Shown: positions 1-61,515, numbered from the whole stretch's first letter. The stretch: DNA of 61,515 nt, filler included, from 6 parts of 6 records of this genome joined end to end with filler, not necessarily neighbours in it, one strand, 5' to 3'. Notes: generated by a model not told the origin, from the letters alone. Made by a program: numbers and translations.

Positions 1-239
1 GTACACCGTAGAATTCTCTATTATCTGCATTTGTTGGTTTGGTTTAATTTAATTGATTGAAATTCAAAAAATTAAATGAAATGATTTAATCTTAGTTACC
101 TTTTGTTCGTTTTAAAGATACTTTTTCTACGAATAAAACCGAGGAGTTTTCTAGTTTTCCTTTGAGTTTCCTGTTCAATAAACTCATCAAAATAACCGAT
201 ATTTGACAAACTAACTTTATCAAAAAAAATTCTACCACC

Positions 240-2615
240 ATGCTAAGAACCTCTACTTTCCTTGTATTCCTTCTTATTGGCCTAGGTTCATTAACCGCAC
301 AAAAGGGCAACATTTCTTCTTTACAGATCAAGGATATAATGCAAGGTGACGCCTTCGTAGGCCCTAGACCGTCCAATGCTTATTGGGCCACTGATAGCAA
401 AATATTGTATTTTGATTGGAATCCAGACGGCGCCCTTAGCGATTCATTATATGCCTATTCCGTTTCTACCAAGGATACCAAAAAAATTGATTTTTTAACG
501 GCCAACTCACTCCCCTCATCCCGATTGACCTATAATCAAGACAAAACACAAGCGGTCTATTCAAAAAACGGCGATATTTTCTTGTTGGACCTCAATACCT
601 ATCAATCCAAACCAATTACCAAAACACAAGCTAGGGAAAGTGGTCCGCATTTTACGGATAATGGCAAGAGCATCGCTTTTGAGAAAAATGACGAGCTATT
701 TACTTGGAGCATTGCCTCCGGTCTTCTTGAGCAAAAAACCAGATTTGTAAAATCCAAAAGCAAAGAACCGCAACGTGATTCCAAAGATGAATGGCTTTAC
801 CAGGACCAACTGGAAATATTCGATGTTTTACAGGAGCGTAAGGCAAAAAATGACAGAGGGGAAGAGATAAGCAGTCAGTTGGAAGCCTTGGAGCCCCTAG
901 AAATTGAAACCAAGGGCAAGCCGGTAATCAATCTGGAAATTGACCCTTCTGGTAGCTTTATCACTTATGTATTGATGGACAGATCTGATTCCAAAGGCAC
1001 CATTGTGCCTCATTTTGTAACAGAATCAGGTTACACAGAAGACCAGAACACCCGTTCCAAGGTGGGTGACGAACCTACGGAATTTGAAATGTTCGTGTAT
1101 GACATCAAAAATCGTAAAAGCTACCCCGTGGTCCTGGACAATTTGGAAGGTTTGGACTATGTTCCTGAATACACCAAAGATTATCCCGACAAGACATATA
1201 AAAATGAAAACCGTATTGGGTCTATAAATGGCCCCACATGGAATTCAAACGGAACAAAAGCTGTATTGGATATCCAAGCCAATGATTACAAAGACCGTTG
1301 GATTGTATTGCTGGACCCAAAAACAGGAAAAGTGGAGCAGCTGGACCGTCAGCATGATGAAGCTTGGATAGCAGGACCAGGAATTGGCGGATGGCGCGGC
1401 GGTTCACTTGGCTGGATGCCCAGCGGGGACAAGGTCTGGTTCATGTCCGAAAAAACTGGCTACTCCCATTTATACACAGTGAACATCAACAATAAAAAAA
1501 CGGATGCCCTTACTTCTGGGGATTTTGAAATCTACGATGCTTTTCTATCAAAAAACAAGGACAGATGGTATTTTACATCCAATAAAACACATCCTGGAGA
1601 TAGACAGTTTTACACCATGAAACTTAACGGAGGTAAATGGGAGCAATTGACCAACATGACGGGTGGAAATGATGTTACACTTTCCCCCGATGAGAAAAAA
1701 ATGGCGATTCTATATTCCTATTCCAATAAACCTACCGAATTGTTTATCAAAGATAACCCGGCGGAGGTCGGTGGAAATCCAGAAGCAGAACAAATCACTT
1801 ACTCCAATACCGATGAATTTAAGTCCTATGATTGGAAGGACCCTGAAATCATAACTTTTAAGGCATCCGATGGCGCGGAAGTACATGCCAGACTCTACCA
1901 ACCAGATGCATCTGTAAAAAACAAAGCAGCCGTAATTTTTGTACATGGTGCGGGCTATCTTCAAAATGCACATAAATGGTGGAGCTCTTATTTTAGGGAA
2001 TATATGTTCCACAATCTTTTGGTTGACAATGGCTATACCGTACTCGATATTGATTACCGAGGTAGCGCTGGATATGGTAGAGATTGGCGGACTGGAATTT
2101 ACCGTCACATGGGTGGCAAGGACCTTTCTGACCAAGTGGACGGCGCCAATATGCTAAAGGAGAAATACGGTATTGATTCAGACAAAATCGGAATCTACGG
2201 TGGTTCCTATGGCGGGTTTATCACATTAATGGGAATGTTCAACGCGCCGGAAACATTTAGTGCCGGAGGGGCAATACGTTCCGTGGGCGATTGGGCAGCT
2301 TACAACCATGGCTACACGGCTCGAATATTGAACACGCCGGCTACCGACAGTTTGGCCTATAAACGAAGCTCCCCTATCTATTTTGCCGATGGATTACAGG
2401 GTGATCTTTTGATTCTTCACGGTATGGTGGACGATAATGTGCATTTTCAGGATATGGTGCGCCTTTCACAAAAATTGATTGAACTTGGCAAGGAAAACTG
2501 GGAAATGGCGGTTTACCCCGTGGAGCGACATGGTTTTGTGGAACCTAGTAGTTGGACGGATGAATACACCCGCATTTTTAAACTGTTCCAGAAATCACTT
2601 TTAGGAAAAGAATAA
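240..2615 (+). CDS. S9 family (prolyl oligopeptidase/DPP IV-like) serine peptidase, exported
   Basis: Signal peptide, beta-propeller-like N-terminal region, nucleophile motif GGSYGG, catalytic Asp (DDNV) and His (ERHG). Confidence 0.92.
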   Translation: MLRTSTFLVFLLIGLGSLTAQKGNISSLQIKDIMQGDAFVGPRPSNAYWATDSKILYFDWNPDGALSDSLYAYSVSTKDTKKIDFLTANSLPSSRLTYNQDKTQAVYSKNGDIFLLDLNTYQSKPITKTQARESGPHFTDNGKSIAFEKNDELFTWSIASGLLEQKTRFVKSKSKEPQRDSKDEWLYQDQLEIFDVLQERKAKNDRGEEISSQLEALEPLEIETKGKPVINLEIDPSGSFITYVLMDRSDSKGTIVPHFVTESGYTEDQNTRSKVGDEPTEFEMFVYDIKNRKSYPVVLDNLEGLDYVPEYTKDYPDKTYKNENRIGSINGPTWNSNGTKAVLDIQANDYKDRWIVLLDPKTGKVEQLDRQHDEAWIAGPGIGGWRGGSLGWMPSGDKVWFMSEKTGYSHLYTVNINNKKTDALTSGDFEIYDAFLSKNKDRWYFTSNKTHPGDRQFYTMKLNGGKWEQLTNMTGGNDVTLSPDEKKMAILYSYSNKPTELFIKDNPAEVGGNPEAEQITYSNTDEFKSYDWKDPEIITFKASDGAEVHARLYQPDASVKNKAAVIFVHGAGYLQNAHKWWSSYFREYMFHNLLVDNGYTVLDIDYRGSAGYGRDWRTGIYRHMGGKDLSDQVDGANMLKEKYGIDSDKIGIYGGSYGGFITLMGMFNAPETFSAGGAIRSVGDWAAYNHGYTARILNTPATDSLAYKRSSPIYFADGLQGDLLILHGMVDDNVHFQDMVRLSQKLIELGKENWEMAVYPVERHGFVEPSSWTDEYTRIFKLFQKSLLGKE

Positions 2616-2693
2616 AAGACTGTCAACACAGGAAACTGAAAAATTTCAACAAAAAAACATATCTTCCTGCCTGAAAATTAACAAACAAGCTGC

Positions 2694-3938
2694 ATGAAGG
2701 CACTGTTGAAAGCACTTGGCCCTGGCCTATTGTTCGCCAGCATGGCCATTGGCACCTCACATTTGGTATTGTCCACCAAAGCGGGAGCCCAATATGGATG
2801 GGTAATGGTGATTCCCATTATTTTGGCCAATTTGCTCAAGTATCCTTTTTTTGAATTTGGGATACGCTACACCACGGTAACGGAAAAAAGCTTGATAGAG
2901 GGGTATACCAATCTAGGAAAGACCTACTTGTATATATACGCCTTTGTCACGTTGATTTCCACCTTTACCATTTTGGCGGCATTGTATGTTGTGACCGCTG
3001 GATTGTTCATGAACTTGTTCGAGGTAACTTCCTTGGGAGCGGGGGCGATTGCATTTGGACTTTTTGTATTTATAAGTCTTTTGTTAATCATCGGGAAATA
3101 TAGATTTCTGGAAAACTCCTTAAAAGCTGTAATAACCATTCTCTTTATCGCTCTTTTGATAACAACTGTTATGGTGTTACAAAAAGGTCCGGTACCTAAT
3201 GCTGCATCTTACCAAAGACCTGAGATTTTCAACGAGGTCGGAATTTTATTTTTGATCGGGCTAGTTGGATGGATGCCAACAGCCGTAGAAGCATCTGGAT
3301 GGGTAAGTTTATGGGGCATGGAAAATTTAAAAACCATGAAGAACAAGCCATCTCTTAAACTTGCACTACAAGAATTCAATGTTGGATATATTTTGACTGC
3401 GGTTCTGGCCCTGTTTTTTATGATCATTGGCTGGATGACCCTGTATGGTACCGGAACGGAACTCAGCAATAACTCCGTCATCTTTGCAGACCAACTGGTA
3501 AGTCTCTTTACAACCCATATCGGAAGGTGGGCCTATTTTTTTATTGCCGTTGCGGCATTCGCCACCATGTTCAGCACCTGTATGACGGCCCATGATGCCA
3601 TTTCCAGGGTCAGTCTCGATGTTCTTCAAAAATTATATCCTAAAAAAAACATCTACAATGGCAAACATACCTTCGCTTTGATGGTGGTTGCCATGGCTTG
3701 GATCAACTGGATCGTGATAAGTCTATTCAGTGCCAACATGGGAAACCTCGTGGCCTTGGCCACATTTGTATCCTTTGTTTTTGCACCATTACTGGGATGG
3801 ATGAATCTTAAAACAGTAACAGGCAAGGATATGCCGGAAGAGCACAAACCAAAAATAGGAATCAGGATATTAACGTACTGCGGAATGCTTTTTTTATCAC
3901 TGTTCGCTTTGTACTATTGCTGGATACTGTTGATTTAA
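2694..3938 (+). CDS. NRAMP-like divalent metal transporter family membrane protein
   Basis: N-terminal LGPGLLFASMAIGTSHLV...AGAQYGW and KYPFFEFG motifs; about 11 hydrophobic segments. Confidence 0.8.
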   Translation: MKALLKALGPGLLFASMAIGTSHLVLSTKAGAQYGWVMVIPIILANLLKYPFFEFGIRYTTVTEKSLIEGYTNLGKTYLYIYAFVTLISTFTILAALYVVTAGLFMNLFEVTSLGAGAIAFGLFVFISLLLIIGKYRFLENSLKAVITILFIALLITTVMVLQKGPVPNAASYQRPEIFNEVGILFLIGLVGWMPTAVEASGWVSLWGMENLKTMKNKPSLKLALQEFNVGYILTAVLALFFMIIGWMTLYGTGTELSNNSVIFADQLVSLFTTHIGRWAYFFIAVAAFATMFSTCMTAHDAISRVSLDVLQKLYPKKNIYNGKHTFALMVVAMAWINWIVISLFSANMGNLVALATFVSFVFAPLLGWMNLKTVTGKDMPEEHKPKIGIRILTYCGMLFLSLFALYYCWILLI

Positions 3939-5885
3939 TTAATCGAACAGGACATTATCGTTGAGAACCACCACCAAGGAACGTTGGTTCTTTTTGTGCA
4001 ATGTTTCCAAACAGAACACTCCATTGGTACAATTATTCAAGATTTTATCTTCTCCATAGCCAATTGAATATAAAATAGTTGTGGCCGGCACACCACTTTC
4101 CACTAAATATTTTTTAATGGCATCGGAACGTGCTTGTGTAAGCTTAAAATTGGTGCTGCTTCCTCCTCGACTGTCAGTATAGGTTTCAATTCGTAGTTGC
4201 GCATCTGGGAATGCTTTGACAAAGTCAACAACTTTGGTAAGCTCCTGTTTGATACCGTCATTCAGTTGTGTGGACCCGGTATTAAAATAAAAGTCATCCA
4301 ATTTTACTACTTTTTGACCTTCCCTTTCTTCCACTAGATCATCATAAAGTGAAACGGGAATATCGAAAGTGGTATTCTGTAAAGCATCTAATTCATCCTG
4401 GACAAATTTCTTGATATATCTTGAATATCGCTCTTTGGATGCATCCAATACCAACTCGCTCTCGTATGGAATTTCCAAACGGTATTCCCCATTTTCATCC
4501 GAAGTAGTTTTTGCCAACACAGCCCCGTTCATGTCCCAAAGACCAATTTCTACATTGGGAACTGTTTTGGATGAACCGCTTTGGTTTACCACAGCACCTT
4601 TAAATGTGATAGTCTTGAGACCTGGTTTTTCATCCACCTTAAACCCGTATATATCATCCTTTCCTTTACCTCCCTTACGGTTGGATGCAAAATAGCCCAA
4701 CAAGCCATCCCCTTCGTTACGGATTATCATTCCAAAATCATCGAATTCGGTGTTGATGGGTTCTCCCAAATTGATGGGAATCCCAAAACCATCATCCTCT
4801 ATGTTGGATTTATAGATATCCATACCACCAAGACCATAAAACACATCGGACGCGAAATAAAGACTGTTCTCAAATATGTACGGGGCAACCTCGTTTCCGG
4901 GTGAATTGATTCGCGGTCCCAAATTGATTGGAGCCGACATTACTTGCCCATTATTGGTGTACACATAATAGATATCCGTACCGCCATAACTATCTTCAAA
5001 ATCAGCCGAAAAATAAAGCTTACCGCTAGCATCATCATAAAAAGGATAATAGAAAGAAGTACTCAAATCTTTTAACAGCAACTGATATGACCCCCCAATG
5101 GCCTGTTTGGCAATTGCCAAGGCATTTTTTCCGTTGGAATCAAAGGCAAGTTCCCCATTCTCGGTGTTGGACAGCACATAAAAAACACTGTTCAATTTTG
5201 ATGAATAGAATGGTGTTGCTTCGTGGTAATCCGTATCCTTCAACGATTTGAACAACTGTACGGAGGTAACTAGGCCAGTAGGCTGAATATTTGATTCGTA
5301 AATATGAAAGTACCCCTCATTGCCTGGCTCATATCGCAATTTTTTATTGACTTGGCGGCCACTGGAAAACAAAAGCTTGTTGTCATAAAAGCTTGGAGCA
5401 AAATCGGTTTGGGGACTATTTCCGTTCAAATTGAAGATATCATACTCCAACTGATTTTCTTGTGAACCATTTTCCAAAAGTTGCTTATTGAACTCCATGT
5501 TCTCCATCAATTCTTTAGGAAAACTTGACGAAACTTTAGCTAAAAATTCAGTCGTTCCATCTGTATTGGAATTCTGGGATAGGCTTCTAAGCATCTTGTT
5601 GTAATGGTGGGCATCCATCAAAGAATCCTTTCCAAAGATTTCCATGTAGGTCTTGGATGCTTTATCAAAATTATCGGTTTCAAAATAGGCATCAGCCAGA
5701 TTAAGGAACTGCTGCTTGGTAAGAACTCCTTTTGAAAGTTGCTTCTCGTAAGCATCGACCGCCTTTTGATATTCGTACTGAAAAAAGAAAACATCTCCTG
5801 GGGAACTTCTTTTTTGAGCAAAACTGAGCACTGTGCCCAGTAGGCATGCCCAAAGTGTCAATTGTATGTTTTTTACATGGCTCAT
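3939..5885 (-). CDS. OmpA-domain protein with TPR, PD40 and carboxypeptidase-regulatory-like domains (PorE-like)
   Basis: GGTDIY/GLGGMDIY PD40 repeats, C-terminal TDSRG...GYGE OmpA-like domain, directly downstream of a PorP/SprF gene. Confidence 0.85.
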   Translation of the reverse strand: MSHVKNIQLTLWACLLGTVLSFAQKRSSPGDVFFFQYEYQKAVDAYEKQLSKGVLTKQQFLNLADAYFETDNFDKASKTYMEIFGKDSLMDAHHYNKMLRSLSQNSNTDGTTEFLAKVSSSFPKELMENMEFNKQLLENGSQENQLEYDIFNLNGNSPQTDFAPSFYDNKLLFSSGRQVNKKLRYEPGNEGYFHIYESNIQPTGLVTSVQLFKSLKDTDYHEATPFYSSKLNSVFYVLSNTENGELAFDSNGKNALAIAKQAIGGSYQLLLKDLSTSFYYPFYDDASGKLYFSADFEDSYGGTDIYYVYTNNGQVMSAPINLGPRINSPGNEVAPYIFENSLYFASDVFYGLGGMDIYKSNIEDDGFGIPINLGEPINTEFDDFGMIIRNEGDGLLGYFASNRKGGKGKDDIYGFKVDEKPGLKTITFKGAVVNQSGSSKTVPNVEIGLWDMNGAVLAKTTSDENGEYRLEIPYESELVLDASKERYSRYIKKFVQDELDALQNTTFDIPVSLYDDLVEEREGQKVVKLDDFYFNTGSTQLNDGIKQELTKVVDFVKAFPDAQLRIETYTDSRGGSSTNFKLTQARSDAIKKYLVESGVPATTILYSIGYGEDKILNNCTNGVFCLETLHKKNQRSLVVVLNDNVLFD

Positions 5886-5886
5886 G

Positions 5887-6879
5887 TTAGAAAAATCTAG
5901 GGGAATCTATTTGCTTTCCTTTATTGTCGTTCGATTTTTTATCCTTGGACCTATTGCTTCCGGAGCCAAAACCGCCCCGGCCTATATAAAATTTGATGAT
6001 TGCTTCATGGGAACCACCGCTGTATTCACCCAGACCATTGGTAGCATAATCGTACGCGTACCCTATGAACATCGCATTTGAAATCTGAAGTCCCGCCAAC
6101 CCGCTTACGGCATTGTCCAATCGATACGACCCTCCAATAGTGAGAGCATCCAAAAACTGAAAATTCGCCGATAAGTTTACCGTCACTGGGGAACCTTCTA
6201 AGTAATTTACCAAAAATGCAGGCTTAAATTTGGTCTGTTCTCCCAATTTGAACACATATCCTCCAATGGCATTGAATTGCATATTATCTTCTACAATGGT
6301 GGCCACTTCGTTGTTGTACAGTGCATTGGTCAAAAAGTTGGGCACTGAGACCCCAAGGTACCAATCTTCTTCATGGTACATAAAAAGACCTGCCCCCACA
6401 GTGGGATAAAAACTATTGTATTTACCTCCTAATATTGACGGGTCCGATGGGTTTTCAAAATTACCTTTGGAATAATCTATATCTAGCATTGACCCACCTG
6501 CATTTAGTCCAAAAGAGAGCTTGGTTTCTTGAGATAATTGAATTTGATAGGAATAGGCAATATCAAAATATGTTTGTGTGGATGGCCCTAGAACATCGTT
6601 CACCACATTGACTCCCAATCCCATTTTCTCATTTTTAAAAGGGATATTGGCACCTGCACGAATGGTTGTAGGGGCTCCATCGATATCCATCCATTGCGAA
6701 CGGTACAACCCGATTATTTCAGGGCTTTCCACAGTACCTACGTACGCAGGGTTAAAACTACCTATATTGTACATGTACTGGGTGTACTGCGGCTCCTTTT
6801 GCCCGTATATGGAGCCAAGGGCCATGCAAAGTGTGAGCAACGATATTCGGTATTTCAACAAACTTTTTATATCTGGCAT
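5887..6879 (-). CDS. Type IX secretion system PorP/SprF family membrane protein
   Basis: QYTQYMYN...NPAY, YRSQW...GAPTT, GYAYDY...GSHE motifs. Confidence 0.93.
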   Translation of the reverse strand: MPDIKSLLKYRISLLTLCMALGSIYGQKEPQYTQYMYNIGSFNPAYVGTVESPEIIGLYRSQWMDIDGAPTTIRAGANIPFKNEKMGLGVNVVNDVLGPSTQTYFDIAYSYQIQLSQETKLSFGLNAGGSMLDIDYSKGNFENPSDPSILGGKYNSFYPTVGAGLFMYHEEDWYLGVSVPNFLTNALYNNEVATIVEDNMQFNAIGGYVFKLGEQTKFKPAFLVNYLEGSPVTVNLSANFQFLDALTIGGSYRLDNAVSGLAGLQISNAMFIGYAYDYATNGLGEYSGGSHEAIIKFYIGRGGFGSGSNRSKDKKSNDNKGKQIDSPRFF

Positions 6880-6880
6880 T

Positions 6881-8848
6881 TTAGTTGTCTCTTACAATTT
6901 GTATCCATCCTTTTAACACATCCGTTCCGTCTCCATTCAAGTCCAGAACATAGAAATAGGTACCCTTGGGCAAATCGCCATTCTTGCCTGTTCCGTCCCA
7001 AGAACTATCATATCCATCCATTTGGAAAACGCTATTGCCGTAGCGGTCGAACACTTCAAATGCATTATTGGGGAATAGGTGGTCGCCAACCAAGGTAAGG
7101 GTATCATTGTACCCGTCCCCATTGGGCGAAAAAATATTACATATAGTGCCTGGATAAACACATTGGCTTCGATTTACGTTCACGGAAATAGTCCCCGAGT
7201 TGTTCTCTGTATTTCCATCCACGGGCACCGAGGATACCAATGCTGCCGTATTCGGAATATCCCCTGCACCTATAGCCCTTACTGTTATGGTCAGAGTTTC
7301 ATTTAAATCGGTCGGGGTCATTTCCGGGATGGTCCATTCTCCAGTACCTGAATCATAGTTCCCTAAGGTTGCTTCCGCATTCAAAAATTCAAAATTTTCA
7401 TCAAGCATATCAGTGACCACAATATCCATCACCAAACTTTCATCTACATTTTCCACATTTATGACAAAAACTATTTCTTCTCCCAACAAATAAGCAGACC
7501 TGCCTTCTACTGTTTTTGTTATGGCCAAATCAATCGCTTCATTGGAAATACAATCTTGTACGGTTATGGTAATCTGTGCCGAAGCTGTTTCTGTGCAATT
7601 TCCAACGGTATTCGTGGTATATTCAAAAACATAATCGCCACTGGGAAGACCAGTAAAATCTACCACATTTTCGGCACCAATCGTCACATTCCCATTAGAG
7701 GGGTCAGTTATAATAGTCCAAGTCCCAGGGTCTTGACCTATAAGCCTGTCATCTAAGTCTAAACTATTTAGTCCTTCATCGCTGGAAATATTGCATAGTG
7801 GCAATCCATCTATCGGAGCTCCGGCCAAAGGTTCATTGTTCACGGTAACCACAACTTCTTCTCTTTCGGAAGCACATTCATTGGACGCTGCGGAAACATA
7901 AAAAGAGGTTGTTTCCGTTAACTCTCCGGTCTCAAAGGTGTTTCCTGTTGCGATTGGACTTGCATTTGTATCCAAACTATCGAACCAGCTATAGGTTATG
8001 GCGCTCAAGTCCTCTACCTCAGCTGTAACCGTTAATACAGATGTTCCCGAGCCACAAATCTGTTCTGCAGTGGTCTCTATAATGGTAGGGGTAAAATTTC
8101 TTTCCAGTTCCAGCTCTAAACTGGCACCGTAGCAGTCATTGGCATTATCGTAATAGAATCCATAGTATACACCGGAGCCATCTTCTATGTTACTGTCAAT
8201 TTGATCATCAACGTTATCCGGGGAAGGGTTTCTGGACCACACCAGTTGTGTGCCCCCGGGTCCGTTCACATTGTTCACATAATTGTCCAAATCCACAAAT
8301 ATGGCCTCGCAGAACACTGTGGGCTCTGTAGCATCTAAGTTAGGGGCTGCCAAATTGGTACAGGTACCATCGGGGACATCATCACTTACAATGGTAACCG
8401 TAGCTGTTCTGTTTGCAGGATTAGGAGCCAAATCATAATCATCATCTTCCAGTAGATTAACAATCACTGTTTCATCAAACTCCACCAGAGCATCTTGCAA
8501 TACATCGACGTCCAATGTCTCTGAACCATTACCTCCACCCAACAAGGGAATAAAAACACTCACTGGCGATGACAATGTTGTATAATCAACTCCTGGTGTG
8601 GACGTGCTGCTAGCATCGACTTCGAAGAAAACTTCTACAGTTGTTAAAGCTGTACCTCCTGTTACAGAAATAGTAAACTCACCAGAAGTAAGGCCTGCCT
8701 CGCTGGCATTAGGTTCGCTTGCGGTTATGGAAACGGTTTGCCCAAAGCCAACACCGATACCCAATAGTAGAAAAAGAATAATCAAAATACGACCACGACC
8801 CATAGCGGCACATGGTGTTGATGAGGTTGTTTTTAGCCGAGCTTGCAT
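6881..8848 (-). CDS. T9SS type B cargo (gliding motility-associated C-terminal domain) with Calx-beta-like, Ig-like and DUF11-like domains
   Basis: C-terminal NIFSPNGDGYND...FDRYG...WDG...LPKGTYFY; DLAITKTV DUF11-like start; acidic beta-rich repeats. Confidence 0.9.
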   Translation of the reverse strand: MQARLKTTSSTPCAAMGRGRILIILFLLLGIGVGFGQTVSITASEPNASEAGLTSGEFTISVTGGTALTTVEVFFEVDASSTSTPGVDYTTLSSPVSVFIPLLGGGNGSETLDVDVLQDALVEFDETVIVNLLEDDDYDLAPNPANRTATVTIVSDDVPDGTCTNLAAPNLDATEPTVFCEAIFVDLDNYVNNVNGPGGTQLVWSRNPSPDNVDDQIDSNIEDGSGVYYGFYYDNANDCYGASLELELERNFTPTIIETTAEQICGSGTSVLTVTAEVEDLSAITYSWFDSLDTNASPIATGNTFETGELTETTSFYVSAASNECASEREEVVVTVNNEPLAGAPIDGLPLCNISSDEGLNSLDLDDRLIGQDPGTWTIITDPSNGNVTIGAENVVDFTGLPSGDYVFEYTTNTVGNCTETASAQITITVQDCISNEAIDLAITKTVEGRSAYLLGEEIVFVINVENVDESLVMDIVVTDMLDENFEFLNAEATLGNYDSGTGEWTIPEMTPTDLNETLTITVRAIGAGDIPNTAALVSSVPVDGNTENNSGTISVNVNRSQCVYPGTICNIFSPNGDGYNDTLTLVGDHLFPNNAFEVFDRYGNSVFQMDGYDSSWDGTGKNGDLPKGTYFYVLDLNGDGTDVLKGWIQIVRDN

Positions 8849-8922
8849 TATTTATTGCGTGCGTTTCAGTTACGTTCTTTTTGCCTGCGTGTAGTTGGTA
8901 AGTTGGGTGAACCAATATTACG

Positions 8923-8947
8923 AAAAAGGCAAGGAACATCCTTGCCT
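8923..8947 (-). terminator. Intrinsic terminator after fabD
   Basis: AGGCAAGG-AACAT-CCTTGCCT hairpin with an A-tract on + (U-tail on -). Confidence 0.65.
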
Positions 8948-8991
8948 ATTAGTTTAAATCTCAATTTATTCGGATGAACTGTTTTCCGTAG

Positions 8992-9876
8992 TTAAGAAAC
9001 CACAGCCGAACTGGTTTCGGCATCTCCATGAATTTTTTTCACCAATCCTTGCAACACCTTGCCCGGCCCTACTTCCACGAAGGATGTAGCTCCTCCTTTT
9101 ACCATTTGCTGAACGCTTTGCGTCCATTTTACGGGAGCTGTCAATTGCAGTATTAGATTCCTTTGAATTTCAATGGGGTCGGATACTGCCGTCGTGGTCA
9201 CATTTTGATAAATAGGGCAGCTCGGCGTCTTAAACTCGGTGGCTTCGATGGCAGCGGCCAATTCTTCTCTTGCAGGCTCCATCAATGGGGAATGGAAAGC
9301 GCCACCAACGGGCAACAACAAAGCTCTTCGTGCCCCGGCTTCTTTCATTTTTTCACAGGCTACGTTAACCGCATCTACCTCACCGGAAATTACCAATTGT
9401 CCGGGGCAATTGTAGTTCGCAGGCACCACGATACCTTCTACTTCCGAGCAGATTTTCTCCACTACCTCATCTTCCAATCCCAAAACGGCTGCCATGGTAC
9501 TTGGCTGGATCTCACAGGCTTTTTGCATGGCAAGGGCTCGTTGCGACACCAATTTTAGACCATCCTCAAAATTCAAGGTGCCATTGGCCACCAAGGCGGA
9601 GAATTCTCCCAAGGAGTGCCCGGCCACCATATCCGGTTTAAAGCTATCGCCCAACACCTTGCTCAAGATTACGGAGTGCAAAAAAATGGCAGGTTGGGTC
9701 ACTTTGGTCTGTTTTAGGTCTTCCGCAGTACCTTCGAACATAATGTCCGTAATGGAAAAACCAAGAATTTCATTGGCTTTTTCAAACAGCTCCTGTGCCT
9801 CGGAGTGATTTTCGTAAAGATCCAAGCCCATACCTACAAATTGTGCACCTTGTCCTGGAAAAATATATGCGTTCAT
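8992..9876 (-). CDS. fabD: Malonyl-CoA:ACP transacylase
   Basis: FPGQGAQ, TQPAI, GHSLGE, AFHS motifs. Confidence 0.97.
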   Translation of the reverse strand: MNAYIFPGQGAQFVGMGLDLYENHSEAQELFEKANEILGFSITDIMFEGTAEDLKQTKVTQPAIFLHSVILSKVLGDSFKPDMVAGHSLGEFSALVANGTLNFEDGLKLVSQRALAMQKACEIQPSTMAAVLGLEDEVVEKICSEVEGIVVPANYNCPGQLVISGEVDAVNVACEKMKEAGARRALLLPVGGAFHSPLMEPAREELAAAIEATEFKTPSCPIYQNVTTTAVSDPIEIQRNLILQLTAPVKWTQSVQQMVKGGATSFVEVGPGKVLQGLVKKIHGDAETSSAVVS

Positions 9877-9900
9877 AGTTGTCTATTCTTTTGAGTGGGA

Positions 9901-9908
9901 CAAAAATA
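9901..9908 (-). promoter_or_regulatory. Bacteroidota housekeeping promoter -7 element for fabD
   Basis: TATTTTTG on - strand matches TAnnTTTG, about 25 nt upstream of the ATG. Confidence 0.55.
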
Positions 9909-9939
9909 GGGAATATTCGAATTATCGTTTGCTCGATTG

Positions 9940-10455
9940 CTATTCTTCTTTGAACCAACTGGAGTATTTCACATAGTTGTTGGCAATTCGGTCTATCTCG
10001 CCTTTGGACAGTTCAGGGCTGATATCCTTTATCTTTTTGGCGGGCATTCCAGCATAAATACTTCCCGCTTCCACATGTGTCCCTTTGGTAACTACCGCTC
10101 CTGCAGCAATAATGGAATTGCTCTCCACCACACAGTCATCCATAATAATGCTTCCCATACCCACCAGCACATTGTCCTTGATCGTACAACCATGTACTAA
10201 AGCATTATGGCCTATAGAGACATTATTCCCAATAGTGGTCGGGGATTTTTCGTAGGTACAATGGATAACCGCACCGTCCTGCACATTCACCTTATCTCCC
10301 ATTTTTATAAAATGGACATCGCCCCGGATTACAGCATTGAACCAAACACTGCACTGGTCGCCCATGCTTACTTCGCCTACAATGGTTGCGTTTTCTGCAA
10401 TAAAGCAATCCTTTCCAATTACTGGGGATTTACCCCTTACTGGTTTTATGATCAT
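9940..10455 (-). CDS. Gamma carbonic anhydrase family (hexapeptide repeat) protein
   Basis: IRGDV, NVQDG..IH, IGHNALVHGC motifs. Confidence 0.93.
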   Translation of the reverse strand: MIIKPVRGKSPVIGKDCFIAENATIVGEVSMGDQCSVWFNAVIRGDVHFIKMGDKVNVQDGAVIHCTYEKSPTTIGNNVSIGHNALVHGCTIKDNVLVGMGSIIMDDCVVESNSIIAAGAVVTKGTHVEAGSIYAGMPAKKIKDISPELSKGEIDRIANNYVKYSSWFKEE

Positions 10456-10508
10456 GTTGATATATTTTGATATTATTTATCGTCCTTGACTTGGGCCGAT
10501 ATGACAAT

Positions 10509-11243
10509 TTATTGAAAATACGATAATAGGTCTGCCTTTTTGGATGCCGAAACGGAGAGTTCCTTACCATTTGACAGTACCACACTGCCACCTTTGCCCT
10601 TTTTATATTTCATCACTTCGGCAACATTCACCAAATAGGATTTATGGATTCTAGCAAATGAATAGGATTGCAGGGCTTCTTCAAAATATTTGAGGGTTTT
10701 GCTTACTACAATTTTCTTTTTCTCAAGATATATTTCTGTATAGTTATCATCTGCTTTGCAAAAATAGATATCGGCAACATCAAGCACTTGGAAACCATCT
10801 TGCTGGGGCAGTGTTATTTTTCCCTCGGCCTTTACAGAACGGGCCTGCAGTACCTGTCCCTCCAATGCATTTTCCTTTTCTTTGATGCCCCGCACATACT
10901 CGACAGCCTTTATCAACTCATCAATATTGATGGGCTTCATCAAATAATAGGCCGCATGATGATTGAGTGCATCCATGGCGTACTGGTTATAGGCCGTCAC
11001 AAAAATGGTCTCAAAAGTACGTTCCGGGATTTGGTCCAATAGGTCGAAGGCATTGCCAAAGGGCATTTCCACATCCAAAAAGACCAAATCTGGATTGTGC
11101 TTTTTAATTTGCTGCAATCCTTCCTCTATCGTGGCGCCTTCCCCTAGCAAGGTGATGTTCTCACAATATTTGGACAAATAGTTTCGAAGAATTTCGCGGC
11201 TGTTCGCCTCATCTTCTACAATGACCGCCTTTAGTTCCATCAT
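10509..11243 (-). CDS. LytTR family response regulator
   Basis: Receiver domain (VEDE, FLDVEMP, TAY, KP) plus LytTR domain (FARIHKSYLVN). Confidence 0.95.
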   Translation of the reverse strand: MMELKAVIVEDEANSREILRNYLSKYCENITLLGEGATIEEGLQQIKKHNPDLVFLDVEMPFGNAFDLLDQIPERTFETIFVTAYNQYAMDALNHHAAYYLMKPINIDELIKAVEYVRGIKEKENALEGQVLQARSVKAEGKITLPQQDGFQVLDVADIYFCKADDNYTEIYLEKKKIVVSKTLKYFEEALQSYSFARIHKSYLVNVAEVMKYKKGKGGSVVLSNGKELSVSASKKADLLSYFQ

Positions 11244-13453
11244 TGTTTTTTAAGTTTTAGGGATACCCTTGTACCCGTTTGGTCACTGTTCAAATCAGCA
11301 ATGGACACATCAACCTTGTTTTTGTACATATCGTTCAAAATCTGGATGCGTTTTTTGATGTTGCCCATGCCTTTTGATTTCTGTTTCTTTTGATTGGCCG
11401 TCTTCAATTCAGCGGACATTTTTCTTCCAATACCGTCGTCCTCGATACAGATTTCGAGCATATCTTCCGTGATTTGTCGCACTTTGATTTTGAGGGAACC
11501 CTTTTCTTCCTTGTAACGCAACCCATGCCAGATGGCATTTTCAATATAGGGTTGAAGCAACATGGGCGGGATTTGAAAGGCATCCACATCTATTTTTTTA
11601 TCCACGTCTATTTCGTAATCAAACTTGTCGGAAAACCTTGAATGTTCCAATTTTATGTAAAGTTCCAACAGCTCCAGTTCCTTGGCCAATGGAATAAAAT
11701 CTTCTTCAGAATTTTCGAGTACACTACGCATCAATACGGAGAACTCGCTTAAAAATCGGTTGGCGCTCCGCTCATCGCTCTTGGCTATATAATTGTTCAC
11801 CGAATTGAGCGCATTAAAAATAAAATGCGGGTTCATTTGGGTTCTAAGCGACTTTAACGCTAAAAGGTTGTTGGCCAATTTTTGCTGTCTATTGCTCCTG
11901 TAATACAAGAATGCGGTGAGTGCCATCAGAGCAATTCCGAATATCAGGGAATAGATGATCCATTTTTGACGCTTGCTGGTCTCTTCGTACAATTGTTGCT
12001 CCGTTACGGCAAGGCTATATTTGCTTTGACTGAGCTCCCTTTCCTGTTCCAAACTGGAAATTCGGTTTTGCGTGTTGGCAATCTCACGATTAAACCGTGC
12101 CGCCCTCGAAATCTCCTGTTCCTTGCGCACGTAAAGGCTATCCACCACGGCCACATAATCTTGGTAGGACTCCAAGGCCTTGCCATAATCACCTTTATAG
12201 CCGTAGACTTCAGAAAGTTTTCGCGTAGCGTCCTTTTGTACCACAAGGTCATCATCCTTGTCCGCTTCCACGATACTTTTTTCCAGATATGGAATTGCTT
12301 CCTCCAATTTGTCCTGGGCGATATAGGCATTGGCAATTTTATAATTGATGCGCTGAGAGGTTATGGTATCCCGGGTATTGATTCCCTGTGCCCTTGAGGC
12401 CACACTGGACCTTGGCATCTGCTTTAATTCATCCAGATTTCTTTTTCTCAACTGGATCTCATCATCATATCGGCTTTTCTGATTGTAGAAATCGGCTACT
12501 TTTTCACTTTCCTGTATCAAGCGTTCGGGCGCTACTTCTTTTGAAAGGCTTAATGAATTTTGATAAAATCCTTCGGCCTCTATCACTCTGTCCTCACTGG
12601 CAAAAACATCCGCAATTTTAGAGTTGAGGTCGATTTCCTTGGGAGAGATTTGGTTTTTTTCTGCGATAACTAGACCCTGTTGATAATACCCTTGGGCATC
12701 TTTCAATTTACCCAATTCCTTATTGGCATCGCCTAAAGCTTCAAAAAGTTCGATTCGCTGGTAGGGCACCATGTTCCTTACCGTTACCAGAGGTTCTAGA
12801 ATGGAGATGGCGCTTTCATAGTTTTTATTTAGAACATAAGCTCGTCCCAACAGTATTTTGGTCTTGTTCGATTCCTGTGCGGCCAAGGCATCCTTAAAAT
12901 TGGTGATGGCCAAATCGTACTGTTCGTGGAACATATAGATTTCGCCCAAAGTACGTAACGAAGCGGAAAATTCATTTTTATTCCCTGAGCTGCCCAAAGA
13001 TTCCATTGAGCGTGCGATAAAATCGATGCTCTTTTCCAAATCGGTTTTCTTGTAAGCGTTGGCAGAATCCAAAAACCGTTGATGGTCTGCAAGGGAACTC
13101 CTTGAACTTATGGACTCCCGTTTTTGCTTTTTCGAAACCCCACCGTAATAACCTTCCACCAACACATCCACATCCTCACCCGATTTGATACGGTAACGCA
13201 CTGTTTCCAGTTCCGGGCTTTCAACCATCAATATATCTCCTATGGAAGCCCTGATAATAAACTCCCCCAAGGCATTTGTAGTGGTAAAGGCTCCTTTATC
13301 GGTGGATACGCGAACTCCAGAAATTGGGGCATAGTTTTCCTTGCCCTTTACAGAGCCTTTGATTTGCATTTGACCCTGTGCATTTCCCACTTGCGCCAGA
13401 GAACCCAACGAGGTGAAAAGAATCAATAGTAATATGTAAATATTGCGAGTCAT
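11240..13453 (-). CDS. LytS/YehU-type sensor histidine kinase with periplasmic TPR region
   Basis: QMNPHFIFNALNS H-box, LLQPYIENAIWHG, DDGIG; TPR-like helices, one TM helix; ATGA overlap with the regulator. Confidence 0.93.
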   Translation of the reverse strand: MTRNIYILLLILFTSLGSLAQVGNAQGQMQIKGSVKGKENYAPISGVRVSTDKGAFTTTNALGEFIIRASIGDILMVESPELETVRYRIKSGEDVDVLVEGYYGGVSKKQKRESISSRSSLADHQRFLDSANAYKKTDLEKSIDFIARSMESLGSSGNKNEFSASLRTLGEIYMFHEQYDLAITNFKDALAAQESNKTKILLGRAYVLNKNYESAISILEPLVTVRNMVPYQRIELFEALGDANKELGKLKDAQGYYQQGLVIAEKNQISPKEIDLNSKIADVFASEDRVIEAEGFYQNSLSLSKEVAPERLIQESEKVADFYNQKSRYDDEIQLRKRNLDELKQMPRSSVASRAQGINTRDTITSQRINYKIANAYIAQDKLEEAIPYLEKSIVEADKDDDLVVQKDATRKLSEVYGYKGDYGKALESYQDYVAVVDSLYVRKEQEISRAARFNREIANTQNRISSLEQERELSQSKYSLAVTEQQLYEETSKRQKWIIYSLIFGIALMALTAFLYYRSNRQQKLANNLLALKSLRTQMNPHFIFNALNSVNNYIAKSDERSANRFLSEFSVLMRSVLENSEEDFIPLAKELELLELYIKLEHSRFSDKFDYEIDVDKKIDVDAFQIPPMLLQPYIENAIWHGLRYKEEKGSLKIKVRQITEDMLEICIEDDGIGRKMSAELKTANQKKQKSKGMGNIKKRIQILNDMYKNKVDVSIADLNSDQTGTRVSLKLKKQ

Positions 13454-13560
13454 ATGTTAGGTAAACATACTGCTTCCCAAGCATTTTAAAAAATGGCCAC
13501 CTACCGAAATCCACTAAAAAACACCTCTATTTTACCACCTTACGAAGTTATTGGTTCCTT

Positions 13561-13590
13561 TCACTCATTTGAAATGCCATGTCACTCATT
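13561..13590 (+). promoter_or_regulatory. Probable LytTR regulator binding site
   Basis: TCACTCATT at 13561-13569 and 13582-13590 with a 12-bp spacer, between the kinase and the divergent vWA gene. Confidence 0.65.
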
Positions 13591-13650
13591 CCCGATTTTA
13601 ATTGAACAAAGTTGCCGATACATTTACCTCAACTTTAAAATTATTGCATC

Positions 13651-14826
13651 ATGAAACATATGAATTACTTTTTAGGCTCTGCTTTTCTGTTATTTATGAC
13701 AGGTACAAGTTACGGTTGCAACCTTAATGCACACACGAAAGAGAAAACAACTTTGGTCACGCAATCCACTGCTGAAAAGCCTTCGGAGCAATACGTTAAA
13801 ATTGCTCTATTGTTGGATACCAGTAACAGTATGGACGGTCTTATCAATCAGGCAAAGGCACAATTGTGGGACATTGTCAACGAGTTTACCCATGCCAAAT
13901 GTGGCACCAATGTGCGACCATCCCTTCAAATTGCCCTTTACGAATATGGGAATGACAATCTTATTTTCCAGGAAGGGTACATACGTCAGGTTCTAGGCTT
14001 TAGTAATGATTTGGACGAAATTTCAGAAAAACTTTTTTCGTTGACCACCAATGGTGGCGAAGAATATTGCGGACAGGTTATCAATACGTCATTAAAACAA
14101 TTGGATTGGGGCAAGAATGCTGATGACCTTAAAATGATATTTATCGCGGGGAACGAACCCTTTACCCAAGGAAAACTGGATTATAAAGAAGCTACAACCC
14201 ATGCCAAGGAAAAGGATGTTATCGTAAATACGATTTTTTGCGGCAATTACGAGCAAGGTATTTCCACGATGTGGAAGAACGGTGCCACACGTACCGGTGG
14301 AGAATACATGGCCATTGACCATAACAGGCAAGTCGTTCATATTAACACACCCTACGATGATGTTATCATCAAATTGAACTCCAAATTGAACGGCACCTAT
14401 ATTTCCTACGGTTCCGTTGGCAGGCAAAAAAAGGAGCTTCAATACGCACAAGATGCCAATGCTGCCGAACTGGAAGAGGTGGTCGCCGTGAAAAGAGCAG
14501 TAAGCAAAAGTTCCAGATTGTACAAAAACTCGACATGGGACCTTGTAGATGCCGCCGAAGATGATGAATCCTTGATTGCGGAGCTGCCACAAAAAGATCT
14601 GCCCGAAGAACTTCGAGGAAAATCCGAAAGTGAAATCAAGGCTTATGTAAAGCAAAAGAAAGCGGAACGGGAAGAAATCCAAAAACAGATACAGGAACTC
14701 AATGCCAAACGTGAGGTTTACATTGCCGAGCATCAAAAGGAAGAAACCGGAGAGTTGGAGAATGCCATGCTATCCGCCATAAAGGCTCAAGCCTCCAAGA
14801 AAAACTATACTTGGGACAAGAAATAA
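13651..14826 (+). CDS. von Willebrand factor A domain protein, exported or lipoprotein
   Basis: MIDAS motif LDTSNSM, signal ending SYGC, C-terminal coiled coil. Confidence 0.85.
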   Translation: MKHMNYFLGSAFLLFMTGTSYGCNLNAHTKEKTTLVTQSTAEKPSEQYVKIALLLDTSNSMDGLINQAKAQLWDIVNEFTHAKCGTNVRPSLQIALYEYGNDNLIFQEGYIRQVLGFSNDLDEISEKLFSLTTNGGEEYCGQVINTSLKQLDWGKNADDLKMIFIAGNEPFTQGKLDYKEATTHAKEKDVIVNTIFCGNYEQGISTMWKNGATRTGGEYMAIDHNRQVVHINTPYDDVIIKLNSKLNGTYISYGSVGRQKKELQYAQDANAAELEEVVAVKRAVSKSSRLYKNSTWDLVDAAEDDESLIAELPQKDLPEELRGKSESEIKAYVKQKKAEREEIQKQIQELNAKREVYIAEHQKEETGELENAMLSAIKAQASKKNYTWDKK

Positions 14827-14847
14827 CATTGACGCTTTTTGAGTTTT

Positions 14848-14880
14848 AAATGGCCCTTCACAAAAAGATGGGCCATTTTT
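14848..14880. terminator. Bidirectional terminator between convergent genes
   Basis: AAATGGCCC...GGGCCATTTTT inverted repeat. Confidence 0.6.
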
Positions 14881-15874
14881 AATTGTTGGCCGCAGGACAA
14901 TAACAGTCGTAGCGCTTGCCTTGATCGCTTTGTCCAAAGTCGTATCCCAAAGTGATTTGATGAAAGCCACCATTATCAAAACGAATGTCCCCTGACTGAT
15001 AGGAATAGTTGTAGGAAAACATAAACTTGTTCACATTGACCCCGATGATCGGAGTGAACAATTGCAGGCGCTGCTCCCCAAAATTCCCGTTGGATTGAAA
15101 TTGTGCCCCATCAAAACTACGACGGTAGGACAATCCGGCCCAAACGGTTCCAAAACTCACATCTCGATATACCTTTGCGTTCAAATCCACGGTCTTCTCT
15201 TTGGTAAAATCCGTCATTTGGAACAAAATGGAAGGCTCTATTCGGGTAGTCCTTCCAAATACATAACCAACAGAGAACAAATACCGTCGTAAGTTATCAA
15301 ACTCCGCGGCAGTGTAGAGGTCTCGCCCACTTCCCAAAAGGTTCAAGACAGCGACATGTGCGTAAAACTCGAACAAATTATAGGATGCCCCTAAGTCGAC
15401 ATTAAAATAACTGGTAGTATTTTTTACCCCAGTAACCACTGGGTCAGGAATTACGGACCTGAATTCAGTTTCGTCCAAACTACTGAGAATCACACCGGCA
15501 CTCAATCCAAAGGATAATTGGTTGAGTGTCCTAAAATCACCTGCCAATTGTAAATGATGGGCATAAGTTGCCTTAAAACCAGTCTGCGAATGATATCCAT
15601 TGGAATCGTTAAAGAGTATGCCCCCTATTCCACTGCGCTCCCCTACTCGGGAATTAATGTTCAGTGTTTGCAGACTGGGCGCCTCGTCCACATTGAACCA
15701 CTGCTTTCGTGCCGTAAGACGAATTTTGGTGCCTTCCGAAATACCTGCCATGGACGGATACACCAAATAGTAATTGTCCGCCAAGTAATCGAAATACACG
15801 GGAATACCTTCTTGGGCCTTGGCAAAGGAGCCAAAAAACAAGGCTATAAACATTGAGGTTAAGATTCGTCTCAT
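14879..15874 (-). CDS. Type IX secretion system PorP/SprF family membrane protein
   Basis: YPSMAG, ARKQW...APSLQT, FNDSNG, HQITLGYDF motifs. Confidence 0.88.
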   Translation of the reverse strand: MRRILTSMFIALFFGSFAKAQEGIPVYFDYLADNYYLVYPSMAGISEGTKIRLTARKQWFNVDEAPSLQTLNINSRVGERSGIGGILFNDSNGYHSQTGFKATYAHHLQLAGDFRTLNQLSFGLSAGVILSSLDETEFRSVIPDPVVTGVKNTTSYFNVDLGASYNLFEFYAHVAVLNLLGSGRDLYTAAEFDNLRRYLFSVGYVFGRTTRIEPSILFQMTDFTKEKTVDLNAKVYRDVSFGTVWAGLSYRRSFDGAQFQSNGNFGEQRLQLFTPIIGVNVNKFMFSYNYSYQSGDIRFDNGGFHQITLGYDFGQSDQGKRYDCYCPAANN

Positions 15875-15975
15875 CTGACGGTTGGGGCTAGTGATTATCG
15901 AATACTGTAAAACACTTAAATAACGATAAGCTTGTCACATTATTATAATATTTTGCTGCGCATCGCAACTATTGG

Positions 15976-15983
15976 TATTTTTG
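15976..15983 (+). promoter_or_regulatory. Bacteroidota promoter -7 element for the NifU gene
   Basis: TATTTTTG just upstream of the ATG at 15999. Confidence 0.5.
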
Positions 15984-15998
15984 CAACAAATATTCAAG

Positions 15999-16895
15999 AT
16001 GAAAGAGTTCAATATCACGGTTGTTACCACCAACAACCCCAAGATAATAAAATTGGAGGCCAATCATTTTTTGGTAAAGGGCAATTACGAATTTAAAAAT
16101 ATTGACGAGGCCAAAAATTCCCCGTTGGCCCAGCAACTTTTTTACCTTCCGTTTATCAAGACCGTCTACATTGCCAGTAACTTTGTGGCATTGGAACGTT
16201 TTGACATTGTGGAGTGGGATGATGTAAAGGATGATGTGGCCCAGCAGTTGGTCGAGTACCTAAACGCTGGTGAGCCGGTCGTAAACGAGGAGGCGGTTAC
16301 CAAAAAAGAGCCGATTACAGTATATGCTGAGGTAACACCCAACCCGGCCGTAATGAAATTTGTTTCCAACAAAAGGATTGTTCCCTCTACCTATGAGTTT
16401 AAAAACATTGACGAGGCCAAGGATTCCCCATTGGCGAAGGAACTATTCCATTTGCCTTTTGTAAAAGAGGTTTTTATGGATGAAAACTACGTTTCCGTTA
16501 CCAAATACGAAGTGGCCGATTGGGAAGAAATCAATATGCAATTGCGCGAATTTATCCGCGATTACCTTGCCGATGGCAAGGAAGTGGTAACTGCAGAAGC
16601 TATCCAAAAGGGCAAGGAGACTATTGAGCAGAAAAAATCTGGAACAGATTACGATGACACATCATTACAGATCATAGATATTTTGGAAGAATATGTAAAG
16701 CCAGCCGTTGCCGGTGATGGCGGAAATATCCTTTTTCAATCCTATGAAGAGCAAAGCGGTACTGTTAGCGTTATTCTCCAAGGAGCATGTAGTGGTTGTC
16801 CATCTTCCACATTCACCTTAAAGAACGGTATCGAAACGATGCTTAAGAACATGATGGGCGATAAAATCAAGGAAGTGGTGGCCCTTAACGGATAA
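15999..16895 (+). CDS. NifU/Nfu-type Fe-S cluster carrier with two N-terminal Nfu_N domains
   Basis: TPNP, duplicated SPLA..LF.LPF motif, DGG...GACSGCPSS; ATG at 15999 preferred over the TTG. Confidence 0.92.
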   Translation: MKEFNITVVTTNNPKIIKLEANHFLVKGNYEFKNIDEAKNSPLAQQLFYLPFIKTVYIASNFVALERFDIVEWDDVKDDVAQQLVEYLNAGEPVVNEEAVTKKEPITVYAEVTPNPAVMKFVSNKRIVPSTYEFKNIDEAKDSPLAKELFHLPFVKEVFMDENYVSVTKYEVADWEEINMQLREFIRDYLADGKEVVTAEAIQKGKETIEQKKSGTDYDDTSLQIIDILEEYVKPAVAGDGGNILFQSYEEQSGTVSVILQGACSGCPSSTFTLKNGIETMLKNMMGDKIKEVVALNG

Positions 16896-16965
16896 TTAAC
16901 TAGGTTACTGCCAGATTCCCATCAAAATTTGTTATCTTAAAGGGAATCTAAAAAATACATTGACC

Positions 16966-17166
16966 ATGGCAGTTTTAAAAGTTATCGAAGTATTGGCCAA
17001 TTCCAGCAAAAGTTGGGAAGATGCGACCAACAACGCGTTGGAGCAGGCCTCAAAATCAGTTAAGAATATTCGTTCCATCTACATCAACGAGCAGAGCGCT
17101 ACCGTAAAAGATGGAAAAATTGACAACTACAGGGTAAACGTTAAGATTACCTTTGAAGTACAATAA
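16966..17166 (+). CDS. Dodecin family protein
   Basis: [15 protein letters not shown]...YRVNVKITF. Confidence 0.9.
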
Positions 17167-17182
17167 CAAAAATGAAGAAAAC

Positions 17183-17213
17183 AAGATGCGTCCCGAAACG
17201 GACGCATTTTTTT
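17183..17213 (+). terminator. Intrinsic terminator after dodecin
   Basis: ATGCGTCC-CGAAAC-GGACGCAT followed by a T-tract. Confidence 0.75.
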
Positions 17214-17233
17214 ATGCACAAATCTGCCGTTTG

Positions 17234-17603
17234 ATGAAAAAAGTGCTTTTCTTCATACTAGTTGTAACCTCAGCCTTGGGCTGCAAAAAAAATTCAGACA
17301 AAGTGAGCCATAAACATACCAATGCACTTATAAAAGAGACCAGTCCCTATTTATTACAACACGCCCACAACCCGGTAAATTGGGAAGCTTGGAGCCCCGA
17401 TGTGCTCAACAAGGCAAAAAAGGAAGATAAACTTCTGCTCATCAGTATCGGATATGCCGCCTGCCATTGGTGCCATGTGATGGAAAAAGAGTGTTTTGAG
17501 GACGAAGAAGTGGCCCAAGTGATGAACGAGAATTTCATCAATATAAAGATTGACAGGGAAGAACGGCCCGATGTGGACCAGATTTACATGGATGCCATCC
17601 AGA
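17234..17603 (+). CDS. Thioredoxin-domain protein (YyaL/SSP411 family), 3' truncated by contig end
   Basis: [31 protein letters not shown]. Confidence 0.9.
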
Positions 17604-17703
17604 NNNNNNNNNNNNNNNNNNNNNNNNNNNNNNNNNNNNNNNNNNNNTTAATTAATTAANNNNNNNNNNNNNNNNNNNNNNNNNNNNNNNNNNNNNNNNN
17701 NNN
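17604..17703. other. Artificial contig linker
   Basis: N44-TTAATTAATTAA-N44; stops in all six frames. Confidence 0.99.
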
Positions 17704-17834
17704 CTTGAAAAATAAAATTTCTTGGGTCTCGAGCGGACAACATTACCCTAACAAATCATTGCCCATTTAAAATCTATCAAACTCATTTTTTTTTGAATAA
17801 GCTATTGATGAAAACTTCTTTTAGCTTATCATTT

Positions 17835-18368
17835 TTATAAAGCTACTATACTTGTGACTATAATTCCATTAAAGCAATCGTCCATACATCCTTTTTCGAC
17901 ATAGCCGCAGGTAGAAATTAATCCATTATTCTCGGATTCAAAGTATGAGGTGGAATTTTTTCTTTCTATTAACCATTCCTGTTTAGCCTTGTCGTAAATT
18001 TCATCTAAGGTTAATGCAGTGTAGGCACTAGTTTGTTGGTGTTCCAAACTATTAATTTCATTTTCATTCTCTGTCCATTCCAATTCGTCTACAGGTACAA
18101 ACTCTTCTGCTCCGGAGGTGTATCTAAAAGCTCTTTTTATAATTACCCCGCTTGAAACGGTTATAGTTGTTTCCCACCCAAAAGTTGTCAAAATAGATCC
18201 ACTGGACACCACATACTTATAGGAATTATTGGATGATGCCTTAAAATCCAACCAAGCTTCTTGGCTATTTTCAAAATCATTTTGGTGGTTTATGTCATCA
18301 TCGGTGGAGCAGGAAGATATGGAGACACTTATTGACAACAATAGAATGAGGTAAATTTTGTTTTTCAT
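17835..18368 (-). CDS. Hypothetical lipoprotein
   Basis: MKNKIYLILLL...SSC lipoprotein signal at ATG 18368; C-terminal CG...GCMDDC. Confidence 0.75.
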   Translation of the reverse strand: MKNKIYLILLLSISVSISSCSTDDDINHQNDFENSQEAWLDFKASSNNSYKYVVSSGSILTTFGWETTITVSSGVIIKRAFRYTSGAEEFVPVDELEWTENENEINSLEHQQTSAYTALTLDEIYDKAKQEWLIERKNSTSYFESENNGLISTCGYVEKGCMDDCFNGIIVTSIVAL

Positions 18369-18521
18369 GGTTTTTTTATAATAGATATGAGATGTACCTA
18401 TTGGTTGCGTCAAAATGTTATGAACACTCCTGCAGGTTTCTAGTATAGTGACGGGGAAAAAAATCCCACCGCTAAGGCACGCACTTGTCGTGGAAATTAA
18501 AGAATGGAAAAATACAGCCAT

Positions 18522-18552
18522 AAAAAAAGCAGCTCCTTAAAGAACTGCTTTT
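18522..18552 (-). terminator. Intrinsic terminator
   Basis: AAAAAAAGCAGCTC...GAACTGCTTTT hairpin after the 18578-18949 gene. Confidence 0.6.
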
Positions 18553-18577
18553 AAATAAGATTAAAAAGAGTTGTGGA

Positions 18578-18949
18578 TTAACCCTTTACCGTGACCTTTT
18601 CTACAACAATAGATTTTATGCCATCTTTTTCCACCACTTTTCCGGTTACTTCTACCGTTTCAGCAGCGTTTGCAATGGCCTGTTTATAGGCATCGGCGGC
18701 GTTGTGGTCTTCCACCAAAAGATAGACCATTCCGTCTTCGCTGAGAATGCCGGCAGGTAATCCTTTATCCAAACAGGCCTGGGCGCATTTTTTGTGGCCT
18801 TGTCCCGTAGCTTCTTGCGTAACATAACAAGACATGTCCAAAACTTCTCCTTTTATGGTTTCACTGCTTTGGGCAAAAGCGTTGGATGAGAACATAAAAA
18901 GAAAAGCCGTCAATAATAATCCGAAATAAGGAGTTTTTGTATGTTTCAT
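18578..18949 (-). CDS. Exported hypothetical protein with Cys/His cluster
   Basis: Signal peptide ending AFA; GEVLDMSCY...GHKKCAQAC...G.PAG. Confidence 0.75.
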   Translation of the reverse strand: MKHTKTPYFGLLLTAFLFMFSSNAFAQSSETIKGEVLDMSCYVTQEATGQGHKKCAQACLDKGLPAGILSEDGMVYLLVEDHNAADAYKQAIANAAETVEVTGKVVEKDGIKSIVVEKVTVKG

Positions 18950-19150
18950 AGTTGATGGTTTTGTTAAACGGTTTACTTCTAAAAATACGATAAAAATGGC
19001 AGATATTTGTATGATTGTAAGGAAATTATAGGGCGATTGCTAGAATTGTTTTCAAAAAAAGTTTTAAAAAAATTCATTAGTTTAGTCCTGATGTAGAGGT
19101 ATTTGTGGTCTTTTATTATTGAAAGTATTGCTTTTTTTGTACAAGAAATT

Positions 19151-19639
19151 ATGAATCCGAGCTTAAAGATCGTCCTTGTATTACTTGTGGTATTCCTACT
19201 GCTCCAAATACCCATATTTAATCCTGAAAAAAATTATGTGGACGCCGATACCGAGGTGGACATTACGGACATCTATGAGGTGCCAATGAATATCCAAATG
19301 GATCTGTATGTGGCCTGCTATGATTGCCATTCCAATTATACCGAAGATTATCCCTGGTATTATAACATACAACCTGTAAGTTGGTGGATGAATAGCCATA
19401 TTAAGAATGCCAAACAGGCTTTGAATTTCTCCGAATTTGCTACCTATCCCCCGGATACTGCGGTAAAGAAATTCGAAAACCTTCACAAGGTCATGAAAGA
19501 GCAGAGCATGCCGCTTAAATCTTACCTATGGCTGCATGATGAAGCCAAACTGACGGACAAACAATACCAACAACTTGCCGACTGGGCAAAAGAAATGCAG
19601 CAAAAAGTGGAGCAGGAAACTGATTCCACCCAGAATTAG
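19151..19639 (+). CDS. Haem-binding domain protein (c-type cytochrome)
   Basis: ACYDCHSN, YPWY..IQPVSWW, LNFSEF, MPL.SY...H. Confidence 0.88.
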   Translation: MNPSLKIVLVLLVVFLLLQIPIFNPEKNYVDADTEVDITDIYEVPMNIQMDLYVACYDCHSNYTEDYPWYYNIQPVSWWMNSHIKNAKQALNFSEFATYPPDTAVKKFENLHKVMKEQSMPLKSYLWLHDEAKLTDKQYQQLADWAKEMQQKVEQETDSTQN

Positions 19640-19706
19640 TTGAACTGGCCCTGTTTTTTAAAAGGTTCACCATTTGCATGTTAAAAGCTAAGGACTTTTT
19701 AAAATG

Positions 19707-20522
19707 CTAGTTATCTTTTATTTCTGCTAACTCAATATTTAGTTTTTGGTCTCCATAATTCACATAGTTCAACTTTACAAACCCAAATTTTTCATGAAAC
19801 CAATAGGTTACTTCAGAACGGCCAAGGTCAAAGTTTGATACAGCTTTAACTTTCCAACAGTTTTCCAGTTCTCCGTAGTTTGTTTGTATTGTTTCTATGG
19901 ATAGTACCTCGAAGGTACTTCTTACATTCATATATGACCAATCTCCCCAACCTTCCTGCAATTTTATATCATTGTCCGTCCATTTTTTTCCTACACTCAA
20001 AGGAAATTTAATTTGTGGAAATGGAGCTACCTCTGTGAAGTTATATTGGTTAGACCTGAATGGATGCATCCATATTTCTTCCACATTCTCTCTTATTCCT
20101 GTACTTACAGTTCGGCTCCATTTATTGTAAATAGCGCTCTTGTTGAGTTGATATAAATTAATACTATCAATAGACTCCTTATCAAATTCATATTTTAGTA
20201 GAATCTCGTCTTGTTTTTCGGGATTATGTTCCCATCTCTTCCCTGTTGCCATTAATAAAATACGCTCCTTGGATATTAATTCATTGGATGCGCTATAGAA
20301 TGCTGCATCAAAAGCGTAAATTCTACAGGGTTTAAAGACTTCTCTTCTTTTTTCTATTCTTAAAACAGAATCTAATTGAGGAGTCATTTCTCCGCTTATG
20401 CTTGCTCTATATTCATACTTTGGCATGGGTTCTGGTGCGCACCTAAAGTCAATACTTTTTTTGTTTGTGCAACTCCCAAAGAGCAGGACAATAACAAAGA
20501 ATAGGTTTAGTTTATATTTCAT
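19707..20522 (-). CDS. Hypothetical lipoprotein (candidate cassette gene)
   Basis: MKYKLNLFFVIVLLFGSC lipobox at ATG 20522; WMHPFR.NQY.FTEVAPFP; C-terminal YWF...GFVK. Confidence 0.8.
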   Translation of the reverse strand: MKYKLNLFFVIVLLFGSCTNKKSIDFRCAPEPMPKYEYRASISGEMTPQLDSVLRIEKRREVFKPCRIYAFDAAFYSASNELISKERILLMATGKRWEHNPEKQDEILLKYEFDKESIDSINLYQLNKSAIYNKWSRTVSTGIRENVEEIWMHPFRSNQYNFTEVAPFPQIKFPLSVGKKWTDNDIKLQEGWGDWSYMNVRSTFEVLSIETIQTNYGELENCWKVKAVSNFDLGRSEVTYWFHEKFGFVKLNYVNYGDQKLNIELAEIKDN

Positions 20523-20676
20523 AGCAGGTAATAGTGGTTTATGAATCGCAGCGTAAGACACTTGGGCAAGCAGTAAGTAAACCGATGCCTTCAATTGGTT
20601 CGATAGCTGGTTGGGGAAATAGGCGGTTTTCTTATAAAACATGACAATTAACTTGTTTATGAGACATGTGTTAGCC
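20523..20676 (-). repeat. Degenerate attC-like junction
   Basis: GGCTAAC overlaps the upstream stop; TCTCATAAAC...GTTTTATAAGA imperfect inverted repeat; ATTACCTGC just before the next ATG. Confidence 0.4.
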
Positions 20677-21384
20677 ACAGTACTTTTTTCTTAGTTCGGC
20701 AGCTTCTTTGTCTGTTTTATAGCCATGTAGTAAAAGTCCCTCAGCGCAACTTATCTTTTTTTCCTCAATTTGTTTTAAAACAAAACTTTTGTATTCATTG
20801 GTTTTTTTAAAGCGATTTGGAACCAGTTTTATTAATTTTTTAGCATCCATATTTGATAGCTTTTCGCTTTTTACCAACTTAAAGATCGTGTTTTCTAGTT
20901 CCTTATAATGTAGTTCATTTTCCAATTTAAAATTGAACTTATAGGTATCGGAATTGGCAACCAATAGAATGTAATTTTTTATCCCGAGACTTCTTCTTTC
21001 TATTGGATTTCTATATGTCAAATTAATTCTTTCTCCATAATAAGCATCTATCCCGAACTGTATTTCGGCAAGTTCAGAGTATTTAAAATTCTTTGAATAA
21101 TCAATGATGAGTCCGTCTTTATTAAATTCTATATGGCCATCTTTTTTTGATGCAATACGTTCAAAATCGTAAAATTGAAACAAGTATGCGCTTATTATTG
21201 GGATTAATGCCACCAAGAAAAAAGGAAATACTAAATCCTGAATATTGTCAAAAAGGGGCATTTCCTTATTTAGAAATATTAGAACGAATACAAAGCCAAA
21301 AATTAAAATACCAGACCAAAATAATTGTTTGGTAACGGAAAGTCTACCTTTAAAAATCTGGTATTTATATGCTGTAAATTTCAA
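20671..21384 (-). CDS. Hypothetical membrane protein with two N-terminal TM helices (candidate cassette gene)
   Basis: 237-aa ORF with two hydrophobic segments then a soluble domain; TTG start uncertain. Confidence 0.7.
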   Translation of the reverse strand: MKFTAYKYQIFKGRLSVTKQLFWSGILIFGFVFVLIFLNKEMPLFDNIQDLVFPFFLVALIPIISAYLFQFYDFERIASKKDGHIEFNKDGLIIDYSKNFKYSELAEIQFGIDAYYGERINLTYRNPIERRSLGIKNYILLVANSDTYKFNFKLENELHYKELENTIFKLVKSEKLSNMDAKKLIKLVPNRFKKTNEYKSFVLKQIEEKKISCAEGLLLHGYKTDKEAAELRKKYCG

Positions 21385-21506
21385 TTTAGAAATATTAGTG
21401 CTAAGTTTTGAACTAAAACAAATGGGCAGGTAGGTCTTTCGTCTTAACCTGAGCCTTTGTTTTTGCCTACCACTCCTTTAACATTGATTGTTTTTTTTAG
21501 TTTTTT

Positions 21507-22790
21507 TTATTCTATTTCAGACCTATCCGAAAGTGCATCAAATTTTGCTTTCATCGTAGGATTGCCGTGGGTCAATTTTTTTATGGTTAGATCATCTGCT
21601 TTATTATTCGCCAGGCGTAGGTTGTTCTCCGATGATAACAGTGCATCTTTTGTTTTTTGAAGATGACTAATTGTTTTGTCTATTTCATCAATGGCAGTTT
21701 TGAATTTGCGACTTGCCAAATCGTAGTTATAGGCAAAACCTTTTCTAAAGGCATCAATCTTTTCTTCAAAATTGGTAATATCCACATTTTGATTTCTCAT
21801 CAAATTTAGTTCTGCTTTGTACTTCAAAGAATTCATTGCCGCATTACGTAGCAGTGTTATTATTGGTATGAAGAATTGAGGCCGTACTACATACATTTTT
21901 TCGAATCTATGTGAAACATCAACTATTCCAGTATTATAGAATTCATTTTCTGATTCCAAGAGCGATACTAAAACGGCATATTCACAATTCTTATCTTTAC
22001 GATCCTTGTCAAGTTTAGCAAAGAAATCCTCGTTTCTTTTTTTTGTCGCAGTTTCATCATTTTCATTTTTCATTTCGAACATAATGGAAATAATTTCATT
22101 ACCGGCATCATCAGTTTCTTTATAAATAAAATCGCCCTTATTGCCAGTTTTGGAATCATTGTCTTTTTCAAAGTAAGCGTTTTGAAAAGCGGTTGCACGT
22201 AATTTGTTGAATTCCGTTTCACAGTGTTGTTCCAAAGTTTCGCCAACCATTTTCGTAGAAAGTTTCTGTTTGAAGTCTTTTAAACGAGCAATTTCATCGT
22301 CTTTCATTTTGATTGTTTCATCCTTTGCGATTAGTCTGTTACTAAACTGTTCTGTAATAGACTTTTCAAGTAACTGTGTCTCGGTTTCTTTAATCTTCAA
22401 ATTATTAGCAAGATTATCACGCTCTTTTTCAATCATTTTAACTGCCTCTGAGACCGACAGTTTTTTATCCATTTCTGCATTTTGGATTCTGGATTTCATT
22501 TCAGCGATTTCCGCTTCTTTTTTTGCCAACTTATCAGCTAGATCAGCATCACTGTTAGCCTTTAGTAGTGTTAGCTCATTATCCTTTTTGGCAAGCTGTT
22601 CTTGTAATGCGTTTCTAATGTTAGCCTCCGCAAGCTTAACGGCACTTTCCTTTTCCCTCTCCGCTAGACCTAGTCTATTATTTAGCTCTTCTTCAAATTG
22701 ATGGTCTCTAACTTGTTTAAGTATATCAGCAAAACCAGCCTCATCAACTTTAAAGGCTTTTTTACAATTTGGACAAATAATTTCGTTCAT
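21507..22790 (-). CDS. DUF2130 family coiled-coil protein
   Basis: IICPNC...F, long coiled coil, [20 protein letters not shown]...[27 protein letters not shown]. Confidence 0.88.
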
Positions 22791-22808
22791 ATTATTTTTC
22801 TTTAAATA

Positions 22809-22939
22809 GGACAACGGTTAGTGTATGAAAAGTAGGCGATTTCGACGCACCCAACTTTTGGTTATGCACAAAGTTAGAAACGAGCCAAAAGTTTTGATTT
22901 TATTGCTGTTTCGCCCATTTTTTATATACATTGTTATGG
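22809..22939 (-). repeat. attC-like imperfect inverted repeat (~131 bp)
   Basis: On - strand CCATAAC...GTTGTCC ends; outer stem 22822-22839 with 22911-22928; inner stem 22853-22863 with 22883-22893. Confidence 0.65.
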
Positions 22940-22946
22940 AAAGTGC

Positions 22947-24815
22947 TTACTTAATAATTACTACTTCATCTTCACTAAACCAGTCTAATCCTAACAAATT
23001 AGTCTTTAGTTGCTCTACATTATCAGTATAGGCAACTATAGCCAAACTGTCTTTAGCTCTACTACACGCCACATAAAAAAGACGAGAGGTGCGATCTATG
23101 CCTGTTTCTTTACCTTCCGCAATATTTTGATTATCATTTTTAGATAGTTCCTTTAAACCGAAAAGTTTGTCATAACTGAACATAAATCCTTTCGACTCTT
23201 CATCATCAATAATTACCACAGCTCTGTCAAATTCCAAACCTTTCACTCCTTGATGAGTACCGAAATTTGAACTGTCAGATACATAATCGTTGTATTTAAT
23301 GATTTCATGGAATTTTGACTGTAAGGCTTGATCCCAAGCTAGAAGATTTTCGTCATCATCTTTTTGTTCTTCATCATCACCAGAACTTTTTGTCCTTTCA
23401 ATAGATAATTTTAAGTCACTTGGAATAATAAATAATCTTGACTCACTAATTTCTAGTAGCAAATCCATTAAAGTTGGGTACTTATCTCCTTCCCACAGAT
23501 TTAATAAACTGTCAACATTTTTTTTCGCTTGATTTAATATTCCTTTTTTGTCCGTTTCTTCGATAATATATTTTTCATCAAATAGGGGGCAGTCTCGTTT
23601 TACGATATTTGAAATTTCGAATTTATTATCGGTTTTAAATGCATTATATAATGGTAATATTGTTTTTATAAAAAAATTAACACTAGTCAAAGTTCCTTCA
23701 AGTAATCCTTGTTTTAATTTATCAACTTGATATAAGGGATTGAAAAAAGTGCTGAAACCCATTCTAATTGCTGCCATGTGATGCTCTAGAGTTAGGGTTT
23801 TTACAGAATTGTAATTATTCCATTTTTCATCAGCCGTAAGTTCAGACATTTTTTCCTTTATCAGATTTTCAACCGTTAATTTATCAGATTTTCTTGGGAC
23901 GATAAATAACCTTACAATTCCACCTACGTTTTCTACACGAGCTAACTGTTGTTGTCCATCAATATCTTTTCTAATTTTATTATTTAGTTCAATGATTCTA
24001 GATTTTGATCGATGATTCATTTTTTTTACTGGTTTTAACCAATCTTCAGGTAATTCTTCTCCAAGTTTTTCTTTACCATCACTATAAATACGTTGCATTG
24101 TATCACCAAACAAGCCCAATGAAAATCTATTTTTATTTTCGGATTGCAATACAAACAAAGATTCAATTAAATCTTTTTTAGTGTCTTGACTTTCATCAAT
24201 TAAAACAATGGGATATTTATTAATCAAAATCTGTTTAAACAAATCCATTGAATTAAGAAAAAAACAAGTAATAGAAATAACTTCAGAATGATTTAATGAT
24301 GCTTTGGTATAATTATCCCCATTTGGATTGTAAATAAACTTGTTTATTAACGGTAGAGCAATTAATCTTTTATTTTTTGATTCTAATTTTTTTCTATTCG
24401 AGATTGCAGTTTTATTATTTGGATCTCTAGCTTTTTCGAGTTTGTCCTCAAGATCCTTTATAGATTCTTGAATATCTGTTTCAACCCATTTTTTTATATC
24501 TGAAGTATAATTTTTAATTAGTTCCCAACAAAAACTATGTATTGTACTTACGTTAAAAATTGAATCGTAAGACAATCTGTGATTAATTTCATTAGCAGCA
24601 GCATTTGTGTAAGTTATTATGGCAATTTTTCGATTACGAAGTCTGTAATCTTGTCCATATGCTTCCTTGAATGCAGTTAAAACATTAACTAATGTTCGTG
24701 TTTTCCCAGAACCCGCGCCCGCAAAAAGGAAGAAGCTTTTTGGGGATTTTGGATTCAAACAGTTGAAAATATCATCATCAACTTGTTGGTCAATGTCATT
24801 ATTTTCAGCTATCAT
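22947..24815 (-). CDS. UvrD-like SF1 helicase (Gabija GajB-like)
   Basis: AGAGSGKT, ITYTNAA, STIHSF, IDESQD, GDTMQRIY, NHRS, THQGVKGLEF, LFYVACSRA; ATGA overlap with the OLD nuclease gene. Confidence 0.88.
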   Translation of the reverse strand: MIAENNDIDQQVDDDIFNCLNPKSPKSFFLFAGAGSGKTRTLVNVLTAFKEAYGQDYRLRNRKIAIITYTNAAANEINHRLSYDSIFNVSTIHSFCWELIKNYTSDIKKWVETDIQESIKDLEDKLEKARDPNNKTAISNRKKLESKNKRLIALPLINKFIYNPNGDNYTKASLNHSEVISITCFFLNSMDLFKQILINKYPIVLIDESQDTKKDLIESLFVLQSENKNRFSLGLFGDTMQRIYSDGKEKLGEELPEDWLKPVKKMNHRSKSRIIELNNKIRKDIDGQQQLARVENVGGIVRLFIVPRKSDKLTVENLIKEKMSELTADEKWNNYNSVKTLTLEHHMAAIRMGFSTFFNPLYQVDKLKQGLLEGTLTSVNFFIKTILPLYNAFKTDNKFEISNIVKRDCPLFDEKYIIEETDKKGILNQAKKNVDSLLNLWEGDKYPTLMDLLLEISESRLFIIPSDLKLSIERTKSSGDDEEQKDDDENLLAWDQALQSKFHEIIKYNDYVSDSSNFGTHQGVKGLEFDRAVVIIDDEESKGFMFSYDKLFGLKELSKNDNQNIAEGKETGIDRTSRLFYVACSRAKDSLAIVAYTDNVEQLKTNLLGLDWFSEDEVVIIK

Positions 24816-27001
24816 GATAATGGTGTTTTAGATTCAGCAATATTTTTTGTTGGCTTCAAAACTTCTTCTAACCAATCCAAACCTTCTTTAATGTAATTGG
24901 GCACCTTTAAATCTTCTGGTGCTTCAAAATATAATACATCGAGCGCAAATTCAGCCTTTTTTACACCATCACTATTTATTGCATCATAAGCTTTTTGAGC
25001 AGCAATATTTTTATCCACTTCATTAGCAGCTTCAACCATTTTTTTCAACAAACCAGATGTTGCTGTAATTGCTTTAAATTTATCTATGTTCTCCAAAACT
25101 AGTGCATCTTCAAATGTATAGGGGTATACTTTTGTTCCAGATAAATCTATTTCTATTTGGTAGGCAACCCTGATGGGATATTCTGTTAATAATTTACCCT
25201 CAAACTTCAGTTTTATCAGTTCATCAACTTTTGACAAATTAGGATTCCATGTCTTTAAAGAGTCATTATTGGTTATCTGGTCAACCCCTAATTTTGGTTT
25301 ACATTTTCTATATTTATCTTTAGGTGGATTTTTTGAAGCATCAGTATATTTTTCTTGAGAGTCTAAATCTGTTATAATTAAAGTTGCTAAACCTAGTTTC
25401 TCTATAAGTGGTTTTAGTCTATGCGCATGACTTCCTCCTATTTCTAAGATCGTTATATAGCAACTATCAAGAACTGCGTGATGATTTTTAATAAAGTGCG
25501 GTATTAACATTCTTTCCGCTGGTCCTTCAACTAATATAGTTGCGTCTGCAAAGAATAAATCATTATGAGTTGTATTTAAATATCGTATTACAAATTTTTC
25601 AGTTTCATTTTCTACTGGTATAGTAGAATCGAAAACTGATTTTATACTTAACACTTCAGATGTAGGTGTCGTTGATATTATATTTCTTTTAAAATATCTT
25701 AAACTTTCAAATTTTTGATGCGCTATGTAACTAGAGTGAGTACTAATTACTAATTGCGTAGTAAAATCAATTTTCAAACCCAAATTATCATGAGCTCTTA
25801 AAATATCATAAGCTTTTTTTATAAATACTTGTTGAACTTGCGCATGTAAATGAGCTTCTGGTTCTTCTATTAGTACTAAATGAATTGGTTCAATAATTTT
25901 ATCATCAGATAAGTTTTTACCTTTTTTCATCCATTCATCTCGAAAGCGAATTAATTTAAAAACCATTGAAATTAAGTTTTGGTAACCTAATCCATTGTAT
26001 TTCTCAGGTAATGAAAGACCTTCTTCTAAATTGTATCTAACTGCTGAATCATGATCTAAGCCATCTGTAGCTTTAATAAGTGATGCTAATGTTATTTGCG
26101 GATTTCCAAATCCGGGATAATTTAAGTCACTTAGCTCCTTAAGTGGAGCTTCAAAACTTGAAGTCAAATTTTTGTCAAATGTACTCTGTGCTTCATTTAG
26201 CTTTTCAAGTGCTTCTAAATCTTTTTCATTAGGCTCAATCGAAGGGTTTAAATGTTTGTCATAATAAGAGCGAAGTTGCGAAGACAATGATTTATTACTA
26301 TTAGATTCAGGATTATCTGAATTAGCATCACTAAATCCACGTTGAGCGTTAATTGTATGAATTTTTATTAAACCATTTAAAGGGTTGCCTTCAAGTTCGA
26401 TATTAAGTTCAGTAAGTTCTTGGTCTTCCTTATATTTGTCAGGATCTAGTAAAAATGATTTTACTTCAAATAAAGTTTTCAATTTCTTATCACAAAATTG
26501 CCAGAAACTCGCAGGCCAAAGATCTACCGCTTTACCTGATTTTGAATTCAATTCTAATACTTTGGTTCTTGCAATTAGGTATTCCTCTATAACTACTTCT
26601 ATATCTTTAGGCTGTAAAATGAGCCTTAAACCAAGTAAACCTCCATACCAGTCAAGTGTTGGAATTATATGACTTATATATCTTAATTCGGAAATATCGA
26701 CATTAAACCACAAATCTAAGGAAGGTAAATAAGGTTCAAGTATTTTTATACTCCTATCACCATCCTCTAAATTTTCTTTTGTAATCCATAATTCTGCAAT
26801 CTCATTTAATTCCTTCCAATTTGTAATTGTGAAATCTTGAGTTTTAAAATCTTTCGTTTCTAGAAAAGCAATTAATGCATCCATTGCGGAAGTTTTACCA
26901 CTATTATTTGCACCAACAAATATTGTTTCTTTATCAGAAAATTCAATTCTACAACTTTTGAGTTTCCTGAAATTTTTTATTTTGACGAATTCAATTTTCA
27001 T
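24812..27001 (-). CDS. OLD-family ATP-dependent endonuclease, ABC ATPase plus TOPRIM (Gabija GajA-like)
   Basis: IKNFRK, GANNSGKT, GLGYQNL, IEEPEAHLH, STHS, DLFFAD..ILVEG..E, ITDLD, TFE, KAEFA. Confidence 0.9.
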   Translation of the reverse strand: MKIEFVKIKNFRKLKSCRIEFSDKETIFVGANNSGKTSAMDALIAFLETKDFKTQDFTITNWKELNEIAELWITKENLEDGDRSIKILEPYLPSLDLWFNVDISELRYISHIIPTLDWYGGLLGLRLILQPKDIEVVIEEYLIARTKVLELNSKSGKAVDLWPASFWQFCDKKLKTLFEVKSFLLDPDKYKEDQELTELNIELEGNPLNGLIKIHTINAQRGFSDANSDNPESNSNKSLSSQLRSYYDKHLNPSIEPNEKDLEALEKLNEAQSTFDKNLTSSFEAPLKELSDLNYPGFGNPQITLASLIKATDGLDHDSAVRYNLEEGLSLPEKYNGLGYQNLISMVFKLIRFRDEWMKKGKNLSDDKIIEPIHLVLIEEPEAHLHAQVQQVFIKKAYDILRAHDNLGLKIDFTTQLVISTHSSYIAHQKFESLRYFKRNIISTTPTSEVLSIKSVFDSTIPVENETEKFVIRYLNTTHNDLFFADATILVEGPAERMLIPHFIKNHHAVLDSCYITILEIGGSHAHRLKPLIEKLGLATLIITDLDSQEKYTDASKNPPKDKYRKCKPKLGVDQITNNDSLKTWNPNLSKVDELIKLKFEGKLLTEYPIRVAYQIEIDLSGTKVYPYTFEDALVLENIDKFKAITATSGLLKKMVEAANEVDKNIAAQKAYDAINSDGVKKAEFALDVLYFEAPEDLKVPNYIKEGLDWLEEVLKPTKNIAESKTPLS

Positions 27002-27030
27002 ACTTCATAATTATAGCGTAGTTAGGTAAC

Positions 27031-27069
27031 GCATTTTCCATAACAATTGGATATCATCAATGATGATAT
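27031..27069 (-). promoter_or_regulatory. Candidate recombination site: GTT core plus adjacent perfect palindrome
   Basis: GCATTTTCCATAAC at 27031-27044; ATATCATCA-A-TGATGATAT at 27051-27069. Confidence 0.45.
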
Positions 27070-27314
27070 ACTACTTATAGCACACCATAAAACAACTAGG
27101 CCGCAACTAGATATCTTTAATTGTCCTATAATTCTTATTATTCCAATAAAATTTTCGTGGGTGGGCAGCGGGGGGAGTACTACAACCAAGAGTTTGTTTC
27201 TAACCTTCTAAGTTAGCAAATATTGGTTTTGGTATTTGCTTAATCGATGAAGTACGGTTATATCCGACAAACGGGTGGAACAAGTTGAAAGTTATAATGT
27301 TGAAAGTTTTAAAG

Positions 27315-27414
27315 NNNNNNNNNNNNNNNNNNNNNNNNNNNNNNNNNNNNNNNNNNNNTTAATTAATTAANNNNNNNNNNNNNNNNNNNNNNNNNNNNNN
27401 NNNNNNNNNNNNNN
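27315..27414. other. Artificial contig linker
   Basis: N44-TTAATTAATTAA-N44. Confidence 0.99.
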
Positions 27415-27415
27415 G

Positions 27416-28597
27416 TCGGGCATCACCATGAGTTTTCAGTTCGGCACTAACTGGCCCGGGTTCATGGAGCGGGCGGGGAATATCGCCGGCCCGTTGCTGG
27501 GGTATGAAGTGCTGACGGCCTTTTTTCTGGAAGCCTCATTTCTTGGCATCATGCTGTTCGGGAAAAACCGGGTGTCCAACCGCCTTCACCTGGTGTCCTG
27601 TGCGCTGGTGGCGGTGGGGACCAGTTTCTCCGCATTCTGGATCCTCAGCCTGAATTCCTGGATGCAGACCCCCACCGGATTCCGTCTTGAAGACGGCGTA
27701 TTTTTTGTGGACAGCTGGTGGGAGGCGATCTTCAACCCGTCTTTCCCCTATCGACTGGCCCACATGCTGAATGCTTCGCTGTTAACCGCGGCGTTTCTGA
27801 TCATGGGGGTGAGTGCCTGGCGAGCCAGGCGTCAGGTGGACGGCCCGGCGACCTGGAAAGTCATGCGTACCGGCGCATTGATGGCGGCGGTGCTCGCGCC
27901 ACTTCAGGTCTGGATTGGTGACTTGCATGGTTTGAATACGCTGGAGCATCAGCCCGCCAAGATTGCTGCCATGGAAGGCATATGGGAGACCGAAAAAGGG
28001 GCTCCACTGACGCTGTTTGGCTTCCCGGATGAAGAGGCAAAAACCAACCACATGGCCATTACCATTCCCCATGGAGCCAGCCTGATTCTGACCCATGACT
28101 GGAACGGGGAAATCCAGGGCCTGAATGAATTCGGCGACGATATTCCGCCGGTGGCGCCGGTGTTCTGGTCGTTCCGGGTCATGGTGGGCGTGGGCATGCT
28201 GATGGTATTGGTCGGCTGGTGGGCAGCATGGCGCCTGTTCCGGCGGCGTGATGAAAACCGGGACAACCAGATCTGGTTGCTGCGAGCCTTGTCAGTGATG
28301 ACCTTCTCGGGCTGGGTTGCGGTATTGGCGGGCTGGTACGTGACCGAGATCGGCCGTCAGCCGTGGATTGTCAGCGGGCTTTTGCGCACGTCCGAGGTGG
28401 TGGCCGATCACAGTAGTGCCACGGTGATGGGAACCCTGTTTGGTTATGTGCTGCTCTATGCCTTTTTGCTGGTGTCCTACATAGCCGCGTTGCGGTACAT
28501 GGCGACCAAACCGGCGCGTTCGCTGACACTGACGCCTCAGCAGCGGGCCATGAAGGCGGAAAGGATCGACGATGAATCAGCACAAGGAGAGGCGTGA
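27416..28597 (+). CDS. cydA: Cytochrome bd-type quinol oxidase subunit I (short Q-loop, CioA-like), 5' truncated
   Basis: FQFGTNW, EVLTAFFLEA, NSWMQTP, QPAKIAAMEG, GWYVTEIGRQPW. Confidence 0.93.
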   Translation, partial: SGITMSFQFGTNWPGFMERAGNIAGPLLGYEVLTAFFLEASFLGIMLFGKNRVSNRLHLVSCALVAVGTSFSAFWILSLNSWMQTPTGFRLEDGVFFVDSWWEAIFNPSFPYRLAHMLNASLLTAAFLIMGVSAWRARRQVDGPATWKVMRTGALMAAVLAPLQVWIGDLHGLNTLEHQPAKIAAMEGIWETEKGAPLTLFGFPDEEAKTNHMAITIPHGASLILTHDWNGEIQGLNEFGDDIPPVAPVFWSFRVMVGVGMLMVLVGWWAAWRLFRRRDENRDNQIWLLRALSVMTFSGWVAVLAGWYVTEIGRQPWIVSGLLRTSEVVADHSSATVMGTLFGYVLLYAFLLVSYIAALRYMATKPARSLTLTPQQRAMKAERIDDESAQGEA

Positions 28598-29595
28598 TGG
28601 ATCTGGGATACTGGCTTCCGCTGTTCTTTGCCGGCGCCATGGGGTTGGCGCTGCTGATTTATGTGGTGCTTGATGGGTATGATCTGGGCATCGGCTTGCT
28701 GTTGCCCTTTGCCGATGAGGACGAGAAGGATGTCATGGTGGCCGCCATCGGCCCGTTCTGGGATGCCAACGAAACCTGGATCGTGCTGGGCGTGGGTATC
28801 TTGCTGATCGCTTTTCCCCAAGCTCATGGATTGGTGCTGACCTCGCTCTATCTGCCCGTGACGCTGATGCTTATGGGGCTGATACTGCGCGGTGTGTCGT
28901 TTGATTTCCGGGTCAAGGCAGGGGACAAGCACAAGGCCAAATGGAACATGCTTTTTGCCGTGGGGTCCCTGATAGCCTCGGTGTCCCAGGGCTGGATGCT
29001 GGGCGCTTTTGTGACCGGTCTCACCGGGGATGCCACCAACACCTTGTTCGCCTTTTTAATTGCGCTGGCTCTGCCGGCACTCTACATCATGCTGGGGGCC
29101 TCCTGGTTACTGATCAAGACTGAAGGGGCGCTATTTAAAAAGGCGGTGCATTGGGGGCGGCTAGCGGTGTTGCCAATGGGGGCATTTTTATTGCTGATCT
29201 CCATTGCCACGCCGCTGGTCAGTGCCACGATTGCAGAGAAATGGTTCACCCTGCCCAACGCCATTGGTCTGATGCCCATTCCGATTGCCACAGGGCTGGC
29301 GTATGCCGGATTGATCTGGGTGTTTAACAGCAACCGGATTCTACACAACGGGTATGGCTGGTTGGCGTTTCTGTCGTTGATTGTGATGTGTGTGCTGGCG
29401 AGTATCGGGCTGGCTTACAGCCTGTTTCCGGATATTGTGCTGGGGCGGTTGTCGATCTGGGAAGCCGCATCGGCGACGGAATCGTTGTTGTTCACGTTCT
29501 GGGGAACGGTGATTACGCTACCAATGATTCTTTGTTATACGTTTTTTATCTACCGGGTCTTTCGCGGCAAGGCCACAGACCTGAGCTACGAATAG
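28597..29595 (+). CDS. cydB: Cytochrome bd-type quinol oxidase subunit II
   Basis: LDGYDLGIG, GPFWDANETW, LRGVSFDFR. Confidence 0.93.
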   Translation: MDLGYWLPLFFAGAMGLALLIYVVLDGYDLGIGLLLPFADEDEKDVMVAAIGPFWDANETWIVLGVGILLIAFPQAHGLVLTSLYLPVTLMLMGLILRGVSFDFRVKAGDKHKAKWNMLFAVGSLIASVSQGWMLGAFVTGLTGDATNTLFAFLIALALPALYIMLGASWLLIKTEGALFKKAVHWGRLAVLPMGAFLLLISIATPLVSATIAEKWFTLPNAIGLMPIPIATGLAYAGLIWVFNSNRILHNGYGWLAFLSLIVMCVLASIGLAYSLFPDIVLGRLSIWEAASATESLLFTFWGTVITLPMILCYTFFIYRVFRGKATDLSYE

Positions 29596-29712
29596 AAAAG
29601 GTGCTTCGCGGATTAGAGTAAATAACATGCTTCTCGCCATCGGCCTGGTTTATCCCGCATACCCGGCGCTTTGCCAAACGCTTGACGCCGGATGCCTGGC
29701 GTAAACCGCCAT

Positions 29713-29742
29713 AAAAAAGGGCGCCTGTTGGCGCCCTTTTTT
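29713..29742. terminator. Bidirectional intrinsic terminator
   Basis: AAAAAAGGGCGCC-TGTT-GGCGCCCTTTTTT between convergent genes. Confidence 0.9.
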
Positions 29743-29751
29743 ATTTTCCTG

Positions 29752-30426
29752 CTACGAAAGCAATGCCAGCAAGGCTTTTGCTCCTGCTTCTGATGAGGCG
29801 GGGTTCTGCCCGGTCACCAGGTTGCCGTCGGTGACTACATGGTTGGCCCAGTCGTCGCCTTTTTCATAAACGCCGCCGTTGGCCTTGAGCATGTCTTCCA
29901 CCAGAAAGGGAACGATGTCGGTGAGTTGCACACCGTCTTCCTCGCCATTGGTGAAGCCGGTGACGGCGCGACCTTTGACCAGCGGTTCGCCGTTATGGCG
30001 GGTGTGGCGAAAGACAGCGGGAGCGTGACACACCGCGCCGATGGGTTTGCCGCTGTTGTTGAAGGCTTCAATCAAGGCAATGGAGGTGGCATCTTCAGCC
30101 AGATCCCAGAGGGGACCATGGCCGCCGGGATAGAAAACGGCATCAAATGCCTGGGGATCCAGTTCGGACAAGGGCCTGGTATTGGCCAGTGCAGATTTGG
30201 CGTCGGTATCCTGGTTGAAGCGATCGGTGGCGGCGGTTTGCGCGTCGGGGCTATCGCTCTTTGGGTCAAGCGGCGGTTGGCCGCCTTTGGGGGAGGCCAG
30301 TGTGATGGTGGCGCCTGCATCCTTGAAAACATAGTAAGGCGCGGCAAATTCTTCCAGCCAGAAACCGGTCTTGTTGCCCGTGTCGCCCAGTTGGTCGTGG
30401 GAGGTGAGAATCATCAGAATATTCAT
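29752..30426 (-). CDS. DJ-1/PfpI (Hsp31/glyoxalase III-like) protein
   Basis: TGFWLEE, PGGHGPLWDL, AVCHAP, TGQNPAS. Confidence 0.92.
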   Translation of the reverse strand: MNILMILTSHDQLGDTGNKTGFWLEEFAAPYYVFKDAGATITLASPKGGQPPLDPKSDSPDAQTAATDRFNQDTDAKSALANTRPLSELDPQAFDAVFYPGGHGPLWDLAEDATSIALIEAFNNSGKPIGAVCHAPAVFRHTRHNGEPLVKGRAVTGFTNGEEDGVQLTDIVPFLVEDMLKANGGVYEKGDDWANHVVTDGNLVTGQNPASSEAGAKALLALLS

Positions 30427-30496
30427 GGTTGCTCTCCGTCAATTTCATCTCAGTGCCACCTCGAAGCCGGGGTGGGGTTGCGCAAGAGTGGGGTGG

Positions 30497-31654
30497 TTAG
30501 AGGCTGGCGTGCAGCACGCGGCGACACACGTCGGGGGTGACATCATTATGTTCACCCAGCGCGGTCATGCCGTGGGCTTCAAGGCTGTTGACCAGCGGTT
30601 CGATATGTTCCTCTGCCAATTGGTAATCCCCGAGGCGGGTCTTTACGCCCAGGCTTTCGAAGAAGGCGCGGGTTTTTTCAATCGCTGCCTCGGCCTGCTC
30701 TGACTCGCTGCCTTCATGGATGGACCAGACCCGTTGTGCGTACTGCACCAGTTTGTCGTGCTTGGCGTCTTTGCGTTCGGCGAGCATGGCCGGCAGCACA
30801 ATGGCCAGGGTCTGCGCATGGTCCAGGCCATGCAGGGCAGTGAGTTCATGGCCCAGCATATGGGTGGCCCAGTCCTGGGGAACGCCGGAGCCGATCAGGC
30901 CATTGAGTGCCAGGGTGGCGACCCACATCAGGTTGGCGCGCACATCATAATTTTCCGGATCCGCCAGGGCCTGTGGGCCAATCTCGATCAGGGTTTGCAG
31001 CAAGCCTTCGGCGAATCGGTCCTGTACCGGTGCATTGGCCGGGTAGGTGAGATATTGCTCGACGATATGCACAAAGGCATCAACCACACCATTTGCCACC
31101 TGCCGAGGGGGCAGGGTGAAGCTCTTGGTGGGATCCAGCACGGAAAATTGCGGGAACACCTGCTCGCTGTGAAACGGCAATTTGGCTTGCAGCGATTTGC
31201 GTGTCACCACGGCGCCCTTGTTCATTTCCGAACCGGTGGCAGGCAAGGTCAGCACTGAACCGAACGGCAATGCGCGATGAATATTGGTGCCGCCCTTTAG
31301 CAGGATGTCCCAGGCATTGCCCTCGAATACGGAGGCCGCGGCGACAAACTTGGTGCCGTCGATGACGGATCCGCCACCCACCGCCAGCAGGTAATCGATG
31401 CCGTCGCGCTGCACCACGCTGACGGCTTCCATCAAGGTTTCAAAACTCGGATTGGGTTCAATGCCACCAAACAGTTGCACTTGGCGGCCGTCCAATGCGG
31501 CTTCCACTTCATCCAGGGTGCCAGTGCGGCGAGCGCTTTCGCCGCCAAACAGAACCAGGATCTTGGCGTCTTTAGGTACCAGGGTGTCGAGGGCGGCTAT
31601 CTTTCCTTCGCCAAAGGCGATGCGGGTGGGGTTGTAGAAATCGAAGTTATTCAT
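30497..31654 (-). CDS. yqhD: NADPH-dependent aldehyde reductase, iron-containing ADH family
   Basis: NPTRI.FG, GGIEPNP, GGGSVIDG, TLPATGSE, DWATHMLGHE, HAQTLA. Confidence 0.9.
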   Translation of the reverse strand: MNNFDFYNPTRIAFGEGKIAALDTLVPKDAKILVLFGGESARRTGTLDEVEAALDGRQVQLFGGIEPNPSFETLMEAVSVVQRDGIDYLLAVGGGSVIDGTKFVAAASVFEGNAWDILLKGGTNIHRALPFGSVLTLPATGSEMNKGAVVTRKSLQAKLPFHSEQVFPQFSVLDPTKSFTLPPRQVANGVVDAFVHIVEQYLTYPANAPVQDRFAEGLLQTLIEIGPQALADPENYDVRANLMWVATLALNGLIGSGVPQDWATHMLGHELTALHGLDHAQTLAIVLPAMLAERKDAKHDKLVQYAQRVWSIHEGSESEQAEAAIEKTRAFFESLGVKTRLGDYQLAEEHIEPLVNSLEAHGMTALGEHNDVTPDVCRRVLHASL

Positions 31655-31688
31655 GCTGCGGTATCCTTGGTCGGTAAAGTATTTAAAT

Positions 31689-31703
31689 TAGACCGGTCGT
31701 CTA
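31689..31703. promoter_or_regulatory. NemR-type operator upstream of yqhD
   Basis: Palindrome TAGAC-CGGTC-GTCTA, identical to the copy at 32392-32406. Confidence 0.8.
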
Positions 31704-31715
31704 GAGTCGAGTGGT

Positions 31716-31739
31716 AAAAAAGCCTGCTCGAAAGCAGGC
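31716..31739 (-). terminator. Intrinsic terminator after the TetR gene
   Basis: GCCTGCT-CGAA-AGCAGGC with A6 tract on +. Confidence 0.75.
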
Positions 31740-31760
31740 CGCATTCATGTTCTGTGGGTG

Positions 31761-32369
31761 TCAGCGCGCCAGCAGGCTATGGGTCAGCATCATGGCGTTG
31801 TTCATGGGGGCGGCATTGCGATGCAGTTTGGTGAGCAAGCTGGCGCCCAGCCACAGCTGGTACAGGTTGCCTGCCGTTTGGTGTGCCGGCTGCGGGGGCA
31901 GAGAGCCATCGGCGATGGCGGCCTCTATGCAGTTGGCGATTCGCGCCATGACCTGGTCAGTGCCGTCGCGCAGAGTGATGCGCATGGCTTCAGACAGATC
32001 GGCGACTTCCGCGCTCAGCTTGACCACCAGGCAGTCGCGCAGGCCGGCCGGGCCGCAGTAGTTTTCCTGCCAGCCCTGCCAGTAACTCATCAGTCGGCTG
32101 ATGGCCGGTGTGCCGTCATCGGCGAAGCGGGCATCCAGGTCTTGAATGTAGCTGGCAAAATAATCTTCCAGCAATGCCTGGCCAAATTGTTCTTTGGACT
32201 GGAAATAGTGGTAGAACGAGCCTTTTGGCACGCCGGCGGCTTGCAGGATGGCACTCAAGCCGACGGAACTGAAACCGCGGGCAGCCAGAATGTCACGGCC
32301 CGTATCCAGCAGGTGCTGGCGGGTGTCACGGTGTTTGCCGGGCTGACGGATAGCGGTTTGCGTATTCAT
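31761..32369 (-). CDS. nemR: TetR family repressor, NemR-like
   Basis: GVPKGSFYHYF.SKE.FG helix-turn-helix; CLVVKLSAEVADLSE.MR with the conserved Cys. Confidence 0.82.
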   Translation of the reverse strand: MNTQTAIRQPGKHRDTRQHLLDTGRDILAARGFSSVGLSAILQAAGVPKGSFYHYFQSKEQFGQALLEDYFASYIQDLDARFADDGTPAISRLMSYWQGWQENYCGPAGLRDCLVVKLSAEVADLSEAMRITLRDGTDQVMARIANCIEAAIADGSLPPQPAHQTAGNLYQLWLGASLLTKLHRNAAPMNNAMMLTHSLLAR

Positions 32370-32391
32370 GGGCGGCACTTTACCACCTAAT

Positions 32392-32406
32392 TAGACCGGT
32401 CGTCTA
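32392..32406. promoter_or_regulatory. NemR-type autoregulatory operator
   Basis: TAGACCGGTCGTCTA just upstream of the TetR gene, overlapping the stop codon of the upstream gene. Confidence 0.8.
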
Positions 32407-33426
32407 GTGGTGCAGCAGCACTGCGGGTTTGTCCATAAACAGGGCCGTGCGGATCAGGTCCACATAGATCTGCTCCTTGCCGCCATGGCTGAGCAATGAC
32501 AGGACCTCGCCGTTATTCAGGTTTAACTGAATCTGGCTGTTCAGGTAGCTGCGTTCGCCGGTGCTCAGTATCTGGTTGAGCTGAATGGATTCCACGTCCC
32601 TGAACACAATGGTACGGGGGCCATCGGGCAGGGTGATGATTTGTTCGCGACGATCGATGCTGGCCTGGCTGGTGCTGGATGCCAGCAGGTACAGGCCCAC
32701 CAGGGTGAATGGGATCGATAACATCAGGCTTTGCATCATGCCGCCCCATTCCAGTTGTTGAAACGGAGTATGGGCAACCATCAGCGCGTCGTAGAGGAAA
32801 TACAGTTCCACGATCAGCCCGCCTTGCGGGGCGATGATAAAGCTCAAGCCCATGGCGCTGAGTATGCCGCTGCGCTTTACCTGTAGCCGGTCAGCCTTCA
32901 CGGCCCGGATGCGCCCGGTCACAAAGTTACTGGCGTTACGGGTAGGGGCCGTCGCGTTGCGGTGCGCGCCGGGATCCAGCCTGAGTGAGGGAATGTCCTC
33001 CGGGCGGCTGGCCAGCCAGCGCTGCTCTTCCTTGTTCAGGGCATTACCGGAACGCGTCACTATGCCGAGCCCCAGCCCGGCCAGCGCGATGAACAGCACC
33101 AGGTTGCCGACCCAGGTACGCAGGAAGCTGCGTTGCAGCCGGGAGATGCCCGACTGCTGGGTAACCAGTATCTTGTCTAGGCCGGCGCGGGCCTTTTCCA
33201 GGTGGGCAATCAACCAGCGGTCGTGGTCACTGAGGGTGGGTTTGGCCCGGGTCTGCGCAATACGGTTGCTGAGCTCCTGCTGCTTTTGTTGTTGCTTGAG
33301 CAGGTTTTCCTGCATGCGGATCATGGCGTCCTGATGCATGCGCCAGTGGTCCTGGGCGGTGGAAACGGCGCCCCCCACAACCAGAGCAATAAAGGCGGCA
33401 ATCAATAAACGGTAAATCCATTTCAT
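32404..33426 (-). CDS. Hypothetical membrane protein with coiled coil
   Basis: MKWIYRLLIAA N-terminal TM helix, Q-rich coil, three further hydrophobic segments. Confidence 0.7.
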   Translation of the reverse strand: MKWIYRLLIAAFIALVVGGAVSTAQDHWRMHQDAMIRMQENLLKQQQKQQELSNRIAQTRAKPTLSDHDRWLIAHLEKARAGLDKILVTQQSGISRLQRSFLRTWVGNLVLFIALAGLGLGIVTRSGNALNKEEQRWLASRPEDIPSLRLDPGAHRNATAPTRNASNFVTGRIRAVKADRLQVKRSGILSAMGLSFIIAPQGGLIVELYFLYDALMVAHTPFQQLEWGGMMQSLMLSIPFTLVGLYLLASSTSQASIDRREQIITLPDGPRTIVFRDVESIQLNQILSTGERSYLNSQIQLNLNNGEVLSLLSHGGKEQIYVDLIRTALFMDKPAVLLHH

Positions 33427-33582
33427 TATCTGCAGGTCCGTCGGCAGTGAGGGGCGCAAAGAGCAAAGAGTTGCGTATATTACAGGGTTGCCAACGCAGC
33501 GGTAGGGCAATGGATGCTTGACCTTGTCGCGCGGGGATATGAGGCTTGCCGCCATACGGATCACTTAATTCAGGATGCTTTC

Positions 33583-34503
33583 ATGTCAGAACTGATTCTG
33601 CACCACTACACGCTGTCCCCGTTTTCCGAGAAAGCCCGCGCCATGTTGGGTTATGCCGGCTTGCAATGGCAGTCGGTCACTGTGGCGGAAATGCCACCGC
33701 GCCCCAAGTTGGCGCCGCTGGCCAGCGGCTACCGGAAAATTCCGGTGGCGCAGATTGGCGCTGATGTTTTTTGTGATACCCGCACCCTCAGCCGCGAAAT
33801 TGCCCGGCTGAGCAACAAGCCCGAGCTGGTGGTGGAGAATTGCAGTGAAGAGGTGCAGGCCTTTGTCCGTGAGGTGGACCTGGAGATATTTCTGGCCTCC
33901 ATTGTCACGGCCGGGAATTTCACCCTGTTGCGCCGGGTACTGAAAGAGTCGTCACTGCTGGATCTGGGGCGCCTGTTACTGGACCGGATCAAGATGGGCA
34001 GCAAGTCGAAAGTGAAAGCCGACAGCCCCCGCGAAATGCGTCGCAAGGTGGCCGTGCATCTGGATCATATGGAAACCCTGCTGACCGGGCATTTCCTGTT
34101 TGGTGATGCGCCCAATGCCGGTGACTTTTCCGCCTATCACAGCCTCTGGTTTCGCCGTGATCTGGCCGGGCGAAATATTGCGGGCAGCCATCCGAAAGTG
34201 GAGGCCTGGATGAACCGTATGCAAGCCTTCGGGCAGGGCACGCGCAAGGATATCAGTGCGGATGAGGCTTTGGAGATCGCTCGCCAGGCTACGCCGCGGG
34301 CCCTGCCCGAACAGGTGGAGCAGACATCTTTGCTGGGTAAGGCAGTGCGAGTGGCACCGTCAGATTATGGCCGTGAGCCGGTGTTCGGTGAGCTGTGTTA
34401 TTGCGATGACCGCACGCTGGTGGTTCGTCGCGATGATCCCGTGGTGGGGCAGATTCAAGTGCATTTTCCCCGCGACGGTTTTGTCCTTTCAAAAGCAGAC
34501 TGA
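33583..34503 (+). CDS. Glutathione S-transferase family protein
   Basis: LHHY..SPFSEK, GYRKIPVAQIGADVFCDT, DYGR.PV.G, VHFPR.GF. Confidence 0.9.
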   Translation: MSELILHHYTLSPFSEKARAMLGYAGLQWQSVTVAEMPPRPKLAPLASGYRKIPVAQIGADVFCDTRTLSREIARLSNKPELVVENCSEEVQAFVREVDLEIFLASIVTAGNFTLLRRVLKESSLLDLGRLLLDRIKMGSKSKVKADSPREMRRKVAVHLDHMETLLTGHFLFGDAPNAGDFSAYHSLWFRRDLAGRNIAGSHPKVEAWMNRMQAFGQGTRKDISADEALEIARQATPRALPEQVEQTSLLGKAVRVAPSDYGREPVFGELCYCDDRTLVVRRDDPVVGQIQVHFPRDGFVLSKAD

Positions 34504-34515
34504 AGGGCCACGCAG

Positions 34516-34731
34516 ATGAGCCAACCGAACAATCCGTTGCATGGCATCACCCTGGAAACCGTGGTGACGCGCCTGGTTGAATACTATGGCTGGGACGAGC
34601 TGGGCGATCGCATTCGCATCAATTGCTTTATCAGCGATCCGTCAGTGAAGTCCAGCTTGAAGTTTCTGCGCAAAACACCCTGGGCGAGAGACAAGGTGGA
34701 AGCGTTATTCATCGATACCTTCTCCGAATGA
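34516..34731 (+). CDS. VF530 (DUF2132) family protein
   Basis: NPLHGITLE...YGW..L...[25 protein letters not shown]. Confidence 0.92.
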
Positions 34732-34783
34732 ATCGCATCCAGTTTAAGCTGCCAAGTAGGTCGAATTTACCCAAGGGCACAGA

Positions 34784-34883
34784 NNNNNNNNNNNNNNNNN
34801 NNNNNNNNNNNNNNNNNNNNNNNNNNNTTAATTAATTAANNNNNNNNNNNNNNNNNNNNNNNNNNNNNNNNNNNNNNNNNNNN
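34784..34883. other. Artificial contig linker
   Basis: N44-TTAATTAATTAA-N44. Confidence 0.99.
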
Positions 34884-35538
34884 GTTTGACGGACTATTCA
34901 GTGTGGGCGATGTGGGCCAGGTCATGGAGAATTGGGGTATCCCCCCGGCGCTGGACAGCGAGGCTGGACGCTTCTTTGCCGATCTGAGCTGGCTCGGTCA
35001 ACCCTGGGAAATATCGCCCTCCACGATGACCGGTGCCATGTCGCTGCAACTGGAGAGCGGTCGTTTTTACAAATCGCCCTCTGGCACAGCGAATGCGCTA
35101 ATCCGGTTGGTGGGGTTGTTCAATTTCAACAACTGGTTGCGTCGTCTGCAGCTGGATTTTTCGGATTTGTTTGAAAAAGGCATGAGTTTTGATGAGCTGC
35201 AGGGTGGCCTGGTCTTTAACGCGGGCACCATGCAGTTTGATCCGCCGCTGCTGGTCAAAATGCCCTCCGGTCGGATCAAGATGGCCGGTAGTGCCGATCT
35301 GATTGCCGAGCAAATTGATGCGTCGTTGGTCACCACATTACCGGTGGGTACCAACCTGCCCTGGGTGGCGGCATTGATTGGTGGATTGCCGGCCGCAGCC
35401 GGGGTTTATATCACCAGCAAGTTATTTGAAAAGCAGGTGGACAAGCTGTCCAGTATCAGCTATCGAATTACTGGGCCGTGGGATGATCCTTCGGTCAAGG
35501 TGCAAAAAATATTCAGTGACAAGGGGGGCGCAAAATGA
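34884..35538 (+). CDS. yhdP: YhdP/AsmA2 family protein, C-terminal fragment
   Basis: RRLQLDFSDLF.KG.SFD, Y.ITGPW.DP; upstream of a nitrilase gene as usual. Confidence 0.85.
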
Positions 35539-36365
35539 GTCGTGTTGCCGCCATTCAGATGACCAATCAGGGCAGTTTGCAGGGTAATTTGCAGCAGGCG
35601 GCGAGCCTGATAGAGCAGGCTGCCGAACAGGGGGCAAAGCTGTTGGTGCTACCGGAATATTTTGCCTATCAGGGGTGTCGGGATCTGCCGGCGATTGCCC
35701 GTGATGAGCAGGATGCCAGTGGCCCGGCCAGACAGTTTCTTGCGGAACAGGCAAAACGCCATCAGGTCTGGATTGTTGGCGGAACCATTCCGGTTGCCCA
35801 GTCAGCCGATCAGCGTGCGGCGGCCATGTGTTTTGTGGTGGATGCTCATGGCAGTGAAGTGGCCAGTTATCAGAAGATTCATCTGTTCGATGTGCAGGTG
35901 GGCGATAGTCAGGGACGTTACTGCGAGTCCGACGACTACCGTCATGGCAGCGAGCCGGTGGTGGTGGACAGTCCCTTCGGCAAACTGGGATTGACGGTCT
36001 GCTACGATCTCCGTTTCCCGGAATTGTACCGTTATCTGTCGGCCCGGGGAGCGGACATTCTGTTGGTTCCCTCGGCGTTCACAGCGGCGACGGGAGAGGC
36101 GCACTGGCAGTTACTGTTGCGCGCCAGGGCGGTGGAGAATCTCTGCTATGTGGTCGGTGCCAATCTGGGAGACCGGTTTCATGAGAAGCGGCCGACCTGG
36201 GGTGGCTCCGCTCTGGTGGATCCCTGGGGGCAGGTCTTGGCGGAACTGGATACAGGGCCGGGGGTGGTTGTGGCAGATGTAGATCTGGCTTATCTGAACA
36301 AGTTGCGAAAAAACATGCCGCTTCATGAACACCGGCGCTTCGATGTGGTCAAAACTTCATCCTAA
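35535..36365 (+). CDS. Carbon-nitrogen hydrolase (Nit1-like)
   Basis: LPEYF, YQKIHLFDV, VCYDLRFPE triad; ARAVEN. Confidence 0.92.
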   Translation: MSRVAAIQMTNQGSLQGNLQQAASLIEQAAEQGAKLLVLPEYFAYQGCRDLPAIARDEQDASGPARQFLAEQAKRHQVWIVGGTIPVAQSADQRAAAMCFVVDAHGSEVASYQKIHLFDVQVGDSQGRYCESDDYRHGSEPVVVDSPFGKLGLTVCYDLRFPELYRYLSARGADILLVPSAFTAATGEAHWQLLLRARAVENLCYVVGANLGDRFHEKRPTWGGSALVDPWGQVLAELDTGPGVVVADVDLAYLNKLRKNMPLHEHRRFDVVKTSS

Positions 36366-36382
36366 AAACCACAGGCTGTATC

Positions 36383-36892
36383 ATGAAAAATATGGGTTTA
36401 AGCGCACTGATGGCAATTTTGATCGCTCTCCCCCTGACGGTTTCCGCCGCGGAAATGAGTGTTGAACAAGCCCGTCAGTTGATTCAGGAGGGGCGAGATA
36501 TGGACACCATCCCCAAGGCAGTCTGGCAAAAAATACTGACGCCGGCGCAGTACAGGATTCTCTGGAAGAAAGGTACCGAGCGCCCTTATACCGGTGCTTT
36601 ACTGGAGAACAAACAAAAGGGTACCTATGTGACGGCGGGTTGTCGCATCCCTGTTTTCCGCTCCGATCACAAGTACGACTCCCAGACTGGCTGGCCCAGT
36701 TTCTGGAAATCACACAAGCTGGACAATATTGTGCTCGAGGATGACTGGTCATGGATGGGCAAGCGCGTTGAAGAGCTGTCCGCCTGTGGTGAACACCTTG
36801 GGCATGTGTTTCAGGATGGCCCGAAACCCACCGGGTTGCGCTATTGCATCAACTCCGATGCGCTCCTGTTTATCCCCGACGAGCAACAGTAA
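36383..36892 (+). CDS. msrB: Methionine-R-sulfoxide reductase, exported
   Basis: Signal peptide; GTERPY, KYDS.TGWPSF, HLGHVF.DGP.PTGLRYCINS. Confidence 0.92.
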   Translation: MKNMGLSALMAILIALPLTVSAAEMSVEQARQLIQEGRDMDTIPKAVWQKILTPAQYRILWKKGTERPYTGALLENKQKGTYVTAGCRIPVFRSDHKYDSQTGWPSFWKSHKLDNIVLEDDWSWMGKRVEELSACGEHLGHVFQDGPKPTGLRYCINSDALLFIPDEQQ

Positions 36893-36928
36893 CCCCGCGT
36901 CGCAGAGCGGACTTGCAGGTTTATTGTC

Positions 36929-37573
36929 ATGTCGATACTGATCACGGGTTTCGATGCCGGTCACGATAAAGTCAATGCCTCGGCGGCACTGGTGTTCTCT
37001 TTGCGGGATGACCTGCCGCAGCAGTTGTTACCTCTTCGCTCGCGGCTTCATTTTGCCGTTCTGCCCCTGAGCATCGCTGGTCTGCGCCAGGCAGTGTTGG
37101 CCGAAATAGCCGCCTGTCAGCCGAAGTTCTGTGTGTTTACTGGTCAGGCACGGGGCCGCAATAAAGTTAATCTGGAACGAATGGCCACCAATTTGAGAGA
37201 TTTTGATTCCCCGGATATTGAGGGCTGTCAGCCACGTGGGGAAAGGATTGAATCCGATGGCCCAGCAGCTTACTGGAGTACCCTGCCGGGACAGGAAGCG
37301 ATGATAGAACGGCTCAATCGACAGGGAATTCCGGCGGCGCTATCAAACCATGCGGGTAACCATCTGTGTAATCAGTTGCTCTACCAGACGCTACACTGGG
37401 CACAGCAAAATGGTTCCGGCCTTGCCTGTGGCTTTGTTCACATTCCGCCACTGCCGATACAGGTTCGACGTCAGTGGCCGGAAACCCCGTTCATGCCACT
37501 GGAGATGACACGCTCAGCCCTGGCGCAGATTCTGCTGGTACTGGTTCAGCAGGCCGGGGCATCACCTTCGTGA
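36929..37573 (+). CDS. pcp: Pyroglutamyl peptidase I
   Basis: ILITGF, GQA.GR..VNLER.A.N, S..AG..LCN, GFVHIP. Confidence 0.88.
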   Translation: MSILITGFDAGHDKVNASAALVFSLRDDLPQQLLPLRSRLHFAVLPLSIAGLRQAVLAEIAACQPKFCVFTGQARGRNKVNLERMATNLRDFDSPDIEGCQPRGERIESDGPAAYWSTLPGQEAMIERLNRQGIPAALSNHAGNHLCNQLLYQTLHWAQQNGSGLACGFVHIPPLPIQVRRQWPETPFMPLEMTRSALAQILLVLVQQAGASPS

Positions 37574-37651
37574 ACCAATCTGCCTGACAGAAAACCCGGT
37601 TGCACGTGACCGGTTCTGCAGGGTGCCGGCGGAGTCAGTCAGCGATGCTGA

Positions 37652-38119
37652 TTAACGGTGGTAGGGATGTCCGGCATTGATGCTCCAGGCGCGGTAGAGC
37701 TGTTCCGCCAGTAACACACGCACCAGGGGGTGTGGCAGAGTCAGGGGGGAAAGTGACCAGCGGCTACCTGCCCTTGCCAGACACGTCGGTGCCAAGCCGT
37801 CGGGACCACCGACCAGCAGGCTGACGTTGTCGCCGGAACCCTGCCAGCGTTGCAAATTGACAGCTAGATCCCCCGTGTTCCAGGGTTTGCCCTGAACTTC
37901 CAGTGCGATGACCTGGTCCCGCTCGCCGATAGCTTTCAGCATCGCTTCGCCTTCCCGCAGGATTGCGCGCTGGATGTCGGCCCCTTTGCCCCGCTTGCCA
38001 AGGGGCAATTCGACCACCTCGATTCGCAGTTCCGGGGGCAGGCGTTTGAGGTATTCATTGCAGCCGGCTTCCACCCAGTCGGGCATCTTTGTGCCGATGG
38101 CAAGGATCCTCAGTCGCAC
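37652..38119 (-). CDS. rlmH: 23S rRNA pseudouridine-1915 N3-methyltransferase
   Basis: [30 protein letters not shown]. Confidence 0.96.
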
Positions 38120-38125
38120 CGGACT

Positions 38126-38476
38126 TTATTCCTCGCCGCTGACTCTTGGGCTACCTGGGCGAACCGACCAGAGTTTTTCCAGCTCGTAAAACAGACGGGT
38201 CTCGGGGAGCATGACGTGTACCACGATATCGCCAAAATCCACCAGCACCCATTCAGAGGTGTCCATTCCTTCGACACCGATCGGCTGAAAGCCCGCCTTT
38301 TTTGCGTCTTCCACGACGTTATCCGCAAGGGATTTGACCTGGCGGCTGGAGGTGCCGCTGGCGACCACAATCTGATCCATGACATCGGTCAGATCGCTGA
38401 CGTCCATAGTAACGATGTCTTTGCCCTTGATATCTTCGAGGGCGTTGACCACGATGTCGATCAATTTTTTGCTCAT
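38126..38476 (-). CDS. rsfS: Ribosome silencing factor
   Basis: LEDIKG.DI, SGTSSRQV, WVLVDFGD.VVH, FYELEKLW. Confidence 0.96.
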   Translation of the reverse strand: MSKKLIDIVVNALEDIKGKDIVTMDVSDLTDVMDQIVVASGTSSRQVKSLADNVVEDAKKAGFQPIGVEGMDTSEWVLVDFGDIVVHVMLPETRLFYELEKLWSVRPGSPRVSGEE

Positions 38477-38491
38477 TGAATACCTTGTTGG

Positions 38492-39094
38492 TTAATACAG
38501 CTGGTTTTGGTTAATGTAATCAATAATGCTGTCTGGTACCAGATAGCGGATGGATTCACCCCGCTGCAGTGCCTGGCGGATCCCGGTGGCGGAAATGGGT
38601 AGCAGGGTCATTTCCCGAATCAGCAGGCCGCCGGCCGCTGTTGTCTGCAGTTCCCCGGTTTGGCGGATGCGGTGTCCATCGACAAAATCCCGGACTTCAC
38701 CCGAGTCAGGCAGATGCCAGCCAGGCCTGACGGCCACCACCAGATGGGCGAAGTCGGTCAGCTCCCGCCAGCGGTGCCACTGATTGATGGTCAGCAGCGC
38801 ATCCATGCCGATACACAGACACAGCGGCACTTCCGGTCCGATTTCGCGGCGCAGCTCGATCAGGCTGTCCACAGTATACGAGGGGCCATCCCGGCGCAGT
38901 TCGCGGTCGTCGGCCACCAGGCCCGGTTCGCCGGCCAGGCCCAGTTGCAGCATGGCCATTCTCTGCTTGGGCGAAGCCCGAGGTGGTGCGCGATGGGGGG
39001 GCTGGGCACTTGGCATCAGCCTCATCTCGGCAAGTGCCAGGGCATTTTTCAGTTCCAGCGCGGTGCGGAGATGACCGATATGTACCGGATCAAA
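38492..39094 (-). CDS. nadD: Nicotinate-nucleotide adenylyltransferase, 5' truncated
   Basis: FDPVHIGH read upstream of the listed ORF start; PPHR, SYTVD, IGMD, ISATGIR. Confidence 0.93.
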   Translation of the reverse strand, partial: FDPVHIGHLRTALELKNALALAEMRLMPSAQPPHRAPPRASPKQRMAMLQLGLAGEPGLVADDRELRRDGPSYTVDSLIELRREIGPEVPLCLCIGMDALLTINQWHRWRELTDFAHLVVAVRPGWHLPDSGEVRDFVDGHRIRQTGELQTTAAGGLLIREMTLLPISATGIRQALQRGESIRYLVPDSIIDYINQNQLY

Positions 39095-39096
39095 GG

Positions 39097-39196
39097 NNNN
39101 NNNNNNNNNNNNNNNNNNNNNNNNNNNNNNNNNNNNNNNNTTAATTAATTAANNNNNNNNNNNNNNNNNNNNNNNNNNNNNNNNNNNNNNNNNNNN
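39097..39196. other. Artificial contig linker
   Basis: N44-TTAATTAATTAA-N44. Confidence 0.99.
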
Positions 39197-40132
39197 TTTA
39201 AACTCATGCGTCATATTATTGATAAAGTCCGATTTAATCTCTGAAATCTGCTTCTGTTTTATCAACTGATAGATGGCACTGGAATAGGCTACTACGATGA
39301 CCAAGGTAAACGTCAGGGACAAAATTGCCATACCAAGAATGGACTGTATAAGGAACCTTTTCTTTTTGGGAAAGGTCAGCAAGAGAGAAAAATTGGTATT
39401 CCCTTCACTATCCTTAAATAAAGGAGCCTTGTAAAGTGTGGTCTCCGTGAACTTGAATTTTTTGGATTTCACTTTGGTCGGCAGGCCTTTGCTATAGACC
39501 CCGTATTCGTAGTCTATATCTATGCCCCTATTTTTCAGTTCCCTCCCAAGAAAAAGTTCTATTTCCTGTTTGGATACGCGTTTATGGATGGACCTTGATT
39601 TGGCCTGTTCCCGAAATACATCATCCAATGCAGCTTTATCAATTGAGGAGAGTCCACCGATTTTCTCGAGCTTTTGTACCGGTGTCAAGGAATATTGCCT
39701 GCCGTCCAGACCAAAATCTTCTTTGTAGATCTCTGTTGTTCTGGTACTGGTAATATTTCTAAAGGTTGTGGTGTCCAAGCCTATATCAAAGAACGTAGAT
39801 GCCATATTGTAATCCTCCTCCAAAATACCATGGGTATAAAACCGTATTTCATTGGAATTGATATCACGATCAAAAAAGAAAAAATTCTTAAGATGGGTAG
39901 CCTTTGGCTTTCCAATACTATCCTTAAGCTTGTAAAACTCGTTAAGATAATCCTGTACCTCCCGCTTTTCAATATTCTCTACAACCCTACTCAAAATTTG
40001 GTTGATTGTGTTTGAAAATTGTTCTTCCTTGTCCGCGACCGACTTATTTATCCAATAACTCTGAACAAAGATGATTCCTATTAGGGAAAGGCTCATTAAG
40101 ACTACCAAAAGACCAAATAACCTCTTATTCAT
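39197..40132 (-). CDS. Sensor histidine kinase, 3' truncated
   Basis: Two TM helices flanking a periplasmic domain; KSDFINNMTHEFK H-box. Confidence 0.9.
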
Positions 40133-40212
40133 TTATAAACAAAATTAGAAATTTAACATTTAGCGAATTGCACGTTTAACCTAACCTTAACAAAAATGTT
40201 AAAATTACGCGC

Positions 40213-40800
40213 TTAAGCCCTTATTTTAAGTAATTTATGGTGAATTCGGGAAACTTCCCTTTCCGTTTCTTCCAGTCCAATGTTTTCAATTATGAAGTCT
40301 GAAAGCTTCTCTTTTTCACTATCGGGCAATTGATTATCTATACGAGACATTACCGCTTCGGCCGTGGTCCCGTCCCTATCAACAACCCTTTGTATTCTGA
40401 TATCCTTTGGTGAGGTGACTAAGATTATTTTATCATAAAATTTGTTGGTCCCATTTTCGAATATAATGGCAGCTTCTTGTATTACATAGGGTGCATTCTG
40501 TCGTTTGCACCAACTTTTAAAATGACGTCTCACCGCAGGATGGACTATATTATTGAGACCCTGCAATAATTTCTTGTCCTTGAACACAATTTTGGCGATA
40601 TACTCCTTATTTGGTTTCCCTTCCAAATAACTCTCCTTGCCCAGTAAAGCCTCAATTTCGTTTTTAATCTTTTTTGAACTGGCCATTAGATTCTTGGCCT
40701 CAGCATCCGAATTATAAATGGGCACCCCCAATTTTTGGAACATGGATCCCACGGTGGATTTACCACTGCCAATACCCCCTGTCAAGCCTACGATTATCAT
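40213..40800 (-). CDS. coaE: Dephospho-CoA kinase
   Basis: GLTGGIGSGKST, IVHPAV, RV..RDG. Confidence 0.96.
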   Translation of the reverse strand: MIIVGLTGGIGSGKSTVGSMFQKLGVPIYNSDAEAKNLMASSKKIKNEIEALLGKESYLEGKPNKEYIAKIVFKDKKLLQGLNNIVHPAVRRHFKSWCKRQNAPYVIQEAAIIFENGTNKFYDKIILVTSPKDIRIQRVVDRDGTTAEAVMSRIDNQLPDSEKEKLSDFIIENIGLEETEREVSRIHHKLLKIRA

Positions 40801-41753
40801 TGTCTCTTGAGTATAAATTCCACTTTATTCTCCCTTAGCTGCACCACATTCACACTATCTGGCCTTTTGGTCAATTTCAGGTCCAAAACATTTTCATTTT
40901 TATCCCTTAGGTTGGAATAGTCGGCAGTAACCACAAAATCTGACTCCGCCAATTCCTTAATAGCACTTAAACGCCCCCTGCACAACACCGAAACAATTTC
41001 TGGAAAAGTTCTTATTCCCACCCCTTCAGGCACATTGACAACCTCTACCGGAACCTTAAAAACCTTTTCCGAAAATTTAAATATTTTGGCAGATAGGGTT
41101 ACGTTATGATGGGAGTATTTGGTATTCTTTAGATTAGGCGGAAGGTTTAATTTTAATTTCTCCGAAATATCATTGGTCGTATGTGGCAGCACCAAGGTTT
41201 GGGTAGTAATTCCTGTCAAAGTATCAATCTCCGATTTAGGCCCCATTACGGTTATGGAATCGGGCAACAAAGTATAATTGTTATCCATTAGATAATTCTG
41301 TTCCAGATCAATAGTCACTTTAGGAAGTACCGGTAACTTTTTTTTGTATAGCCTTTGAAAATTAAAAAACAATGTATCCCTATCCATGTCCTCAACCCTT
41401 ATAAATTTAGAAAGTTGATTTTCTATTTGACTTCTATAGGTTGATGGGGAAACAAAATATTTGGGACCTTTTTTTTCCAATTGGGATAGGTCAACCGCTA
41501 CAGTTTTGTTTTTGAAACCGAACATCAAAAATTGAAAACCACTAGCCCTAAGCCTAACCTTAATGTTTCTTTTGGAAACGCTATTTAGCAATAAGCTGTC
41601 CGGGGTACTACCATAATAAATATCAAAGGTGGCATTATTGGTATATTGTTCTCCCAAATTACTAATAAACCAAGCGAGGCCTGAACATAATAGAAAGACC
41701 AGAAAAAGTTTGACCTTTCTTTTATTGAGCCCTTTTTTAATTATATCTATCAA
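40797..41753 (-). CDS. YbbR/CdaR-like domain protein
   Basis: N-terminal TM helix, PDSITVMGP, VPVEVVNVP...FP..V; upstream of coaE. Confidence 0.75.
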   Translation of the reverse strand: MIDIIKKGLNKRKVKLFLVFLLCSGLAWFISNLGEQYTNNATFDIYYGSTPDSLLLNSVSKRNIKVRLRASGFQFLMFGFKNKTVAVDLSQLEKKGPKYFVSPSTYRSQIENQLSKFIRVEDMDRDTLFFNFQRLYKKKLPVLPKVTIDLEQNYLMDNNYTLLPDSITVMGPKSEIDTLTGITTQTLVLPHTTNDISEKLKLNLPPNLKNTKYSHHNVTLSAKIFKFSEKVFKVPVEVVNVPEGVGIRTFPEIVSVLCRGRLSAIKELAESDFVVTADYSNLRDKNENVLDLKLTKRPDSVNVVQLRENKVEFILKRQ

Positions 41754-41757
41754 TTTA

Positions 41758-42765
41758 TTACAGAGTTTTAAAGAAAAGCTTAGGAAATAACTCCTCCGGT
41801 TTCTTATTGCTTAACGCTATTAGAATCGAATTTTTAAAAAATCCGAAACCGTATCCTACAAACTGGATGACCACAGCTATCAATGAAAGCGCAGCCACCT
41901 CAAAATTTTTATTGACTACCAAAGAATGTACAAAAAGTAAACCAAAATATAAGGCGTAAATAGATATTGGCCATAAGATCCCTAAAAACAATAAGACAAT
42001 AGCCCCAACAAATCCGAAACAGAACAAAGTTGGGAACCAATAAGTGATTTTGGCACTGTGCGGATGCCAATGATTTAAAATGGGCCTTACCATACCAAAT
42101 TTCTTGACCTGGGTATAAAATTTATTCCAATCTATTCGCCGCTTATGGTATACAAAGGCATCTTCTATCAATTTGGTTTCAAATCCCGCTTCCCATATTC
42201 TAAAGGTAAGGTCCGGATCTTCTCCTGGGTGTATATTCCCATATCCATGGGTTTTTTCAAACGCTGCTTTAGATATTCCCATATTAAAGCTCCTTGGTTG
42301 AAATTTACCTACCGCCCTTTTATTTCCCCTTATTCCTCCTGTGGTAAACATAGAGGTCATGGCATAATTAATAGCCTTCTGTACATTCGTAAAGGATGAA
42401 TGTGCTGCATCAGGGCCCCCATAACAATCCACATAATGGTTTGTCAAGGATTGCTCCACCACCGATAAATATTGGCTCGGAATTATACAATCGGAATCCA
42501 GGACTATAAAATAATTACCGCGGGCGCGATTCATTCCATAATTTCGGGAATCACCAGGACCGGAATTTGTCTTCTTTAAATAGTTAATGGACAATTTATC
42601 TTTGTACTTATCCACAATATCCTCCGAACTTTCGGACGAACCATCTTCTACGACAACCACCTCAAAAGATTTATCGTAGTCCTGCAATGAAAGGCTTTCC
42701 AGCAATTCGTGGATCTCATTGGGTCTGTTGTAAACCGGCACTATAAAAGAAAAGAATAAATCCAT
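41758..42765 (-). CDS. Glycosyltransferase family 2
   Basis: IVPVYNR, EDGS, RNYG, LDSDC, GEDPD; C-terminal TM helices. Confidence 0.92.
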   Translation of the reverse strand: MDLFFSFIVPVYNRPNEIHELLESLSLQDYDKSFEVVVVEDGSSESSEDIVDKYKDKLSINYLKKTNSGPGDSRNYGMNRARGNYFIVLDSDCIIPSQYLSVVEQSLTNHYVDCYGGPDAAHSSFTNVQKAINYAMTSMFTTGGIRGNKRAVGKFQPRSFNMGISKAAFEKTHGYGNIHPGEDPDLTFRIWEAGFETKLIEDAFVYHKRRIDWNKFYTQVKKFGMVRPILNHWHPHSAKITYWFPTLFCFGFVGAIVLLFLGILWPISIYALYFGLLFVHSLVVNKNFEVAALSLIAVVIQFVGYGFGFFKNSILIALSNKKPEELFPKLFFKTL

Positions 42766-42921
42766 TGAGATTTGGTATATATTAAAGACTTGAAACAAAC
42801 TTATGGGCCTGCCTTCAGCCTTGCTGGAACTACATTAAGCCATTTTGAATATTATGAAACATGGTATTGAGCAATTCATAGCTGGTTATCCAAAAGGCAT
42901 CCTACAGATATACTTAGCGTA

Positions 42922-43734
42922 CTATTCCGAAAATCTATCAATTACTTCCTGACTAACACCCGTATTGGAAAAACCACCGTCGTGAAACAAATTCTGCATG
43001 GTAACCTTCTTGGTCAAATCAGAGAACAAGGTTACGGTATAGTCCGCACAATCTTGGGCAGTTGCATTTCCCAAAGGAGACATCTTATCGGCATAGGAGA
43101 TGAAACTGTTAAACCCTTTAACTCCCTGTCCCGCAGTTGTGGCCGTAGGGGATTGAGATATGGTATTAACCCTAACCTTCTTCTCCTTGCCAAAAAAGTA
43201 TCCAAAACTACGGGCAACCGATTCCAGATAGGCCTTATTGTCGGCCATATCATTGTAGTCCGGAAAGGTTCGCTGAGCGGCCATATACGTCAAAGCTACG
43301 ATGCTGCCCCATTCGTTCATAGCATCGGCCTTATAAAGGCTCTGCATTACTTTGTGAAAAGAAAGGGCGGATACATCCCAGCCTTTGGTGGTAAAATCAT
43401 ATTTCTCATCCGTATAGGCCCTACCTTTACGTACGTTGACAGACATCCCTATGGCGTGCAGTACAAAATCTATCTTCCCTCCTAGAATCTCCATGGATTG
43501 CGTCACCAAATTATCCAAGTCCTCTTCGCTTGTGGCATCGGCAGGAACAATCTTGGAACCGGTCTTTTTTGCAAGTTCGTCTATCTGTCCCATACGCATA
43601 GCAATGGGGGCATTGGTAAGAACAAAGGTTCCACCTTCCGCATGTATGGTTTCAGCAGTTTTCCAAGCTATGGAATTAACATCGAGTGCGCCAAAAATAA
43701 TTCCCTTCTTTCCTTTTAGTAAATTAAACGACAT
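42922..43734 (-). CDS. fabI: Enoyl-ACP reductase
   Basis: SIAW, LTY.A...YNDM...KA.LES, RVNTISQSP. Confidence 0.9.
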   Translation of the reverse strand: MSFNLLKGKKGIIFGALDVNSIAWKTAETIHAEGGTFVLTNAPIAMRMGQIDELAKKTGSKIVPADATSEEDLDNLVTQSMEILGGKIDFVLHAIGMSVNVRKGRAYTDEKYDFTTKGWDVSALSFHKVMQSLYKADAMNEWGSIVALTYMAAQRTFPDYNDMADNKAYLESVARSFGYFFGKEKKVRVNTISQSPTATTAGQGVKGFNSFISYADKMSPLGNATAQDCADYTVTLFSDLTKKVTMQNLFHDGGFSNTGVSQEVIDRFSE

Positions 43735-43764
43735 AGTCTATTTTCTTTGTGAATTTTAGATCGT

Positions 43765-43772
43765 CAAAGATA
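43765..43772 (-). promoter_or_regulatory. Bacteroidota promoter -7 element for fabI
   Basis: TATCTTTG on - strand, about 30 nt upstream of the ATG. Confidence 0.5.
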
Positions 43773-43946
43773 TTAAAAATTAGTGGGTAGACCGCAGAAA
43801 GAACAAGCTAGTAAAACTGGAAATCCTATTATTGGGACATCATATTATAAGGGTTCCAGGCACAAAGGATTGATGTACTTATGGATTAAAATATCTACAA
43901 ACAACACAAATTGGAATTCTAGATTCCATATCCATTAAGCCAAAAG

Positions 43947-45599
43947 TTAATCCAGTAACTGCCTGGCATGCGCCAAAGCTGAATCGGACAAGGTTTTCCC
44001 TCCCAACATTTCTGCCAGTTCTACAACCCTTTCTTCCGAAGAAAGCCTTTTCATTTTGGTATTGGTCCCCATTAGTTCTTCCTCCTTGTACACCTTAAAA
44101 TGATGTACCCCTTTGGCCGCCACCTGTGGTAAATGGGTGATGGAAAATATCTGCATAGTATGGCTCATATCTTTCATAATATCCCCCATTTTATTGGAAA
44201 TCTCCCCGGATACTCCTGTATCTATCTCATCGAACATCATGGTAGGCAGTTGTTCGTATCTGGCCAAAATTGCCTTAATGGTCAACATGATCCTAGAGAG
44301 TTCGCCGCCCGAGGCCACCTTCTTAAGATCACCATAGGCAGACCCCTTGTTCGCAGAAAACAAAAAGCTAAGATCGTCCTTTCCAGTGGGCTTAAACTCT
44401 TTGGATGGCGAAATATCAATTTTAAAGGTTGCACTTGCCATCCCTAAGTCGATCAAAGTTTCCTCCAGTTGTTCTTTAAGCTTTGGAATAACCAACTTTC
44501 TTCTCTTGCTTATATTGGAAGCTTCGGTGTTCAGCGCAGTTTCCAATTGATGTAATTCTTTCTTTTTACGGTCTATATCGGCAACAACATTCTCGGTTGC
44601 ACTTACCTTCTCATCCAAGGCATTCCTTATTTCCATCAATTCCGGAATGGTTTGGGCCTTATGTTTCTTTAGAAGATCATAAAGCAATTGAAGTTTGGCA
44701 TTTACCTGCTCCAACAGTTGCGGATCCGCCTCTACCTTATCATTTAGAATATTGAGTTCGGTGGAAATATCATCCAACTCAATAAACACGGACTTTATAC
44801 GCTCATTAATATCCGAATATTGGTGACCAAAACTGGCCAATTTATTGGATACCTGTTTCAGCTCCGTAAGTAGGTTTACCAGCCCAATCTGCTCGTCATT
44901 TAAGAGCTGCTGCCCATGGGACAATTGCTCCAGAATAATCTCCACATTGTTAAGCTGTTCGTACTGTTCCTCCAATTCTTCCAATATTCCCTCTTTTAAG
45001 GGAGCTGAAATTAATTCCTGCAACAAAAAACTGTTATACTCGTGTTCCTTGGTAGCGCTATTCTGAAAATCTACAAGTTTTTGTAGTTCCTTTTGTGTGG
45101 ATTGATATAAAAGTAATTTTGAAGAATAGGCTGATATCACCTGTCCATTATCGGCCAGGGCATCTATTACCTTTAGTTGAAAGTCATTATCTGCAAGTCG
45201 TAATGTTTGATGCTGTGAATGCACATCTATCAATTGATCTCCCAATTGGGATAAAATATCCAAGGTAACCGGGGAGTCATTAATAAAGGCCCGGGATTTA
45301 CCGCTGGGCAAAATCTCCCTTCTAATAATAGTCTTTGCCTCGTAATCCAAGTCGTTTTCCAAGAAAAATGATTCCAAACCGTATTTGGAAATTTCAAATT
45401 CTGCCTCTACGATGCATTTGTCCTCCTTCTCCCTTAATGAAGAAAGGTCCGCTCTTTTACCCAATACCAAGGACAACCCACCTAATAAAATGGATTTACC
45501 GGCACCCGTTTCACCTGTTATTACCGTAAAGCCATTGGTAAACTTAACGTTTAAATGGTCTATTAATGCGTAATTCTTTATGGAAAGATTTGTTAGCAA
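43947..45599 (-). CDS. recN: DNA repair protein RecN
   Basis: TGETGAGKS, ASGGELSR, FDEIDTGVSG, ITHLPQVAA. Confidence 0.96.
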   Translation of the reverse strand: MLTNLSIKNYALIDHLNVKFTNGFTVITGETGAGKSILLGGLSLVLGKRADLSSLREKEDKCIVEAEFEISKYGLESFFLENDLDYEAKTIIRREILPSGKSRAFINDSPVTLDILSQLGDQLIDVHSQHQTLRLADNDFQLKVIDALADNGQVISAYSSKLLLYQSTQKELQKLVDFQNSATKEHEYNSFLLQELISAPLKEGILEELEEQYEQLNNVEIILEQLSHGQQLLNDEQIGLVNLLTELKQVSNKLASFGHQYSDINERIKSVFIELDDISTELNILNDKVEADPQLLEQVNAKLQLLYDLLKKHKAQTIPELMEIRNALDEKVSATENVVADIDRKKKELHQLETALNTEASNISKRRKLVIPKLKEQLEETLIDLGMASATFKIDISPSKEFKPTGKDDLSFLFSANKGSAYGDLKKVASGGELSRIMLTIKAILARYEQLPTMMFDEIDTGVSGEISNKMGDIMKDMSHTMQIFSITHLPQVAAKGVHHFKVYKEEELMGTNTKMKRLSSEERVVELAEMLGGKTLSDSALAHARQLLD

Positions 45600-45722
45600 A
45601 GTTTATTATCTAAGATTGCCGTAAAGATAATTTATATTGCTTTGGAAAAAAATGTGTGGTAAAAAATTTCTATTTCAATATCCCGATGAGGGACCAAATT
45701 AAATTGTAATTGAGGAATCCGA

Positions 45723-46613
45723 TCAAAATTTTATTTCGCTCCAAGTGGACGAATAAAGCGGGGCTATTTTGTTCAAGGTTTGTTTAAGCTGCACTATATC
45801 CACCTTGGGGCCATCGGAAAATACATTTTGTATTTCTTCAGACTTGGCATCAAAAAAAGTTTGAATCAAAAAAGCATTGGGATGCCTACCGCCCAAGGTC
45901 TCCAGTAAACGCATGGTACCGGCAACTACTTGCTTTCCCGTGCTATTATTATCCGCCAGAACATCCAATCCTTTTCTATGGTAATTGTACATTGCAATTC
46001 TGAACTCTCTGTAGGAATTGGACAAAAGGTTGTCCACCAACTCGAACCTACTTCTCTGCCCAGATGTCTGCGTCCATCCTGAATAACCAGCACTTTGGGC
46101 CAAAGTCACGACTTGTTGCGCCTTTTTATAAAAATCGCTACCCCCTTCCAAAGAAAAAGTGTCCGCATCCAAACCAAGAATAATGTAGGTATAGTAAGAT
46201 AATACCCCTACCAAATTGGAAGTTATATTGTTTTCATTTAAGATCAACGGCTGAAACTCTATATAATCAAAACTAAGCTGATTATCCTTGTAATTGAAAA
46301 TAGGGCTTTCATAGGAGGTGTTAAAAACAGGCCTTGACGATTGAATCTGAATGTTCCCTTTAAATCTACTGGATTCATACTCCGTAATGGTTATGAACAT
46401 CTGGGCGTTCACCCTTTCATTTTCTTTGTAGACCCGATTGGACCACCTGTTCTTATTTACAAAATCATTTAAGGAGCGCTCCAGGGTCTTGAAAATTTGT
46501 TGATTCGTCTGCCCTACCTGGTCCGAATTTATAGTAACCACACAATTCAATTCCTGAGCTCCCAAGCTTATAGAAGTTATAAAACAAATTAGGGCTAAAA
46601 ATAGATTACGCAT
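45723..46613 (-). CDS. DUF4835 family exported protein (PorD-like)
   Basis: AQELNC.V.IN, QSSRPVFN..Y.S, G.DADTF...GG, YHR.GLD; usual position between coaBC and recN. Confidence 0.82.
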   Translation of the reverse strand: MRNLFLALICFITSISLGAQELNCVVTINSDQVGQTNQQIFKTLERSLNDFVNKNRWSNRVYKENERVNAQMFITITEYESSRFKGNIQIQSSRPVFNTSYESPIFNYKDNQLSFDYIEFQPLILNENNITSNLVGVLSYYTYIILGLDADTFSLEGGSDFYKKAQQVVTLAQSAGYSGWTQTSGQRSRFELVDNLLSNSYREFRIAMYNYHRKGLDVLADNNSTGKQVVAGTMRLLETLGGRHPNAFLIQTFFDAKSEEIQNVFSDGPKVDIVQLKQTLNKIAPLYSSTWSEIKF

Positions 46614-47811
46614 GGATCCTGTTCTTGATTTCATTTAAAATATCCAAAGCCACCTCTGCCTTGGTTTTTAACTCAAACGTTTTAATATCCAAATTCTTAT
46701 CTATGAACGATATTTTATTGGTCAATTTTCCAAAACCTGCACCACTATCGTTCAATGAATTTAAGACAATGGCATCCAAGTTTTTCCGTTTTAATTTTCC
46801 TATGGCGTTTTCAACCTCATTTTCAGTTTCCAGCGCAAAACCAACCAGAAATTGCTCCTTCTTCATTTCTCCCAAGGAAAAAAGGATGTCCTTGTTCTTA
46901 ACCAATGTAATGGTAAATTCCTCGGACGTTTTCTTTATTTTCTGATCTGCCACTAATTTAGGTCTGTAATCGGATACCGCCGCGGCGCATATAACGATAT
47001 CCATATCCGGGTACAAAGACACAGTTGCCTTATACATTTCATCGGCCGAAGTTACTTTAACAACTTCTATATGGGAATGTTGCGCGGTTAAATGGGACGG
47101 CCCGGATACCAAATATACCTTTGCCCCGAGCTTGGCGGCATTTTTTGCCAACTCGTAGCCCATTAGGCCCGATGAGTGATTTCCGATAAACCTAACCGGA
47201 TCAATGGCCTCATAGGTGGGGCCAGCCGTTATCAATACTTTCTTGCCACTGAGCGGTAGCCCTTTGCCAAGGTGATCCTTGAGAAAATCGACAATATCCT
47301 CGGGTTCGGCCATGCGTCCCTCCCCTATTAATCCGCTGGCCAACTCACCTGAAGTGGCCGGAATCATAATATTCCCAAAGGACAATAGCTTTTTAAAGGT
47401 CGCTGTAGTAGAAGGATGTTTATACATATCCAAGTCCATTGCCGGAGCAAAGTAAACAGGACATTTTGCCGACAAATAAGTGGCCATCAACAAATTATCG
47501 CAGGTACCATTGGCCATTTTGGACAAGGTATTGGCCGTGGCCGGAGCAATAAGAACCATATCTGCCCAAAGTCCCAATTCTACATGATTGTTCCAGGAAA
47601 CAGTACCGTCCTCCTCATCTACAAATGAAGATAGCACGGCATTCTTGGACAAGGTAGCCAAGGTTAAGGGGGTAACAAAAGAGCTGGCGCTTTCCGTTAA
47701 AACAACTTTAACGTTAGCGCCAGCTTTAATAAGTAAACGAACTAAAAAGGTGGTTTTATAAGCAGCTATACCCCCAGTAATGCCTAAAAGTATATTCTTA
47801 CCGCCCAACAT
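46606..47811 (-). CDS. coaBC: Phosphopantothenoylcysteine decarboxylase/ligase
   Basis: GITGGIAAYK, APATAN, PAM, TAGPT.E.IDPVRFI.N.SSG.MG, GFALET. Confidence 0.97.
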   Translation of the reverse strand: MLGGKNILLGITGGIAAYKTTFLVRLLIKAGANVKVVLTESASSFVTPLTLATLSKNAVLSSFVDEEDGTVSWNNHVELGLWADMVLIAPATANTLSKMANGTCDNLLMATYLSAKCPVYFAPAMDLDMYKHPSTTATFKKLLSFGNIMIPATSGELASGLIGEGRMAEPEDIVDFLKDHLGKGLPLSGKKVLITAGPTYEAIDPVRFIGNHSSGLMGYELAKNAAKLGAKVYLVSGPSHLTAQHSHIEVVKVTSADEMYKATVSLYPDMDIVICAAAVSDYRPKLVADQKIKKTSEEFTITLVKNKDILFSLGEMKKEQFLVGFALETENEVENAIGKLKRKNLDAIVLNSLNDSGAGFGKLTNKISFIDKNLDIKTFELKTKAEVALDILNEIKNRIHA

Positions 47812-47814
47812 CCT

Positions 47815-48147
47815 TTAAGCGTCTTTCTCTGTATTCCTGTGATAAATTTTATCATCCAACCACTCTTTTACAGCCAATGCATGTGGCTTGGGCAATTTTT
47901 CGTAGAATTTAGAAACCTCGATCTGTTCCTTATTTTCGAAAACTTCCTCCAAACTATCACTGTAGGTGGCAAACTCTTCCAACTTCTCCAGAAGCTCCTT
48001 TTTAATTTCAGAATTAATCTGAACAGCTCTTTTGGCAGCTATAGAAATAGCCTCATAGATATTCCCTGTCTTGGCATCGAAATCATTTTTATTGATCGTC
48101 ACCGTAGAAACAGGAGCCTTCGAGTTTTTTAAATCGTTCATATTCAT
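47815..48147 (-). CDS. rpoZ: RNA polymerase omega subunit
   Basis: GNIYEAI.I.AKRA.QI, FEN.EQIEVSK.YE.LPKP. Confidence 0.9.
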   Translation of the reverse strand: MNMNDLKNSKAPVSTVTINKNDFDAKTGNIYEAISIAAKRAVQINSEIKKELLEKLEEFATYSDSLEEVFENKEQIEVSKFYEKLPKPHALAVKEWLDDKIYHRNTEKDA

Positions 48148-48160
48148 ATCAAATCGTATT

Positions 48161-48982
48161 TTATTTGGAATAAATTTCTAATTCTTTTTCAACTTTTTCC
48201 AAGGTCTTATTGGCATCCTTAAGATACTTGGACTCAGGAAAATATTTTTTGAAGGTCATATAGGCCGCCTTGGCATCATTCAATCGATCCTTTTTAAGAT
48301 AATCGAAACTGTTGAGTGCTAAATTGGTTGACGCATCAAACTTATAATAAAGGGCATCTTCGCGATAAACGGAACCCGGGTTGTCCGAAATAAAGTTGTC
48401 AAAAGCTGTAACTGCGGGAGTTAAAAAGGTATAATCAAATTCCCCAATAGTGTTGAACTGCTTTGCTATCTCATAGGATTTACGTTCCTTCTTTGTAGTT
48501 AATTCCCTTGCCATGATGTTGGCCTCCACCAAAAATTCGGATTCCGGATAGGTATTAATAAAGTTTTGCAACTTTATCAAGGCCTTGTCAGTATCTGTCT
48601 GATCTAAAGAATATTTTGGGGAAAGCATATAATAACTTTTAGCACCATAAAACCCCGCTTCAACAGCCTTATCACTTTTAGGATAGGATTTTAGGAACCT
48701 TTCAAACTGGTAACCTGCCATATTGTAGTCCTTGGTCTGAAAATAAGAATCCGCAAGAAAATACATAACACGTTCTCCTTGTGGCTTACCTATATACTTT
48801 GGAGCAATCTGTTCCAACAAACGGTTCGCCCTTTTAAAATCACCGGAATCATAAAATTTTTCCGCCAAATCGTATTTGGCCTTAACATCTTCATTTTTAA
48901 GCACCTTTTGGTACTCACTACAAGAGCTAAGGATGGCAACCAATAATAAAAAGGAAAATAGACGCTTCATTTTTAAAAACAT
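48161..48982 (-). CDS. bamD: Outer membrane protein assembly lipoprotein BamD
   Basis: LSSC lipobox, TPR helices, SP.YSLDQTDT..A...LQ.FIN.YP.S; start may be 48970. Confidence 0.88.
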   Translation of the reverse strand: MFLKMKRLFSFLLLVAILSSCSEYQKVLKNEDVKAKYDLAEKFYDSGDFKRANRLLEQIAPKYIGKPQGERVMYFLADSYFQTKDYNMAGYQFERFLKSYPKSDKAVEAGFYGAKSYYMLSPKYSLDQTDTDKALIKLQNFINTYPESEFLVEANIMARELTTKKERKSYEIAKQFNTIGEFDYTFLTPAVTAFDNFISDNPGSVYREDALYYKFDASTNLALNSFDYLKKDRLNDAKAAYMTFKKYFPESKYLKDANKTLEKVEKELEIYSK

Positions 48983-49123
48983 TTTGCAAAATTAAGGATT
49001 CTAAACGGATATAAAAAACATTTTTATCGCGCTAAAATAGCCCGCCCCTTTACCAACTACAACATTTTTATGCAAGTTTTAACTTTGTTGGTAAAAAATC
49101 CTATAACAGCTAGTTGTATTTTT

Positions 49124-50014
49124 CTAAACAACCGTCTTCAGCAAAGTGTTCAAAAAGCTCTTAATGGTCTTTTTTAGGGTTGCAGTGGCTTCTACCAAAG
49201 GCAACCTTACAACTGCAGTTCCAAGGCCAACAGCTTCCAACACAGCCTTGATACCCGCAGGATTACCTTCTTTGAAAATTAAATCCATACCGTCCTGCAT
49301 AGCATACTGCAATGCAAAGGCTTCTTTGACCCTACCTTCCAAACCAAAACGTATCATTTGGGAAAATTCTGAAGGAAGGCCCTGTCCCAAAACAGATATT
49401 ACCCCGGAACCCCCGGCCAATACCGTGGAAAGTGCGGTAAAATCATCCCCAGAAATTACCATAAAATCAGCAGGTTTATCCTTAATAGTCCGCATTATTT
49501 GAACCATATCACCACATGCCTCCTTAATACCTACGATATTGTTGAAATCATTGGCCAACCTCAAAACCGTTTCGGGAAGCATATTACTCCCTGTCCTACC
49601 TGGTACATTATACAATATAATAGGTTTGGGAGAGGCCAAGGATATAGCTTTAAAATGCTGATATATCCCTTCTTGTGTTGGCCTATTGTAATAAGGTGAG
49701 ACCGATAAAATAGCTACGAAATCTTTTAGATCAGTTTCTTGAAGTTCTTCTACAACGGCCGCCGTGTTGTTGCTGCCTACACCCAAAACCAATGGGAGCC
49801 TCCCCGCATTGGCATCCACAATAGTATCTATAACAAGTTGTTTTTCTTTTTTGGACAACACAACGGACTCCCCGGTAGTTCCCAATACAACCAAATAATC
49901 TATTCCACCATCCACACAATAGTTTACGATTTTTGCCAAAGCTATCGTATCTATAGAAAAATCCTCCTTAAAAGGAGTCACCAGGGCAACACCCGTTCCA
50001 ACTAACTGTTCCAT
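49124..50014 (-). CDS. dapA: 4-hydroxy-tetrahydrodipicolinate synthase
   Basis: [33 protein letters not shown]. Confidence 0.96.
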
Positions 50015-50550
50015 TATTTAATCTCATTTAAAACCCTTAAATATTTCCGCAACTCCTTTTTAAAAGTTTGGAAATCCTTAATGGGAGTATTCAATATCAA
50101 ATCGTTCAAATTCTTATCCACACTACCAAAACCTACTTTTAACCTGGCTTTGGTCTTTAACGTCATTAATTGTAATAACAATTTTTCATCCGTATAATAA
50201 TTAACCAAAAGGTCATATTCCCTGTTTAAAAACTCCAAGGCATAGCTATTTTCAATATTCGCTTTCCAACCCAAATCCTTATCAGAAAAAACCGGGGTTG
50301 AATAAGGGGAATTTTTGTCATAATATTTCTTGTACCCAATTATTTTCACAGAATTGGGCCTTAAGGAAAATTCATCCACAAACTCATAAAATGCATTGGC
50401 ATTCTCAAACTCGTCCAAATCAACAATACAACCTACAGAACTTATGCCCTTATCCCGATTAATAGTTTCAGGCGGGGTGATCAAGCCCCGTTGTAAAAAC
50501 TTTTTACCGGCCCTAAATTTAATTTTTTCCTTAAGCGTTTTTAAAAACAT
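50014..50550 (-). CDS. Conserved hypothetical protein (DUF6913-like)
   Basis: [22 protein letters not shown]; translationally coupled to dapA. Confidence 0.7.
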
Positions 50551-50621
50551 GTATTTTTACATTTTCAAGATTGTAAATGTAAATAATATCACCTCAATAA
50601 TTATACGAAGGTAAGAAGTAT

Positions 50622-51386
50622 ATGGATTTAAAAAACAAACATTTTGTTATAATTGCAACAACGTTACTTTTGCTGGGTTGCAAGGAATCCGTTCCCAAGC
50701 TAAGAAACATTGAGGGACAAAGGATTCAGATCAATTATTCTTCCAGCCCAAAAGATTCAATAGAAAACGTAATCGCCCCATATCGGAACAGGATCAACCA
50801 GGTTTTGGACAGTGTTTTGGCCTATGCCCCAACAGCTATATCCAAAACAGATGGTACACTGAATTCTCCCGCAGGCAATTTAATGGCAGACATTGTAATG
50901 CAGGAAGTAAATCCTGTTTTTACCGCCAGAACTGGGCAACAAATAGATTTTGTTCTTCTTAACTTTGGGAGTATCCGATCCGTAATTTCACAAGGAAACA
51001 TTACCGAACGCACGGCCTATGAAGTTATGCCCTTTGAAAATTCGGTGGTTATAGCCGAATTGGACGGCAAGGCCATTAGGGCCATGGTGACATTCCTAAT
51101 AAAGTCCAGTGTTGCCCACCCAATTTCGGGGATACAAATAATAGTGGATAAAAATAAAAGTTTGCAAGCCGTAAACATTCAAGGAAAACCCTTTGATGAA
51201 AACAAGACCTATTATGTTGCCACTTCGGATTATTTGATCACTGGTGGGGATAAAATGGATTTTTTAAAAGATTATATTTCTTTGACGGATTCAGATTATC
51301 TAATAAGAAATACCCTGATAGATTATTTTAAAAAAATAGACACCCTTACGGCAGCTATGGATGACCGGTTTATGCAAATCAAATAA
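50622..51386 (+). CDS. 5'-nucleotidase C-terminal domain lipoprotein
   Basis: LLGC lipobox, GNLMAD, N.G.IR, VMPFEN, ATSDYL..GGD. Confidence 0.9.
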   Translation: MDLKNKHFVIIATTLLLLGCKESVPKLRNIEGQRIQINYSSSPKDSIENVIAPYRNRINQVLDSVLAYAPTAISKTDGTLNSPAGNLMADIVMQEVNPVFTARTGQQIDFVLLNFGSIRSVISQGNITERTAYEVMPFENSVVIAELDGKAIRAMVTFLIKSSVAHPISGIQIIVDKNKSLQAVNIQGKPFDENKTYYVATSDYLITGGDKMDFLKDYISLTDSDYLIRNTLIDYFKKIDTLTAAMDDRFMQIK

Positions 51387-51388
51387 TT

Positions 51389-52300
51389 ATGGAACGTAGA
51401 AAATTTATATCCGGATCAGCTGCTTCTGCCGCTTTTATAAGTATGGGAGGGTTATCCATGAATTCTTGCCAAAATTCTGCAAAGAAACACATTACTATTC
51501 TACACACCAACGATGTACACAGCCATATAGATCCCTTTCCTATCAACCATTCGGCCTACCCCAATTTGGGCGGTTTGGCAAGAAGGGCAACTTTGGTGGA
51601 TCAAATCCGAAAAGAAAACCCTAATACCCTATTATTTGATGCTGGCGACATTTTTCAGGGTACGCCCTACTTCAATTTCTATGGGGGAGAATTGGAATTT
51701 AAACTAATGAGCATGTTGAAATATGATGCTGCCACCATTGGCAATCACGATTTTGACAATGGCCTAAACGGCCTTTATGCCCAACTGCCCTACGCCAGCT
51801 TCGATTTCTTATCGGCCAATTACGACTTCAGTAATACCCTTATGGATGGTCATGTGCAACCATATAAAACTTATATGGTTGATGGAATAAAGATTGGAGT
51901 TTTTGGATTGGGAATAGAGCTGGCCGGGCTGGTCACCAAAAAATTGTACCAAGAGACCGTCTATCTAGATCCCATAGAAATTGCACAAGACTTGGGCCGC
52001 ACCTTAAAGGAGGAGGAAAAATGTGATTTAATTATTTGTCTTTCCCATTTAGGGTATCAATATCAAAACCCTCAAAAGCCCGATGATCTAAAATTAGCGG
52101 CCAGAACGGAGAACATTGATTTGATTATTGGCGGACATACACATACATTTTTGGATAGGCCCACCATAACCAACAATAGAAAAAACGAACAAATATTAGT
52201 AAACCAGGTAGGCTGCTTCGGCATTAATTTAGGCCGAATAGACTATTATTTTGACGATGCCAAGGAAAACGTTTCCCAGGGAGTGTCCATTAAGGTATAA
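51389..52300 (+). CDS. 5'-nucleotidase metallophosphatase domain protein
   Basis: RRKFI twin-arginine-like signal; HTNDVH, DAGD, GNHDFD, SHLG, GGHTH. Confidence 0.92.
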   Translation: MERRKFISGSAASAAFISMGGLSMNSCQNSAKKHITILHTNDVHSHIDPFPINHSAYPNLGGLARRATLVDQIRKENPNTLLFDAGDIFQGTPYFNFYGGELEFKLMSMLKYDAATIGNHDFDNGLNGLYAQLPYASFDFLSANYDFSNTLMDGHVQPYKTYMVDGIKIGVFGLGIELAGLVTKKLYQETVYLDPIEIAQDLGRTLKEEEKCDLIICLSHLGYQYQNPQKPDDLKLAARTENIDLIIGGHTHTFLDRPTITNNRKNEQILVNQVGCFGINLGRIDYYFDDAKENVSQGVSIKV

Positions 52301-52309
52301 TCGCATATT

Positions 52310-53143
52310 ATGATTAAGGAAAAAGGGAAATCTATAGTTTCAAAAAAAATTATCAAAATTCTGGGAGATGATTTTCTGGAACACACAGACGCTATAGCGG
52401 TTGAAGAACCCTTGCAAATTAGTATCAGTGTTTTAAAAGCGGATTCCCCCATTACCAATAAAAATATCTCCATTACTATGAGAACGCCAGGTCATGATAA
52501 GGACCTGGCCATTGGATTTCTGTTTACCGAGGGCATCATCCAAGCTTCCAATCAAATAAAAAGGGTCGCCCATGATGAAAATAGTATAAATGTCCATCTA
52601 ATTAATTCCGAAAACATAGATCTTGGCAAACTGGAGCGGCATTTCTACACCAGCAGTAGTTGTGGTGTTTGTGGCAAAGCCAGTATTGAAGCCATAAAAA
52701 CAATCTGTCGCCTACCCCCATCCGCAGCGGATTTTCAGATCGAAAAAAATCTTATTAAATCCTTTCCCGGCATTCTTACGCAAGAGCAGAATATTTTTAA
52801 CAATACCGGAGGGATACACGCAGCGGCACTATTTAGTTTTAAAGGCGAACTAATTGCCATGCGCGAGGATGTGGGGAGGCACAACGCTTTGGATAAAATA
52901 ATTGGCCATTTACTTACCCAGAACCTAATGCCACTGGACTATCATTTATTGTTTCTGAGCGGTCGTGCCAGCTTCGAATTGATCCAAAAAGCGGCAATGG
53001 CAGGGATTCACTTTATTATGGCCGTGGGAGCCCCGTCCAGCTTGGCCGTAGAAATGGCCGTGGAGCACGATATTACCTTAATAGGTTTTCTGAATGAAAC
53101 CCGATACAACATCTACACTGGCTCTAAACGTATTAAAATTTAG
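52310..53143 (+). CDS. fdhD: Formate dehydrogenase accessory sulfurtransferase
   Basis: TMRTPG, SSCGVCG, TGG.HAA, EDVGRHNALDK, SGRASFE. Confidence 0.95.
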   Translation: MIKEKGKSIVSKKIIKILGDDFLEHTDAIAVEEPLQISISVLKADSPITNKNISITMRTPGHDKDLAIGFLFTEGIIQASNQIKRVAHDENSINVHLINSENIDLGKLERHFYTSSSCGVCGKASIEAIKTICRLPPSAADFQIEKNLIKSFPGILTQEQNIFNNTGGIHAAALFSFKGELIAMREDVGRHNALDKIIGHLLTQNLMPLDYHLLFLSGRASFELIQKAAMAGIHFIMAVGAPSSLAVEMAVEHDITLIGFLNETRYNIYTGSKRIKI

Positions 53144-53211
53144 GAATCTAAACTTTGAGACTGATAGTCGAATACCTAACTTTATAGAATAAGGTTTAAA
53201 AAATAATATGA

Positions 53212-53586
53212 ATGAAAATTAGGATACAAGGAAATTCGGTTCGTTATAGACTAACCCGATCGGAGGTTGCAACATTGAAGCAAGACGGCTACTATAAGGA
53301 ACAGACCGCTTTTAATGGCAAGAATTTTACCTACGCCGTTGCCGCCAAGGAAAACATCAGTAACCTTCAAGCGGAGTTTCAAGGAGATACCATTACCCTA
53401 TTTTTACCTAAGAATGAAAGTATAAAATGGCCGGATAATGAGCGGGTAGGCTATGAAAACAAGATGGTTTTAAACGACGGCCAGGTACTGAATCTATTAC
53501 TGGAAAAGGATTTTGTTTGTTTGGATGAGCGCACGGAGGACCAATCCGACAATTACCCCAACCCTGCGGCAACAACCAAAAAATAA
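53212..53586 (+). CDS. Conserved hypothetical protein
   Basis: MKIRIQGNSVRYRL..SEV, LLEKDF.CL, YPNP; coupled to the next gene. Confidence 0.75.
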   Translation: MKIRIQGNSVRYRLTRSEVATLKQDGYYKEQTAFNGKNFTYAVAAKENISNLQAEFQGDTITLFLPKNESIKWPDNERVGYENKMVLNDGQVLNLLLEKDFVCLDERTEDQSDNYPNPAATTKK

Positions 53587-55895
53587 TGGCAAACAACCCT
53601 GAAAAATCAAATCCTAGTCCTACTGCCCCGGCGAAATTAACCGGTCTAAAAACTACAAGCCCAAAAAAGGTGGCTGCGGGTATTCCAGCGGTTATCTCCT
53701 CCGCAAAACATGTATTTGGGGAAATGGGACTCGGTCGGGGATTAAAAGCACTTGCGAACCTCAACCAAAAGGGCGGAATTGATTGTCCGGGCTGTGCATG
53801 GCCAGATCCGGATGATGAGCGAAGCACAATAGCCGAATATTGCGAAAACGGTGCCAAGGCCATAGCCGAGGAGGCCACTACCAAAAAACTGGACACTACC
53901 TTTTTCCAAGAAAACAGTGTTTCCCAACTTTCCATGCTTTCAGATTACGAAATAGGAAAAAAAGGAAGGTTGGCACAGCCCATGTATTTGCCCGAAGGTT
54001 CCGATCATTATCAAGAAATAAGCTGGGAAGGGGCTTTCTCCAAAATAGCACAACACCTAAATGGATTAAAAAGCCCTGATGAGGCCATATTTTATACCTC
54101 GGGAAGAACAAGCAACGAGGCCGCTTTCCTCTATCAACTTTTTGTCAGGGAATACGGCACCAACAATATGCCTGACTGCAGTAATATGTGCCATGAAAGT
54201 AGTGGCGTTGCCCTTACAGACACCTTGGGCATTGGCAAAGGTTCTGTAAAATTGGAAGATTTTTATGAGACAGAGGTCATTCTTATCTTAGGGCAAAACC
54301 CAGGTACCAATCACCCAAGAATGCTGAGCGCCCTTAAAAAGGCCAAAGAAAATAGAGCTACTATAATCTCAATAAATCCGATCATAGAAACCGGACTATT
54401 GAATTTCAGCAATCCCCAGGAAATAAAAGGGGCCCTAGGAATAAAATCGAAATTAACGGACCTATACCTGCAGGTAAAAATAAATGGCGACATGGCCCTC
54501 CTTCAAGCACTGGTAAAACTATTGCTGCTTGAGGAGGACAAAGATCCAGGGGCAGTTTTTGATTTGGATTTTATAAAACAAAAAACCCAAGGTTTTGAAG
54601 ATTACTTAACACACATAAGAACACTAGACCTAAACAATTTAATAGAAGAATGTGGAATCCCTTTGCAGACCCTGCAGAGCGTGGCCAATATTCTCTGCAA
54701 CAACAATAGGATTATTGCTTGCTGGGCCATGGGGCTTACCCAGCATAAGAATTCTGTAAATACCATAAAAGAGGTCGTAAACCTTTTATTATTAAAGGGA
54801 AGTATAGGAAAACCTGGAGCCGGCACCTGTCCCGTACGTGGCCACAGCAATGTACAGGGAGACCGAACTATGGGCATTTATGAAAAGCCCTCAGCAGCAT
54901 TTTTGGACCGGTTGCAGCAAGTATTCCAATTTAACCCTCCACGCAAACATGGATTTGATACCGTAGAAAGCATTACAGCCATGCATTCCGGCAAGGCGCG
55001 GGTATTTTTTGCAATGGGCGGTAATTTCCTATCGGCTACTCCAGATACCCTGTTTACGGCCGAAGCGCTTCAAAAATGTGACCTGACCGTTCAAGTTTCT
55101 ACAAAACTAAATCGGAGTCATCTAATCCACGGCAAAGAAGCCTTGATCCTACCTTGTTTGGGAAGAACGGACAAAGACTTAATCAAGGGCAAATTGCAGT
55201 TTGTAAGTATTGAAAATTCCATGGGGGTCGTGCATAGCTCCAAAGGAAGTCTCAAACCCATATCATCCCAGATGCTAAGCGAACCTGCCATTGTTTGCCA
55301 ATTGGCAATGGCTACCCTAAAAAATTCCAAAGTAGATTGGGAAAAATATCTGCAACATTACGACCATATCAGGGACAGCATTGAAGAGTGTATTCCTGGA
55401 TTTGAGAACTACAACCAAAAGGTAAGGCAGCCTTCCGGCTTTTATTTACCCAACGGGGCAAGGGACAATTCCTATAATACAACAAGCGGTAAGGCCAATT
55501 TTAGTATATCCAATAGTGAGGCCATTGTCTTGGCCGAAGGTGAGCTCTTAATGATGACCATAAGGAGCCATGACCAGTTTAATACCACTATATATGGACT
55601 GAATGATCGCTATAGGGGCATATTTAATGAACGAAGGGTTATTCTGATGCACCCCAAGGATATTGAAAGATATCAACTCAAGGAAAGAGATTTGGTAGAT
55701 CTATATAATTTTCACAACAATACGGAAAGGGTAGCTCACAAGTTCATTGTTTTGAGTTATAATATCCCTGAAAAATGCTGTGCTACCTATTTTCCGGAGG
55801 CCAATGTTCTAGTACCTCTAAACAGTACTGCCGATAAGAGCAATACCCCTACATCCAAATCGGTGATCATTAAACTTAAAAAACACACATCCTAG
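53586..55895 (+). CDS. FdhF/YdeP family molybdopterin oxidoreductase
   Basis: G.DCPGCAWPD, EYCENGAKA, YTSGRTSNE, PDCSNMCHE, RGHSNVQG, RSHDQFNTTIYG. Confidence 0.95.
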   Translation: MANNPEKSNPSPTAPAKLTGLKTTSPKKVAAGIPAVISSAKHVFGEMGLGRGLKALANLNQKGGIDCPGCAWPDPDDERSTIAEYCENGAKAIAEEATTKKLDTTFFQENSVSQLSMLSDYEIGKKGRLAQPMYLPEGSDHYQEISWEGAFSKIAQHLNGLKSPDEAIFYTSGRTSNEAAFLYQLFVREYGTNNMPDCSNMCHESSGVALTDTLGIGKGSVKLEDFYETEVILILGQNPGTNHPRMLSALKKAKENRATIISINPIIETGLLNFSNPQEIKGALGIKSKLTDLYLQVKINGDMALLQALVKLLLLEEDKDPGAVFDLDFIKQKTQGFEDYLTHIRTLDLNNLIEECGIPLQTLQSVANILCNNNRIIACWAMGLTQHKNSVNTIKEVVNLLLLKGSIGKPGAGTCPVRGHSNVQGDRTMGIYEKPSAAFLDRLQQVFQFNPPRKHGFDTVESITAMHSGKARVFFAMGGNFLSATPDTLFTAEALQKCDLTVQVSTKLNRSHLIHGKEALILPCLGRTDKDLIKGKLQFVSIENSMGVVHSSKGSLKPISSQMLSEPAIVCQLAMATLKNSKVDWEKYLQHYDHIRDSIEECIPGFENYNQKVRQPSGFYLPNGARDNSYNTTSGKANFSISNSEAIVLAEGELLMMTIRSHDQFNTTIYGLNDRYRGIFNERRVILMHPKDIERYQLKERDLVDLYNFHNNTERVAHKFIVLSYNIPEKCCATYFPEANVLVPLNSTADKSNTPTSKSVIIKLKKHTS

Positions 55896-56024
55896 AATTT
55901 GCCATTAACAAACTAGAGATATTACCAGTAGTGTTTGTTTTTTAAAAAAACTATGACATTATTTTCAAAAACCCTAACTTACCAGACACTAAAAAATCTA
56001 ATATTTATCTTAAAACCAATTCCA

Positions 56025-56801
56025 ATGTACAAAGCTGCATATATTTCAGTTCTTTTATTACTATTAACTATAAACACCTATGGCCAAGCCAACCAGAGGG
56101 AATATTACCAACTAAAGACCTACCTCTTGGATAGTGAAGAACAGGAAAATACAACTGACCAATACCTTAGCAAGGCCTTGCTGCCTGCACTTAAAAAACT
56201 TAATATCAAAAATGTGGGGGTCTTTAAACCTAGAACAATCGATTCCCTAAATCCTAGAAGTATAAAAGTATTGATCCCAATGAAAGGTCTTGGCGATTTG
56301 GAAACCATAGATACCAAACTTCAAAAGGATAAAGTTTATATGGCAGCGGCCAAAGACTTTTTGGATGCCCCATATAAAAACCCGCCTTATAGCAGGGTGG
56401 AATCAGTTATTTTAAAAGCCTTTGTGGATATGCCCAAGATGAAGGCGTCTCCCTTAACTGGGCCTCGAAAAGACCGTATATACGAATTAAGAAGTTATGA
56501 ATCTGCAACAGAGGCCAAATACATAAACAAGGTTGAGATGTTCAACAAAGGCGGGGAAGTAAGCCTTTTTGACAATTTAGGATTTAATGCCGTATTCTAT
56601 GGCGAGGTATTGTCCGGTGCAACAATGCCGAACCTCATGTACATGACCACATTTGAAAATCAGGCCAGCAGGGATGCCCATTGGAAATCCTTTTCCGACT
56701 CGCCAGTTTGGAACAAACTAAAATCGGATCCCAATTACCAAAACAACGTTTCCAAAAACGTTACCCGTTTCTTCTACCCAACTGAATATTCCGATTATTG
56801 A
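56025..56801 (+). CDS. NIPSNAP family exported protein
   Basis: Signal peptide; RIYELRSYES, K..MFN.GGE, PNLMYM, HWK.F...P.W. Confidence 0.85.
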   Translation: MYKAAYISVLLLLLTINTYGQANQREYYQLKTYLLDSEEQENTTDQYLSKALLPALKKLNIKNVGVFKPRTIDSLNPRSIKVLIPMKGLGDLETIDTKLQKDKVYMAAAKDFLDAPYKNPPYSRVESVILKAFVDMPKMKASPLTGPRKDRIYELRSYESATEAKYINKVEMFNKGGEVSLFDNLGFNAVFYGEVLSGATMPNLMYMTTFENQASRDAHWKSFSDSPVWNKLKSDPNYQNNVSKNVTRFFYPTEYSDY

Positions 56802-56863
56802 TCGTAAGCCAGGGGCTTTATCCTTTTTTGGCAAATAACCCCTGGAACAACGAACATTAATTG

Positions 56864-56907
56864 AAAAAAAAGCGGTCATGAAAATTTATCATGACCGCTT
56901 TTCTTTT
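56864..56907. terminator. Bidirectional intrinsic terminator
   Basis: AAAAGCGGTCATGA...TCATGACCGCTTTT. Confidence 0.85.
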
Positions 56908-57057
56908 GTAATTACTACCGGGCTTTAACTCCAAACAAGCAAAATTACAGATCAGGAACAATTGTTGTGTTCACGCAAAGATTGTTGTCAATCTATAAAG
57001 GAAGAATTGTTTTCTTTTTTCATTATTGGTTCTATTTATTTGGAGGAATCGAATAAA

Positions 57058-57157
57058 NNNNNNNNNNNNNNNNNNNNNNNNNNNNNNNNNNNNNNNNNNN
57101 NTTAATTAATTAANNNNNNNNNNNNNNNNNNNNNNNNNNNNNNNNNNNNNNNNNNNN
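57058..57157. other. Artificial contig linker
   Basis: N44-TTAATTAATTAA-N44. Confidence 0.99.
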
Positions 57158-58291
57158 GTTCCAGTCCGGGTGATAGCCCTGACGCGGATCGGCGTGCTCG
57201 TAGAGCGCGGTGCCATCGAACTTGGCCAGCCCGTGCTCGTCGGTCGGGAAATGGGCGGGCACCCAATCGAGAATGATCCCCAGCCCCGCATTGTGCGCCG
57301 CATCGACAAACCGGGCAAACCCGGCCGGATCCCCGAACCGCGCGGTGGGCGCATAAAGCCCCGTGGGCTGATAGCCCCAGCTCGGATCATAAGGGTGCTC
57401 GGAAATCGGCAGCAACTCGATATGGGTAAAGCCCATATCGGCGGCATAGGGCACCAATTGCTCGGCAAGCTGCTCATAGCTCAAGAACCCGCCATCGGGC
57501 CGCTTGCGCCAGGAGCCCAGATGCACCTCGTAAACGCTCATCGGTTCGTGGCGGTAGTCGCGCGATTTGCGCGCTTCCATATACGCCTGGTCGGTCCAGG
57601 CAAACGGCGTCGGGTCGGCAACCACCGAAGCGGTTTTTGGCCGCATCTCCGATTGCTGCGCATACGGATCGGCCTTGAGCGGCAGGAGATTGCCCTCCTT
57701 GCCGATGATCTCGTATTTGTATTGCGCGCCGGGCGTGACGCCGGGCACGAAAATTTCCCAGATGCCGATCTGATTGCGCAGCCGCATCGCGTGGCGTCGC
57801 CCGTCCCAATCGTTGAACGAGCCGACGACCGAAACGCGCCGCGCATTGGGCGCCCAGACGGCAAAATGTGTGCCCTCCACGCCCTCGAATGTCATGAAGT
57901 GGGCGCCCATCTTGTCGAACAGGCGCAGATGGGATCCCTCGCCGATGTAATAGTCGTCCATCGGGCCGAGCACCGGGCCAAACGAATAGGGATCGATCAC
58001 ATCCCACTCGCCCCCGTCATTGCCGGCGTGGTACAGTACGGGTTGAAAACGGTCTATGGTCACCGGACCTTCAAAAAAGCCCGCATCATCCCGTTTTTCA
58101 AGCTTTCCCAGGGGCTTGCCATCGAGTGTGCGCACCTCGGCCCATTGGGCGTGAGGCACGAGTGCACGGGCGATCCATTGGCCCTCACTCTCGTGCAGGC
58201 CCAAAATCGCGAAAGGGTCGTCGTGTTGTCCACTCACCACCCGGGCGATCTGTTTGGGATCGGCCTGCCATCCGGACTGCTTTTTTGCCAA
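57158..58291 (-). CDS. glgB: 1,4-alpha-glucan branching enzyme, 3' truncated
   Basis: FAVWAPNA, KADPYA, YEVHLGSW, SWGYQ, ILDWVPAHFP; GGGGGAG RBS before the TTG. Confidence 0.95.
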
Positions 58292-58383
58292 GTGCTCTAC
58301 TCCCCCTCTGATGTCGGTGCATCAGTCTGTTTGTTATGAACCCGCCGGGGACCCCCAAGTTCCGGCGTCCCGCAGTCAAATCG

Positions 58384-60864
58384 TCAGATGTGCGGCGCTC
58401 CCCAGATATCGTCGGCATATTCACGGATCGTGCGATCCGAGGAAAACCAGGCCATTCTCGCTGTATTGCGGATCGCCATGGCGTTCCAGACCGTGCGGTC
58501 GTTCCAGAACGTATCGACCTTGCGCTGCGCGGCGCAATAGGCGTCGAAATCGCGCGCCACCATGAACCAGTCATGGTCGTAAAGCCCGTCCATCAGGGCG
58601 CGATAGCGCGCCCGGTCGTCGGGCGAAAACACTCCCGACCCGATCGCTTCGATCACCTCGCGCAACGATTGACTGGCTTCGATCAATTCGCGCGGCGGCC
58701 GGTTCTGAGCCCGGACGTCATCGACCTCGTCCGAGGTCATTCCGAAAATCACGATGTTTTCTGGACCCAACCGCTCGCGCATCTCGACATTGGCCCCATC
58801 CATGGTGCCGATGGTCAAGGCCCCGTTGAGCGCGAACTTCATGTTTCCTGTGCCCGACGCTTCCATGCCGGCGGTGGAAATCTGTTCGGAGAGATCGGCG
58901 GCCGGGATAATGGTTTCGGCCAGCGACACGTTGTAATTGGGCAGGAACACCACCTTCAAGAGCCCACGCACGGCGGGGTCGTTGTTGATGACCTTGGCAA
59001 CGTCATTGATGAGCTTGATGATGAGCTTGGCGTTCCAGTAACTGGGCGCCGCCTTGCCCGCGAAGACCTTGACCCGCGGCACCCAGCGCTTTTCGGGATG
59101 GGCGCGGATCATGTTGTACTGCGCCACCGCTTCCATGATGTTGAGCAATTGGCGCTTGTATTCATGGATGCGCTTGATCTGGATATCAAACAGCGCATCG
59201 GGCGAGACCGTGACCCCTGCCCGCTCCTTGATGAGCACCGCAAGGCGTTCCTTGTTGCCACGCTTGACGGCTGCGAACTGGTCCTGGAACGACTTGTCCT
59301 CGGCATGCACGTCGAGCTTGATGAGCTGTTCGATATCGTCCTTGAAATCGGGGCCGATGCGCTCGGAAATCAGCCGGGTCAGCGCCGGATTGCACTGCAT
59401 CAGCCAGCGGCGTGGCGTGACACCATTGGTCTTGTTGTTGATGCGGTCGGGATAGAGTTTGTGCAGATCAGCAAACACCGTCTGCTTCATCAATTCGGTA
59501 TGCAGGGCGGAAACCCCGTTGATCGAATGGGACCCTACAAACGCCAGCTGCCCCATACGCAACCGGCGGCCGCCATTCTCATCGATCAGGGAAATCGCCG
59601 CGATCCGGGAGTCGTCGAGCCCTTTTTCGCGCGCTTCCTCGAGCACCATGGCGTTTATGGCATAGGCAATCTGCATCTGGCGCGGCAAGAGCCGCTCGAG
59701 CAGCGCCACGGGCCATGTTTCCAGAGCCTCGGGCAACAGCGTGTGGTTGGTGTAGGAGAAAATGCCCTTGGTCAGCTTCCAGGCTTCGTTCCAGCTCAGC
59801 CCCTGCACGTCCATCAGGATACGCATCATTTCGGCAATCGAAATCGCCGGATGGGTGTCGTTGAGCTGGATGGCCACCTTGTCGGGCAGCGAGCCCAGAT
59901 CTCCATATTGCTGGAGATGGCGGCGTACGATGTCCTGCAGCGAGGCCGAGGAAAAGAAAAACTCCTGCCGCAGCCGCAATTCCTGACCGGCCGGCGTGGA
60001 GTCGGCGGGATAGAGCACGCGGGTGATCGAGACAGCCTTGGCGCTTTCTTCCAGCGCCCCGATATGGTCGCCCGAATTGAAGCGGTCGAGCAGCAGCGGA
60101 TCGATCGGCTGGGCGCTCCAAAGGCGCAGGGTATTCACCCGCGCCCCGCGCCACCCCACGACCGGCGTATCGAAGGCCACCGCATTGAGATGTTCGGCCG
60201 GATGCCAGACCTGCCGCACGCTGCCATCGGGCTGGGTGACCGGCTCGACCGATCCGCCGAACCCGATCTCGTAAGCGCTTTCGCGACGCTCGAATTCCCA
60301 TGGATTGCCGTGTGCAAGCCAGTCTTCGGGCAATTCGACCTGCCAGCCATCGCTCATTTCCTGGCGGAAAAGCCCGTGGACATAGCGGATGCCATAGCCA
60401 TAGGCGGGCACCTTGATCGTCGACATCGATTCAAGAAAACAGGCGGCCAGACGGCCAAGACCGCCATTGCCGAGCGCCGCGTCGGGCTCGCGCTCGATCA
60501 ATTCGTCCAGATCGACATTGAACGAGGCCAGCGCCTCGCGTATCGGCTCCATCATGCCGAGATTGGACACGGCGTCACGCATCAGCCGCCCGATCAGAAA
60601 TTCGAGGCTGAGGTAGTAGACGCGCTTTTGCGATGTCCGCCAGGTATCGCGCGTCGACTCCATCCACTGGTCGATGATCCGGTCGCGTATGGTCAGGATG
60701 GTCGCGGTCAGCCAGTCCGTGCGGCGCGCGACAATCGGGTCCTTGCCAACGGCATAGGTCAGCTTTTCGAGGATTTCGTTGCGAAGCGTTTCAGCGTCGC
60801 TGGCCCGTGGCTGAGGGGTGGGGGCATCGTAAACGATCGGCTTTTGCGGCATATCGCAACCCAT
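58384..60864 (-). CDS. glgP: Glycogen phosphorylase
   Basis: LGNGGLGRLAAC, QLNDTHP, YTNHT, KRIHEYKRQ, EASGTGNMK, FSSDRTI; start may be 60852. Confidence 0.97.
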   Translation of the reverse strand: MGCDMPQKPIVYDAPTPQPRASDAETLRNEILEKLTYAVGKDPIVARRTDWLTATILTIRDRIIDQWMESTRDTWRTSQKRVYYLSLEFLIGRLMRDAVSNLGMMEPIREALASFNVDLDELIEREPDAALGNGGLGRLAACFLESMSTIKVPAYGYGIRYVHGLFRQEMSDGWQVELPEDWLAHGNPWEFERRESAYEIGFGGSVEPVTQPDGSVRQVWHPAEHLNAVAFDTPVVGWRGARVNTLRLWSAQPIDPLLLDRFNSGDHIGALEESAKAVSITRVLYPADSTPAGQELRLRQEFFFSSASLQDIVRRHLQQYGDLGSLPDKVAIQLNDTHPAISIAEMMRILMDVQGLSWNEAWKLTKGIFSYTNHTLLPEALETWPVALLERLLPRQMQIAYAINAMVLEEAREKGLDDSRIAAISLIDENGGRRLRMGQLAFVGSHSINGVSALHTELMKQTVFADLHKLYPDRINNKTNGVTPRRWLMQCNPALTRLISERIGPDFKDDIEQLIKLDVHAEDKSFQDQFAAVKRGNKERLAVLIKERAGVTVSPDALFDIQIKRIHEYKRQLLNIMEAVAQYNMIRAHPEKRWVPRVKVFAGKAAPSYWNAKLIIKLINDVAKVINNDPAVRGLLKVVFLPNYNVSLAETIIPAADLSEQISTAGMEASGTGNMKFALNGALTIGTMDGANVEMRERLGPENIVIFGMTSDEVDDVRAQNRPPRELIEASQSLREVIEAIGSGVFSPDDRARYRALMDGLYDHDWFMVARDFDAYCAAQRKVDTFWNDRTVWNAMAIRNTARMAWFSSDRTIREYADDIWGAPHI

Positions 60865-60990
60865 GGTTCATGTCTGTTCCTCCCCTCAGAGACCACGAGT
60901 GTTGCACGAGTTCTGGCCGCATTCCAGCACCTTTAGCGTCATGGCGCTCATGCGCTTCCAACATGGTTGAACAAAAAATGCATCGGACAC

Positions 60991-61015
60991 GGAACCGGCG
61001 GGCCACAGGCGCGTT
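60991..61015 (+). promoter_or_regulatory. EcfG/RpoE2/SigT-type general stress promoter
   Basis: GGAAC-N16-CGTT. Confidence 0.65.
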
Positions 61016-61020
61016 TTAGG

Positions 61021-61103
61021 GGCAGCCGATGGAGGCGCCCCTACCTTCATCGTGCCAAGCCCTGACCCTAAAGAGGATTGCTGCCCGGCGATCCTCTTTT
61101 TTT
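61021..61103 (+). ncRNA. Candidate sRNA 1 (C-rich loop hairpin plus terminator)
   Basis: CGATGGAGG-CGCCCCTA-CCTTCATCG hairpin; AAAGAGGATTGCTG/CGGCGATCCTCTTT terminator with T7. Confidence 0.6.
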
Positions 61104-61113
61104 GTGCGATGGC

Positions 61114-61138
61114 GGAACCATCATCGCCGTCCGGCATT
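61114..61138 (+). promoter_or_regulatory. Second EcfG-type promoter
   Basis: GGAAC-N16-CATT. Confidence 0.5.
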
Positions 61139-61143
61139 TATTG

Positions 61144-61222
61144 GGAACGCGGATGCGTTTCCCCCAAGCGCTTTCGCTATCAGAAAGGCCGGGAGCCCCA
61201 AAGGCTTCCCGGTCTTTCCTCG
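61144..61222 (+). ncRNA. Candidate sRNA 2 (C-rich loop hairpin plus terminator-like hairpin)
   Basis: GCGGATGCGT-TTCCCCCAA-GCGCTTTCGC imperfect hairpin; GAAAGGCCGGGAGCC/GGCTTCCCGGTCTTTC hairpin. Confidence 0.48.
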
Positions 61223-61251
61223 TTCGGGGCGGGATTTCAGGATCGCTCGGA

Positions 61252-61515
61252 TCAGGTGATGTGGCTGCCGTCGATGCGCAGGGCATAGTCCACGCGGCTG
61301 CCATTGACCGCAAGCTCGCCCATTCCATCCACCGCCAGCGGCACGACGCTTTCGAGAAATTTGCGGGTCAGCGGCTCGATCTCGTGGGCCGTCGATCCGG
61401 CGCCCAGCCGTTCGGTCCATTTGATGATCAGATTGCGCCCGCCATCCGACCGCGATTCGACGCTGAACGCCACGTTGATGGCCCCGTCGCCGGGATACAA
61501 CTGGCCGTTGCGAAC
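61252..61515 (-). CDS. C-terminal fragment resembling an HWE/HisKA2 kinase ATPase domain
   Basis: G.I.V.F......L.I.WTE and LESVVPLAVDG...L pattern; truncated by window end. Confidence 0.55.
   Translation of the reverse strand, partial: VRNGQLYPGDGAINVAFSVESRSDGGRNLIIKWTERLGAGSTAHEIEPLTRKFLESVVPLAVDGMGELAVNGSRVDYALRIDGSHIT

Follow-up and report, generated by a model that had tools for sequence, protein, structure and literature searches.

A Gabija defence gene pair as the probable cargo of an integron-type cassette inserted at G|TT

The adjacent genes gajA and gajB, encoded on the minus strand of a 61,515-nt stretch of DNA (the window), are very probably the cargo of a 4229-bp integron-type cassette that a site-specific tyrosine recombinase inserted at G|TT into E, a repeated intergenic element. 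The whole linear cassette was delimited from its parts and from the end rule described below, occupies positions 22815-27043 on the minus strand, and consists of TT..., gajA, gajB and an attC-like site ending in G. An integron-like cassette with crossover at G|TT had been proposed in the initial annotation, and the end rule, the cassette ends found in relatives and the metagenome contig L085 now support that reading.

The window is composed of six contigs joined via N44-TTAATTAATTAA-N44 spacers, and the Gabija unit is carried by the marine flavobacterial contig at 17704-27314 (9611 nt, GC 0.33), 267 nt from the contig end. Because this contig ends at 27314, the cytochrome bd genes found from 27428 onward are not neighbours of the unit. 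gajA (24812-27001, minus strand) encodes a 729-aa protein with OLD-family ATPase and TOPRIM nuclease parts, assigned with Pfam (AAA_15, 1.9e-68; OLD-like_TOPRIM, 1.3e-19) and PADLOC (PDLC00093, E 3.2e-268, residues 1-722 of 729), and its Walker A motif reads GANNSGKT. gajB (22947-24815, minus strand) encodes a 622-aa UvrD-like SF1 helicase, assigned with Pfam (UvrD-helicase, 1.9e-22, with UvrD_C also matched) and PADLOC (PDLC00111, E 1.2e-246), and its first 4 nt overlap the end of gajA. The nuclease and helicase first described as Gabija-like are thus full-length matches to the PADLOC GajA and GajB models, and the integrated cassette would equip the cell with a Gabija anti-phage system.

The unit is bounded by an inverted repeat, with the left arm (ATTGTTATGGAAAATGC, 27047-27031, minus strand) located 29 nt upstream of the gajA ATG at 27001 and the right arm (GCACTTTCCATAACAAT, 22946-22930, minus strand) immediately 3' of the gajB stop (22947-22949). 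Re-reading and a repeat search both confirmed the placement of the arms and their complementarity at 16 of 17 positions (94%), with 4084 nt between them. This is the sole 17-nt inverted pair with at most one mismatch within 6 kb in the contig. Chance occurrence was estimated with 200 first-order Markov simulations of the 9611-nt contig; since 41.5% of the simulated contigs held such a pair somewhere (mean 0.855 pairs), the inverted repeat is not significant by itself. For the observed placement, with one arm at most 60 nt before gajA and the other at most 20 nt after gajB, the expected number is approximately 2.6e-5, a post-hoc figure. The case for a cassette rests on comparative evidence and not on the repeat alone, and the comparison indicates that the repeat is not a product of chance.

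The right arm corresponds to the opening 14 nt of a hairpin-forming attC-like site that follows gajB. This 123-nt site (22813-22935, minus strand; AAC at 22935-22933 to GTT at 22815-22813) was identified by covariance models (R1, 149.6 bits, E 1.6e-31; R2, 125.6 bits), BLAST and alignment, and its arms, GTATAT..AAAA.TGGGCGA and TCGCCTA.TTTT.ATACAC, form an imperfect hairpin; its fold energy alone was no better than that of shuffled sequences (z -0.11 and -0.40). It is the one attC detectable by model in the contig, and the cassette is solitary here, with no visible array. The cassette 5' end, TTATGGAAAATGC (27031-27043, minus strand), represents the cassette-borne half of R' and was recognised from the inverted repeat and from homologous starts in relatives, and the R'' or inverse core of the cassette's own attC, GCACTTTCCATAAC (22933-22946, minus strand), was recognised from the inverted repeat and its conservation in relatives. 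Complementarity between the two ends, GTTATGGAAAATGC and GCACTTTCCATAAC, is 7/7, and 13/14 over the longer stretch. We infer that crossover in this attC falls between G22815 and T22814. Excision as a circle would place the terminal G of the attC next to the cassette start, TTATGGAAAATGC, and that start would then pair with the inverse core GCACTTTCCATAAC on the opposite side of the attC; this pairing in the circular form would explain why the integrated unit has reverse-complementary ends. The anatomy predicts the circle junction CACTAACCG|TTATGGAAAATGC that was proposed in the initial annotation. Neither this junction nor an empty site was seen in Logan contigs, which could not show rare forms. 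Read depth in the bin containing the attC was 20-70x that of neighbouring bins in three of four sequencing runs, loose contig ends were located at 22811/22813 and 22936/22937, and among the run X1 contigs the match to pieces of the cassette broke off at 27044 and 22934. No RNA sequencing run was found to contain this stretch. The cassette would presumably still be mobile.

Upstream of the cassette lies the 3' part of E (27044-27314, minus strand), truncated by the contig end and recognised from copies in metagenome contigs and in genome G042. Its 3' end comprises a hairpin, ATATCATCA-TT-GATGATAT, followed by CCAATTG, the final G of which (27044) is the crossover G; the recombinase would insert the cassette at this 3' end, with crossover at G|TT. 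Copies of E were found in four metagenome contigs (L085-L088, with two each in L086, L087 and L088), and contig C29 of G042 holds three. An Rfam search with E returned no match, nor did a comparison of E with attC model R1 with filters off. L085 matches the E of the window as far as ...GCAAATG|TTA and diverges beyond, where a 4.6-kb cassette opens with TTAGCTAGCG and is followed by an attC opening with CGCTAGCTAAC, the two being complementary at 11/11 positions. The end rule is broken by the first cassette after copy 1 of E in L087 and by the cassette after copy 3 in G042.

E belongs to a variable island whose borders are a GFO/IDH/MocA oxidoreductase gene and a conserved downstream gene. Directly 3' of the attC-like site is a DUF2130 gene (21507-22790, minus strand; Pfam DUF2130, 1.1e-88), whose unit begins after G|TTGTCCTATTT and departs from the end rule, in that the site 3' of its stop scores 7.6 bits (E 4.5) and does not complement its start. 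In L087 a DUF2130 gene is likewise found 3' of an attC-like site. The rest of the island (20545-21506, minus strand) holds spacers and a 237-aa ORF at 20671-21384. Beyond it, the conserved chromosomal flank runs from approximately 20540, with similarity to L087 (94%) and G042 (92%) beginning at window position 20536. Within the same conserved borders the gene content differs among the window, L087 and G042, and copies of E and attC-like sites stand between the genes.

Relatives of the Gabija cassette show that its ends travel with its genes. In L058, L056, L053 and L064, whose Gabija proteins are 72-84% identical at the amino acid level, the start TTATGGGAAATGC and/or the end GCACTTCCCATAAC are kept while flanks and attC cores differ: the homologous cassette starts as G|TTATGGGAAATGC in L058 and as ATGGGAAATGCT in L056, and GCACTTCCCATAAC is conserved 3' of gajB in L053, L056 and L064 and is followed by differing attC cores. 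Larger cassettes of 9.6 kb and 12.6 kb were found in L075 and L076, with ends GTTGTAAGCAAGCC / GGCCAGCTTACAAC and differing upstream attCs; that of L075 encodes a type IIG restriction-modification enzyme, a methyltransferase, GajA and GajB. The unit therefore occurs with other neighbours and with breakpoints at G|TT, as the initial annotation anticipated, in the ends kept by these four relatives, the X1 breaks at 27044 and 22934, and the swap in L085. As these comparisons show, cassettes have been exchanged between genomes at G|TT.

The 123-nt site had BLAST matches in 68 of 201 genomes (nearest family, one genome per genus), copy numbers being lower bounds because scoring was limited to four candidates in each genome. 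Across many genera one attC type keeps 80-90% identity, and sites also occur in Lunatimonas and a Bacteroidia MAG, which belong to other Bacteroidota orders. Site copies occupy gaps between co-oriented ORFs. In 32 aligned copies the cores are conserved and flank variation begins exactly at the outer edges of ...AAC and GTT..., and in these copies and in 72 sites with arms an inverse core RYYYAAC and a core GTTRRRY bound an imperfect palindrome, as in attC sites. The sites span 45-190 nt, with arms approximately 70 nt apart and a loop of variable length. In the stem, 13 of 17 pairs changed on both sides, and 95.3% of cells were paired, against 29-45% with slid partners, values reached in none of 500 shuffles of an alignment that was fitted to the model and is biased toward structure to that extent.

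Model R1 found 13 same-strand sites within 19 kb of G141 and four to six sites each in G093, G107, G091, G028 and G165. For arrays, the end rule was defined by comparing the 7 variable nt after G|TT with the 7 nt before the next AAC, and a pair was counted when at least 6 of 7 were complementary. Across 16 loci, 21 of 56 adjacent pairs obeyed the rule, compared with 74 of 5056 non-adjacent ordered pairs (1.5%); in G141, it held for 9 of 12 adjacent pairs and, as read by eye, for three further cassettes between the recombinase gene and the first model match. Among the 35 adjacent pairs below 6/7, 13 are closed by a site belonging to one of two unusual types without AAC, which may explain them; others cover several kb, over which weaker sites could have escaped detection. 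As expected of integron cassettes, the TT... start complements the cassette's own attC inverse core in the window (13/14), array pairs, L085 (11/11), L075 and L076. An integron-like array beside a recombinase was found in relatives only, as in G141, where the recombinase gene is followed by the junction ...CACATACG|TTGTAACAC and 16 same-strand sites. The end rule in arrays is the signature of integron cassettes.

In all five array-bearing genomes examined, the best match to the integron integrase model TIGR02249 was a protein of 379-405 aa. The tyrosine recombinase expected beside homologous arrays by the initial annotation is present in G141, G093, G107 and G028, where its gene adjoins the array. 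As read off tables rather than surveyed systematically, 13 genomes encode a homologue at most 15 kb upstream, on the same strand, and two encode it divergently. The window and L085-L088 contain no recombinase gene, and none lies 6 kb or less from the 32 loci of GajA relatives. The likely enzyme is this Xer/IntI-like recombinase of 375-405 aa, which would be encoded elsewhere in the genome and act in trans; in relatives it lies upstream of the site arrays, on the same strand. By family score it is closest to NF040815 (XerA / integron integrase; 232 bits, cut-off 220), followed by IntI (TIGR02249; 199 bits, cut-off 265), XerC (195 bits) and XerD (190 bits), and among solved structures the nearest are XerC-like and XerA proteins. 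The array-adjacent protein P0001 aligns with IntI4 (2a3v) over residues 114-276 (13-176 in IntI4) and 294-374 (235-317), and carries an extra N-terminal part of approximately 105 aa with no Pfam match. At the position of the IntI-specific insert, near patch III, it is approximately 41 residues shorter than IntI4 (17 against 58). This insert is thought necessary for attC recombination by IntI. The "divergent cassette system" of the initial annotation is a fitting description because the array-side recombinase lacks the IntI-specific insert.

These properties of the enzyme bear on the two alternatives that survive best. An Xer-type double-stranded mechanism, similar to that of IMEX or pdif elements, in which the sites react as duplexes and the hairpin potential merely reflects paired binding sites, would agree with the NF040815 assignment, with XerC and XerD scores near that of IntI, with the nearest solved structures, and with the sequence-conserved arms of the common attC type, as expected of protein-binding sites. 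We nevertheless regard it as unlikely, since arms approximately 70 nt apart around a variable loop co-vary to keep pairing, which duplex sites do not need, and the end-rule complementarity reaches 10-14 nt; the attC would rather react as a folded single strand. An ordinary canonical integron, with standard attCs and an IntI that is elsewhere or lost, leaving a solitary cassette or CALIN remnant, would account for the RYYYAAC/GTTRRRY boxes, hairpin arms, co-oriented arrays and end rule, all of which are standard, and would leave nothing unusual about the system; one review includes Bacteroidota among the phyla in which integrons were detected. It is improbable, somewhat more so than the duplex mechanism, given that none of the five array-bearing genomes reached the TIGR02249 cut-off of 265 (best 122.5 + 87.8 bits in two pieces), that P0001 is short at the IntI4-specific insert and extended at its N-terminus, and that for Bacteroidetes the IntegronFinder 2.0 paper gives only In0 and one complete integron (Salinibacter).

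Far less probable is a fortuitous inverted repeat, placed in an AT-rich defence island whose variability comes from homologous recombination at conserved intergenic repeats. Comparable 17-nt pairs are common in the simulated contigs, and E and attC repeats could act as homology anchors, but homologous exchange gives no cause for the complementarity of starts and ends in arrays, the end rule is also obeyed in L085, L075 and L076, and across genera the Gabija genes keep these ends. A transposon or MITE-flanked composite with the 17-nt arms as terminal inverted repeats for a transposase, although suggested by a 4.1-kb unit between inverted ends and by the MITE-like inverted arms of the 123-nt element, is least credible of all: no transposase was found in or flanking the unit; no target-site duplication, the transposon mark that would have contradicted the initial annotation, was found at its ends (CCA|ATTG... 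vs ...CAAT|GTATAT); and the right arm belongs to an element that within arrays is always on one strand, between co-oriented ORFs, whereas MITEs can insert either way round.

Beyond the cassette itself, we give even chances to the broader proposal that Flavobacteriaceae and other Bacteroidota orders carry a separate integron-like lineage, with an Xer/IntI-like recombinase lacking the insert and bearing its own N-terminal domain, attC exchange at G|TT, distant E pads, and 4-13 kb multi-gene defence systems moving between genera. Defence cargo named for this lineage comprises Gabija, P2-Old-like, SIR2 pairs, and type IIG restriction-modification with Gabija. Integrons are known from textbooks as the gene-capture device of Proteobacteria; Bacteroidota have been regarded as almost free of them. 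A 2024 preprint refers to Bacteroidota as a clade "previously found without any integrons", and no description of such a cassette system in Flavobacteriaceae was found in the literature searched. The system is widespread in the family, and its recombinase is without the insert that marks known integron integrases. One attC type alone occurs in a third of the sampled genera of one family, which suggests that current integron finders, because they require an IntI profile, leave a large class of platforms undetected. The lineage would offer a natural test of whether attC recombination needs the IntI insert and, if the proposal is true, folded-attC recognition evolved, or persists, without a domain held essential. 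It would also be a route for complete defence systems moving among marine and soil Bacteroidota, and for annotation the G|TT... and ...AAC ends allow exact delimiting of cassettes in these genomes and, with it, of candidate new defence genes.

Among known systems, IMEX and pdif modules are Xer-dependent mobile modules flanked by sites of inverted symmetry, 28-nt and dif-like; the present system resembles them in its Xer-like recombinase and site symmetry and differs in that its sites are 45-190-nt hairpins with attC architecture. Non-classical genomic insertion sites are a recognised category for integron cassettes. With CALINs and solitary attCs the system shares a cassette and attC away from an integrase and a chromosomal site ending in G|TT, whereas the landing site here is a conserved repeat of approximately 400 nt that is used by different cassettes in different genomes. 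The likeness to Gabija lies in full-length model matches and adjacent overlapping genes, and protection against phage is predicted here from the genes; the proteins show nothing unusual, and what is new is the vehicle. Defence systems as integron cargo are reported for Vibrio and mobile integrons in two preprints (10.1101/2024.07.02.601686, 10.1101/2024.07.02.601719). In integrons, attC recombination uses the folded bottom strand, and cassettes are expressed from a Pc promoter. To integrons such as the Vibrio superintegron and its VCRs, the likeness extends to the G|TT bounds, the ...AAC inverse core and GTT... core, the hairpin arms and variable loop, the co-oriented arrays, the similarity of attCs within a lineage, and an attI-like first junction beside the G141 recombinase gene. 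The differences are a recombinase without the IntI-specific insert and with an N-terminal extension, encoded mostly on the same strand as the cassettes in the cases seen, cassettes of 4-13 kb with two to four genes, one attC type across many genera, and an insertion site, E, that is remote from the recombinase gene (58 kb in G042).

Judged from its sequence, the Gabija unit is a 4229-bp cassette (22815-27043) that carries its own attC, a 123-nt hairpin-forming site (22813-22935, minus strand), and was inserted at G|TT. The two genes, gajA (27001-24812, minus strand, 729 aa) and gajB (24815-22947, minus strand, 622 aa), overlap by 4 nt. In agreement with the Gabija-like pair named in the initial annotation, both products have full-length matches among the PADLOC Gabija profiles (GajA, PDLC00093, 3.2e-268; GajB, PDLC00111, 1.2e-246); by Pfam, GajA comprises AAA_15 and an OLD-like TOPRIM and GajB is a UvrD helicase. 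An inverted-repeat search recovered the flanking 17-mers, ATTGTTATGGAAAATGC (27047-27031, minus strand, preceded by CCA and ending 29 nt before gajA) and GCACTTTCCATAACAAT (22946-22930, minus strand, directly after gajB), with the previously reported complementarity at 16 of 17 positions. Of simulated contigs of this kind, 41.5% contain such an inverted pair (17 nt, one mismatch) somewhere, and the repeat alone therefore proves nothing. The contig (17704-27314) holds only 267 nt upstream of the unit; a tRNA scan of it gave none, and an Rfam scan returned nothing relevant, with two sub-threshold matches elsewhere. Contigs of the window are merely glued by N44-TTAATTAATTAA-N44 spacers (17604-17703, 27315-27414, 34784-34883, 39097-39196 and 57058-57157); genes across a spacer are not neighbours, and the spread of GC among the six (0.42, 0.33, 0.58, 0.57, 0.395 and 0.61) suggests a mixed bin.

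Comparison of the Gabija contig with the nearest genome (G001) identified attC as the sole shared sequence, a 135-nt match lying between gajB and the next gene and present in G001 as two same-strand copies separated by 3 kb. BLAST against 201 genomes of the family of G001, each representing a different genus and with up to 4 candidates scored per genome, found matches to the site in 68, at 70-90% identity and frequently grouped on a single strand. Aligning 32-33 copies shows a conserved core (AACAATGTATATAAAAAATAGGCGAAA ... TCGAAATCGCCTACTTTTCATATACTAACCGTT), whereas the sequence before AAC and after GTT is variable throughout; these flanks resemble the inverse-core and core boxes of integrons, e.g., GCCTAAC and GTTAGCA. 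Pairing of the arms (GTATAT/ATATAC, AAAA/TTTT and TAGGCGA/TCGCCTA) leaves small asymmetric loops, and sites span 45 to 190 nt with a loop of varying length. Single-sequence folding did no better than shuffles; the hairpin rests on covariation: in 38 sites, aligned by a fit to the model that itself favours the structure, 13 of 17 stem pairs show compensatory changes (e.g., GGCTAT/ATAGCC and GTGTAT/ATACAC), stem cells are paired in 95.3% of cases against 29-45% with slid partners, and the observed stem values were reached by none of 500 shuffles. A second covariance model (R2) built from 38 sites still misses other attC classes, such as the site after gajB in one Gabija relative (L053), and site counts are therefore minima. 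A home-made AAC...GTT hairpin scanner was dropped, having returned 96 matches on the true strand, 59 on the reverse and 56 in shuffled sequence (102 kb).

The attC core also carries TAACTTTG (22869-22876, minus strand; AAACTTTG in most copies), which points into the next cassette and resembles the Bacteroidetes -7 promoter box TAnnTTTG. If active, it would let each attC supply a promoter for its downstream neighbour, a difference from classical integrons.

The TT... that opens an integron cassette in linear form comes from the cassette's own attC in circular form. The opening bases are therefore complementary to the inverse core of the attC that closes the cassette. A search with the first covariance model (R1) found 13 same-strand sites in 19 kb of one genome (G141) and 4-6 in each of five others. 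At least 6 of 7 variable bases were complementary in 9 of the 12 adjacent pairs in G141, e.g., GTTGTACCC followed by GGGTACAAC. Over 72 sites in 16 loci (two sites being counted twice because loci overlap), such complementarity was found in 21 of 56 adjacent and 74 of 5056 non-adjacent ordered pairs; in 13 of the pairs that break the rule, the downstream site is one of two odd attC variants. In these, AAC is missing and an invariant 5' flank (GATGCCCATGCTGGGCACACAC or TTGTGCAACAGGCAC) replaces the variable inverse core; they were seen in L033 (G093; 4373, 8610, 13399 and 15845), in L035 (G107; 12310 and 16373) and in L043, L050 and L052 (G028). The ends of the Gabija unit, GTTATGGAAA and TTTCCATAAC, are complementary at 7/7 positions, and at 13/14 over a longer stretch; with its own attC and an insertion at G|TT, the cassette proposed in the initial annotation holds, and the unit works like an integron cassette.

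Relatives of GajA were found at 32 loci in a scan of one genome per species, including Flavobacterium (84% identity), Sphingobacterium (82%) and Flavihumibacter (81%), as well as Chryseobacterium and Chitinophaga. Among closer relatives (72-84% identity), one starts at G|TTATGGGAAATGC (L058), one keeps both ends, ATGGGAAATGCT / AGCACTTCCCAT (L056), and two end in GCACTTCCCATAAC followed by attC cores unrelated to that of the window (L053 and L064). The upstream flanks of these four all differ, so the same unit does occur beside other neighbours with its cassette ends kept. Distant Gabija pairs (61-64% identity) lie in 9.6- and 12.6-kb cassettes of Lunatimonas (L075) and a Bacteroidia MAG (L076), with ends GTTGTAAGCAAGCC / GGCCAGCTTACAAC and differing upstream attCs; alongside GajA and GajB, the L075 cassette encodes a type IIG restriction-modification enzyme and a methyltransferase.

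The unit is preceded by 267 nt that belong to a repeated element, E (window 27044-27314), about 400 nt when complete. E contains direct repeats of AACTTTCAAC and a core that hardly varies (...TTGGTTGTAGTACTCCCCCCGCTGCCCA...). A 24-nt string of E occurs in four metagenome contigs, three of which carry E twice (in L087, at 5500-5886 and 7764-7909). E is confined to marine metagenome contigs and one of the 201 sampled genera (G042), which has three copies (L101, from G042:C29; 6530-6837, 15948-16333 and 17443-17830), and it has no Rfam match. In one metagenome contig (L085) similarity to the window extends past the terminal hairpin of E up to ...ATG|TTA and gives way to unrelated DNA starting TTAGCTAGCG; 4.5 kb beyond this cassette start lies an attC that opens with CGCTAGCTAAC, an 11/11 complement of TTAGCTAGCG. 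The divergence at G|TTA and this complementarity mark the 3' end of E as an insertion point for different cassettes, with crossover at G|TT, the breakpoint predicted by the initial annotation. Start-to-attC complementarity was found neither at E copy 1 of L087 nor at E copy 3 of G042. An integrase gene ending in these 267 nt was considered and rejected: the open frame is 35 codons long, only TSS..IK resembles the C-terminus of the G141 recombinase, and relatives carry an oxidoreductase gene upstream of E.

By synteny, E follows a GFO/IDH/MocA oxidoreductase gene, and three different layouts separate it from a conserved gene further downstream (window 19707 to ~20540). The window has E, GajA-GajB, attC, a DUF2130 gene and a 237-aa protein; G042 has a 185-aa protein, E, a 354-aa protein, E and a 300-aa protein; and L087, whose flank is 94% identical to that of the window, has E, a 154-aa protein, an attC-like site, a 370-aa protein, E, a 248-aa protein with a P2-Old-like protein (PDLC02358, 1e-233), an attC-like site and a DUF2130 gene. 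At the position of the window Gabija, L087 (8021-10551) thus holds the 248-aa protein, of no known family, and a P2-Old-like OLD nuclease. The 4.6-kb L085 cassette (1184-5800) encodes a ParA-like ATPase and a SIR2_2 protein, which are likely a defence pair; the cassette is interrupted by an IS21 element (IstA/IstB) on the opposite strand. The DUF2130 gene follows an attC-like site in both the window (21507-22790) and L087 (10723-11961); the two copies are not similar at the nucleotide level, and each is closely preceded by an OLD-family system. It has no PADLOC match, and its reading as the next cassette found no support; the gene may represent a linked accessory or else an independent island gene that evolves fast.

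Logan contigs of four sequencing runs were aligned to window 20400-27314. In three of these runs, depth in the bin holding attC was 20-70x that of adjacent bins, and loose contig ends clustered at 22811/22813 and 22936/22937. In one run (X1), cassette pieces (~96-97% alike) stop matching at 27044 and 22934, each with 24 further unmatched letters. An excised circle would carry the junction CACTAACCG|TTATGGAAAATGC; neither this junction nor an empty site was seen in the Logan contigs of the four runs, which drop rare forms. The copy in the window is presumably still mobile.

In each of the five array-bearing genomes searched, the best match to TIGR02249, the model for integron integrases, is a protein of 379-405 aa; its alignment is split (model positions 7-180 and 240-313) and its score stays below the cut-off. 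In G141 its gene lies just upstream of the array on the same strand, and the cassette that begins at the first junction, ...CACATACG|TTGTAACAC, obeys the complementarity rule; the recombinase also adjoins arrays in G093, G107 and G028, bearing out the expectation of a tyrosine recombinase beside homologous arrays. The G141 protein scores highest with NF040815 (XerA / integron integrase), at 232 bits against a cut-off of 220. A stretch of 58 residues in IntI4 (2a3v) corresponds to only 17 in this protein, which therefore lacks the IntI-specific insert; at the C-terminus, its tail (...THVATSSFSSIKNPL) is similar to the IntI4 one, and its ~105 N-terminal residues have no Pfam match. With an E-value limit of 1e-40, homologues were found in 137 of the 201 genomes, some covering the catalytic part only; none was found in the window, in L085-L088 or within 6 kb of the GajA relatives. 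This Xer/IntI-like enzyme would be the acting recombinase, and attC would react as a folded strand. G028 also contains a recombinase fragment with two in-frame stops (C1:1959210-1959383, L052), ~10 kb upstream of an array at 1935-1949 kb, which is a decayed platform, and an intact copy with its own array at 1367 kb. In two genomes a homologue matching residues ~100-376 only is divergent from the attC sites (G042:C29, 77537-78367 versus 82741 and 83603; G002:C13, 65570-66370 versus 51117), as in classical integrons; the other cases seen are co-oriented.

Because the defining integrase feature is absent from the relatives, the Gabija cassette falls outside the integron family as usually defined. 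A literature search found no description of attC arrays or integron-like elements in Flavobacteriaceae, supplementary taxon tables being where hits may be listed, and neither 'Bacteroidetes' nor 'Flavobacteri' occurs in the text of Cury 2016. Defence systems in integron cassettes have been reported for Vibrio and mobile integrons (10.1101/2024.07.02.601686, 10.1101/2024.07.02.601719). In contrast to those, the cassettes described here belong to another phylum and are associated with another recombinase, include one attC type that stays 80-90% conserved among many genera, carry multiple genes over 4-13 kb and use landing pads remote from the recombinase.
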